A stretch of 63,899 nucleotides of DNA, the filler included, from Craspedostauros australis (Eukaryota), in NCBI GenBank assembly GCA_030167865.1. It is 18 parts of 18 records of this genome, joined end to end, with 100 filler letters (N's around TTAATTAATTAA, not from the genome) between each part and the next. Parts side by side here need not be neighbours in the genome. Positions count along the whole stretch, not along the records: positions 8,235 to 9,706 come from JALAGF010001692.1; 17 more parts are not named here. One strand, given 5' to 3'. Positions 1 through 63,899 of the stretch are shown one piece after another (within the stretch, counting starts at the first letter, position 1; each line of letters begins with the position of its first letter). A program made the position numbers and the translations under genes. The notes beneath the pieces are model-generated. The model saw only the letters and a program-made list of their open reading frames with translations. It had not been told where the DNA came from and did not search any database.

Positions 1-80
1 GAATTCCAGTTGCATTGCATACAGGAGCCACCCATGGACGAAACACTGTTGCGGTGGTGATGTTGGTGTACCTGTTGTGG

Positions 81-114
81 TTGTGATTGTGATTGTGATT
101 GTGATTGTGATTGT
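81..114 (+). repeat. (GATTGT)n microsatellite
   Basis: About 5.5 direct copies of the hexamer, read directly. Confidence 0.9.
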
Positions 115-3100
115 AACAGGAACGAAGTGCTCTGTGGAGCAATGATCTCTGTGGAGAGTGTTGGGGTTGTGAGTTTTGTGTGCTCTGNNNNNNNNNNNNN
201 NNNNNNNNNNNNNNNNNNNNNNNNNNNNNNNNNNNNNNNNNNNNNNNNNNNNNNNNNNNNNNNNNNNNNNNNNNNNNNNNNNNNNNNNNNNNNNNNNNNN
301 NNNNNNGCGAATTTTGGGGGGAAAGCACCAATTATCCAAAAAAGAACAAAAATTCCATATTATTCCGTCGAGGATAAGAACTAGGCGGAAACAAGTGATT
401 TATGAATTAAACGCTATGGAATAGAGCCAATTATTGCATTTTGAACTGCCCCCCTAGCTTACTATGCGAGCTGCTACACGAGAACTCTCGGCGTGATGAT
501 CGTGAATCAAAACGCAACGCAGAACAAAGCGAACAGAGAAACGGACCGTCGACTGATTGAGAGTGGATCTGGCTGCTCTGCATGCTTCACATTGGAGAGT
601 CCGACTATCAGCCAAGCAAGTGAATGAAAGATGACGATGACAAAGGCGCAAAATCCCCACGGGATTGCCCAAGACATCTGCTGATTAATGATCTGTGCAC
701 CAACAGCACATCCACAAGAGAGCAGCGAGGACTCTGCAATCGTCAATCTCGTTCGAGCCGTCTGCAATGAGCTTTTGTGCTTTATGGGAGAATAGCGGTT
801 TGCGCTGCATGTTCGAGTGGCTCGCAGGTTGTCCAGATCGGTGTACCATCTGCATCACAAGTCAGACATGCTCTGCGGACATAGCATCATGCTCCAGCTC
901 ACAGGCTCGCAGAAGGGTATTGATCGTACTCGTAGCTCGTCGATTGGTACTATAGATCGTGGTCGCATCACTCGCGACGATAGTCAAATCTCACCCTATC
1001 TACGACGACGGTCCAACTGCGAAGAAAAGGGAATGGAGCTGCATCGTACTGCAATCAGCGATGCTCCCCCTGAAAGTCATGGAGAGATCGAGTAGAGAAC
1101 AGATCCATCCTGCAAGTGCAAGCCACCAGTCCGTTGGTTGGTCTTGTCGGGCATCTCCATCCTGGCATGTTCTTCCCCTATTCCGATTGCTGCCTGTTCG
1201 TTCGTCAGTCCTTCCTTTCATCCATTCTCCCCATGATGTGTCCATACCCGTATTCGTACCTCCCGTCGACTCCGACGGTCTTCATCTTGGTTGATCATGA
1301 CTCTTTCTTTTTGAAAAAGCGCCACTCCGTGAATGCCAAGTCCGCACCCCCACGATCGGTTCAAAATCCTGTCCTAAGAACCCTATCGACGATCTTGTTA
1401 ACCATTCGTGGTCATCCTCCCGTGCAAAGCAACCAAGATTGACGAAGGGTCTCCGTTTGAAGATGGGCTTGGCGTTACCAATACGGACACTCGTGCCATG
1501 CATGTTCATGTGGTATGATACCATGCGATCGGCAGAGGGGAAACCACGCGAGGAGGACAGCAAAGCAGGCTACTTCACTTCGCTCCGTTCTAATACTTTA
1601 CTGGAATAGTGGTTGACGCTGCCAACATTTGAAACTTTGTGAAGGGAGTTGACAGAACGGTCAATGGTGGGTCTGCGCAAGGACAACAAAGGTGCGAGTA
1701 TAGCAGATAATTGCATTGGCGGACTCTTCTCGACTGTAACACCGCTCGGCAGGTCGTACACACATGAAACCCACAAGGGAAGCGTCCAGATGGAAATCCA
1801 AATACAGATACACATGGCACCCAAAACGGACACAACAACTGACGCCACCGACGATAAGTTTCTGCATGGCGGAAGGTTGGACAAAAGGAATTGGGAAAGA
1901 GCAACGGTCACACCGGAGACGAAAATGAGAATGTCGCTGTCACATTGTGTGCGAGCGTGACGATAACACAATGGGTGAATCTGGCTGTTGTATCTATCTT
2001 ACGAATCGGGGGGAGTTGTTGAAGCGGCGATACATCGAGGTTGCTTGGACGATTTAGCCCGGCTCATTCCGTTAATTTGCATGTGGTTGATGTAAGTGAC
2101 TGTGAAACTCACGGCTTCGTGTCCGACGGCGTCCGTAAATAGTTGCTGAGTGACACAAGCCGCCGGGCGAGCACATGAAGGAGACTCCGCGATATTGAGG
2201 CTGAGCTATTAGGAGCGACACGCGGAAAAGTTGTGGAGCGTTCGCCTTTTTTGATTGAACAGAAGAAGTGACCGCGCGAGGTGCGCTATCCACGACTTGG
2301 CGATACATCGGCAACCAATCGTGTGATCGACGATGACCATGTCCGCGGATTGGATGGAGAGATGGCGGGACATCCACAACGAAATGTTTCTCTGACGCAC
2401 CTTCGCGACCAGAGGGAGTATCCGAACAGGGGAGGAAGGAAAACAGTCAGAGGAAGGCAACGAGAGTGCGGCAAGAGACGAAACAGCGCTAGCAAGAATC
2501 GAAGCAGGTGGCAGGGGAGGCATGCAAACACGAAGAAGCAAGGCACCAAGAGAAGAACGAAGCAACGAGGGGAACGAAAGAAGGAGAAATCCGCGGCGGA
2601 CTCAAGCAAAAGCGAATTCAGTTGCGGTCGTTGATGACGATTTGAATACGAATCGATGTGTTGCGGAGTGCAATTGTTCGAGAGAGGCATAGTACTCGCG
2701 GTCCATTCGTATAATCACCTACCAATACACCCAAGAATTGGTCGTGCTCGAGAGCTCCTTTGCATCCTTTCCCTTTTTCTCTGTGGGTGGTACCATCCAT
2801 ACTTGCACGATCGCGAGCGCATAAACACCCTCCACGCTTGTGCGCGTAAACGGAAGCTGTCCATCCTCGCGCCGTACGAGCTGCACACACAAACGACGAC
2901 AGAGGTGCATGATCGTGCCAAATAGACGATAGTCCACTGAGAGGCACACATCGGTGGCGGAATAATTGCAATCCACCACAAATCTGGACTTACGGCAGCC
3001 ACAAATACAAAGGCGTACAAACACAAAAGCGCACAAATACAAATACACACACAAGCCGCCCCTTCCCTCCCAACCGCAACGAGAAGAAGCAGCAAGGTGG

Positions 3101-3380
3101 AAACTGGTCGACATCGGATCGACAAAGAAAGCAAGCTCACAGCGAACACAGCAGAACGGGGCTTTCCACGTCGAGGAACGGCATCACTGAGCTCGAGACA
3201 GGGACGGGAGCCGACGTTAAGACGCTGCACCTCCGCAGGCATCCCTGTAGGCATCCAAAGTGATCACTCCACCACCATTCAATTGGAATTCCATTGTCTC
3301 GACCCTCATCACCAACCGACAGTACCAACCGACAGTACCAACCGACAGGAACAACCGACAGCAACAATAGGAACGACGGG

Positions 3381-5605
3381 ATGAAGTTATACGTCCCCAA
3401 CTCGTTCGGCCTCGTGGCTCTGCTGATACTCAAGCTCACCTCGGAATCGGCAGATGCTCGAGTCTACACACTCTCACACGACAATCAAGACCATCGTCAA
3501 GACCATCAGCACCATCACCATCACCAACAAGCGCAACAGCAGCAGGTGCAACAGCAGCAAGTGCAGCACCAACCACAACACCTTCAAGATGAAGACGAGC
3601 TGACCGAGGTTTTCGCGCACCGTCAGATCTCCCGACGCTCCTTGAAGGTGTACGAAGGCAAGGGTGATGATGGCAAGGGATACATGTTCGAGGATGATCT
3701 CATCGCCACCTCGGACGAGGGCGAGGGCAAGGGTGGCAAAGGAGACGACAACTCACATGACGGAAAAGGCAAGGGCGACATGGGTTCTCATGACGTCGAT
3801 GTCAGCTCTGGCGACGGAAAAGGAAAGGGCAAGGGCAAGGGCGACACAACGCCCAGCGATGGAAAAGGAAAAGGAAAGGGCGACACAACGCCCAGCGATG
3901 GCAAAGGAAAAGGCAAGGGCGACACAACGCCCAGCGATGGAAAAGGAAAAGGCAAGGGCGACACAACGCCCAGCGATGGAAAAGGAAAAGGCAAGGGTAA
4001 AGGCGACGCAAGTTCGCATGATGGAAAGGGCAAGGGCAAGGGCGGGAAAGGAGATGGAAAGGGCAAGGGCGAGGGCGGGAAAGGAGATGGAAAGGGAGGC
4101 AAGGGCGACATCAGTTCTAGCGATGGAAAGGGGGGTAAAGGAGACAAATCCGACAAGAGCGGAATTGTAGACCCCAGCTCAGATGATGGCAAGGGCAAAG
4201 GCAAAGGCAAGGGCGACAAGTCAAACAAGAGCGGAAAAGGAGATGGAAAGGGAGGCAAGGGCGACAAGTCAGACAAGACCGGGAAAGGAGATGGAAAGGG
4301 AGGCAAGGGTGACGCCAGCTCTAGCGACGGAAAAGGAAAGGGTAAGGGCAAGGGCAAGGGAGACGGTAGCTCACATGATGGAAAGGGCAAAGGAAAGGGC
4401 AAGGGCGACGCCAGCTCTAGCGACGGAAAAGGAAAGGGCAAGGGCAAGGGCGACACCAGCTCTAGCGACGGAAAAGGAAAAGGTGGAAAGGGAGACAAAT
4501 CTGACAAGAGTGGAAAGGGAGATAACACCTCCAGCGATGGAAAGGGTCAGGGCAAGGGCGGAAAGGGCGACACCAGCTCCGACGATGGCAAAGGAAAGGG
4601 TAAGGGAGGAAAGGGAGATAACACCTCCAGCGATGGAAAGGGCAAGGGCAAGGGCAAGGGCAAGGGAGGAAAGGGCGACAAGGCAAGCAAGAGCGGAAAG
4701 GGAGGAAAGGGCGACACCAGCGACGATAGAAGTGGCAGTGGACCCCCAGTCGATCTCGGCACAGACCCTCCAGCCTCCTCACCCAGCACTATGCCTGCCA
4801 CGCCCACTGGAGGATCCAGTAACAAGTCAAGCAAGAGCCCGAGTCCAACTCCTTCTGGAGACAGAAGCGGCAGTGGTCCTCCAGTCGACCTCGGCACTGA
4901 CCCTCCAGCCTCCTCACCCCATGCCACGCCAAGCTCTAGTGACGGAAAGGGCAAAGGAAAGGGCAAGGGCAAGGGAGGAAAGGGTGATACCAGCTCTGGT
5001 GACGGCAAAGGAAAGGGCAAGGGCGGAAAGGGCGACACCAGCTCCGACGATGGCAAAGGGAAGGGTAAGGGAGGAAAGGGAGATACCAGTTCCAGCGATG
5101 GAAAGGGCAAGGGCAAGGGAGGAAAAGGAGACAAGGCAAGCAAGAGCGGAAAGGGGGGCAAGGGAGGAAAGGGCGACACCAGCGACGATAGAAGTGGCAG
5201 TGGTCCTCCAGTTGACCTCGGCACTGACCCTCCAGCCTCCTCGCCCAGCACCATGCCTGTCACACCCACCAGAGCTCCCAGTACCAAGGCAAGCAAGAGC
5301 CCGAGTCCAACTCCTTCTGGAGACAGAAGCGGCAGCGGTCCTCCAGTCGATCTCGGCACGGACCCTCCAGCCTCCTCTCCCAGCACCATGCCTGCCACAC
5401 CCACCAGAGCTCCCAGTACCAAGGCAAGCAAGAGTCCGAGTCCAACTCCCTCCGGAGACAGAAGTGGCAGTGGTCCTCCAGTCGATCTCGGCACGGACCC
5501 TCCAGCCTCCTCTCCCAGCACCATGCCTGCCACAAGCTCTGACGACGGTAAAGGAAAGGGCAAGGGTAAAGGAAAGGGCGGAAAAGGAGACAAGTCAAGC
5601 AAGAG
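3381..5605 (+). CDS. Secreted Gly/Lys/Ser/Asp-rich silaffin-like (cell wall or adhesive) protein, 3'-truncated by contig end
   Basis: ATG at 3381 gives a hydrophobic signal peptide (MKLYVPNSFGLVALLILKLTSESADA), an H/Q-rich pro-region and an RXL site (RRSL, 3633-3644). Then follow GKGKGKG and KxxK repeats (KSGK, KSSK, KASK) and five DRSGSGPPVDLGTDPPASSP P/S/T-rich repeats. ORF is open into the gap. Confidence 0.75.
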
Positions 5606-5705
5606 NNNNNNNNNNNNNNNNNNNNNNNNNNNNNNNNNNNNNNNNNNNNTTAATTAATTAANNNNNNNNNNNNNNNNNNNNNNNNNNNNNNNNNNNNNNN
5701 NNNNN
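5606..5705. other. Artificial contig spacer N44-TTAATTAATTAA-N44 (first of 17)
   Basis: The same 12-mer, with stops in all six frames, sits in N runs at 5650, 8179, 9751, 10983, 15556, 17392, 40515, 42981, 45104, 47201, 49863, 51401, 53449, 54664, 59313, 60556 and 61734. Assembly artefact, not biology. Confidence 0.98.
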
Positions 5706-5740
5706 ACAGCGCGAGCCCAGTCACCCATTGCGCCACCAAC

Positions 5741-6308
5741 TTGGCGCGTTACAGGCGAACAGAGAGGCATAGCAAACTTAAGCTGAACTCTGGTGCTCAC
5801 CTGAGAGAGGATGACTACAGTTCGTCCGATGACGAGTGCACATTTTCCCGTCCTGCTCCTGTTCGCATGACGATTGCTCGTGGTCGCAAAGCTACCGGAT
5901 CAGGGCATTCTGCAAAGGTAAGTGTTGTCAATACCGGTTTCGTCTTCTGTTCTTCACAACTCCCACTTGTTCACTCACACATCCTTGCGTTGTTGCTTTT
6001 TCACTGCGCAGTACGCTCGTCAACCATCTCGTGTGACTGTTGGTTCGATGGACATGCCTGCTCGTGCTTCCCGCCGCGCGGCTGCTCGCAGACGTGCTCG
6101 TCACGCTGATATTCCTGACCCCGTCGTGGTGCCTTCCACTGTTCTCTCCAGCGCCAGCAACCAGCGTTGCACCAAAGTCAGGCGCAGGAAGCGTGTGCCC
6201 GAGTTGATTAAGATTGACTGCGAGTCAGACAGCGACGGCCAGGAGGAGGTCAACCTGCCATCGGCGAGCCTCAAGAGTGAGGGGGACGAGACCACACAGA
6301 CTGAGTAA
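5741..6308 (+). CDS. Possible spliced hypothetical protein (low complexity, R/S/D-rich)
   Basis: An AAG|GTAAGT donor near 5918, a pyrimidine-rich tract and a GCAG|TAC acceptor near 6011 join ORFs 5741.. and 5922..6308 (SAK|YARQ). No recognisable domain, and the start is uncertain (TTG). Confidence 0.25.
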
Positions 6309-8456
6309 GAGTGGAGCAAGTCCCATGCAGCACGAACAACCAACATAACATAACTAGTGACCAACCGTAATACCATGTTCACACTACGTCGATGAACTGT
6401 CTATGGGAGTACCTTCTAGATTGTGAACATGTTATACGATGACTACTTGGACTACCAATGGAGTCCCATCGGAAAACGACGCCGAAAACGTATTTACCGC
6501 GCTTCCCAAGACATGGAGGGAGAAGTGTTCGCACGGACCGACTAAATGTAGCGTCGTGGATGTGACCCTTCGAACTACCCATTGCATTGTAGATCGTGCG
6601 CGTTTCTCGCCAAGTATCTTGCCAGGAGAGATTGTCCCGAGGAGCATTCCTCAGTCATTCACTATGGTCCTCCCGCCTGCAACAAGTGATTGCGACATCT
6701 CTGGTGTTGGTCTTGGTCCCTTGGTTGATGTGGAGCAACTTGGTGACTCGTGCTCCGCGGATCTTGACCAAGAATGAAATGAGATCCAACCAGCTTAACC
6801 AGCCCATGATGCACCTCGCTCGTACCATGCTGTCCCGTCCGCGGCATGAGACCTTCGCATACGAGCTACACTCGCCTTGCGCCCGAAGAGCAAGAGAGAG
6901 ACAGAGGGAGCGAGAGCGCGCAGAACAGGGACGCTCTCTGACCAGGCTGATGTCATCGTTGCTTCGCATGGCACCACACATGCAGCTTGGCCACACAACC
7001 CGCACGAATTGAGAACTACGCTTTCCCCTTGGCTCAATCCGTCTCGGTTCTGTTCTGTTCTGCACTGCATGGTGTTGCGGTCGCAGACCGCCCGCCCATG
7101 ACGATCGTCGATCGGCAGGAGCATCCGGGATGAGGCACCATGGCGAACAAGTCATGCCGGCACCACAGAGACCCTCTGAATCGCTTTTGCCTCGTGAGTC
7201 CATGACATCGAGTCTACCCATGCCAGATACAGATCTACGATGCCTTCTCGTAATGCCTGCTGGGGCAGGTACTGATGGAGCGATCGCGTCAGCTCTCTTT
7301 GTTCTGTTTGGGAATGTCGTTTGTATCCAAATTCTGGGAGGGTGCAGATTGTGTTCTGCAACTGTCTTGGTTGTGGTTGCGGTTGCAGTCGGGGGAGTGG
7401 TTGATACCGTGCGTGTAGAGCCAGTTTTTTTTGTCAAAAAGAAGAGCCTCGGCACCATAGATCGTAATTGCACGTGTGCTAGTGCGTGTGCTAGTGCGTG
7501 TCCATGGTAGTAATAGAGGGGTTCGAGTGGCCCCAGAACTTGGGTACTGGGACACGCCGGGCTGTCCGAATTCCAGGGGGAGCCCCGCTATTGAAACTTG
7601 TCTGGGCGCAATGGAGACAGCCACTTTCGTGGGGATTTAGGTCTTTGCAATGCCCTAGTGACGTCACGATTCGCTTTCTTCCTTCCCTGTTTCCCACACT
7701 GTTTCGTCAAACTGTTTGTTTCCTCATGGTACCAACATAGTTTTTCGCATTTTTGCCCAATCTGAACCAAAATGATTGATTCGATTGTCCAAATCTCTCT
7801 CTTTTTGCATCTCCTGTACGCGAATCATCGCATGATTCTTGTCTNTTCTTGTTTNTTTCTGTCAAAACANTNNNCACTGTTCAAAAATAAGGACGATAAT
7901 GCCAAAACTTGAGTACTTTGATCTGTGGTCTATTCGCGTTGTTGGCAANGAGGAGGAGCGTTGGTTTCTTGTGTGGCAATCCATGCTCAACTCTCAACAC
8001 AACTCATTCAGAAACTCGTTGACAACACTGCCAATTGACACTACCTCCTTCCTCCCTTCCTTCCAAGTCAACTTCATCTGCAGAGCAAGTATGTAGCTCA
8101 TGTGGAAGTGGGATCGAGAGTGGAAGAAGAAGCANNNNNNNNNNNNNNNNNNNNNNNNNNNNNNNNNNNNNNNNNNNNTTAATTAATTAANNNNNNNNNN
8201 NNNNNNNNNNNNNNNNNNNNNNNNNNNNNNNNNNTTGGTTGTGGCTGGAGCCGAGTTGTCGGAGGCAGACTCAAGCCACAAGATCGTTCAGACCAATGAA
8301 AACACTCAAATCATCTGCGTGTCGCGATGAACGATCTCTCCCATTCGTTGTGCTTCGACAGATGTCCAAACAGTCATTGATCTTTTCGATGATCTTCATC
8401 GTAGTCGCATCAGTCGAAGATTCTCATTTCAACGATGTCGCACAAACCAGAACCAG

Positions 8457-8724
8457 AGAGGACCATGCGACCAAGGGAAGGAGAACCATGCGATCAAGAG
8501 AAGGAGAGGACCATGCGATCAAGGGAAGGGGAGGACCATGCGATCAAGGGAAGGGGAGGACCATGCGATCAAGGGAAGGAGAGAACCATGCGATCAAGAG
8601 AAGGAGAGGACCATGCGATCAAGAGAAGGAGAGGACCATGCGATCAAGGGAAGGAGAGGACCATGCGATCAAGGGAAGGAGAGGACCATGCGATCAAGGG
8701 AAGGAGAGGACCACGCGATCAAGA
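8457..8724 (+). repeat. 25-nt minisatellite, about 11 copies (GACCATGCGATCAAGGGAAGGAGAG)
   Basis: The CCATGCGA core recurs at 8463, 8486, 8511, 8536, 8561, 8586, 8611, 8636, 8661, 8686 and 8711 (last copy CCACGCGA), with only A/G-type variants and no unique spacers. Confidence 0.95.
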
Positions 8725-8966
8725 CAATGACACACACCACTCAACCCCATACTCGAGCACATCAACGGCAGACATCGAATTGCCACTCATACTCATCACA
8801 CAGCGTATGGTACTCATAATAATACAAGCTATTGAAGACGCACCATCGATATCTCTGCCAAGGGTAACTCGAGCTACACTCTTCCTCGACAGCCAATCCG
8901 TCGCCAATCGTCCAACGTTCAACGTCCAACGTCAATCGTCCAGCAACCATCCACTATCCTCTCAAA

Positions 8967-9706
8967 ATGCCGAATGTTACAATCGATGAACTCATTGATG
9001 CTTCCTTCATAGGCAACTTGTCGGTGTTGAAAGAATGGAAGAAGCAGAACCAGACGCAGAATGAAGGAGTTGACATCAACTGCAAATACATCCTTGGTGC
9101 CACTCTCCTTCATGTGGCATGCTTGACCGGCCAGCTGGAGTGTGTGAAGTACCTCATCGAATCATGCAGGGCTGACATCAACTGCAAAGACGACAATGGT
9201 TCCACTCCCCTTCATGACGCATGCTCCAACGGCCAGCTGGAGTGTGTGAAGTACCTCATCGAATCATGCAGGGCTGACATCAACTGCAAANNNNNNNNNN
9301 NNNNNNNNNNNNNNNNNNNNNNNNNNNNNNNNNNNNAGCTGGAGTGTGTGAAGTACCTCATCGAATCATGCAGGGCTGACATCAACTGCAAAAACAACTC
9401 TGGTTCCACTCCCCTTCATGACGCATGCGCTACCGGCCAGCTGGAGTGTGTGAAGTACCTCATCAACTCATGCAGGGCTGACATCAACTGCAAAGACAGC
9501 AATGGTTCCACTCCCCTTCATTGGGCATGCCACAAAAGCGAGCTGGAGTGTGTGAAGTATCTCTTTGAATCATGCAGGGCTGACATCAACTGCGAAAACA
9601 ACTCTGGTTCCACTCCATGCTTCACCGGCCAGCTGGAGTGTGTGAAGTACCTCATCGAATCATGCAGGGCTGACATCAACTGCAAAGACAGCAATGGTTC
9701 CACTCC
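8967..9706 (+). CDS. Ankyrin-repeat protein with near-identical 34-aa repeats, 3'-truncated
   Basis: GSTPLHxAC..GQLECVKYLIESCRADINCK is repeated at least 6 times with a 102-nt period, after an N-cap MPNVTIDELIDASFIGNLSVLK. Confidence 0.93.
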
Positions 9707-9806
9707 NNNNNNNNNNNNNNNNNNNNNNNNNNNNNNNNNNNNNNNNNNNNTTAATTAATTAANNNNNNNNNNNNNNNNNNNNNNNNNNNNNNNNNNNNNN
9801 NNNNNN

Positions 9807-10938
9807 GGTGGGAAAAGTGAGACACCACCAGGAGGAGAATTTGTGAGCAAATCAACCCTCGCGAAACAACAAGCGAAAATCGAAGAATCGGTAACACAGA
9901 AACCGACGGAAACCAAGAGCGCGAGCGCACCAACAATGAAACAACGAATCAACATGGCGACATCAGCCAACGTGAACAAGCGACGCATCAAGGCGCCGAT
10001 GTTCAGTGGTGAACAGGAAGATTACAGCGCATAGGAGTCCCAAGCAAAGGCATACGCTCGTGCACAGAAGACGAGAGACGTGATGTTGGGCAAGACCAAG
10101 GTGCCAACAGTGAGTGAGATCGCGGCAGCCACCGGCGAGGCAAAGGAAGCGATGGAGGAAATCTACGAGCTGGGATGCGACTGCTTCAGTGATCTGATCC
10201 TCATGATGGATGCAGAGAAAGGAAAAGGCAAGCAGGCCATCCAGTACATCAACCAATGCGTCTCCGACGACTACCCCGAAGGAGATCCACACGCAGTGTG
10301 GAACGTTCTCGCGGAGAAGTTCCGTCCATCCGACGCAGTAACGAAGATCAAACTCAAGCGTCAGTTCAACAACGAAAATATGAAGAAAGACTCAGACCCC
10401 AACATATACATCACACGACTCGAGGGTCTACGATCACGTCTCCACGATGTCAAGTACACGATCACAGACGAAGAGATTATCATGCAGATCCTCAGCACGG
10501 TGAGCGTGGAATACAGAACCCACATCGTGAACTTCCAACACCAACTCACGTTCAATCCGGAACTGGTTACCATCAACACGATCAGAGGAGTACTCCGAAC
10601 AGCATACGCCACCCATCAAGGAGGCAAGGCGTACGTCGACGACTTCCAAGACAGTAACACGAAGGGCAACGACACCAGCTTCACAAGCACCGGTAACTTC
10701 AAGGGCACCTGTCACAACTGTGGTGTGTATGGTCACAGATCCGCCGATTGCCCAGAACGCAAGAAATTGAACAACAAGAAAAACAACAACAACAAGATGA
10801 ACGGAAAGCGCAACAACAACCGCAACAAAGGAAGCGGCTTCAACAGGAAGTGCGACTACTGTGGCATCTTCGGACACCGCGAGGCGGAGTGCCGAAAGAA
10901 GAAGTTCAACGAGAAGAAGAAGGCCGACGAGCAGGCCA
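9807..10938 (+). mobile_element. gag: Ty1/Copia gag fragment (family A, copy 1) with premature stop
   Basis: PMFSGEQEDYSA(W) gag N-terminus, a UBN2-like core (DPNIYITRLE..RL) and two CCHC knuckles (CHNCGVYGHRSADC, CDYCGIFGHREAEC). TAG at 10032-10034 where copy 2 has TGG. Confidence 0.9.
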
Positions 10939-11763
10939 NNNNNNNNNNNNNNNNNNNNNNNNNNNNNNNNNNNNNNNNNNNNTTAATTAATTAANNNNNN
11001 NNNNNNNNNNNNNNNNNNNNNNNNNNNNNNNNNNNNNNAATTCCCTCCAACTCTCTACAATTTGGTATCATGCATCCTTTCGTCCTTCCAACAGCCCCAT
11101 GGTTGAAGACACTGGATGTGCCAAGGAAGGTTCCACCCCTGTCGCCGTTCGGCTGTTCTGTCCGAACGTGTCCAGGATGCCGCGGGAGACAGTGCGCAAC
11201 CCAGTTGTCGTACAGATACCAACAGATGCCCCCGTCGCATACGCGCATTTTCCATTGCGTATGGGTACAAGTCGAGCGCAGGTGCTCATGCTTTCCATTC
11301 CTAGTCGTGCCTTGCTTGTGCCAAACGATGGATGGGATTGCACCCCAGAGTACGCAGCACACTATCTACGATGAGAGTAGACCACATGGAACAAAGACCA
11401 AAAACGTCTGGGTGGAGTATCTTTCTGCGCCTCCACAAACGCAAGGTCGGAACGCAAACATTGACGCACGTTTGGTGCATGTGCGTGTGCTTGTTGGGCA
11501 AAAGGGAGGGTGGATGACCCTCCTCGTTCCCCTCTCAGTCTTCTCGTTGTGTGTTGGTGCCCACCATGGCCGTGGGTTGCGCAGAACTGTTCTCAATTCA
11601 GGACAACCCTTGCGATGCATCAGCCTATGACACAAACGTGCACGTTGACACTGAGAGCGAGGAACCCACCAATGGTCCTGCAGCATAATCGCAACAGACA
11701 TCAGCATCATCAGCATCATCATCATTGATATATTAGTCTTTCTACGAACAAGCGGCCATCATC

Positions 11764-12432
11764 ATGACGACAACATTCATGAAGTCGAAGAACCACTTGG
11801 GCATGGCGAGCTCCACAGTCCTGGACATTCCAGCAGAGCTGGCGTTCGATATCTTCTCCGACTTCAGCTGCCATCCACGAGTCTTCCGCATGTGCACTCG
11901 GATGGATCTCTTGTCCGGCCCTGGATGGAGATCTGCTGCTTTCAAGGAGATCGCCCGTGTTGCGAATCACACTGATGCTGCTGCTTTCAAGAGCAATCAA
12001 GGACCGCCTCGCTCGACACCGGTGGGATCGAGGTACAGAGCTGTGTTCGCTCCAGATGGTGGGTCCACTTACAAGACCATCCTCACGATCACAAAAGCGG
12101 ACACCGACCCAAAGAGGACGTGTTTCGAGCTCTCCGTGGTATTCACCATGGCGTACTGGACGGTGACGGCAACGCAAAGGTTTCAGCAATTTCCACACAG
12201 TACGAATACACCGCAGGATTCACCAAATGCAGTCGGCTCTTGCTGGGTGGGTACCACCTATGCATTGGTTCCAAACAACTGGCAGGGTCGAATCTACTTT
12301 TGGCTGCGCGCCAAGCAATTGCAAATAGATGCGGCGCAAGGGTTTCAGCAAGACATGCAAGACCTATGCGCGGAAGGAAAAAGGAGGATGAACGCAACGT
12401 CAATCCGACCATCGGGCGAGAAGCTTCCATGA
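11764..12432 (+). CDS. SRPBCC/polyketide-cyclase (START-like) fold protein, paralogue 1
   Basis: N-terminal STVLDIPAELAFDIFSDFSCHPRVF matches the SRPBCC start pattern, followed by VGSRY, beta-strands and a C-terminal helix. Clear paralogue at 13929. Confidence 0.55.
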   Translation: MTTTFMKSKNHLGMASSTVLDIPAELAFDIFSDFSCHPRVFRMCTRMDLLSGPGWRSAAFKEIARVANHTDAAAFKSNQGPPRSTPVGSRYRAVFAPDGGSTYKTILTITKADTDPKRTCFELSVVFTMAYWTVTATQRFQQFPHSTNTPQDSPNAVGSCWVGTTYALVPNNWQGRIYFWLRAKQLQIDAAQGFQQDMQDLCAEGKRRMNATSIRPSGEKLP

Positions 12433-13928
12433 CGGCCACCCACCTCACACACGCTCACCTCAAAGTGGGCGTTTCCAAATGGACTCTCCATGGCAATTGA
12501 CGGAATGTGTGAAGCACAAGATGCAGCAGACAGAAGCCGAACTCGGGCGACATGCCCAAGCATCAACTTTGCGAGCAATGTCGCATTGCATCGCAGTGAA
12601 GAGCGCAAGCTGTCGAATGCCATTGACATGGAAGGTCCGTCGGCCTTCTGCCGAAGATCGACGATCGATGATCATTGGCTATTGACAGGTTGCGCGGCGC
12701 TGTAGAATTGCCAGCCGAACAGTACGATGGGATGGAATTGATCGGTTCCAGCGAATGCCTCGCATTCACCAATCATGATGCTATGGCTGTGAGTCACGGT
12801 CATATGATAGCCTACAGTGGCTGGAATCGTGACATCACCGTGGCGGCACCATCTTTCGGACGCACAGCGCAATTCAAGACAGAAGCATCATTGGAGAAAC
12901 GGGTTCACAGACAATCAACCTCTTGGGGCAGCACAATTGCGCTGGAGTTTGAGCCGCTCTCTTCCCATGTTCTCTGGTGCCGCCGCAACGACAGAATCCA
13001 GAGTACTCAAGATCACACGTTCCCTCCCGATCGTCATGATCATCGGTTAGTCTACGCACGTCGCAAGGATGAAACGTTCCCGCTAATGCCCAATTTGATG
13101 ACGTCGCTGACGAGCAGCATATGCAGTCCCATGTCCATGCCGGCCCACTTCATTAAGCGTATCAGTAGTATCCAGAAGCTTCAAGAGAACACCATACACA
13201 CGAGCTAGAGGACACTGATGGTCTTTCTCTCTCTTTCTCTCTCTCTGTCTGGGGAGGGGTTGTTCCTATCTTGTGCCTCGTACGTACTCGAATTGTTCTG
13301 TTGCGTACCGTTACTGTGAGACGAATCTCCTCAGAAAGATCAAACATGAAACGAGACGCTACACCCATCGTCCCCAACCTGCGATTGGCGACGAGCTGTG
13401 GTCCTCCACCTCCACCACCTCCACCAACCCCGACAACTATGGCAACAGGGTACGTGTTTCGCCTTCTTCCCACCAAAGGTCTGCGATGCTCGTCGGCAGA
13501 ATGCACGTGTGTTTCACATCGCAAAGAGTATTGGCGAGGCCGGAAGGCTACAACAACGAGAGTAGATAAAAATGACTAGAACAAACACGAACGTGTCCAC
13601 AGCGTTTTTGGCGAAATCAACACCACGCCATCAACAATGCGGACACGATGCCACCAAACACGTTCCGTTTGGAAACAGTCACCGCAGATCCCTCCGCTGC
13701 ACATCCAGAGGGATGGACATGTTTGGAGCTACCGGCGGATCGTTGGAGAAGGCGCACCATCTCATCCACATGCACCGCGAGGCATCCACCATCTTTGTTG
13801 TTGCCTTCCATCGATCACATCTCTGCTCTGTGCATTTGATGATCTTTCGTGACGAATCGCAAAAAGAACTTTGACGCAGCAACTCAAACGCAGCTCCTTC
13901 GGCACAACGGTCAGCAACAAGCGGCAAC

Positions 13929-14645
13929 ATGACGATGACATTCGTGAAGACGAAGGACCACATCGGCATGGCGATTTCCGCACTTGTGGACATTCCAGCG
14001 GATGAGGCTTTCGATGTCCTGGCGGACTTCAGCTGTCATCCGCGAGTCTTCCGCTTTTGCACACGGATGGATCCCATATCGACTCCTGATGTCGGAGTTG
14101 CTTCTGTCAAAGAGAGCGCTGCTCCTGCTCATTCTCTTCCACATAGAGCCCGTGTTGCAGATGACACTGTGCTCGAAGCCTCCAAAGAGGGCAACACAAG
14201 AGGACGCGCCGACCGTATACAAGTGGGCTCCAAGTACCGAACAGAGTTCGTACTTGATGGCAGACGCAGCTACAGCTCCGAATCCACAATCACAAGAGTG
14301 GATGCCGATCCAGAGAGAAAGTATTACGAAATAGCATGGGCAGCGACGCTAGGGCCCTGTGCATTGACAACAACGCAGACGGTGCATCGAGCGGAACCGG
14401 AGCAACACAAACAGCAACACAGGCACGCTACCAACGGAGATGGCCGGTGCCATGTCACCTTTTCGTACGCTTTGGTCCCCAACAACTGGCGAGGCCGAAT
14501 CTACTTGTGGTCCCATGGCAAACAAATGCGAAAAGATGTAGCGCGAAGCTTTCAGCTGGATATAAAGGATATTTGTGCAGAAGCCAAGAGGAGGAAGGAA
14601 AAGATAGTCGTATCAATTCAATCATCAGACGGGAAAGTTCTGTGA
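13929..14645 (+). CDS. SRPBCC/polyketide-cyclase (START-like) fold protein, paralogue 2
   Basis: Shares MT.TF.K.K.H.GMA, DFSCHPRVFR.CTRMD, YALVPNNW.GRIY and D.CAE.KRR with 11764-12432. Confidence 0.55.
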   Translation: MTMTFVKTKDHIGMAISALVDIPADEAFDVLADFSCHPRVFRFCTRMDPISTPDVGVASVKESAAPAHSLPHRARVADDTVLEASKEGNTRGRADRIQVGSKYRTEFVLDGRRSYSSESTITRVDADPERKYYEIAWAATLGPCALTTTQTVHRAEPEQHKQQHRHATNGDGRCHVTFSYALVPNNWRGRIYLWSHGKQMRKDVARSFQLDIKDICAEAKRRKEKIVVSIQSSDGKVL

Positions 14646-15626
14646 CGGTCACCAACCTCGCACAAGCATGATGCATACCGCACACGCAAGTCTGGGCGTT
14701 ATCAGCATCAGCTTCACGAATAATGATGCGTTGCGATGAATTGCATTGAAGAGATGGTTCGGCGGAATGCCATTGACACGGACCGTGCTTGGGCTCTCTG
14801 ACGTTCTGCCGAAGATCGATGCCGTCAACGGACGACGAGTAAACCTTCGGACCGCAATGCACACTGTTTGATCAGATAGTGCGAAAGAATGGAGTTGACC
14901 AACTCTACCGCCATAAGTCACTCGCACCCCCAAGCAAGATGGGAGGTTCCTCTTTCAGATTCAGTCGATGCTCATCGCACAGACGCGCTCTTTGACAAGC
15001 GGCGGTGTCCACAAACAATGCGCGTTTCACCAAGACGATGTCGCTGCGGCTCTGACTGTTGGAATCACTCCAACCGCCGTAGCAACGCAAGTTTTCGAAC
15101 GCGCGATGCAATCTAAGGCCGAAGCGTCGTTGGAGAGACAAGCGCACGGAGAAACAGCCAAGTACGTGTAAAGCGGGCGCAAGCTTCATAGAACACTGTC
15201 ATGGTTTATCCGGCGGAGTAGAGCCTGATCTCTTCCTCCTCTCTCTTTATTAGTAGAGGTTCTCTGATGCCACTGTAACGATAGGAGCCACTCAAGAGTT
15301 CACGTCGACTCTCGATCGTCATGATAATCGGTTAGTCCAAACAGGGATGCATGTGAAACGGTTAAAACGGGGTTAACATGCGAACACGGGCATCGCCCAA
15401 CCACGGGAGAACAGTGTACTCTCTGACAATCCTACACGACCCTATAATCCTTATAATATGAATCCTTTGGGTTTCCAACCCTCAATGACAATGCATGTGT
15501 GTGTTAACTTGNNNNNNNNNNNNNNNNNNNNNNNNNNNNNNNNNNNNNNNNNNNNTTAATTAATTAANNNNNNNNNNNNNNNNNNNNNNNNNNNNNNNNN
15601 NNNNNNNNNNNCAGCCCGACACAGCC

Positions 15627-16478
15627 ATGATGGACGCCAAGCAACGGCCTATCGTCGTCAACGCATGCAGTCCCACCGACCACCTCGGCTACACCATGCT
15701 TACTCAAGGCATGCGCGCACGCATGGGGGAGGATTCTCGGCCATCAGCGGCGCTGCTCGCACGTCATGTACAATTCATGGACCACAGCTTTCAGCAACAG
15801 TACCGCCACGCCGCGACCACACACCAACAGCGCACTGCCGCCATGGCCGCCATCATCAACCTGGTGGGCTGGCTCGGATGGCTCCGGGCATCCGAGGCTT
15901 TCGGCATCACCTGGGCGGACGTCACCCTTCTCCATCCACGCGACGCGGGCAACAACGATCTCCCCAACAACACGGGCGCAGTGTTGCTGCGCCTCGCGCT
16001 CCAAACCAAGTCCGACCGCAGCCGCCAGGCAGACGTCGTCGTGGCTTTCCGCACGGCATCAGGCCTGAGCCTCGGCGACTGGCTGCAGAGAGCGCATCGC
16101 CTCCGCGGTACACACAACGCTGCGGACTTCGTGGCTCAACACCCTTCCGGGCAACCGTGGACCTCCCAGTTCTACCGTGCCACGTTTGTGTACCCGTCTT
16201 TGCTCGAGCAACAGGACCGCGGGGATCCCTTCCTGCGGTCTGCTATCGGAGCTCAACACATGCCAATCCCGACGAGGTTCAACTCTTTCCACATGTATCG
16301 CCGAGGGGCGAGGACGCACGTATCTCGACGGCGNNNNNNNNNNNNNNNNNNNNNNNNNNNNNNNNNNNNNNNNNNNNNNNNNCGATGGCGACGCCAACGT
16401 GCCAACGAGGACATGCCCACCGCGTATCTTCAGTGGCCACTCGCCGACCGACTGGCGATCACCGCACTCTGCATGTGA
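15627..16478 (+). mobile_element. Tyrosine recombinase of a YR transposable element (DIRS/Ngaro- or Crypton-like), 5'-truncated
   Basis: Catalytic residues appear in order: R (GWLRASE), K (QTKSD), HxxR (HMYRRG), W (RWR) and Y (MPTAY). An internal N gap at 16334-16382 keeps the frame. Confidence 0.8.
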
Positions 16479-18707
16479 CCGCCCGGCGCTCACTTTTCCC
16501 GTTGTTCTTCGTTTCTTCCACTTCTTTCTCTTTTGGGGGGGGGAACCCTCTTTTTCCGCCGCCTGCGACAAAATCAGGGGGCACCAAGAGGAAGATATTC
16601 TCCCTCTGCAAGGGGGGATTCCAGCGCTCTCCCTCCAACCATGATCGAATCAGTCAACACCAACGCAAACAGCCGAGGCAGAGACCTGAGACGAACTTGG
16701 CTAGGAGGGATCGAGCCGGATGATCCAAGGCAAGCTTGGAGGTGCTAGTAAACCTACCACCCAACGCAGACAAAAGCTATGTGACTATGGATTAGCCGGG
16801 TCACTTCTGGACATAATTGACTGGTTGATACAGACGACCCATACGACTCCAGGGCACCATTCACAGGAAGGAGACGGGACACGACAGAAATGCGAGTCAC
16901 CCACGCGACCCCGCAACAGAGACCCGTCGTAACGGTTATAACGGCCACACATGGGCCGATCGCTTAAGTAATGACACTTCGAACCATGTGCGACAACGGT
17001 CATCTGATGGCAATGCGGAGCTCACAAAATGAACGACTGCGGCGACAAAATCGAAACACAAACGAAAATTCGAGAACACGGAATGCACTATCTTGAGTAG
17101 CATTACAAACCCGCCAAGAGAGACAGAATCGGATAGTGAAGCAGGATCAAGACCCGCTCCGAGCAAATGAGAAACAAAGGAGGCCAAACGCGAAGGATCG
17201 AGGAGCCCAAAACAGAAAGAGAGAAGAAGAGAAAGTAAACAACAAAGCAGAGAAGCGATGGGACAGCGACGATCGAATCACCCACAATTTGGAAAAGACA
17301 ACAGAATTGTCACACCTCCGCTTCGACGTACGCTTCCTTCAACGCTTNNNNNNNNNNNNNNNNNNNNNNNNNNNNNNNNNNNNNNNNNNNNTTAATTAAT
17401 TAANNNNNNNNNNNNNNNNNNNNNNNNNNNNNNNNNNNNNNNNNNNNCCTATCGACGAGATACGGATCCAAATCCAAACGGCATGCGCGTCGGAATCGGG
17501 TGTTCGAAATTTCTGCGTTTCAGTGCAGGGAGGCTTTGGAGTGTGAAATGCACATTGGACTCGGAGCGCTTCATGGAGTGGATAGATGGGGGGTATCCGG
17601 AGCCAATGTGATGCGCAGATTGCAAAAATGCCAGGGATGATAATGATGATCATGGGTGCTGAAGGTAGGGCAGCATGGTGGCACCCCGAATTTTTCGCAC
17701 CCACCACCTGACTGACAGCAAGCCAAAACGACATTAAAAATAAAGTTCATACAAATCTAACTTCGATATTAAGAATCACTTATATCCAATCGTCCGAATG
17801 CACTGTCTATTTTTAATTTTAAACGATGTGTTGTTGAGATATAACATCATAAGCAGTTGTTTGGATGGTTTTGGGTGTGCTCTATTTTAGTCTAATTTAT
17901 CACGACTCATCACGAGTAAAACTCAAAAACCACTCCACAACTAGTGTTATCGTTGGTGCATCAACTACGATTTGCACCTCGTAGTTCGCGCCTGGAATAG
18001 TAGAATAGAGCAGAGCGCTACGCTCCATCCAGCTCCTGCTGCTTCACTCTACTGTCTGTTAGCGCTCGATGATGGACTTGGAGCCGACATGCGACCTACC
18101 AGGAGATTGTACCCTGTCAGGATCCATGGGGGCGCATCACAATTGAGCAATCATGGAGTACGGTTGTCCTTTGGATGGGACCGTTTCGCCTCTCTCCACA
18201 ACGGCGAGAAAGTTCCATGGCATTCATCTCTAGATCTATCTATCTAGAGTACATTTATCTAGACCAATGGTGTGCCAGATCATATCCAGAACAATCGGAG
18301 ATTCCGTATTCCGCATTCCATCTGCCTCGGTTGTCTGTCCATCACGAAAAAGGTACTCAGAAAGGCGCATTTCTATCTCCACAAGTGTTCGCGTGAAATC
18401 GGTTGTTGGTGTGTTTTGCTGACTCCAACCAGAAGAGGGAGACTGGCAGGTTGACCATGGCGCCGACAAACCGGGTCCAGCCATCACCCGCCGTTCTCCA
18501 AGGATACTCGCACATCCTGAACGAGCTGCGACTGCTCGTACCAGCACTCTGCTTGCCGCCAGCGATACAGCGACTCTATCCGCATGCCATTGTTGGCACA
18601 ATAGATCGTACTATATTATACTCCGGAAGAAACTGTGAACCGCCGATCAACGTCGATCATACAATCCAGTACATTCTGCCAGCGGAGGGCTCCCTTCAGT
18701 TTCCGTC

Positions 18708-20052
18708 ATGAACGAGATGGCGAAACGTTTCTCGGGTCTGGCGTTGACCACGGCATCGCGAAGCAACGTCAGGACATCAGCAGTGACTGCGGCAACTAGG
18801 GCGACGGCTTGCTTGCGTGATATCCGAGCGATATCGGTGCATGCGCCCTCGTCGTTGTGCGGATCCGCATGCGCATCGGGACTCACGAAGCCGCACAACC
18901 ACAACGGCCAATTCTCTGCGTTGGTCGGAGGCTGCGGCATGACCGACCCATCACGATGGACTGCCTCCCATCATGCGCAGGAGGCTCAGCAACCATGGCG
19001 CCGCGCATTCTCAACCAAGGACGCGAGCGCAGTTGTGGAGGCGACGCCTGTGGATGCCGATGTCGGCGTGCCAGGAGAGGTGTCCATGGATGGCAACCTC
19101 CTCACGGATCAAGCCGGACAGCAGTACGGCATGTTCCTTGACACCCGCAAGATGCCCAAGCTCAAACCCTACATCGTCAAACGTCGCATCAACCGCTTGA
19201 AGACCTACATCGGAACCGAGAAGGAGATCCGACAGTCCCCCTGGAAGCTCAACCGCGTTTGCCAACTCGCTGCTGGGCTCACGTTGGAGGAGGCGCTCAC
19301 GCAGCTGCGATTTTGTGACATCAAGAACGCGGATCTCGTGGCCAAGATCCTCAAGCGGACCAGCAACCTTGCGGACATTCGCGATGGATTGCAGATGTCG
19401 CAGCTCGAGGTCGCGGAGTGCTTCACCACCAAGGGCATGATGCTCAAGCGCATCAAGATCATGGGACGAGGAAGGTACGCAACTTGCACTCCGCGAGTCA
19501 GACAATCCTCTTTTGCCGATGCTCCAGACGGTACTGCGTTGGACTCTGCTGTGCTTCGTTTCCCAGATCGCGTATGATCTCGTCATCATGCTTCAATCTG
19601 GTATGGCTCAACCAATGGGTTTTGCACCTTGCACCAGCACTCTACAAGTACTTGCAGTTGTACTCGCACCTGTACCGGCATTCGTCGTCCTCACCAGTTC
19701 CATCTCGTTTCCTGTTCTGCAATCTCATGTTACTGGCTCAATGTCTCACATTCAATGCATTGACCAAATCATCGTATTCTTTTGCGATGCAAAATCTCAT
19801 GACTCGCTCCACAACAGAAACGGTATCATGCATCACAAGTACTCTCACGTTCGTGTCATGTTGAGGGAGATTGACTTCAAGCTCAAGATCTACCAGGCCA
19901 AGACCCTCAACCAGAAGAAAAAGTGGCTGCAGCACCAGATCCGCGCCGAGGTGGATGCCAAGCAGGCAAAGGCCAAGCGTGACGAGATGGAGCGATTACT
20001 CAAGAAGCAGGAGGAGAAACAACAGCAGAGACAAGCAGAGGCCAACAAGTAG
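18708..20052 (+). CDS. MRPL22: Mitochondrial ribosomal protein uL22 (2 exons: 18708-19474, 19818-20052)
   Basis: IRQSPWKLNRVCQLAAGLTLEEALTQLRF, and after splicing the GT-AG intron 19475-19817, KRIKIMGRGR-NGIMHHKYSHVRVMLRE. The N-terminus is R/S/A-rich and ends in WRRAFS, like a mitochondrial presequence. Confidence 0.92.
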
Positions 20053-20364
20053 CGAAGCGATACGAACCCAAAATCATGTCGTTTTCACCCAAACGAGGAG
20101 TTACATTCTCTGCTTATTATTAGTTTGTTACCAATGGCGCCTGGTATTATCACTCCTCTCTCTCTCTCTCTCTCTCTCTGGAGGGAGAGAGAGCATAGTT
20201 TCGCGAGCGTGGAGGCACAGCGTCCACGCATCTCAAGGCCTACTCTATATGTCACTTCCCCTCCTGGAGCAGTATTCTCTCACCACATACTCGACTATGG
20301 CATTGCAGTCAAAGAGCAGGGGAATACTATGTCCATGCTTGTGTTTATACCGTACTCTGATACC

Positions 20365-22035
20365 TCACGGGCCAGCAAACCGCCCACGCACACGTGCTGG
20401 CTCCCCATCGCACACCAGACTGGGTCCCACAACATTTAGCTTCGTTAATAAATCCGACGCCTTTTGCAACAGCGCCAAGTCTTCCGCCAAAGGACGCTGC
20501 GGAACCGGCGATTGTGGCGTCGATCGCAACGGGTCGAAGGCGGCACGGAATTCTCGCGCCGTCGCACGCACGTCGTTATTCAAGTGGCACGGCACGATGC
20601 GCTCAAAATCGGGGAACCGTTCGCACACGCGATCCACCCAGGCCAACGTCACCTCAGGTTCGCGATCCAGGATCAGCTTCGTCAGGATCGGCGGGCAGAA
20701 CAGGGCACCGTCGCGTGAGATGGCGTTGAAGTTTTGCAGATCCATGTCACCATTCCACGTCCAGGGGTACAGATTGAAAGGCACGGCGCCATCGTCCAAA
20801 TTGGACATGCTGCGGTCGACGCGCCTGGCTTCTCGCAAGGCTTGCCCAGCCGGCGTGACATTGATCTGGGATGGGAAGAAGACGAGGCCGAACTGCACCA
20901 TGCGTCTCCATCCCTTGCTCCTGTTCGCGGGCGTGTCCTCGACGATCTCGTCGATGGAATCGCGGGCATGGAACAGCAAGGCGCGAGGATCCTCCCGGAT
21001 GATGGGAGGCGGCGTGGTGTCGACGCTGACGACGGTGTCCGTGACGAGCATGGTCTTGGTCGATTTGTGATAAAATGCCGTCTCGGAAAATGCTCCGACC
21101 GATTTGAAGGTGACAGGTCCCAAGACTTCGTACTCGATATCATTTTGCCATTCCGGCGCACCGTACCTCGCTGTCGGCTTGAAGATGGGATCCGACACGG
21201 GCATGCCGGGGACTGGCAATTCGCGGAACAAGGTGCCGCGTTGCGTGACTCCGAGGGCATCGATGGGCAGATTGAGCGGGAAAGCCCATTGGCCTGGTTG
21301 CACCCACACGGTCGCCTTTGGGAACTTGCGGCAGAATGCGCCGAAGGTGGCCTTGTGCTCCAACGCGACGGTGCCCAGCACGATGTGCCGCACGGGTCCG
21401 TGCTGCTCCTCCAGCCGCTTCATCATCTTGAGGACCTGCGGTGTTGGTGCAACGGGGTTGTGCACCCATAGACCCCCGCCGCTGGCCTCGGAGAGCTTGA
21501 TAACGGTCTGTCGCACGGGGACGTTGACATTGACGATGCCCTGGAGCTGATCATGCGTCCACATGGTGTCCGGGATGATGCAATCCTCGACTGTTGCTCT
21601 CCTTGTAGATGTTCCAGAAAGTGGCAGCAGAGAGAAGGCGATCTTTCCCAGCGGCCAGGTTACTTCCGTGGTCATCGGAGGCGTAGGAACGACGAATGGA
21701 GATTCCGCGTTGGCTGGCATGATTGGCGACAGAAACGTGGATGCCATGGAAAGCGACGCCGATTGCAACATGCGACGTCGTGAAAATCTTCTTTCGTGGC
21801 CGTCATCATTGCTTTCGCTGTCGCTTTCGCCATGGTCGTTGCGTTGGTTGTGCACAGCTTGATCATCTTCTGGCTTTGGCAGAGCTGAAAGGCGTAGCCA
21901 TGGCGATGCCGAGTGTGAATCAGCCGATGCGTGTGATGATGGCACGCTGCTATCGCCAATATTGTTGACGAAGGAGATCACCGGCTGCACTGAGAGCAAC
22001 GCCACGATGAGGGGGATTGTGCCACGCCGCGTCAT
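20365..22035 (-). CDS. DUF4336 family (metallo-beta-lactamase-like) protein, plastid-targeted
   Basis: Motifs TMWTHDQLQG, GGGLWVHNPVAPT, VRHIVLGTVALEHK, ETAFYHK..TMLVTD and IVPCH. Signal peptide ends VIS|FV (ASAFAP-like). Confidence 0.85.
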   Translation of the reverse strand: MTRRGTIPLIVALLSVQPVISFVNNIGDSSVPSSHASADSHSASPWLRLSALPKPEDDQAVHNQRNDHGESDSESNDDGHERRFSRRRMLQSASLSMASTFLSPIMPANAESPFVVPTPPMTTEVTWPLGKIAFSLLPLSGTSTRRATVEDCIIPDTMWTHDQLQGIVNVNVPVRQTVIKLSEASGGGLWVHNPVAPTPQVLKMMKRLEEQHGPVRHIVLGTVALEHKATFGAFCRKFPKATVWVQPGQWAFPLNLPIDALGVTQRGTLFRELPVPGMPVSDPIFKPTARYGAPEWQNDIEYEVLGPVTFKSVGAFSETAFYHKSTKTMLVTDTVVSVDTTPPPIIREDPRALLFHARDSIDEIVEDTPANRSKGWRRMVQFGLVFFPSQINVTPAGQALREARRVDRSMSNLDDGAVPFNLYPWTWNGDMDLQNFNAISRDGALFCPPILTKLILDREPEVTLAWVDRVCERFPDFERIVPCHLNNDVRATAREFRAAFDPLRSTPQSPVPQRPLAEDLALLQKASDLLTKLNVVGPSLVCDGEPARVRGRFAGP

Positions 22036-23316
22036 ATTCGTTGCACTCTGCGCGGTACGTTGCTGGTGTGTTTGTGTTTGTGTTGTGTTTGTGCTGTGTC
22101 TGTACGAGTACGTGCAAATGATTGTAGAGTGCTCCGTGAGATGGTCTTGTATTTATGGCAGCGCCAAGCCCCTGGGTATGACGGTGCGAAGGCGAAAGTT
22201 GGTTGGTTGCTTCGAGTTGTGGAGGTCAAGAGGGAGGTCGGAATTGATAGTCGTGGGGTTGTAGTACATATGCAACCCGAGCTGACTTGTTTGTGACGTT
22301 TGCTGTTGCAGTTGTGGGAGGTGCCGTCGATGTCGCCGTCGTCGTCGTCGTCGTCGATGTGGTTGCCGGGTTGAGGTTGTGGATGCGGATGTGTTGGAAG
22401 TTGAGGATGTGTTGCGGTTTGGTTGGTGGTTCCGCATTTCTTGATGAAAAAATGACCCGAAAAAGCGTTCGGCGAAAACGGAGATGCGTTTTGTCCCTAT
22501 GGATTCGGGACTGACTCAGTCGGACATGCGTCAGTACGTCGCCTGTCGTTGACGCATCGACCCGGATTTCGGCTGATTCAATGAAACGGGATTAAATCGT
22601 GAATGGGAATTGTTGTGTCGTGTGACGATGATCTTTTGGGATGTGTTGATGTTCGTGGGCGATCATGATCCCTCCAGTGGTGCCAATCATCGGCAACAGT
22701 TGCAGCCGTCTCATCTCATCTCATCTCATCTCATCCCATCCCATTTTATTTCACCTCATCCCATCTGGTTCCCTCTCAATTCACTGCTCGTCATAACATC
22801 GCATTGCATTGTATTGAAGTGCATTCCGACTTGTTCTCGGAACCAATCAGTTCAGATCTCGCGCTGGACGCATCCACGCGCACTGAGATCATAGGCTTGC
22901 GTGTTGCAAACAGAGAACATCACACGAGTGGTTCGGCCCGCACAGTCAGCCAGTCACGGCTCGGATCAGAGTGGTCGCTCTCTTTCTCTCGCATCGAAAG
23001 ATCGGATCAATTGGAGCAACAGGTTCTTCGTCATCTCTCTCTCTCTCTGGAGAAGTTTGGCATGATCAATAACTTCACTTACAAATCAGTTGGACGCCCG
23101 ACAGGGGCGTCATCAATACTTGGAGCATCACCGGGAGCATCATCGGAAGCACTGCTGTCGGCACTGATCGGTTCAAATACTCAAAAAGAAACACCAGCAG
23201 CCGAACCTGAACCTGCAACACCCGTGACAAGACAGAGGGCATGCACTACTGCTGCTGATGCAGACACTCCTGAACTGCAGAGATCACAGCCGAATCGCCG
23301 TACTCGAACCCGAAGA

Positions 23317-24114
23317 ATGTCGCTGCTGCTCGTTGCTATCATGAACAGCGCTACCCTCCTTCTCTTCATCGACCATGCCTGCATACGAGTGCAGCACGCT
23401 CACGCATTCAACTTCAACCTCATGGTACCACCAACGTTCGGCGTCGGCGCGGCTCTCTTCCCGCCCAAGAATCTGTTTACCGAAGCCAGCGACGGTGATA
23501 TTTCGAAGCTGCTGCAGGCCAGCGAGTTCTTCGTCGACGCCTTCTGGGTCGGAAAAGTGGGCGGCGGTGCCAAGAAGCTGAACTCCCGACAACGCGAAAT
23601 GCTCAAGACGAACCAATTCATGGAGTTCCGCGGACGGTACGCGGGCGTCAAGCGAGGTCAATCGGAGTTGATCGTCTGTCGCAAACTCAATCAGAACGGT
23701 AGCCATGATGCCAAAGACAACGACGTCGTGGGCTGCGCCGGCATCCAGGTCACGCCGATACCCGAAGGCAGAATGAAAGGCCCGCCGTCCGGAATCCGCG
23801 CACCGCTCATGAGCAACCTCGCCGTCAGCCGATCCTTCCGGCGTCGTGGCATCGGCGAGAAGCTTGTCAAGGAGGCGGAGCGCATCGCGCTGCGGGAATG
23901 GGGATACGACGATTGCTTCCTCTACGTGGAGAAGCGCAATCCTGCCGCCGTTAAGCTCTACAAGAAGCTCGGCTATCGAACGGTCTGGGTAGATGATACC
24001 GCCACCACCCTGTTACCGACGACCAACGGCAATCTCAAATCATCGCAGACGACGCTGCTTTGCATGAGGAAACGATTGGGCAAAGGTCTGCTTGGCCGAT
24101 TTATACCCTTTTGA
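23317..24114 (+). CDS. GNAT-family N-acetyltransferase, probably plastid-targeted
   Basis: Acetyl-CoA motif A (MSNLAVSRSFRRRGIGEKLV) and motif B (LYVEKRNPAAVKLYKKLGY). Signal peptide ends AHA|FNF. ATG 23317 is preferred over the longer ORF start. Confidence 0.9.
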   Translation: MSLLLVAIMNSATLLLFIDHACIRVQHAHAFNFNLMVPPTFGVGAALFPPKNLFTEASDGDISKLLQASEFFVDAFWVGKVGGGAKKLNSRQREMLKTNQFMEFRGRYAGVKRGQSELIVCRKLNQNGSHDAKDNDVVGCAGIQVTPIPEGRMKGPPSGIRAPLMSNLAVSRSFRRRGIGEKLVKEAERIALREWGYDDCFLYVEKRNPAAVKLYKKLGYRTVWVDDTATTLLPTTNGNLKSSQTTLLCMRKRLGKGLLGRFIPF

Positions 24115-24559
24115 ATTCAACAGAGAACATCAAACAAACAAACAAACAAACAAACAAGATCGCGCACGCGACCGCAGAGAGAGAGAGAGTACACTGCGGG
24201 TGCTGTGCTGTTCGACGGATCATACGTACTCTATGCAAGTACGTCATCACCGCAGTCACGACACTCGTAGAGCATGTTGTGCGAGTATCATGCTCATTGA
24301 ATTGTTCGGGCACTGGGCTCCTCATCTCAAGTTCTTTCCACTGAGCAATCGATAATGCCTCAATGACCATTCCTCAAATAGCAAATGCATGGATACTCTG
24401 CAATGATTCTGCGCATTCGATCCGTATCCACTTTGACGTTGTTCGTTCATGCAATGACTGGATCATATTTATGTCATATCATATCATGTGATGACGAGTG
24501 TCGGTACTCTGCCCTATTTACTCGTTCTCCGCGGAATCACCGATTCATCGTTGCAATAT

Positions 24560-27500
24560 CTAGTTTTCCTTCTCTTCGGTGATCTGTGAGGATACTTCGG
24601 AGCCCTCCTCGATCTCCTCCTGGATGCGGTTCATTGGTGCGCTGCGCACGAAGCCACGCAATCGGTTCACGACCGGGGTGTTGTCCGTGGCCTCGATATT
24701 GACGCCCGAAAGCTCGATACCGCGACTGTCCACCATCTGGCCGGCGAAGCCCTTTTGCAGGTCCTTCAGCGTGTCGCGGGAGATGCGGATGTTGTACGAT
24801 TCTCCCTTCACGATAATCTCGGCCATGACGCTGGATGGTGGAGCGAAGGAGAACATGGAAAGTGGATCGGGTCGCTTGCCCGACTTCGATTGCTTGCCGT
24901 CAGCATCGCTGTCGCCGTCACCTCCATCGTAGAAGTCATGGTCGTCCTTGGCATCCTCACCGAACAGACCACCACCGACGACGGGAGTGCTTCGCATCTT
25001 CTGACGCACGCGGCGTCGTGGCCGTGGCTTCATTTTTGGAAGTGCACTGGTACCAGTTGTGCCGATTGCGCCGCTGGTTCCCGCGGCGCCAAGACCATCG
25101 AGCGGAGCCTCCGGTTTGTCACCCGGCGTGATGGGATTCATGGCGCCCTTCTCCATCTCTCCCAGAATATCCTCGACTGTTTTCTCCTGCGTCGCCGACA
25201 GCTGCATGGTCTGCTTGCGCTCCAAGTTCTCAGAGGCTTCTGCCAGGAGACGTTGGCGGACATTGCGCTTGTGCTTCTCATTGACTTCCTCCACGATCTC
25301 CTGCACAACTCCCGGGAACCAACGCTGGACGTTGATCTTGGAGCTCTCCGGTTGGTCGATCGCAGCTTCGATCGCCGTGATGATCTGTTGGATGTACTCA
25401 TCGAGGACTTTCTGCGTGTCTCCATTCTGCGTGACTTCGATGGTTCCCTTTGCGTACACCTCGTTGACGAGGGTGGTGTTGATACCACGTGGACACCAGG
25501 CGCGGTGATCAATCACCTCCAATCCTTGCTGCGAAATTGAAAAACAAAATGGCGGCGGTGTTGGTGGTGGTGTGCAAGTAAATTGGCAGGTTCATTCAGC
25601 AAAGCATTGTGAGAACAAGGTGTATGGCAAATCGGAGAGCATTTTGTGTGCAAAGAGCAAATACCATCAGCGTCATAACCAGCACATCATGCTTGCTTGG
25701 CTGTTTGTCAGTCAGTGAAAAGGTTGCACATGTCCGTACCTTGGCCATGCAGAGCATGATATTGTTCATCAATCCCCATCGGGACTCCGACTGCGTCTGG
25801 ATGCACAGGAAGACGGAGGATTTGTTCTGGATGGATTCGATGAGATCAACGCCCGCGTTGTGTTGGATGGATCCCAAGTTGTGCTTACGATCCATCTCTT
25901 CCTCTGCTGCCAACGCGACCACTTCTTCGGCCTTCTTGTTGTAGTAGGAGATCGTGAATCGCAGCAGGAATGGTGGCAGGATGGTGCTGAGCAGGACGGC
26001 GAGCACGACGCTGGCGTAGAGCTCCTCGTCGATGAGACCTTGATCGACCGCGAAGACGGCGATGACAAAGGCGAATTCTCCCTCTGCGGCCATGGAGAAG
26101 CCGGTGATGAGACAATCTCTGAGATGGAAGCCCGTGAATTTTCCAGACTGCGTGAAGTTGGGCACCATGAAACCTACGGCGAGCTTGCCGAGCAGGGCCA
26201 AGGTGAAGACGAGACCCTGCCAGATGACCGTGCCGCTGCCGAAGTCCTGGATGGGCACCTGGAAGCCGATGCTGGCGGCGAAGAAGATTCTCATGAGCCA
26301 CTGCATGACGCGTTTGAATTGTCGCACGAAGGTGACGTGGAGTTCATGAGACGTGCAGAAGGCGAGCCCGGCCAGGAAGGCGCCCATGAGGTAGCTGGCC
26401 TTGCCGTAGAACGTCGCTGGCATCAAGACAAGGACGAGTGCCCACATGATGGACATCTCGATCCTGCCGTGATATTCCTCCGAGAAGTGCACGAGGATAG
26501 ATGTTTTGATGATCCCCGGCAAGATGAAGATGGCGACGTAACCGCCGATGGTGAGGAAAGCGACGGCGGAGACGATCGGGATGAGGATGCCAGCGGCAGT
26601 GATTTCTCCCGTAAGAGCCTCGAGCTGAGAGAGGACGACGAGGGCGATCATGTCATCGATGACGGCGGCCGAAATGATGAGCTGTCCCACCGGCGTGTTG
26701 AGAATTCCACCACCGCGCAAGATGTTGAGGGCGATACCCAGCGAGGTTGGTCCGAAGACGGCACCGGCCGCAATGACTCCCTTGGTATCATCAACGCCGA
26801 TGAGGTAGGCGATGAGCATTCCAAGTCCGATGGGCAACACGGAACCAAAGAAGGCAATGAGGAAACCTCTGGTTCCGATCAATTTCAGCGTCGACAAATC
26901 GATGTCGATGCCAGCCTCCAGCACGAGCAGGACCAGTCTGTTTGTGCATCGTATAATACGTATGTAAATCAAGTAGAGCAGGGCAGAACAGAACAGCAGA
27001 GTATTTTTGTTTGCATCGTGTGCCGCAGGTAATTGTGCGAATGTGTGCGCATTGGTAGATGAATTGGAAGCCACAGTCGTATCGCGTTGTGATTGCCATC
27101 GGAATTGAATGCAACGCAAGCCAAATTATTCGTGTGGGCAGATGCAGATGTAGATGTTTGGATGCGTAATTGGATGGATGGATGTGAACAAAGGGAAAGA
27201 GGAAATGTCAGCTTGGGCAGTTTCGTGTTTTTCGCAAGTCATGGACGTGGACATGGACGTCATCGATACGATGCGATCACTCATGCATACAGCGCAATAC
27301 AGCACAGGACAACACAATACAGCACAACGAGAGTGCATAATAGGTGGAGCAATGTGTGCGAACTCACCCGACTTCACCCAATAGCACCCACGCTTCTGGG
27401 TTGGGGACAAAATCGATGAGCTGAGGACCAAAGATGATACCGCAGACGATCTCCCCGACGAGGGAGGGCATCTTGAGGATGTTCGCAATCTGGCCACTGA

Positions 27501-27654
27501 CGTAGATGAGCGCCAGGAAGGCAAAGCCGTTGAATAGATCTTCGTATTCGATGTGGACTCCAAAGGAGCTGTGGCCATCGTCGCCGTGGCTGTCATCGCC
27601 GGCCAGCACCCGCGATGTGGTGCTCCACAGCCAGTCATGTGTAATTGCGGACAT
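24560..27654 (-). CDS. CPA2-type monovalent cation/H+ antiporter (3 exons: 27654-27368, 26937-25740, 25528-24560)
   Basis: Motifs PSLVGEIVCGIIFGP, LGEVG|LVLLVLEAG, PTSLGI, AAVIDDMIAL, MGAFLAG, FFAASIG and EGEFAFVI. Both introns (27367-26938, 25739-25529) are GT-AG and keep the frame. Confidence 0.92.
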
Positions 27655-30600
27655 GATCGGTCAACGAGATGGAGCGAAGTATGGCAGGGTGCTGCGTTCC
27701 TTTGGTTTGTGCTTGCGTGCGAGATGTGTGATCTTGTGCAATGCGAGCCTCGGATGATGGATCGCTGCTGTTGGGAGATGCGAAAACAGCAGATGATTCG
27801 TAGAGTGGAGTAGAGTATTGGTGGAATAATGAGAGCAGAACAGAGCAGAGAGAGGAGACAGATTTCGGCGTGGTCGCTGGTGTGGCTGCGAAGCTTCTGT
27901 TTCTGTTGCGGGAGCGGTTGGCTTTATGACTCCAACGGCGCGATCGTCTTCTGCGGTTGTCCGTGAAAAGTAGATTTCGTTCGGTGAACTTATTCCGTCG
28001 CGTACGCTTTGTGTTGAATGCCAAATATAAAAATAGTTCTGCAGTTGGCAATGATCGTTTGCTCTGATCTGCTCTGCTTGGGAGGTTTGCTCAGATGCGA
28101 TACCACAATCTCCAACTGGAATAATTGGCAGATGGCGAGAGTCGGCAAATGGTGAACGGTGGCTCTGTCAGCAACCTTCCCTCTTGGTGGTTTGTTCTAT
28201 TGTAGAATACGACTATTATTCTTTGATCGTTGATGGAGTGGTCGCAGGTTCCCCTGTTGTCGTCGTGCAGGGGATCTTTTTGTGGACTCTGGAGAGGGAG
28301 GGAGGTGTCAACGCTGATGTTGCTCCTGCAGAATTCAATCTTGGGGCGATACGGTGGCGCGATGGTGAAATGGCGTTGCTCGTAATTATGTGATTCCCCG
28401 CGTGTGATGGATGTGATGGGTGGAATGGATGGGATGATCCAGTGGCTGATGTTGGTGGAGGAGTTCGACCAAGTGTTGGTAGAGCTGACCTGTTCTCTTT
28501 CCCTCTTGTCTTCTTGGTCGATTGGTCAGATTTTCCCAGCCTTGTGTGGATGAGACAGCAGAGATTGCGTTGTGATGTCTCTTGTTGCTGTCGGTGCTGT
28601 TGCTGTTGCTGTTGTTGTTGTCGGCTTTCGTCGCGAGGAAAATGCAATGACAAGTGTCATCTCTCCAACACCCAACGTGCTTCCTCTTCACAAAACAGGT
28701 GTGGAAGTGGCGATCAAACCTGTTGGCATTCAGTCTGGCTTGCGATGACGATACAAGGCCCTTGTCTCGTGTTGGGACGGTCACTATGACGGTCCTGTGC
28801 GGAATTCGGTCGTTCGTTTCTTGTGTTCTGTGGCCATCGCGAAGTGGGAAAGTGCAACATCAGCACTCCAACTTCCCCCATTTATGTTGTACTTTCGCCC
28901 CCTCCTTAATTCCCCGAATCTTGTGCAAGTGGGTGACATCACCAGCTAATCCCCGAAGAATAGACGTCAGGACTCAGGCTCCCGATTGAAGTACTGAATT
29001 AAACCTATCCAAAGATTGAGAACAACTGGTCATTTCAAAGAATGTCGCAATCGTGACTCTCGGGAATGAAATGTCTCTGTGCACGTTCACAAGACATCCC
29101 GCATTCGTCCATGTCGCTCCACACAAGAACACCACAATTCGCTGACGAAAATGGCCCAAGTCGCAACAGCAACCGCGGTGGTGACACCAACGCAATGGCT
29201 GTACCTTTGGAAAACCGCCGCGTTGATGACGAAGCGTCGGAGATGGCATGCAATGGGCAGCGAGCAATGGGAAATGAGCGATGGGAGAACACAGTTGTGC
29301 ACCAGCCACTTGAGGGTTTCGAGACAACATCTGACATCGCGGGATGTTCCGCTCTTCGATCTTGTTTGAAGCACAGAACAACACAGGTAATGTCCTTTCC
29401 CGCTCCCGCAGGTCACCATCTCTCTTGTGCGCTTTGATAGTACCTACGTCAGTTGTCACCGACCGCTCTGCCGCCTCCAGGCCCCGTTCCAGATGCGATC
29501 TCGCAGCACCCCATCCTGCGCATGGTATACGAGCTACTCGCGCAGCATGGCCCTCTGTTGATGCCCCACATCCAAGGAAGCCTCCCTTTTCAACAGCATG
29601 GTGCTGTTGCCGACAATAGAAGTGTGCATGGTAGAGTCAGTAGAGTTGGAAGATACCATACACCTCCCTCTCTCTCTCTCTCTCTCTCTGGGGCATGATC
29701 CAAGTCCAAGAGACTGGCAGCATCGTCGCCATCACCGTCGTTGTCGACGCAGCATGTTGGCGTGGAACCCTTGGGACCAAGGGGAGTTCCAACTTCACAA
29801 GCTACTTCTTGGCTCGCATGTGTAAAACATACCTGTAGGTACAGATTTGCGAGTAGCAAGATAGGTCTTGGCGCGTTGTGGTAGGGTCTCACACAAGATT
29901 CTCATTGGTCGTGGGATCACCTGCCTCTGGTGTCCGGAGTGCCAATTGATGCCAAAGCCATTGATGCCCATCACAACCATGACCGCACGATCAGAACCGC
30001 CAGCATCTTCACATCACTCCAATTCTTCTTCTTCTTCGGCCCTTCGTGTAGCGCAGCAGAGGGAGAGAGTACCTTTCGTGGTAGTATCAGCACCAGCACC
30101 AACTACAGCGACTGCCGGATTCAATGCTCGGACCATACTCTCCCTTTGGATAATCTCTGCCTGAAGATCGATAGGACGTCATGATCAGCAGCAGTTTTCT
30201 GAGCTTTCGCTTGTCCAAGCATTCTCGCTCATGCAGCGCGCCAAATCCGAACGCGTACGTTCGATCATGTTATGAGAAGCCAAATGAACTGGCCTCGTCA
30301 GACGCACATCGTGTGAAGCGGAGTAGCCGCACGGCAGCATTCTCTCGCCCATGTGATGAAGTTAGAAGTCTTCTGTGATGGCATCTCCTCTCAAGTTTTG
30401 TCGCTCTCTCTCCCCCTCTTCCTCTATGTGTCTGCTGCCGCGCTCATGCAAATCGGAACCGTTCATTGGCACCAAGCGAGAGGTGTGCGACCTGTTGCTA
30501 TTTGTGCTGACGCTGATGTTGATGCCGCCAACAGCACCTGCGGAAGTTGACACCCATGCGATCAATGAATGGCGAAGCATCCTCGATCCGGCCTGGATCG

Positions 30601-31281
30601 CTTCAGTCTGGTCCACTTCTAACCCAAGCCCACACATGGATGACTGTGATGTTGCCGCAGTTGTCGTCGCGCGCGCGGATGCGGATACGGATGCAAGAGA
30701 GTGATACTCTTCTGCCCATGCCACCACGCATACTATTCCATGACCATTGTTAGGACTCTATGCATTCGTACATTGTGAAAGCATTTGTGCCTATTATATT
30801 ACATATCTTTGGCTTGCTCTACATTGCTGCGCTTCCATTGAAACGAAAGGGTGACCAATTGGATGGTCTCGTGAGTGATGGGCGGAAAGATCCTTTGCCG
30901 CTGTTTGTTCTGTTGCTTCAGAACAGTTGTTCCACCCTCTTTGATCAACACGGGTGCAGGTGTGATTTGAGGCGTCTTGCCTGCGAGCCACTGCATCCTG
31001 TCCAATTCATCGTCATCGCTTTTTATCTTTGTGCAGTGCAGCATCTCATGTTGTGGTATGCTGTTGCAGCACGGTATCACATGGACTGCGTACCAGTACC
31101 AATAGTTCGGGCTGTGTCCATCGCGCAGTGCTTCACACACTGCGTCGGATCACCGCCCGTTGTTGCATCCTCCTCATATCTTTTTCTCATGCGCCTGGTA
31201 TGCTGGTCCGTTTGCATGCTCATCTGATGTGCTGTGTGTTCAGTGAGTGAGGAGGATGTAGCATCCGGTCCATCCTCAGCT

Positions 31282-32754
31282 TCAGCAGGTGTAGTGCGTC
31301 ATGTGAGACGTTTTGATCTTCTTCGCCTGTGGGAATGTGCAACGTGCTTGGAATGCGTCTCTACCCCGCACCGCGGACGGTGGTTCCGTGGGGTGTGCCG
31401 AAACCTGCTTGGGTTGGCGGGTGACGGTTGGTCGTCGCGTTCCCATGTAATTGACAAACAGACACAATGGTGCCTTGCGCCTGCGCGGTGGCGGCAGTGC
31501 GGCCGGAACGAATGCAGCGTACTGCTTGCGAAGGTACTGCTTGGCGGCAGGTGTGACCTGATCCAGGTACTTGACCTGCGTGCATGGGAAGTGACGCTGA
31601 GGGGGTGCCTGCACACACGGTCGCGTCTGGAGACGGCGCTGCGCCTGCGCCTGTGCATGTGCTTGCTGATGACCTTGGTATTGACGTTGTTGTTGGTGCT
31701 GCTTCTGTTGCTGCGAAGCATGCATCTGGTTTGATCGAGATCTGTGCTTCTGCTGCTGGTGCTGCTGGGGGTGATGCTGTGGAAGATAGTGCTGCTTTCG
31801 GAACCTTGGCTGGCTTGCCAGGTACTGGCGCTGCGCAAGGTGGTATTGGCGATATTGCTGGTGGTGATGTTGTTGGTGTTGTTGATGCTGCTTGTGGCTG
31901 TGGCTGTGGCTGTGGCAATGGCCATGGCTGTGGTAATGAGGGTGGTCTGGGTAGTATCGCGGAGCCGATGCTGGCACAGCTGCTGCCGACTGGGCAGGCT
32001 GCTGGCTTCGACCTGCCACTGGACCAGCGGCGACGGCAGCTGTGGAAATGGATGCCGGAATTGCGGGTGCGCTGATTGACGGCCTTGGAGCAGACGTCAG
32101 TGTCCTCTGGACCGGCGCTGGCGTGACTGTTGGTGGCGGAGGTGTCACCTCGTGCTGTCGCAGAACGGACGATCGTTGTTCCGCAATCGGCGTCACAGGT
32201 GCCGTCGGCATCCCCCGTGCTTCCTTGGGCGCTGTTGCTGTTGCCGCTGCCGCTGCTGTTGCCGCGTCGATGGGAAGCGAACAAGCGCTGTGATCGCTAT
32301 GGTCGCTGTTGCCGCTGGCGAAGGTGTTCTCGTTCTCATTCTCACCCTCAGTCTCGCCGTCGCTGGTCTCCGCGTTGATCGCAGCATCGATATCAGCGTC
32401 GACGTGGACGGCTCCATCCATGTTGATGTCCTCGTGGATGTCGTCCTCGTGGATATCATCGTGGTCTTCATCTCCGGCGAACTCCGCAATGTCGTTCTCG
32501 CTCATGGTGTCATCTGGCGATGAGAAGAGCAGGGAGTCATCGCCATCGTCGTCGCTGTCCTGGCGAAGCAGGGCGTTGTGGTGCGAAGGGTGGTCCGACG
32601 ATGTCCATTCGCCGAGCAGCGCGGACATCATCATCATGTCGTCGTTCATCGATGTGGCTGAAGATATCGATGCTGAAGGGATTGCGGCACCTGGCGAGGC
32701 GACAGCTGACGCGGTTGTTGGAGCTGCCGTCGGTGGCAGGGCTGCTGTGCTCAT
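31282..32754 (-). CDS. Hypothetical intrinsically disordered protein (acidic, A/P-rich, then Q/H-rich)
   Basis: 490-codon ORF from ATG 32754 with coherent compositional blocks. No recognisable domain. Confidence 0.55.
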   Translation of the reverse strand: MSTAALPPTAAPTTASAVASPGAAIPSASISSATSMNDDMMMMSALLGEWTSSDHPSHHNALLRQDSDDDGDDSLLFSSPDDTMSENDIAEFAGDEDHDDIHEDDIHEDINMDGAVHVDADIDAAINAETSDGETEGENENENTFASGNSDHSDHSACSLPIDAATAAAAATATAPKEARGMPTAPVTPIAEQRSSVLRQHEVTPPPPTVTPAPVQRTLTSAPRPSISAPAIPASISTAAVAAGPVAGRSQQPAQSAAAVPASAPRYYPDHPHYHSHGHCHSHSHSHKQHQQHQQHHHQQYRQYHLAQRQYLASQPRFRKQHYLPQHHPQQHQQQKHRSRSNQMHASQQQKQHQQQRQYQGHQQAHAQAQAQRRLQTRPCVQAPPQRHFPCTQVKYLDQVTPAAKQYLRKQYAAFVPAALPPPRRRKAPLCLFVNYMGTRRPTVTRQPKQVSAHPTEPPSAVRGRDAFQARCTFPQAKKIKTSHMTHYTC

Positions 32755-35700
32755 GTTCTTGCGTGGTTGCGTCTTTCCTCTGATGCGACAATACTGCTCT
32801 GTACGAAAGCTGATTGATCTTTGGGACGAATGCGCAAGTGTGTGGCTGGGTTGGTGTGCGTATGAATAGAGAGAGAGAGAGGACGCGATGGAATGGAATG
32901 GCAGATGCAAGATGTGCGGATGCGAATGGTGGCAGAGTGAGGGAATTTATGTGCACAACGGCAGCAGCCACGAGAGAGGAAACTTCCTGGCTCTGGCTCT
33001 GGCTCTGGCTCTGGTGCTGCTGGTGCTGCTGGTGCTGTTGGTGGTGGAAGTACGTTGTTGTGGTTCCTCCTTGGCGTGTTCCAACACAGCAAAGTCAACG
33101 AGAGGAAGAATGATCTTTGGTGCTGTGGCTGGGGTACGATTATTCTGTTCCGCGTTGCAAGTATCCGCTTTTGTCTTTGTGTCACAGCGCCATTCTCTCT
33201 CTCTCTCTCTCTCGCAGTAGTGGTACATACGGGGCCGCTCCACTAATCCACGAACATGTACCATGCGCGCGTCCGCTTCGCGTCTTGTCGCCTTGTTATG
33301 CTTGCTGTCTTGTACGGATGTGTGTTGTGTTGACGCGGCCAAACAAGACCAGAGAGGGATGCGCGCGGGGGGTTTTAAATCTTTGCTTCTCTGCGGTGGA
33401 AGGCGAAGAACGTCCAGAGCGCGTTACCCGGACTACGAACTACCCACAGTAAGACCATGTGTTGAGAGAAATAGCAGTACGAGATGAGCAGACACGCGGG
33501 TGTTCTGCGCGTATTGCCACCAGAAGCAGACCCGCCCAGGTCAACGGTGTGACAACACGGAAAGTGCAAAGGCCCACACGAGAACTATTAACGTTTTTAG
33601 TCCAACATCCTGTCTTGTTTCAAATGATGTCTGTGGACGGAGTCGGAACGGCCAACAAAACAATTATGCCGACAGTCTTGTTTCTATCAAATGGATGACC
33701 AAGCTGCCCCAATAGTATCAAATTTGCGAAAATGACTCTTCACACCACCAGTCTGCGACCAGGATTGGATCTCGAGGCTCACAAAAGAAAACAGTGCTCA
33801 AAGCACAACATGGCACAACGACGCGATCTGATGGAGGCATCATCATCATCGTCGTCGTCGTCGTCGTCGTCATGACGGATCCAGGAGAAAGAGGAAGCAA
33901 GCCAACGCAACGAGCCTTCCGATTGCTTCCAACCAAGGAGAGGCACGAGACGCGGGGGTCACTTTTGAAGTGGAATACTCGCAGAGTATTAGTTGACATA
34001 GCGATCATGATTGACATGAAACATCAGCAGTCATCGCGGTTCGTTGTTGTCTATCACTCTGCCATACTACTTCGCGTCCGATCCACTCCATCTCATCCCG
34101 AGCAGCAGCTCCTCACAGGACATTGGCGACAAGGATGATTGGTCCGCTGCGCGCGCTTTGATACTTGGTGCATACACGGATGAGAGTACGATCAGCATCT
34201 TCGCCGGTATCCGGCTGCATCCTGCGTCGCGCTTGCCGGATCGCCCGAACCTCCAAGTCCTCATCTTTCTCGCGGTCCTTCTCCTCCTCATCCGCACGCA
34301 GCACTCGTGCGAGTATTGCAAATATAATAGAGCGGACCGATCACGCCCCTCACACGATGAGCCGGCAAGGCAGGCATGCCACAGAAGCGGATAACAACTG
34401 CTGCTGTTGCCGCTGCTGCCGGCAGTGTATACACGTTCGAGTAGCGCTGGCTTTGTGTTGCTCGTCTCATCTAATCCCGGCCGTGGATCTCACAGCCTGC
34501 GAACGCTCGCAATGGAGGCACTGCTACCGCCATGCCGACTCTCGCGATGGACAATTTGGATTGGCGCGCAGGAGCCGAATGCTCCGTTGGCGCGAGGAAG
34601 ACAAAGGCGAAAACTCTCTCCCGAAAAAAGAAAAAAAAACAGTTGTCCCATTCGCGCCGTGGGCCCATCGCGCAGTACCGCGAACATTTTGTGTGCCAAA
34701 TTCGTTCATGTTGGCGTTGTGGTTGTCGCGTCTACGTGTGGCTGGTTGGTTGGTTGGTCGGTCAGCATGGCCCTGCGCAAGCCCGAGATCCGCCCAGCAC
34801 GTGTGGCAACGCCAAGGCGGCGTTGCTCGCGATGACCAAAGAAGAAAAAGGACCGGCCAAATCCTTGGTGCCATGTCCTGCCTGGCCCGTCACTGTTTCT
34901 CGAGATGCAACAAAAGCAGATGGCAACGAGGGCACCAGGTTGCACTTCCTCATCCCCTGGCGTATCACAACCACCGAATAGACACTTTCATGGCCAGCAG
35001 TGACACACATGAGAGCGCTCACATTGGCGTCGCCATACCAAACGCCATCATCATCACCATCATCGTGATCAGGACCACCATCGTGATCATTCTCTGTATC
35101 CGTATCTGTAGCGACACCACCAACTTCCATCCTCCACATCTACTATCAGTGCGGCACAGGAAGCACTGCCAGGATCGGAACAAGGGCCCCACAGACGTGA
35201 TGGAGAGAAGGAGGAGGAATCAGGAGTACAAGGGCGCGCCATTCTCTCTTGCACCAGTCCCAACAGAGCCTGCTCTCCCACTCCCTGGCTACGTGTCCAA
35301 GGGCGCCCCAAGTGCAAAGAGCGAGAAAGGAAGAACTCTTTTTCCCTGTCTGCCGCGCGTCGTGTTGATCTGCTGGGCCTTTCATGAAGCGACTTTCTCA
35401 TCGATTGTTCCAGAGTATCGTCCGCAGAGGGAACACCTAGGCGACGTGGTGCGGCATGCCTGGCGCAGGAGAACAAAAAGCACCTCGTCGTGCAGGTATC
35501 CATCTGCACAGGTACCAAATGCCTCGGATGCCTGCAATTGCAACATCGCTGGATGGATGTGTGGACGTTTGTGCCCTTGTTTTGGTCACCAGGGAGGCTC
35601 CAGTCTCGATCTTCTGCGTCTTGGATACAATGTGCTTCGTTCATCCCACTCAATTGAAGAATAGAGTGCTCCAGCCTTAATTGCGACTTAACTCGATGCT

Positions 35701-37330
35701 TGTTACGAGCATGGCATGGTACTCGTACCGGTGCTGCCCATGTGAGCACCCCACAGACGCCAACAGAGTGCAATAGAGTAGAGTAGAGTAGAGCACTCTA
35801 CTCGCCTTCATCCGTATCTTGTCAGTTAGAGAAGGGCACCACCGTCCTGACCCCAAAGTCTTCACGATCTCCGCCTCCACCTCCACCTCCATCACTTAGA
35901 TCAAGATCACACACAGCAGTCAAAGGCATCCTCCGCTGCTCGCCGCCTCTCTGCCTGGTCGTGATCCTATTCGTACGCGCACTTGTACCATACCATATTC
36001 GCAGAATGAGCATGGTGGCACAGATCTTCCCGCCCGCATCCTCCGCCAACACGTAGCCATCTTCCCCTGCAACGGTGCCGATCCATGTCTTGATCCTCAT
36101 CCCACGATCACAACCACAACCACAACTACAACCACAATCACGATCATGGTCTCCACCAACGGTACCATCGACGCCAACAAAAGGCGAGCGGCAGCCACCT
36201 TTGTTGACGGAATCGTGTGCCTTTTTCGTTGTGACAACTCGGACAGCCTAAACAAACAAAGAACATTCATCGCGGACTGTTATATCCGTTAGCACAAGTG
36301 TACACCATTGTCCGTAAACGGGAATGGTACATCGGAATGTTTGATATACCACTTCAGAGATAAGGAGAAACGAATCACGCTCCTCAATCGCGTGACTACG
36401 ATTGGTGGAAACTCGGACGGTTTGACTCGATGAAGGACAACCTATAGCGGATAACTATGTCGAACAGTATTGATGTCCTTTATAAAGAAACCACGGAATT
36501 GGTATATGTATGTATATTGTATACTAGTATCTAGATACAACCATCAAATCAAGACCGTGATTCAATTGAGACGTACTCATATAGGCCTTCTGCACTCATG
36601 TAATCGATGGGATCTAATGGATCAATCGTGCTGTCTAACCGTCAACCGCTTCCGAAAAGAAGAATGGAAGATGGCTGACCATGAAGAGAGGAGAACGAAA
36701 CAAGCAAAAAGGCTTGACACCGCGATTCCTCCCAACCTGCCTCGTCTTGGCCATCGATGGATGTGACGTGTCCGCATGAGCAAGGTGCATCAGAGGACTG
36801 CGTCTTGCCACACAACGCAACGCCAGGCAACACTTCCCTCCTCCGTCTCTGCAGTCTCTCCTTTCCGAGTGGTATGGTACGTATTGGTGAAGCACATCAG
36901 TGTGTGAGTGTGTACGAAATGCTCGACTCTGTGATAGGTTGAGTAGTCGTATGTATTGGGATAGACAAGCAAAGCAAACAACTTACGACAATGGGCCGCA
37001 TTGATTTCAGCATCTCCTGCGGTTTAGCATGTTGCAGCAACTCTTCCATGCAACACCATTCTCAACTCAATCCACCTTGTAGCATAATATTAAATCGACT
37101 CTGACACCTCCTACTACATACGGGTAACTCGTAATCCACGCTCCGCGCCATGTTGTTTCCTGTTTCTGGAAGATGAAGTTCGGATTGGCCAGCGGGAGGA
37201 TGACCTGGATGTTGATCTGATCCTACTGGCGTTGCTGCTGTCAAACCTGTATTGTTCTCCAATTCGTTCACCATTTTGTTGGTTGTCTAAACGGCAGCAG
37301 TCCTCTTGTGTCAATCAGTACTGTATTAGT

Positions 37331-39050
37331 TTATGAGTAGTCCTTCATGTAGCACTTAACTTGGTGATTCCTGTAGGGCTGTCTCAGCTTGTGCAGGGCC
37401 CGTGCCTCAATCTGCCGTATGCGCTCCCGCGTGACCGAGAATCGTCTTCCGATCTCCTCCAGCGTCTTCGCCTTTCCATCATCCAGACCAAACCGCATTC
37501 GGATCACCGCCTGTTCCCTCGAGTTCAATGTGCAGATCAGTCTTGAGATATCGTCCTTGAGCATCTGGTAGGAGGCCTCGTCAACAGGTTTCTGCTCCGG
37601 ATCGCCCATCATGTCTCCCAGAGTGAGCCCTCCGGCGCCGCCGAGTCCGGCCGCGGATCCTTTGGACTTCGATGATGTGATTTCGGTCTCCATGGAGATC
37701 GAGTTCTGGGCCACGCGATGCAGGAAATCGATCTTTTCGGTCTTCAGCTTCGTGCGCTCCGTCAGCTCCTCCGCTGTTGCTTCACGTCCCAGCTCCGCCC
37801 GCAGCTCGCGTTCTGATTTTCGCAGCGAGTTGAGCTGGTCGTGGATGTGCACCGGAAGGCGGATGGTTCTGCCCTGATCCGCAATGGCTCTCATGATGCT
37901 CTGCTTGATCCACCAGGTGGCGTAGGTACTGAAACGGAAGCCCCTCTCTGGATCGAACTTCTCGCAGGCACGTGTGAGTCCCAGAATGCCCTCCTGCGAG
38001 AGGTCCTGGAAGGAGAGGCCTCTCTTTTGGTATCGTTTGGCGATGGAAACGACGAGGCGCACGTTTGACTCCGTCAGCGCGGTCTTTGCTCGCAGCGATC
38101 TGCGGATCTGCTTTTTGAGGTCGGTGACGGACATGTTGGGGTCGATCTCCTGCGCCCACTCCAGGTAGGTTGGCGGCCTACCGTTGTTGTTGTTGTTGTT
38201 GATGGTTTGTGGGGAGCGATGGAGAGGAAGGAAGTGTGGAGTACGCGGTTGTGTTAGCTGTGGGTTGCGTTGCACCGTCATGGCATGTTGGCCATAGCGG
38301 ATTTGTCAGCAAGCAAGCAAGCAATCAGGCAGGCAATCAAGCAGAGGCCGAAAGTTGGACTCTGTGTGTGTGTGTGTGTGTGTGTGTCTGTGTGGAGAGC
38401 AGTGCAGCACGATCTCACCTCTGCAAGTGCGCTTCAAGTGTCTCGCGCTTGTCCTCCCACTTGATCAGCATCTGGATCTCACGCGCAAGGATGATCTCCT
38501 CGTTCTTGTTGAGGAGCTCGTGATCACACATGGACTTGATGTAGTGCCTCATGCCATCGTACGCCGTCTCCTTCATCTTGGGTCTGCCTCGCGGCTTGTT
38601 GGCCGCGTTGTTTCGTTTGGTGAGCTCGGCGAGTTCCGTGTTGAGGTCCACCGCGATGGTCTTGATCTTGTTGGAGGCGGCGCCCTTGGTCTCGATCTGT
38701 TCCTCCGGTGGAGCGAAGCCGCCATTGGGGATGTCCATGAGCGCGGCCATGCCAGCCGCGTCGGCTGTTGCGAGCGACGGCGCGGACTTGGCCGCTGCTG
38801 CGGCTGCCATGGCGGTGGACGGCCCCCAGAGCTCGTGCTCCGACGTGGCTGGGGCGATCTCCTGGTCCATTGGTGCCAGCGACGCACCGAGCTGGATGCG
38901 CCTTGATGTGTGCTTGGAGATTGTGGATTTGAGCGAAGAGATGCGGGAGCCGGAGTGCTGCCTGTCGCTGGCGGCTGACATGGACATCACGCCGAAGCCT
39001 TCGGCCTGTGTGGCCAGGAGCGTCGTGACGATGGCTGATGCAAACAGCAT
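37331..39050 (-). CDS. Nucleus-encoded plastid RNA polymerase sigma-70 factor (2 exons: 39050-38419, 38177-37331)
   Basis: Region 1.2 ([21 protein letters not shown]), region 2 ([38 protein letters not shown]) and region 4 HTH ([20 protein letters not shown]). GT-AG intron 38418-38178. Signal peptide ends AEG|FG. Confidence 0.95.
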
Positions 39051-41147
39051 TGTGATGGGTTGGCTGGTGGGATTGGTTGGATTGATTGGATCGGCAGCGA
39101 GTGTGGCACTATTTGAGCGGATGCGTGCGTCCGTCGATGTCCTGGTATCTGCTGGGTTTCTGGTTCTATGCGAAGTGCGAAGCGGTCTGCTGGTGCGCAC
39201 GATTCCTGTTGGGGAGAGGTGAGTAGTGCGTAGTGCGTAGCGCGTAGTGAGTGGCGATCGTGGAGTGCCTTCGTTCGATGTTGTCTCGTTGATGATTTTA
39301 TGGGCACAACGCAGTGATGGCTCTCTTGGGACGAAGCGAGAGTGGAGATTACTGTGGTGATGGGTCGGGCTGATACTGATGGCTGTCGTGACGCTTGATG
39401 TCCAGGCAACAACACCAGAATACTTTTCCTGTATTGTGTGGTTGGCTGGGGCCGGCCGCAAAAGAGAGATTGGATGTTGATGTGTCCGTGTTTCTTCACG
39501 AGGCGTGGCAGCCAGTAAAGGACTTGTTCGCGCTGTCCGTGCTGATGGTAGCGGCGGAAAGGGCCACGAAAGAAAGCTGCTGCTGTGCTGTCTCTGTGTC
39601 TGTCTCAAATTACGAACAACCGCAGGCATCACGCACATCTGTGGCTGTGGCTGTGCCTGGGCTGTACTTGCGACCTCTTGTTTTTGCGGTGGGACGCTTG
39701 CCTGCCGCTTTGCTGACACGTTGACAATAGTTCGGAGTCGACTCAGCGGAACGAAATCGCTCCGAGGAGGAAACAGAGAAAAGGGGTGGCTGAGAATACA
39801 CGAACTGACGTGAGTGACCATCGTGGTAACAGAGCAGCGCCCTCTGACTGCGCAGCCCGGCACCGAGCCGTTTTGGGGATTTGTGTGGTCACGGCAGACA
39901 GACACCACCGAACATTCTTCGCCCACGCATCTATTTTGATTGGCTGCTGTTGTGTGATGCAATTCAAGGACACTTAATCGTGATCCGTCGAATTCGGCGA
40001 CTTCATCCGAATCAGGAACTTCCAGAACTGGTCCAACTATTCTCTCTACTCTCGATACATAAGTCTAGAGAGACATAAAGAACATCGCAGTCCTCGGCGG
40101 AGTGTGGTGGTTGCTCAAGGAGGGTTGATTGTCTCTCACCTCTCCATCTCCGGGCAAAGGGTGCCGTTCCTCTCCTCCTTTTCGAACTATTCTATTATAA
40201 TATTCTATATAAAAATGCATTATTAGTAGGGCACACCTCTTTTCGCGGAGCGAGACCCATCAACCGTTTCGATAACATGTCGATCATCTTCCAAAACAGC
40301 CAACAAGTGAGATGGAGCCAGCGTCGGTAAGCAGCTCGTGTAATACTTGAGTAAATTGAAGACAGCTGTGTCATGGACTCTCGATTAATAAGACCCGGGT
40401 TCAACAGGATCGATGGATATTCCCCGATGATTCCATATTGCTGCCGCTTAAACTTCACACATCGATAGCCNNNNNNNNNNNNNNNNNNNNNNNNNNNNNN
40501 NNNNNNNNNNNNNNTTAATTAATTAANNNNNNNNNNNNNNNNNNNNNNNNNNNNNNNNNNNNNNNNNNNNTAGCATATTATGTGTATGCGACACGAAATC
40601 GCGACTTGTCCAAAAATGAAGAACACATTTGTCCGAATTGACACAATGTAACATGTCGCAGTACTCTGAAACTTGTTTTCGGCATCACGCCCGTCCGCCA
40701 AACGACACGAAAATGACACTCGTTTGCACAAGCGAACCTCACAACTAACCAAGCACGAGATTGAGGATCGGGCGAGAGCGGGGATCAGGCACGCCCGGCG
40801 CGCAACTTCAGCGCTTGACGGGAACTACGTCATAAAGCACGACTCGATTCAGCTCAATCACGAGCTCATGGAGTCGTGAGTGGACAAATTACCGTGTTCC
40901 CCTGCAACAAACCCGCAAATCCAAACAGCCAATTCGCAATCGCCAAAAATTCATGCCGACAAGCAACGGTTATCCAAGACTCGTCATTCATGAATACGAA
41001 GCGTACAGACTAATCTAGAGTCTTGCCTCTCGAGATGGAAACCTTGATCGCTATTCCACTCAGGCCATCAAGGATCGTTGAAGATCATACGTATCATAGT
41101 ATAGTTGGAATAAATAGCGTGTGAAAGATTATCACTCCATGCTTCCA

Positions 41148-42522
41148 TCAATCTACCGCATTGACTGAGGAATCAGTGCCTCCAGAGATCACATCCTTGG
41201 CCACCAACAATGCCATTTCAAAGTCCGCCACAAGATCGTCACGATCTTCCATTCCGATGCTAACACGAAGCAACCCTGGGGGACTGACGACGCGTCCCTC
41301 CGGTTCGATGCTTGCTCTGTGTTCAATCAAAGTCTCCGTCCCACCGAGGCTCGTTGCTCTCCGCACTGTTTGCAACGCAGCGGCGAAAGCGGTTGCCCAC
41401 ACTGCATCTTCCAACTCGATGCTCAACACGCCTCCAAATCCTTTCGGCATCTGCTGCTTGGCTAGGTCGTGGTTTGGATTGGATGCCAGCCCAGGATAGT
41501 GCACACGCTTGATCATTTCGCTCGCTTCCAGCTTGGATGCGCAGTACAAGGCAGTTTGGGACATGCGTTCGGCACGGATGTGCAGAGTCCGCAAGCCACG
41601 CAGGACGAGCCACGAATCGAAAGGTGACGCCACGCCACCCACCGCAACTTGCGTTTCCTGCAACAACGGGGCAAGGCGCCTGCCGTTCTCTGTGAACGGC
41701 GAAGCTGTCGCTACTCCCACCAGGGCATCGGAATGGCCTCCGAGCGATTTGGTCGCAGAATGCATCACCAGGTCAGGTCCGAACTGATGAAATGAATGCA
41801 TGATGTAGGATGCATGGTGCGTGGGGTGTATATCATGTGGCACGAGTAGTCGTATGGATGGCACATGCAGTATGGGAATGTCATTCCACGTATGTGGCGT
41901 TGCAAGAGGCTTGTCAGTGGCATGCTGGAGAAGCTTAGATCCAGATTCCTTTCAAGAGCGTCGTGTTTGGACAATTCATCGATTCACTCTGCGAATCCGC
42001 GAATCTGCAAAGGCCGCACACTCACAAACACTCACATCATGCTGCACCTACTCGTACCTTCAGCGTTTGCATCAATACTGGCGGGATCAACGTGGAATCC
42101 ACAGCGATGGTCGTCTTGGGAGACATAGATCGCACCAAATCGCAGATGCGTTGGATATCCAAAACATCGAGCATGGGATTCGATGGTGATTCCATCCAAA
42201 CGATCGTGTCTTCCTCAGGATCGCTCTTTCTCACAGCATCAAGCACGCTTTGCGGTTCCAACATGTCCACCTGCTCCATTCGCACGCCATGACGCGAGAA
42301 CACGTCCAAGCCAAGCGTCATCAGCCCATGGTAGCAGCTCCTGCCAGCAATCAGACGGACCGGCGACTTGTGAGCCAGCAGGATTGAGGCAACAGCCATC
42401 ATGCCCGACGAGAATGCATACGTCGTCGGCTGTGCGTGACCATTTCCGTCTGCATTGACAGTGGCGCAAATGCTATCGCCGGTTGCATCAAGTAGCCAGT
42501 TAGTATTCCGTGTCTTCTGCAC
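41148..42522 (-). CDS. Cys/Met metabolism PLP enzyme (cystathionine gamma-synthase/lyase family); 5' end unresolved
   Basis: Motifs AFSSGMMA, WMESPSNP, VDST, PLP-lysine HSATKSLGGHSD, RGLRTL, VHYPGL, TSLGGTETL and LLRVSIGMED. GT-AG intron 42057-41784. Confidence 0.88.
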
Positions 42523-43036
42523 GTTGTCAGGAGGATGGTTTGTCCTTCAACCGGTTTTGACGCCGTTTGATGTTGAGAACAAAGCTGAATCAGACGATGA
42601 TGTAACTGTAGTAGACTTGAAGGTAAACTGGTAAGATTGTTTCTGATTGCTTGTTTTATGTGTTAAGCTTACTGTTGACAGGACGATCGAGTAAAAGGGC
42701 AGGATTCATGCTATCGTGCTTGAGCCGTTTGTGTTGTACAGCAACATGTCGTGATGGTTCTGCACATACCCAGCTGTTCAGTAGCCCCATCTGTAGAGCA
42801 GTACTTGATCCACGGGTGTGGATATGCTTCAAGATGCCTGCAGGATTCGCAAGATGGTTAGCTGAACAGGTGGCGCGGTTGCATGAGCTGGAGGATGAGC
42901 AGAGCATGGATTGTGGTTCAACTATACACCATGCGCNNNNNNNNNNNNNNNNNNNNNNNNNNNNNNNNNNNNNNNNNNNNTTAATTAATTAANNNNNNNN
43001 NNNNNNNNNNNNNNNNNNNNNNNNNNNNNNNNNNNN

Positions 43037-45059
43037 GAAAGGATTCTTCGCGTCCTGGCCGGGACTCACAGAGCAACTAATTCAAAAATTCCTTCCACCT
43101 TCCGATGCAACGGCAGCAGGCCACATGCGTCAACAGTACCAGAACACCCAATCCACGAAGAACCGGTGCAATCACGGCAACCAGTCCACCAAGAATGCCC
43201 CCGAACCCCATGACGTGTTCATGGACGTTTTTCGGCCAACAGGGAAGACGTACACCGATCAAACTGGACGTTTCCCGGTGACGTCAAGCAGAGGCAACCA
43301 GTACATCATGATACTCTACGATCATGATTCGAACGCCATTCTATCACGCCCCATGCGCAGTCGCCACGCATCAGAACTCACGCGAGCATGCGGCGAACTA
43401 CTGGATGTTCTCCTGCGAGCGGGTCTCAAGCCACGATTCCACCGAATGGACAACGAGGCGCCTGCAGAGCTCAAGCAGCTCATCCAAGCCAAAAACATGG
43501 AATACCAACTAGTTCCACCAGGCATCCATCGGCGCAACGCCGCCGAAAGAGCAATATCAACATGGAAAGATCACTTCATCGCAGGTCTGGCAACAGCCGA
43601 CGACGACTTCCCATTACATCTATGGTGCCGAATGCTACCTCAGTGCGACATCACACTCAATCTGCTCCGGCCATCACGAGTGAACCCACACGTCTCCGCG
43701 TATCACGTCCTCCATGGAAACTTCGATTTCAACGCGACACCCCTCGCACCACCAGGCACGAAAGCCATCGCACACGACAAGCCAGCAAAACGAGCCACAT
43801 GGGCACCGCACGGAACCAAAGGATGGTACATCGCACCAGCCATGGAGCACTACCGATGCTACCAAATCTACTGCACCAACACGCGGAAAGTCCGCATCAC
43901 CGACACCGTCGAACTCAAGCCAAGTCGTTGCGCAACCCCGATGCCAACCAACGCAGAGCTAGCCATCAAAGCCGCAGGCGACCTGGCCGAGGCACTCAAA
44001 ACGCCCTGCCCACCAATACAAGCAGTCGGCGACCAGCAACTAGGCGCGTTGGAGGAACTCAGCCGAATCTTCCAAACGGTCGCCCCAACCAAACGAGATG
44101 CACCACTTCCGAGGGTGCCGGAACGCACAACAGTCCCAGCGACGACGGCGGCAACAAACACTCGAACAAGCCAACCACACGCTGTCCACCAGCACACGCC
44201 AGCACCTCCGAGGGTGCCAGAGACGGCGCCGGCGGTGACGGACGACGAAAACTCCGGCGACGAAGATGACGACGACACACCACCAAGCGAAACGACCAGC
44301 GCAACCCGCACGAGACTACGCACAGGCGCCATCCAGCGACGACGATGGGACGCCAAAGCCCCAAAGGCCAACGCCGTCATCGACGAACGCACCGGAACCG
44401 CATACGAGTACCGGCATCTCGTCGCAGGAAAAGTGCATGGCCACACACCCGAGCAGTGGTACCAATCATTTGCCAACGAAATCGGAAGACTGGCACAGGG
44501 CATCGGCACGCGCATTCCCGCGACAGCGGCCACAAACACCATCTTCTTCATCCCGAGAAACAAAGTCCCCAAGGATCGAACCATCACATACGGACGCATC
44601 GTGTGCGCCGTGCGACCACAGAAGGCCGAAACCCACCGCACTCGCCTCACCGTAGGCGGCAACCTCATCGACTACCCGTTCGACGTGCACACACCAACCG
44701 CCGAACTGACAACAGCCAAGTGTCTCTTCAACAGTGTGATCTCTACGCCAGCAGCCAAGTTCATGACCATCGACATCAAAGACTTTTACCTCAACACCGA
44801 GATGGAGCGCTACGAATACATGCGAATGCCCATCGCCATGATGCCACCAGAAGTCGTCGAGCAATACAAACTCCACGACCTCGAACACAAAGGCAACGTG
44901 TATGTGGAGGTACGCAAGGGCATGTACGGCCTCCCACAGGCCGGAAAAATCGCGAATGTGAAACTCCAGAAACATCTCGCAAAATTCGGATACCGCCCAG
45001 TCGTGCACACGCCTGGACTGTGGAAACACGATTGCAGACCCATCACTTTCACCCTGGTC
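43037..45059 (+). mobile_element. pol: Ty1/Copia (diatom CoDi-type, family B) integrase plus reverse transcriptase fragment
   Basis: Integrase YTDQTGRFP..RMDNE..RNAAERAI precedes RT motifs RTRLTVGGN, FMTIDIKDFYL and KGMYGLPQAG, which is the Copia domain order. Confidence 0.95.
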
Positions 45060-45159
45060 NNNNNNNNNNNNNNNNNNNNNNNNNNNNNNNNNNNNNNNNN
45101 NNNTTAATTAATTAANNNNNNNNNNNNNNNNNNNNNNNNNNNNNNNNNNNNNNNNNNNN

Positions 45160-47156
45160 GGCGGCGTTGCGCCGATGGATGCCTGGTGGAACTAGTTGGT
45201 ATTCCATGTTTTTGGCTTGGATGAGCTGCTTGAGCTCTGCAGGCGCCTCGTTGTCCATTCGGTGGAATCGTGGCTTGAGACCCGCTCGCAGGAGAACATC
45301 CAGTAGTTCGCCGCATGCTCGCGTGAGTTCTGATGCGTGGCGACTGCGCATGGGGCGTGATAGAATGGCGTTCGAATCATGATCGTAGAGTATCATGATG
45401 TACTGGTTGCCTCTGCTTGACGTCACCGGGAAACGTCCAGTTTGATCGGTGTACGTCTTCCCTGTTGGCCGAAAAACGTCCATGAACACGTCATGGGGTT
45501 CGGGGGCATTCTTGGTGGACTGGTTGCCGTGATTGCACCGGTTCTTCGTGGATTGGGTGTTCTGGTACTGTTGACGCATGTGGCCTGCTGCCGTTGCATC
45601 GGAAGGTGGAAGGAATTTTTGAATTAGTTGCTCTGTGAGTCCCGGCCAGGACGCGAAGAATCCTTTCGTTATGGCGGTTGTGAAAGTTGCCACCGAGGGG
45701 CTGAAGCAACACTGGTGGAAAAATTTGGCGAGCTCCGTCTTGGTTGACGTGTGGTGGATGTGATTGGCTGACTGCCGGACTACCAATTCATGTGGTGTGA
45801 TGTTCACGCGATACATGCCGTCAACTTGATGCCGACGACCGGTGTGAATCGTGGTTCCGTTTCGGCGAACACGTACTGCTTCTTGGTCAAACTCGACTGT
45901 CATACCGTGGTCACACAGTTGTCCCACGGATAGGAGTGCTGCGCTGGTGAGTTGTGGAAAAACTCGCGCGGTGCATGCGTGTTGGGGCACGTTGGTCATG
46001 CTCACCGTTGCTTGGTGCGACGATTCAATCGTCGAACCATCAGGCAGCATCACTGTGAGTGGATTTTTGTCGTTTGTCTTGTTGAGGCACGGATCGGTCG
46101 CTCGCAGGAAATGGCTGGTACAGCCAGAGTCGACAATGGCTAGGGCAGGCACACAGGGTGATGAATTCGTGATGGAGTTCACTACTTGGTTACTGTGTTC
46201 CTGCCGTTTTTGTCATGCGTTCGTCGGTGCTCCCGCGTTGGACCCTCCCATGGTGTTGCTTCGGGTCGCCTCACGCTTGTGTCCTTCGGCGGGCTTGTTG
46301 CAGGTGGCGCTGTTGTGTGTGGCGCTGACCTTGTAGCCGTGCGTCCAGCAGTACGAGTTGTGCTTGTGTTTGTGCGTCTTCGCGGTTATTCCTCCTGCTC
46401 CTGCTCCCGCGGCGTTGATCTGAATCTTGGACACCATGGCGGTGATCTCGGACAGTTGCTTGACCAAGGTCGCGTTGCTTTCGGTGAGAAGGGTGACTGC
46501 GTTGCGGTCGGCTGCAGTGGCTGACGCAAGGTTCGCGAGAGCTTCGGCTGTCTCTTCGGCTGTTGTAGCTGCGTTGGCTCCTTGGAATCCCGAAGTCGTG
46601 GTTGACGACTGGGCTTCGCGGTGGTCTTGGTGGGCGGCTGCGAAGTCGGCTTTGAACCGTGGCCAGGTCTTGTCGGCGGCACTGAGGGCGCGGAAAGAAC
46701 GGCATGCTTCGGGGAACTCCTGTGTTTGGAACACAAGGTTGTACGCGGTGTTGACCAGCTGGTGATCGGTGTACGGTGTCTTGGCTGCCGCGGCAAGATC
46801 GCGCGCGGATTCGATCTGTGCGACGAGCACCTCGAAAGGCTCCGCTGGATCGTAGGCAGTCTTCATGGCCTTGTCGTTGGCATCCAGGTCTTGAGGGGTG
46901 ATCTTGCCGTACGTGCTGTGCAGGTGCGTGAGCAGCTGCAAGGTGGAGACGTTGGCGTATCCCACAATGTTGTGCCGAAGGGTTCGCACGTATTGATCCT
47001 CCACGGCGCCAAGAAGTTGTTGTTTGAGCGCGTTGTCGACGGCGCGGTACTCTCTCCACAGGCGCTCTTGTTCCTTGTGGATGCTGGTGGCTGCGCTGAT
47101 CTGTGCTGCTGTGGCTCCCGTTGGGATGACTGGATGCGGTCCTGGATTGGCTGGTA
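45160..47156 (-). mobile_element. gag-pol: Same Copia family B: gag (47156-46213), protease and integrase N-terminus (46212-45160)
   Basis: gag ends with YCWTHG..HNSATC..EGH. Protease AIVDSGCTSH. 45160-45667 is the reverse complement of 43037-43544, so the two contigs tile one element. Confidence 0.93.
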
Positions 47157-47256
47157 NNNNNNNNNNNNNNNNNNNNNNNNNNNNNNNNNNNNNNNNNNNN
47201 TTAATTAATTAANNNNNNNNNNNNNNNNNNNNNNNNNNNNNNNNNNNNNNNNNNNN

Positions 47257-49818
47257 AATCGTCTGTTCAGATTCCTTCTTGGACGTGGCTGATATATCTG
47301 CTTGCATCATGAGGCACCGGTGGAGATTGTTGCCACCGTGGGTCTTGATTGTTGCCCGAAGCTCGTCTGCGCTGCGGGTGGAGTTGCGACGGTACTGTCT
47401 TCGCTTTCTTTTGTCCGCCGTCTTCTTTGCCAGCCTCGACATGATGAGTCCTGCATGAAACAGCCGAACGGACTTGTTCGCGTATGAATGATCATGAGAT
47501 GAAATTGCCTTCAGCGATGGAATGTAGTCTTTGCCCACTTCCAGCTCGCCGAGGTAGGTTGCAAGCTGTATCCGGGTCCAGTAGCAAACTGCCCAACGAG
47601 AGCGTTGCGAGCTCTGCACATCTGCGGCGAGAGGCATGTCGAATTTATCCTTCCAATGCTGCTTTGGTTGGTGCTGGGTTTCTCCACCTCGCGCTTGCGC
47701 AGACGAAACTCCAAGCAAATACTCGAGCATATCTTGCACATACGTATAGGTGTCGCTCAATGTGATGATGTTGTAATGTGCGACCTGTGCCATAAATATG
47801 CCACAAGCACTGTACAACGAGGCGAGTGGCAGCCCGCAAAGGAACGAATGCATCAAGGACATCCCCCAACACCTGTACGCCGACTCCAAATCCCCTGTCT
47901 CCATCCCTGCCAGTTGGCCACGTCGATAGTTCTCCAAGCAGACGTGCACAGGCTCTGCCCACGCTGTCAGGAAGCCCGTGCTGGTCATGAAAAATTTGCT
48001 CTTGATATTGGTTGAATCCGTTTGTTCGATGAGTTGTTGAGATAACGGCTTCGCTCGATTTGCAAACTTGAAGTCTTTCAGGATATGCATTGCCATCGTC
48101 GCTGTGAAGAATAGACCGTAAGCTCCTTCGCCGCTCAGTCCGTACTTGGTCATCAGTCTAGCTTGACGAAAGCCGGCGAGCAGGAGTGGCGCAGGCTTAT
48201 TAGCGAAGAAGGCCACTGTCCCCACTGATTGTAGGATCTGCATCGTCATGATAATTCTTGGATTCGTCATCGCAGGAAGATTGAGGACCTCTTCGTCGGT
48301 ATGCTTGCTAAAAAACTTCTTCAGCTTCATGAAGTCCCTCATGATCATGAAAACATAATTTCTCATCGGAAACGTTCCGAGCAACTTGAGTGATTGAAGG
48401 TACAAGTCCAGCGCCTCGCTGAAGCGTTGGGACCGAGCAAGGGCCACGGCGAGTGATGAGTTGATATGAACAATATCTTCGATGGAGTCAGCGCGGTGAT
48501 CCAGTATCGTTTGGCATAGCATTGAGCCTCTGTCGTAGTTCCCAAGGATCAGCTCAACTTCGGAGAGAGCACGATGTACCCCCATGCATATTTCGCGCTG
48601 GCTGTCCCAAGGGTGTGCGACCTCTGTATACAAGATAGCCAGTGCTTGGTTCAGGTAGTTCGCAGCTGGGACGAATGCAGCCACCCCAATGGCGAGCTGC
48701 CCAACCTTGAGATTCAGCTTGACCAAGTTAAGTGGCGCGATATTGTTTGACTCTGCCGTCGACGATGCTTCTTGAAGATGATCCGCGGCCACAAACCACA
48801 TCCAGTCTTCGCCCAGTGCTGGATCGGATGCGATATCCATGAGGTGCTTCCCAATTCGACTCTTCATTCGGTCAAGGTCGTCCCCGGGAGGAGTCAGCAA
48901 GAATGCCGCTTGTTGAATCCTATCGTGAACAAATCGAAAGGTCGCATCATTGGTGCGGGCATCGGCATTCTTACTCTGGGTGTCGACTGCGTTGGCGGAA
49001 ACGCCGTTTGAGGGATTCCCGGTGGACAATCCGAGTATTTTCGAATTTGTTTCTCCCCACGAATGCCGGTGTGCACGTGTACCTTGACCTCCAGCCCCAC
49101 CTCTATCTCCACCAACTCGTTCCAGAAATTCTTCCTTGACGGCCAAATCCAGGATGCTATCGAGACTCAGTCCCAGCGTGGATGGCATCATTCCTGCGTC
49201 TGCATCCTGCCCCTGTTCTCGTTCTCGCCCCTCTGTCTCTTGATGTTGCCACTGTCTCTCCCGATCAATCAATGCCTGCAGCACCGGTTGGCGGAATGTG
49301 GATCGCAAGAATGACGCCATGCGTAGGCAGGTTTGTAGGTCCTTTGGTAACGAACGCAGCTTTGATGTGATGATATCGACAACGTTGCGCGCTAAATCGA
49401 TCTCATCAGCTACAAGCTGCTCGTCCCACTCCCAATTCAGACCGTGGAGATTCAGTGTAAGGAGCTTGCGACGGTGCAGCCCTTCAAGCGCTTGCTTTGT
49501 GTAGAAGACGTTTCCTTTTGTTTTGTCGTAAAGTATCCTCGCCAGTGGGGATGCTGTGAACGTGTCCAGGTCAAGCGAAGCTGTCAGGAGCTCAATGGTC
49601 TGCGCAAGGGTAAGATCATCCAGAGGAATGTCATGGATGATCTTTCCGGATTCATTCCACTGAGAGATGGCGTTTGTGAGACGGTGGTGTGGGTCACTGT
49701 GGACTTCGTTGGAGCGATACGATCCGATGATGAGAAAGTTACGGATGGATCGATCGAGGAGGATCTCGGTGATGAGCGTGAGAGATCGGTCGTCGATCCA
49801 CTGGAGATCTACGCATAT
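47257..49818 (-). CDS. STAND-like AAA ATPase with helical/TPR-like C-terminal region (fragment, both ends missing)
   Basis: Manual translation from the contig edge gives DLQWID (Walker B region), FLIIGSYRSNEV and KTKGNVFY, in frame with ORF 47209..49320 carrying FRFVHDRIQQAA, LNLKVGQLAI..AAF..A and GMETGDLE. Confidence 0.82.
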
Positions 49819-49918
49819 NNNNNNNNNNNNNNNNNNNNNNNNNNNNNNNNNNNNNNNNNNNNTTAATTAATTAANNNNNNNNNNNNNNNNNNNNNNNNNN
49901 NNNNNNNNNNNNNNNNNN

Positions 49919-50991
49919 GGGTCCGATTGGGCCAGATACAGAGCCACATCTTGATTCCGATTCTGACAGGCAAGATGAAGCAGCGTTTGGTTGGACTTGT
50001 TGGTTCTTTTGAAGTCCACCTCCGCTTTGCCTGATTTCACCATGGATTCGATGAACTCTCTTGACGCAATCTTGCAGGCCAGATGGAACGGCGAGTCGCC
50101 ATCCTCATCCAAGATGTTGAGATTGAGATTGATGTCCTCGTTCAACTGATCCGCTCGGAACAGACGATTCATCACCTCCCAATCTTCGTACCAGCACACA
50201 GGATGGAATGGCGTTCGACCGTGGTTGTCTTGGATGTTGACGTCAAGACTTGAATGGTAGAGTTTGATGACGTAGTCCACCGTGTCGGGACGAAAACGTT
50301 NGCATGCATGATGAAGAGGCGTCATGCCTTCACTATCCTTGCTGTTAACGTCGATATTGACTAGCTTCGAGGTGGCGAGGTAGTCCAGGATGGAGGTTCC
50401 ACCGCGGATGCATGCAAAGTGGAGGAGCGTCTGATTCTCGCATCCTGTTGCGTTGCAGACTGTGTTGCTTGGATCGGCTTGCGCCAGCAACTCCATCGCT
50501 CGCACATGGTTGCGCCAACAAGCGATGTGAATCGGCATGTTGCCACGATTATCGCGGANNNNNNNNNNNNNNNNNNNNNNNNNNNNNNNNNNNNNNNNNN
50601 NNNNNNNNNNNNNNNNNNNNNNNNNNNNNNNNNNNNNNNNNNNNNNNNNNNNNCCGTTGTTTCTTGTGTTGGCATCGACATGAACTTGAGGCGATTCGGC
50701 CAAGTATGCCACGATGCTGACATCGCCGCGACAGCAAGCAGCATGCAGCAGCGTGTTCCCGTCGTTGTCTGTCAGGTTACCGTTGACTGGCAATGGGCTC
50801 ACTTCGATGTGACGTTTGACCGCATCAATGTCTCCGCTGTAGCAGGCTCTCGCTAGCGATGTTCTTCCACACATATCCCGTATAGCGACATCGACAGGAT
50901 GCTTCGGTTGGTCTGCTTTGAAGATGGGGTGGGTCGTCTCAAGATCTCCTTTCTGACCTGCATCGTGCGGAGCTTGGGGGGGATCTGACAT
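49919..50991 (-). CDS. Ankyrin-repeat protein, N-terminal part
   Basis: GRTSLARAC, GNTLLHAAC, GNMPIHIAC and GMTPLHHAC repeats. 49919-50300 is the reverse complement of 51457-51838. Confidence 0.88.
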
Positions 50992-51456
50992 TCTTGCGCA
51001 GTACCTAATGGCGTTGTGTTTGCATGGAGTGAGCGAATGCGTGAAGCGAGACATCGGTGTTAGCCTTGACGATGATGGATCATTCCTTGCTCTGTATGTC
51101 TGTCTGTCGGAACCATCCCAAGGCGCAGCCAGCCAACAAGTGAATCAACTGCGGGAGCAAGCGGCAAGCATCACTTACTTGGGTCGGATGTGGAAGATAG
51201 CCCTGGTGCGTGAACGGTAGGCAGCGGTGGATGCATGCGCGCTTCGCGGGGGAGTGAAGGTGGCTGCGAAGTACTTGGACGATCTATACTATGAGCCGGA
51301 AAAGGAAGAGCAGTTTCACCCGTCTGCTCCTGCTGGCGATATGATGAGAGATCACCNNNNNNNNNNNNNNNNNNNNNNNNNNNNNNNNNNNNNNNNNNNN
51401 TTAATTAATTAANNNNNNNNNNNNNNNNNNNNNNNNNNNNNNNNNNNNNNNNNNNN

Positions 51457-53387
51457 AACGTTTTCGTCCCGACACGGTGGACTACGTCATCAAACTCTAC
51501 CATTCAAGTCTTGACGTCAACATCCAAGACAACCACGGTCGAACGCCATTCCATCCTGTGTGCTGGTACGAAGATTGGGAGGTGATGAATCGTCTGTTCC
51601 GAGCGGATCAGTTGAACGAGGACATCAATCTCAATCTCAACATCTTGGATGAGGATGGCGACTCGCCGTTCCATCTGGCCTGCAAGATTGCGTCAAGAGA
51701 GTTCATCGAATCCATGGTGAAATCAGGCAAAGCGGAGGTGGACTTCAAAAGAACCAACAAGTCCAACCAAACGCTGCTTCATCTTGCCTGTCAGAATCGG
51801 AATCAAGATGTGGCTCTGTATCTGGCCCAATCGGACCCAACCGCCATTGACGTCAGTGCATCAGACAGCAGAGGCAACACGCCCATCCATTACGCGTGCA
51901 AAAATGGATCGATTGCTCTGTTGAGAGGCTTGGTGGTACTCGGTTTGAAGCAAGTCAATGACGCACTGAAAATCCATAACAAGGCCGGCGAGACACCGCT
52001 CCACTGTGCTTGTGCGTCTGGCAGCGTCCCTCTCGTCCGCTACCTCGTCGAATCACAGGAAGTCCAAGTCTATCTGGAGAGCAAAAATGAGGAAGGCGAT
52101 ACTCCACTCCACACTGCTTGCAAAGATATGAACGTGCATGTCGTGAGGTACTTAATTGAATCGAAGCGCGTGAATACCAGTATCCATACCAGAGACGAGA
52201 ACGGCAACACACCACTCCACGTTGCGTGCACCGAATACGACAATGATGTCCTGGAGTACCTAGTTGCGTCAGACGAAGCCAAGGCTATCATGAACTTGCA
52301 GAATGATGACGGCAACACCCCACTTCATCTTGCGCTCATGGAATATGATGCAGGAGTCCGCGAACGCATTTTTGACAATGAAGTTGGCAACATCAACCTC
52401 AATCTTCAAAACAACGACGGCAACACGGTGCTTCATCTTGCGCTCATGGAAGATGGTGGAGGAGTCAGCAACCGCATTTTTTACAATGAAGTTGGCAACA
52501 TCAACCTCACTCTTCAAAACAACGACGGCAACACCCCGCTTCATGTCGCAGCACAGTGTGGCAGGGAAGAGTGGCTCAAATGGTTGGACGAATCCAGCCC
52601 AGGTGACATTGATGGCAACATTCGAAACAAGAACGGCGACACACCACTCCACCTCGCATGTGCGAGTGCGGAGTATGCGGCTAGGGTCACATATGCAATT
52701 CTCTGCTCCAGCAACATGAAAGTGGACGTCAACGCAACGAACAACGATGGCAACACGCCCCTCCATTTCGCATTCGAAAATAGGCGCAGGGAGCTTTTCA
52801 CTGTGCTGCGCTGCTACAAGTACAATGGCAGATTCAATTGCAGAATTCAAAACAAGGATGGCGATACCCCATTCCATCGTGCTTGCACAAACCACGAGCA
52901 TGTTTGCGGCACCCCAAAGATGGAGCTCACAAGACTCTACGACTTAATCAAAACCGAGATCGTGCCCAATCACAATCTGGATCAGGCTTGCATCATCCAA
53001 AGAGGAGATGTGATGGACCGCTTGATCACAATGGCTCAGCCATTGGCGAACATCCAGAACAAGGCTGGCAACACCCCACTGCACAATGCATGCGAGCACG
53101 GCCTTGACGGAATCCTGCAGCGGTTGACTGGACCGGGCGAAGGAGCAGATGCTACGATTCAAAATCAGGACGGCGATACACCCTTGCACTTGGCGAGTAG
53201 GCAGAATGGAAGGAGATGCATGGAGTTACTGATCGATCCCAGACATGCTGTGAAATTTGATCTCAGCGTAAAGAACACAAGCGGTCAAACCGCGCGGGAA
53301 ATCGCGAAGGAGAAGGGCCACAATGGCATCGTCGAGTTGTTGGACGGGGTGCTGGTGCGTCCGGCAAAGCGCAGCAAGCCGAGCTGA
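51457..53387 (+). CDS. Ankyrin-repeat protein, C-terminal part of the same gene
   Basis: About 15 G(N/D)TPLH repeats, a C-cap (GQTAREIAKEKGHNGIVELL) and a basic tail RPAKRSKPS. Confidence 0.92.
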
Positions 53388-53504
53388 GATCGTAGCACCG
53401 AAGCNNNNNNNNNNNNNNNNNNNNNNNNNNNNNNNNNNNNNNNNNNNNTTAATTAATTAANNNNNNNNNNNNNNNNNNNNNNNNNNNNNNNNNNNNNNNN
53501 NNNN

Positions 53505-54139
53505 TAGTCTAATATTCCAAGATACGTTCGTGCAACGTCCGCAAGGTCGCCAAGGTCCGTGTTATTGGCTGGCGACTTTTCTCTCGCTCTCTGTGTCCTT
53601 GTGTTGTGTTTGTTGCGGAGGTTTGTGGTCCTTGTGTGCGGAATCCTTCCCTTCCTTCGAATGGTGATGTGTTCGTGTCCGTGAGTTTGTGTCTGTGTCA
53701 TCACGCTTCCTCTGCCGGTGTCAGTGTTGGTGTTCGTACTTTTGGTGGTGCGCCGCCTTCCACGTCCAACGTACAAGGGTACAGTATCGTGGGGGCAGAA
53801 GGAGCAATTCCACGAAGTATTCGATGGGGATCGTTCCTACTTTTGACTGTGGCGATGTTGTCCTGCGTGGCGCACGAAAACAAACACGCCATGGCATCAC
53901 GAGCCTTCGCTTGACTTCCGTCTCTGTTGGGTTCACAGGCTTTCCGCGAGAGCGCTCTTCCCCACTTCACCGCATTCGTGTTGCCACTCAAGCCAGAGCA
54001 TAGTACTTTACTTTAGATCGTACGAACAGACTGAAGGGATAGCAGTAAGCTCAACAAGGAGGCACAATCAGAGCAGAGCATCGCGCCATCGTCCGAATGT
54101 AACTCCCGTTTCTCTCTTGCTCTCTTACGATCTATTACA
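53505..54139 (+). mobile_element. Candidate LTR (TGTA...TACA)
   Basis: A second copy of its first 308 nt (54720-55029, reverse strand) shows the left edge as TGTAGTCTAATA against different flanking DNA. Candidate right edge CTATTACA at 54132-54139. An ORF starts 100 nt later. Confidence 0.5.
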
Positions 54140-54238
54140 TCAGCAGTCGTCGACTCGTACCACTACTAATAGTCGTATCCGCATTAGTGCTGTGCTGTGA
54201 TACGCTCTGCACCAGAGTACGAGCAGAGACGCAGCAAG

Positions 54239-54619
54239 ATGCCCGCGTCGATGACGGAAGACATGCTGACGGCGACGGATCATGACCTCATGGACGCCGC
54301 GATGAAGCCGCGCTCTGCTTCCGGCAGCGGCGCAGATCCCAACGCAAAGGAAGCAGGCTCCGTCAGGACGAAGTCAGCCGAAGCCAAAGATAGCGATGGT
54401 TCTGACGGTGCTACGAACAGCAGTGGTAACAACGATGCCTCAAAGCAGCGGCAAGGCGACGAGGGGCAACAGGAAAGCAAGGACTCCTCCGCCAAGGCCG
54501 ACGATGGCAACGCCAACAGCAGCAGCAAGGACAATGGCGCGCGCAACACCATGATCGCCGATCATCTCGCTTGGCGCTCGTGTGCGGCATCCCTGCAACA
54601 GCTCTGCAAATGGTCCTGC
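54239..54619 (+). CDS. Hydrophilic ORF downstream of candidate LTR, possibly a gag N-terminus (truncated)
   Basis: MPASMTEDMLTATDHDLMDAAMK.. runs open into the gap. Support is positional only, with no domain motif. Confidence 0.3.
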
Positions 54620-54719
54620 NNNNNNNNNNNNNNNNNNNNNNNNNNNNNNNNNNNNNNNNNNNNTTAATTAATTAANNNNNNNNNNNNNNNNNNNNNNNNN
54701 NNNNNNNNNNNNNNNNNNN

Positions 54720-55029
54720 TGGAATTGCTCCTTCTGCCCCCACGATACTGTACCCTTGTACGTTGGACGTGGAAGGCGGCGCACCACCAAAAGTACGAAC
54801 ACCAACACTGACACCGGCAGAGGAAGCGTGATGACACAGACACAAACTCACGGACACGAACACATCACCATTCGAAGGAAGGGAAGGATTCCGCACACAA
54901 GGACCACAAACCTCCGCAACAAACACAACACAAGGACACAGAGAGCGAGAGAAAAGTCGCCAGCCAATAACACGGACCTTGGCGACCTTGCGGACGTTGC
55001 ACGAACGTATCTTGGAATATTAGACTACA
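54720..55029 (-). repeat. Reverse-strand copy of the candidate LTR 5' end
   Basis: Reverse complement of 53505-53812 plus the terminal TG. Confidence 0.9.
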
Positions 55030-56989
55030 TCGACTANNTCACGATTCATACGTACGATGCAAGTCGGAATCTGTGATGAATATGATGCCGGTTAGCGAGT
55101 CGACCAATCGTTTGAAATAGACCTCCTAACTCTGTATCTCCGATATCCAAACCAAGCACATATGCGTAATCCTTGTAGTTCATAAACAAACAGATATCCA
55201 TGATGGTTTTGAAGTTGCTCCTATTCCTAAAATCAAGGTTATGGACTGACGGTTGTGCATATTTTTCGATCTCTTTCAGGTTTCAGCCTCGTGCTTCCGA
55301 CTACATCGATCCAACTGAACCCTTTGCTGTTCTTTGTTTCAGCGAGTTTGTTCCCGTTTTGACTTGTGTGGTCTCTTTCTGGGGTGTTCCGATGAGATGA
55401 TCCACCAGTCCATCCACGATAGCACTAGTTGTGGCGTGTTGGCCTTTGTTGGGAGAAGCGGCGAGTCCGTGTTTATTTCCATTCTATCCTGTATTTCGCC
55501 ACTCCGTCATCTACGTCACGAAACTGGATACGATGTCATGATTCACCAATCACAGCACGATGTGAAACATCTTCAGGTGTGTTTCGCCTCCACGGAATGG
55601 TCGAGTCGTATTGATGCTCTCGAAGTGTATTGTGCCATTATTCTTTCATACATTCGGTACAATTTGAGGGAATCTCCACATCCCCCAACATGTGAGACAG
55701 GTTGAAAATGCGAAACTTCAGACAACAACACAACAATGGCATGGCAAAACAAAACCTCCACAATGGCCGTTCAACGGCACCCCCAGCGCCACACCAACCA
55801 GTGGTCTAGCGAGAAATCCAAGCACATTGCCGTCATCATGATGCAACCCTTGGTGAGTGGGTGAGCGGAGGCCACAAGAGCGGTTGATTTGGGGCCATGG
55901 CAGGCCCCTGCACGAAGGCCACGACTTGGTGCCAGATTGGCTCATTGGATGTGGCCTGTGTGTTCCATGCACAGCCCACACCAACACCTATGAATGAACA
56001 AGATGCATCCATATGGGCAGGGCCAAACCTCCCACAAAACGTGAGGCTCAGGGACGACCAGGAAGGTGTCCGTGCAGAGGAAAAGTTGGTGACCAGGAAT
56101 CGGGGGGAGAGGGGGGATGGCAGCACACCCACCATGTGACTTCAGCCATGATGGGCGCTATCAACAAGTCGACCAATTGCCAACCCACCCACACAAGATG
56201 TGTGAAGTATCAACTCAAGACAAACTCTGCGAAGTCTGTGCCAGAGAGACGGTCTGCAAGAGGCTGCACTGCACCATATCTGACGAATGGTTGTTGTTGG
56301 TGGGAGCCAAGAAAGACAATGGCATCATTGTATGGAGGTGTACCATCAGTGCCATCCACACCCATCCCATTCTAGATACATCAGCATGTTGCCAGGGAGT
56401 GTGGGAATGCACAAGGGGCATGCGGAGGGGCTGGAAGGGTCGTATGGATGAGATACAGATCCAAATCTGTGCCAGATTGTGCATGTGTGTAGGTGTATTG
56501 CTCACCCATTGTTCTCTTATACTTGACATGCGAGCGGCGCAAATAGTCATGGCATGAGTGAAGTGTGATTGAATGGAATCACATCACGAATTTGGGCACC
56601 GAAATCATTCAGAATTTTGGAAGGGAATTTGTGAACAACGATTTCTGAGAGCATCAGGAATCTCGTCTGTCCATCAACCATCTGAAACATGTGACATCGA
56701 GCAAGAATCGATGTTCTTCCCAACTAAACCTCAAATGACGATATCCTTGCCAGACCATCACATCATCAATGGAATACGGAATCTGAAGGACCATGGAAGG
56801 CAACAGCTGACGTCAACACAATGTCATTTTGTCATCACGTCAACAGATGTCTCCACATCAGAACAGGAAGGCAAAGATTCTATGACCAGAGCACCATCAT
56901 GATTGTGGATATGCAAAGAGGAGTTCAATTGAGACATTGGAGACTACACAAGGACTGTTAGATCAATAGAGGATGAGACAACGGAGTCT

Positions 56990-57236
56990 GTATCGAATAC
57001 AGAGTATCACATAGTACCAACATGCAAGAGAGATAGGGACAGAGAGAGAGAGAGCATACAAGAAATAGCGAGACAGCATCTCATGTGCCAAGTCATAGTC
57101 AGGAGATACCAAGAGCATTGGGAGACTCCAAGAACCATCGGAAAAACATCACAATGAAATAGGAAACAGAATCGTAACCACTGCCATCACCATTGTCAGC
57201 AGTTGCAAGAGTATCCGTGAGAGGAACTTGCCAACA
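56990..57236 (+). mobile_element. Decayed LTR relic related to Copia family A (3' end at 57236; 5' edge not defined)
   Basis: CCGTGAGAGGAACTTGCCAACA (57215-57236) matches CCGTGAGCGGAACTTGCCAACA (59501-59522) at 21 of 22 nt. Further patches: AGAGCAT(T/C)GGG and AATGAAATA..AAACAGA. Confidence 0.55.
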
Positions 57237-57566
57237 CAAATCTGGTTCACAACAAGGGGTGTATCAGCAATACACGATCTACAGCTAATCAATAGAAGAC
57301 TGTCATCTGTGTGCCTGGGAGTATTCCCTTCGCATCCTGAGCACCCAAGCCTGTCAGAATGATTCGAAAGAACGGACAACACCAGCTGGAGAGTTTTGTG
57401 GGTGATGAGTCTTGTTCAAATCGACTAGTTCAGTGCTCAGTCTCAAACAAGGAGGCCACTGACTTTGGTTACTGCTCTTGATGCTACATCTCAACAGTGC
57501 ATCATTTCCAATTAACCCTAAACAGTACATAAATGCGGCCAGTTGTGTTGGGAAAATTGGAGTGAA

Positions 57567-58793
57567 TTAGATTCCAGGAATCCTGGCTATTTCCAATGAT
57601 GTGAGGAGGCCAAGCTGAGTTGGAAGTGGTTGAGTGAATTTGGTCCATTCCAGATCAAGATAGGTGAGCGCTGTCAGCTGACCAATCTCGGATGGAAGTT
57701 GCCCAGTGAAGTCAGCAAGTGCTAGACGAAGAGATCGCAATGCTGTGAGTTGACCAATCTCGGATGGAAGTGGTCCAGTGAACTTGGTCCATTCTAGATC
57801 AAGAATGGCGAGTGCTGTCAGTTGACCAATCTCGGATGGAAGTGATCCAGTGAAGTCAGTGGAATGCAGGTCAAGCAAGGTGAGCGCTGTCAGCTGACCA
57901 ATCTCAGATGGAAGCTGTCCAGTGAATCTGGTCCATTCTAGATCAAGCAAGGTGAGCGCTGTCAGCTGACCAATCTCAGATGGAAGTGGTCCAGTGAAGC
58001 CGTTGAAAGCCAGGTCAAGATGTGTCAATTGCGAAAGTTGATACAATTCTGACGGAAACGCACCTCGCAGTCTCAGGTGCACTAGAGTTAGCTCTGAGAG
58101 CATGCTCAACATGCCAATATGACTGAAGATGATACCATGGATCTGTCTGCGAGTGCTGAAAGTCATTTCCATTGACCATCGCTCCAGGTGCGAGAGATGA
58201 TACAGGGCTGGATCGAGTGTGCCCCGCATGCCTTCATCACCCAAAGCTACTTGTACCACATGGCCATTATCGCATGTCACACCACCGGAGGAAGAGTGCC
58301 AGTCGCACAGGTCAGCATCTGATAGAAAGCCCATCGTGTCGTTCCAATCGGCTCCATTGAGTGAAAAGTATATGCTCACCACTGCGTAGTACTCCAATAG
58401 ATGTGTGACATTGGCTTGGACATCTTCCGTGATCATTGATGTGAGATCTGAGTGGTTGCTGTTTGCCATCCAGTCCAGCGTTCGATGCGCGGTTCTGAAT
58501 GGGTTGGCGAGTTTGGCTGTATCGACGAACGTAGGCTCTTCTTGGAGTGTGGGCGCGAGCACCTCCCAAATGGTGAAGAAAGCATCCGATTGATCGAAGC
58601 CGTAGCTGCTCTTGTCACTTTGAAGGAACACTACTCTTGCTGCAATGGCACCGGCTACACCGACGACGAGTAACACCACAGTCCCAACACCTTTCCAGGT
58701 CCATCCTGCTTCAGACGCTACTGGCGCAGAGGGAACAGCAGGGATTGGTGGCGGCAGTGTAGCAGACGAATCACATGTTGTCTCGTCATCCAT
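57567..58793 (-). CDS. LRR receptor-like protein (N-terminal TM helix, LRRNT cap, plant-specific 24-aa LRRs); probably prematurely stopped
   Basis: TM segment GVGTVVLLVVGVAGAIAARVVFL, cap YYAVVSIYFSLNGADW..LCDW..GVTC, and LTALTLLDLxxxxFTGxLPSEIGQ repeats with a 72-nt period. Confidence 0.88.
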   Translation of the reverse strand: MDDETTCDSSATLPPPIPAVPSAPVASEAGWTWKGVGTVVLLVVGVAGAIAARVVFLQSDKSSYGFDQSDAFFTIWEVLAPTLQEEPTFVDTAKLANPFRTAHRTLDWMANSNHSDLTSMITEDVQANVTHLLEYYAVVSIYFSLNGADWNDTMGFLSDADLCDWHSSSGGVTCDNGHVVQVALGDEGMRGTLDPALYHLSHLERWSMEMTFSTRRQIHGIIFSHIGMLSMLSELTLVHLRLRGAFPSELYQLSQLTHLDLAFNGFTGPLPSEIGQLTALTLLDLEWTRFTGQLPSEIGQLTALTLLDLHSTDFTGSLPSEIGQLTALAILDLEWTKFTGPLPSEIGQLTALRSLRLALADFTGQLPSEIGQLTALTYLDLEWTKFTQPLPTQLGLLTSLEIARIPGI

Positions 58794-59368
58794 TGTTGGG
58801 TATGAATGTGGCTGCGGCTGCGGCTGCGGCTGTGTTGGTGGGTTTTGTGTCGGTCGCGCCAGTGACGAAGATGTGAATGGCACCTGCGCAACTTGGCTCT
58901 CTCTCGAGATTGTGTGTGGTGGTGGTTTGTGGATTACGGTGTTGATGGATTGTGAGGGCGAGGAAATAAGATGCTCCAAACGATTTCAGGCATGTCGACA
59001 AGATCAATGTTGGGAGAGGCAGAGAGAGCAACTTCGCTTCTCTGCAGCAACAGTCCCTTGATCGCACTCGTCAGTGAGGTCGTGGTGGCATTTGCACCAC
59101 GTTTGTCATTTGCATCCGTGGCGGTGATAGTGGGCAGCTGAGGTGTCAACCATTGGTGGTGGTGGCCGGTGTTGGTGTACGGTCGGATGACAGACGGAGC
59201 AGCACCAAATCCCCATGTTCACAGCGTCTGCAGAGACAAACAGAGAAACCATGATAATCTCGTCTCTCNNNNNNNNNNNNNNNNNNNNNNNNNNNNNNNN
59301 NNNNNNNNNNNNTTAATTAATTAANNNNNNNNNNNNNNNNNNNNNNNNNNNNNNNNNNNNNNNNNNNN

Positions 59369-60511
59369 TACGAAACAGATTGAAGCGCCGAGAGCATCGG
59401 GCAAGAGAACGAACGGACACCGAGAGTATCGGAGTGCCAACGTAATGAAATAACAAACAGACGACTATCAACCAATACCATCTTCCACGATCGTAGGTTA
59501 CCGTGAGCGGAACTTGCCAACACGTTTATAAACGATAGATCAGGGCGAGCCCGCGAATCGTATCGTGCGAGGAAGACGAACATCATTCAAGAGCAGTAGG
59601 CTGAATGAGCGAGGAAGAGGAATTGAAAGACATCCCTCTGTCCAATCCGGCTATCAAGAGAGAAGAAGGTGCGAGTGAGACTCCACCACGACAAGAGAAG
59701 GAAGCAGCCGCGGCTACTGTCCTTTCAGGCGCAGACGCAAGCGCGATCGACGAGACCGAAGAAGAACGGTCTGCAAGACTACACCGTAAGGAGAAGAGGA
59801 TTCTCGAGGCGGTCAAGCAAGAGGAGACTGGTGTGACGAAGAGTATTCGCACAACCAAACAGAGTGGGAAAAGTGAGACACCACCAGGAGGAGAATTTGT
59901 GAGCAAATCAGTCCTCGCGAAACAAGCGAAAATCGAAGAATCGGCAACACAGAAACCGACGGAAATCAAGGGCGCGAGCGCACCAACGACGATACAACGA
60001 ATCAACATGGCGACATCAGCCAACATGAACAAGCGACGCATCAAGGCGCCGATGTTCAGCGGAGAACAGGAAGACTACAGCGCATGGGAGTCCCAAGCGA
60101 AGACATACGCTCGTGCACAGAAGACGAGAGACGTGATGTTGGGCAAGACCAAGGTGCCAACAGTGAGTGAGATCGCGGCAGCCACCGNTGAAGNCAAGGA
60201 AGCGATGGANGANATCTACGAGCTGGGATGCGACTGCTTCAGCGATCTGATCCTCATGATGGATGCAGAGAAAGGAAAAGGTAAGCAGGCCATCCAGTAC
60301 ATCAACCAATGCATCTCCGACGACGACCCCGAAGGAGACGCACACGGAGCGTGGAACGTTCTCGCGGAGAAGTTCCGACCATCCGACGCGGTGACGAAGA
60401 TCAAACTCAAGCGCCAATTCAACAACGAAAAGATGAAGAGAGACACGGACCCCAACATCTACATCACGCAACTCGAGAGTCTACGATCGCGTCTCCACGA
60501 TGTCAAGTATG
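59369..60511 (+). mobile_element. gag: Ty1/Copia family A copy 2: end of 5' LTR (to about 59522), leader and gag N-terminus (ATG 59605)
   Basis: From about 59863 it aligns with 9807-10455. It has TGG where copy 1 has TAG. The LTR end is inferred from the shared CCAACA terminus. Confidence 0.88.
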
Positions 60512-60611
60512 NNNNNNNNNNNNNNNNNNNNNNNNNNNNNNNNNNNNNNNNNNNNTTAATTAATTAANNNNNNNNNNNNNNNNNNNNNNNNNNNNNNNNN
60601 NNNNNNNNNNN

Positions 60612-61689
60612 CCGATGGGGTTGTTGACCAGACGCTCGAGGACGGCCTGTTCCAGGAGTTCAGAGAGTGCCTGTTCGTTGGAGATGATGCCGTCCTCATC
60701 GATCGTAGCACTGGTCACACCATCCACATGGCCTTGCTCATTCTGCAGCACAAGACGCAGAATAGAGAGGTGGAAGGTCGATCCGATGTAGGCTGCGACG
60801 GATAGGGCTCTTTGGAGCAGTGGTGGGAGATCCTTGAGCTTGGACTCGATGGCGTGGACGATGTTGTGACTGATGGGCAGATCCACGGTGCGGAAGCTGC
60901 TGCTGCCTTTGCCACCTCCTTGGTTTGGGACCTTCCACTCCCACTGAGATGAAGCTTGGTTGTATGTGAGGATGTTCTTCCTCTCCAGCTCTTCCAATGC
61001 CTGCAACGTGAAGAAGATGTTGCCGTTGGTCTTGATGTGCAGCTTCTTCGAGAGAATGTCGATGTCTTCGCAACACAGCATGCTCTCTAGCCATGCGGTG
61101 GTGTCTGCCAACGATAGGTTTGCAATGGTGACGTGGCTGAGCGTTCGATGCTGCCGATGGAAAGCGCCGTGGCTGGGTCCACCATCGCTGTCTTCTGTCG
61201 CCTCGAGTTTTTGCAAGAAGGCCGTCGACAGCGCATGATTTGGTGGCANGTCCAGCACTTCCTCGTTGTGCGGATTCGTCTCCTGTCGGACAGCACCCAC
61301 AAGGAGGAAGTTCTTGAGGTCCGTGTCTTCCATCAGACTGGCCAGGAGGCGCAAGCCAACGCCGGATGACCACTGCAGATCATCCAGGAACATGTAGATG
61401 GGACGTTCCGTCGTGGATATGGCCTTGATGAACTGCATGAAGATGTACTGCAGCTGGTTCCATGAGCTGTCACCCAGCAGCTGAGCCGCTGCTGGCATGG
61501 CACTCGAAGATAGGCCCTCGGTTAGGTTCTGGCTGACGCTCATACTTCCCGCATTGCTTATAGCTCCAGTGACGAACTTACTGTAACGGCGCTGGCTTGT
61601 GGAGCGATGAGTGATCGATCCGTCTTCATGGATCGTTGCGTTGGGCGCGAGGATGGCAAGGGCCGGCACCACCTTGATGAGCGGAATGA
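60612..61689 (-). CDS. Second STAND-like AAA ATPase fragment
   Basis: Motifs PIYMFLDDLQW, FLLVGAVRQE, KTNGNIFF, QWEW and LSVAAYIGSTF. Paralogous to 47257-49818. Confidence 0.82.
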
Positions 61690-61789
61690 NNNNNNNNNNN
61701 NNNNNNNNNNNNNNNNNNNNNNNNNNNNNNNNNTTAATTAATTAANNNNNNNNNNNNNNNNNNNNNNNNNNNNNNNNNNNNNNNNNNNN

Positions 61790-63899
61790 TCCGTTGAGCA
61801 TGGAGCGGATCTTGGTGTAGAGGTACGCGAACTTGCGTTCTACTCTGCCGTTCTGTTGCGGCGTGTTTGATGCTGTGAATTCGAATTTCACGTTGAGTCC
61901 TGCATCGATGAGAATATCCTGCGTGGATTTGTTCTCTCCGCTGTTGTCACCTCGGAAGNNNNNNNNNNNNNNNNNNNNNNNNNNNNNNNNNNNNNNNNNN
62001 NNNNNNNNNNNNNNNNNNNNNNNNNNNNNNNNNNNNNNNNNNAAGAAACTCCAGCAGTGATCCGTGCAGTCGTCCACGATCAGGGTCCAGTAGCGTTTAT
62101 CTCCGAAGCTTATGTGTTTAGTGTAACTAATATCAATGAAGAGCCGTTCGCTGCGGCGAGTTGCTCTCGGAATGGTTGCCTTCGGAATGTTCTTCACTCT
62201 TGCGTTCGCGACTGCGCAGTCGCGACATACCGGCATCTCGCCGATAATCTTCCATCCGTATTGGGCGGCTGTCCGCTTCATGGTTTCGAGTGGCGCGTGG
62301 CCGAGCATTCGATGCAAGTTCACCGCGCTGATCTCCTTGGATGGATTCTTGATGAAGGCTGTGCAAGCCTTGTCGTCGTCCAATGGCATGATGGGATGCA
62401 TCTGCACTCCCGTGATGAATCCGTTGGCTGTGGGGAAGACTCGGTCGAATACGATCTTCGTTCCGGATCCGTTGATGATATCCATCAGAATGCCGTTGTT
62501 ACCAAGCTGGTAACCGTTGTACAGAGCCTTGTTTGTTGAGAAAAGGTTCACTGCCATTTTCGGTGTGTACTTCACATCATCGAGCCGAATGATGTGGCCA
62601 GTGTTGTCTCGTTGCTTGACCTGCAAGCGAATGGATCCCATTTTGGGAGAGTCCAGTTTCGTGCTGTCTCCCACTTGGACGAAGGACTCGATGTGCCGCA
62701 CGTTGAAGAGAGCGGCGTCTGAATTGACGATGTGACACGAGGCTCCACTGTCGGCGAGCCAAGTATTCTTGTTGACCTTGTCCTTGTGCTTGGTGTTTAG
62801 CTCGTGGAGCTGCTCCACGGCTGCCGCAGCTATCTCGTCGTCAAAGCTGCTGTCGTCGTCGTCTTCGTGAACTCCATCTTCGTTGTATGGATTGTGATCT
62901 TCGTCGTCGTCCATGTTGTTGGGTAGTTGTGCGTAGTCCAATGGAATCGTGTTGCTTCGATGTGATCCTGTGGCTGGATCGTATGGGTGGACGCGTGATC
63001 GCTCTCGCAAGAGCACACGCATACATCCTCCAAGGATGTAATGCAGATCCGTCTCTGGGATCGTCTCTGTCTCGTTCGCTTCGAGTATGCGGTTGATGAC
63101 GACCGAATTGGCGAGAATCTCTTCGATTGATTCGAAGTTCCCGGATAGGATTGATCCCATCATGTTCACCCATATCGGTCTGAGCACTCCTTGTACGTGC
63201 CCTGGGAAGAGTTTCGTTCCTGCTTCCATTACGGCATCGAAGATGAGTTGCTTCTGGATCACCAATGCTGTTGCTGTTGCATTTGGGATGATGTTGTGAC
63301 GGAGGAGGTAGTCGGCGCTGTTGGGATCCTCAATATCTGGGAAGTCGATATTCGCTGGATAGACGACGCGCTCGTTTGGGTTGAAGCTGTCGTTCGGATG
63401 ATTGTCGTCTTCGGATTCGTCGCTGTCATCTTCATCAAAGATGCCCGATCTGTTGTTCCCCGCCGCTGGAGGAGGCGGCGCCGCGCCGCGGTTCCCCTCG
63501 TCGTCTTCATCTACGCCGTTCTCGTTGGTGTCATCGTCGTCATCGCTCATGGCCTCTTCGATGTCGCTATCGTTGGCCTCGTCGTCCATCTCAGCTTCGT
63601 CGCCGTATGAACCGATCAGGTCGTGCGCGTTGAAGCAGCATTCGTAGCTCACTTCGCGTCTTGGATCCACCTCGTGGATGATTGGCTCCTCGCTGAGCCA
63701 CTCTGGGACGATCTCATCGTCCTGTACTTCGTCGTCACTTCCGACGCACTCGAAGTTATCGAAGAAGGAGTCTTCGATGTAGTCGTCGGACACCAACATG
63801 CAGAGCGACATGTCTTTCGCCGAGAGTACCATCTCGTGCCCGCTCTTGTCGTGTCCTTCCGTAGCCGCGTTGGCTTGTTCGTTGTTCTTTTTGCTTTCG
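61790..63899 (-). mobile_element. pol: Ty1/Copia polyprotein fragment: gag tail, long acidic insertion, protease, GAG-pre-integrase and integrase core
   Basis: Motifs WLADSGASCH, LHRMLGH..CRDC, RLFIDI, IVDDCTD, RGDNSGE and TPQQNGRVER. The contig edge translates ESKKNNEQANAA, similar to the family A gag end EKKKADEQA. Confidence 0.92.

Follow-up and report, generated by a model that had tools for sequence, protein, structure and literature searches.

An internally conserved ankyrin-repeat array with variable positions on the predicted binding face on an incompletely resolved diatom contig

Described repeat arrays and their likeness to the diatom locus

Repeats with high internal conservation (HIC) are rare among proteins at large, according to passages of a study of fungal NOD-like receptors (Dyrka et al. 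2014, PMC4986451). Such receptors carry ankyrin, TPR and WD arrays built from near-identical units with positively selected sites on the concave face, for which concerted evolution through unequal crossing-over is proposed (PMC4986451). To count as HIC in fungi, units must exceed 85% identity across 100 aa or more. Short-read assemblers drop or invent units in repeat arrays of this kind, as described in part of a later report (PMC12222747). Here we analyzed a window of 63,899 nt, by which we mean the whole stretch of DNA under study, from the diatom Craspedostauros australis, and compared an ankyrin array in it with these and other described systems.

By analogy, the HIC ankyrin/TPR/WD arrays of fungal NOD-like receptors are the closest documented kind, and the window array would work like them. 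In the parts of the fungal studies considered here, the arrays share with the window array units of 33-34 aa that are near-identical and vary mainly at a handful of residues in the inner helix and beta-hairpin of the concave face, as well as a poor recovery by short-read assembly (Ament-Velasquez et al. 2025, PMC12222747). The fungal arrays lie C-terminal to NACHT or NB-ARC, whereas the window array is N-terminal and its visible part is without any other domain; the window units average 0.81 identity against the fungal cut-off of more than 85%; and the host is a diatom. Because no other domain is visible, identity is 0.81 and the locus permits no allele comparison, the window array is not classed as a receptor here. 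It is a further case of an already known repeat design, that of the fungal immune-type receptors.

TAL effector repeats are bacterial, have DNA as their ligand and are built of near-identical 102-bp (34-aa) units, each with a hypervariable residue pair. The window array is like them in its near-identical 102-nt/34-aa units and unlike them in fold, which is ankyrin only by Pfam; a TAL-effector-like reading was rejected, as both the Pfam matches and the fold are those of ankyrin repeats.

DARPin libraries vary ankyrin positions 2, 3, 5, 13, 14 and 33. In the passages available from the ANK-N5C study, that library randomises positions 2, 3, 5, 10, 13 and 33, and the highest-entropy positions of natural ankyrin repeats are 2, 3, 5, 10 and 13, which form one continuous surface of beta-turn and helix 1 (PMC4308713). 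DARPins and ANK-N5C resemble the window array in combining a constant framework with variability at positions 2, 3, 10 and 13 (and 14). They differ from it in being synthetic and in randomising position 5, which in the window is a nearly invariant S (all readable full units, with A only in the degenerate first repeat); position 33 is also nearly fixed in the window, as K in four of five units, and the window unit has 34 aa with four Cys at core positions, against 33 aa in the designed library. The initial annotation had equated the beta-turn and post-AC patches with the positions randomised in DARPin libraries. The patches do fall at library positions, but this is the general ankyrin pattern, and position 5 hardly varies. 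The match is expected and not special, because these same positions are the variable ones of ankyrin repeats at large, on which library design is based. Five unrelated ankyrin-Roc proteins show this pattern too, with their entropy peaking at positions 1-3, 5, 10, 13 and 14.

The best longer protein hits to the window protein are 40-49% identical, with arrays joined to a Roc GTPase domain. Five of these ankyrin-Roc proteins (P0121, P0122, P0151, P0219 and P0130) are like the window array in their 34-aa units, in a framework of the form ...VKYLIE.C.CD.NCK... and in the N-terminal placement of the array; their mean unit identity is 0.62-0.77. They are unlike it in having a different cap, only 40-49% identity and a Roc domain. 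As this identity is no higher than that to DARPins, the ankyrin-Roc proteins are a lead on architecture and not evidence. In their own right, these five proteins hold 10-19 near-identical 34-aa ankyrin units followed by Roc, with some neighbouring units 97-100% identical, and look like HIC arrays outside fungi.

A parallel had also been drawn with the brown alga Ectocarpus. In the passages available on its LRR-ROCO and NB-ARC-TPR candidate receptors, each LRR or TPR repeat occupies one exon, and diversifying selection and reshuffling are reported for these stramenopile repeat domains (Zambounis et al. 2011, PMC3341825). The likeness to the window ends there: Ectocarpus shuffles LRR/TPR exons, whereas window units 1-6 are contiguous ankyrin units in a single uninterrupted ORF.

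The contig, the open reading frame and the unit map

The window (1-63899) is not one stretch of chromosome but a pseudo-molecule, in which 18 contigs measuring 1.1-23 kb are joined. It is split by 17 identical 100-nt linkers (5606-5705, 8135-8234, 9707-9806 and 14 more), each composed of 44 N, a 12-nt all-frame stop linker and another 44 N. Because the window consists of joined contigs, the adjacency of features across linkers is meaningless. The array lies on a small orphan contig, which also carries a minisatellite about 245 nt upstream of the ankyrin start codon (Table 1).

Other contigs of the window were annotated alongside. The next contig encodes, at 10080-10937, the gag of a copia-type retrotransposon, which includes a CCHC zinc knuckle (Retrotran_gag_2, 7.5e-13; zf-CCHC, 3.1e-07). 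Two tandem paralogous ORFs of 222 and 238 aa lie on one contig, at 11764-12432 and 13929-14645; the 238-aa ORF matches Polyketide_cyc (START-like, 5.7e-06) and the 222-aa ORF is without a Pfam match. Contigs 49919-51356 and 51457-53404 jointly code for a single ankyrin-repeat protein of the ordinary, diverged type (636-aa ORF; Ank_2, 1.7e-74). The ankyrin genes at 49.9-53.1 kb were considered as relatives of the array and rejected, as their repeats are of the ordinary diverged kind (24-43% identity) and not of the same family. A 382-bp stretch is common to these two contigs at 100% identity and in opposite orientation, so that they are either an unmerged overlap or a haplotig; the unmerged overlap indicates that this part of the assembly is rough.

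The ankyrin ORF, which nominally extends to 9758 when read on into the linker, is open through the array to the contig end, and the other frames are stop-rich. Tandem Repeats Finder reported a repeat at 9071-9706 with a period of 102, 6.4 copies and a score of 607. After an N-terminal cap there are at least six units of 102 nt (34 aa). A reading as a non-coding satellite was rejected on account of the open frame and the high profile scores. By-eye inspection of the N-terminus revealed no hydrophobic leader, and a receptor or signalling domain is not visible because the contig ends at 9706.

Table 1. Features of the array-bearing contig, in window coordinates
Feature	Coordinates	Strand	Details
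Array-bearing orphan contig (third of 18)	8235..9706	.	1,472 bp; 100-nt linkers on both sides
25-nt minisatellite	8456..8723	+	10.8 copies, 94% matches, score 466 (Tandem Repeats Finder)
Ankyrin ORF	8967..9706	+	ATG at 8967; 3' end open, runs off the contig
N-terminal cap and degenerate first repeat	8967..9134	+	64% identical to P0001 in a 108-aa alignment that takes in the cap; patch equivalents YIL 9087-9095, V 9114-9116, LT 9123-9128
Unit 1, 102 nt	9135..9236	+	DDN 9189-9197, D 9216-9218, SN 9225-9230
Unit 2	9237..9338	+	Intact framework; variable half is N
46-N block	9291..9336	.	Unit columns 55-100, first to last regularly variable column
Unit 3	9339..9440	+	NNS 9393-9401, D 9420-9422, AT 9429-9434
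Unit 4	9441..9542	+	DSN 9495-9503, W 9522-9524, HK 9531-9536
Unit 5, 90 nt	9543..9632	+	NNS 9597-9605, FT 9621-9626
Unit 6, partial, 74 nt	9633..9706	+	Beta-turn DSN 9687-9695

Two of the units carry replacements in the framework. Those of unit 4 are E>N, G>S and Q>E. Unit 5 has I>F and K>E together with a synonymous TAC>TAT change, and an in-frame 12-nt deletion takes out LHxA of its inner helix; the AlphaFold model of this unit still contains a 4-residue inner helix. The loss of four inner-helix residues may reflect decay or misassembly.

The breaks in the array fall at particular unit columns. The contig edge cuts unit 6 at column 74, the exact point at which the normal and the 12-nt-deleted unit forms part ways. 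The N block preserves the 102-nt register exactly; it had been placed at 9291-9335 and read as spanning the variable segment of one repeat, which is correct and fits an unresolved bubble, although its true extent is one position longer. We infer that the N block is an unresolved bubble and the contig end a tangle, both breaks lying at branch points of the repeat graph. The tiny orphan contig, the N block, the 12-nt deletion and the breaks at branch points make the printed copy number and unit order unreliable. The locus is an incompletely resolved short-read assembly.

Fold, clustering of differences and relatives

Two N-free pieces of the array were searched against Pfam. Both matched Ank_2, with E-values of 5.9e-21 (75.3 bits) and 4.1e-37 (127.1 bits) against a cut-off of 27.3, and Ank, Ank_3, Ank_4 and Ank_5 likewise scored above their own cut-offs. 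In the PDB there were 477 matching sequences at E <= 1e-3, the best being a DARPin (3.4e-85). An AlphaFold model built with a 44-row alignment had a pLDDT of 96.4 and a pTM of 0.88, with a helix pair in every unit; a run without alignment (pLDDT 45.5) was not used. Foldseek comparison of the model with DARPins and consensus ankyrins gave TM scores of 0.83-0.92 and rmsd values of 1.1-2.1 A at 37-48% identity. The predicted model has the helix-turn-helix and beta-hairpin solenoid fold.

With D taken as position 1, the patches occupy positions 1-3, 10 and 13-14 of the ankyrin repeat. The model places the residue after H midway along inner helix 25-31, the residues after AC at the helix end and the beta-turn patch in the loop. 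The patches are thus predicted to sit on the binding (concave) face of the ankyrin fold, the third patch included, a placement made from the alignment and secondary structure and not from coordinates. The initial annotation had called for the variable sites to be mapped on a predicted structure, where a position off the concave face would have spoken against it; the sites fall in the loop and the inner helix, that is, on the binding face.

Analysis of the framework revealed a 51-nt string that occurs six times in the window, each time inside the array; four copies are exact and the other two have 2 and 3 mismatches. No match to it was found in 100 shuffles of the sequence. Units 1, 3 and 6 have zero framework differences. 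Near-identity of the framework had been put at about 55 nt; the near-identity was borne out, and the length is 51 nt. The framework had also been described as frozen, which holds within the array, where units 1, 3 and 6 are identical, but not in the public run X1 (described below), which carries synonymous variants as well as R>E, D>N and Q>H replacements.

The differences between units are clustered. Among the 102 unit columns, 21 are variable, and these comprise 13 of the 18 patch columns and 8 of the 84 columns outside the patches (Fisher P = 1.2e-7, an optimistic value because the patches were defined from the same data). The patch residues given in the initial annotation (YIL/DDN/NNS/DSN/NNS/DSN at the beta-turn, V/D/D/W after TPLH and LT/SN/AT/HK/FT after AC) were all confirmed. 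Summed over unit pairs, the framework had a pS of 0.052 and a pN of 0.039 (ratio 0.75), with pS coming wholly from unit 5. The patches had a pN of 0.436 and a pS of 0.211 (pN/pS 2.06) across five readable units, one of them partial, which yield a handful of codons and few, non-independent pairs. Patch pN is about 8 times framework pS, so recent neutral duplication is insufficient to explain the pattern. Patch pS is raised too (0.21), and therefore positive selection and a homogenisation of the framework that spared older patch codons fit equally well.

Amino-acid identity between the five readable units averaged 0.81 (range 0.71-0.93), and nucleotide identity was 82-97%. The patch alleles had been thought to recur in different combinations. 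This was not borne out, as only beta-turn alleles recur (NNS twice and DSN twice), both times in the order NNS then DSN, and a duplicated two-unit block fits this recurrence as well as free recombination does.

Relatives of the protein were searched for in several collections. The sole true relative among 5.8 billion proteins was P0001, a 138-aa transcript fragment labelled Craspedostauros, a diatom. It is 63-64% identical to the window protein and shares its MPN start, its cap and nearly the same framework; the cap alone is only 58% identical (counted from the alignment), and the framework is conserved at the protein level. A 108-aa N-terminal query returned 4 protein hits among 31 candidates, with P0001 again the only true relative. 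In a search of representative proteins, 238,037 hits passed E <= 1e-3; the top 150 were without exception giant ankyrin proteins, 811-6,572 aa long. Matches in the ESM Atlas were confined to generic ankyrin clusters. A metagenome locus (L001, the 1 confirmed of 587 pattern matches) proved a false lead, being by eye a 452-aa membrane-protein ORF with no ankyrin repeat. A search of the literature for such arrays in diatoms found no paper, and the passages retrieved mention only ankyrin family expansion or silica-related ankyrin proteins.

We also examined the contigs of the public run X1 (Logan contigs; word share 0.17 with the window), whose library type is a guess. Alignment to 8740-9706 at 85% likeness was obtained for 513 of 30,610 contigs, of which 193 fit two places; 59 were at least 99% identical, 106 were 95-99%, 203 were 90-95% and 145 were below 90%. 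Depths in this run are not copy numbers, and some variant contigs, both those of low depth and those arising where depth is high, may be sequencing errors. Variant details come from 8 of the 526 aligned pieces, those listed. Among the pieces listed, several contigs swap exactly the codon pair after AC for differing 6-letter strings, and at least 2 contigs have alternative sequences from cap to first repeat that by eye resemble the P0001 cap. Framework variants were synonymous (TGC>TGT, GCT>GCG and GAC>GAT) or replacements (R>E, D>N and Q>H). At 9167 the form not present in the window was the majority, with 3,982 of 5,344 in summed depth. The unique 5' part of the locus was not found exactly in X1, where the best cap contig had 3 differences in 117.

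The synonymous framework variants of X1 indicate that the synonymous identity of the array reflects recent common descent or homogenisation and not codon constraint. Taken together, these matches indicate that the ankyrin units are real sequences whose existence does not depend on this assembly. Judging from the sequence variants, we take it that this species or a close relative has a family of several genes in which the unit occurs in many forms.

Explanations of the array and its meaning

We consider the locus to hold the 5' portion of a genuine protein-coding gene, with an N-terminal cap and an ankyrin array of high internal conservation that would be homogenised by concerted evolution and carry variable binding-face residues; we put the probability of this reading at about 0.75. 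Recent unit duplication together with unequal crossing-over or gene conversion would keep the units near-identical, synonymous sites included, while differences would persist or build up at the tip of the beta-turn (positions 1-3) and along one side of the inner helix, at positions 10, 13 and 14. These positions correspond to the canonical ankyrin binding groove, and the protein would present a constant solenoid scaffold with contact residues specific to each unit. Its most likely role is that of an intracellular protein-binding module, and the gene would be one of a small, lineage-restricted family of diatom genes, comprising several paralogues and a large number of unit variants. Against this reading stand the small number of readable units (five, one of them partial), a mean unit identity of 0.81 that is below the 85% fungal HIC criterion, a unit order that may be a walk through the assembly graph given that contig and N-block edges lie at branch points, and a single true relative in 5.8 billion proteins.

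The possibility that deserves most weight besides this one, although we hold it to be less than evenly balanced, is a strong assembly artefact, in which the assembler would have strung a chimeric array together from a collapsed repeat graph, and the order, number, 12-nt deletion and part of the frozen look of this array would be absent from any one molecule. The placement of the array on a 1,472-bp orphan contig among unplaced pieces, an N block that covers exactly columns 55-100, a contig end at the branch point of the deletion and the unmerged, fully identical 382-bp overlap between neighbouring contigs of the window are all consistent with it, as is the tendency of short-read assemblies to omit or create units in such repeats, described in part of the fungal report (PMC12222747). 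The independent run X1 nevertheless contains the framework exactly (the 59 contigs at 99% or more) along with related units, and the P0001 transcript, which comes from another diatom, is built to the same plan. In addition, all six frameworks of the array are of one subtype (R-A-D) whereas about three quarters of X1 is of another subtype, and a random walk would have mixed them. Alternatively, the array could be an ordinary recently expanded gene or a decaying copy, with neutral or degenerative differences and no selection for diversity. The in-frame deletion of four inner-helix residues in unit 5, the framework replacements in units 4 and 5 and the surroundings of unplaced, transposon-rich contigs, such as that with the copia-type gag, point in this direction. 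We regard it as very unlikely, as neutral change would not place 13 of 21 variable columns in 18 of 102 positions and would predict about as many synonymous framework changes, the frame is open through all units, and the framework is kept at the protein level in P0001 despite a cap identity of 58%.

The initial annotation had proposed a diversifying, immune-like repertoire, with many loci or alleles shuffled by unequal crossing-over or conversion, positive selection on binding residues and a role in recognition of non-self or pathogens. The patch pN/pS of 2.06, a patch pN eight times the framework pS and the many variant contigs of X1, with alternative codon pairs after AC and more than one cap variant, would all agree with such a repertoire. 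The design is also like that of the sensor repeats of fungal NLRs in the passages available on them (PMC4986451), and the nearest long proteins are ankyrin-Roc proteins, a class proposed as brown-algal receptors in part of the Ectocarpus study (PMC3341825). Set against this, the contig stops at 9706 and up to there shows neither a NOD, Roc or TIR domain nor any other domain for signalling; ankyrin repeats generally vary at these same positions; the test for selection has too little power; identity to ankyrin-Roc proteins (40-49%) is on a par with that to DARPins; and the literature search found no paper tying diatom ankyrin arrays to recognition. We therefore consider an immune-like repertoire unlikely. 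A bolder form of it is a multi-locus diatom family of capped HIC ankyrin arrays, whose hypervariable groove would be reshuffled by unequal recombination into a natural combinatorial binder library serving as an intracellular recognition repertoire, possibly with a hidden signalling domain; this we likewise hold to be doubtful. The reading as the 5' part of a real gene with a homogenised, capped ankyrin array is the one we prefer.

A constant scaffold with varying contact residues is thought to be a route by which fungal receptors diversify rapidly, and it is also how engineers make binders. The window in its present form demonstrates only the existence of such a gene and the failure of short-read assembly to resolve it. 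If the design does occur as an expanded family in diatoms, it would provide a concrete candidate for the means by which these algae recognise partners, bacteria or parasites.
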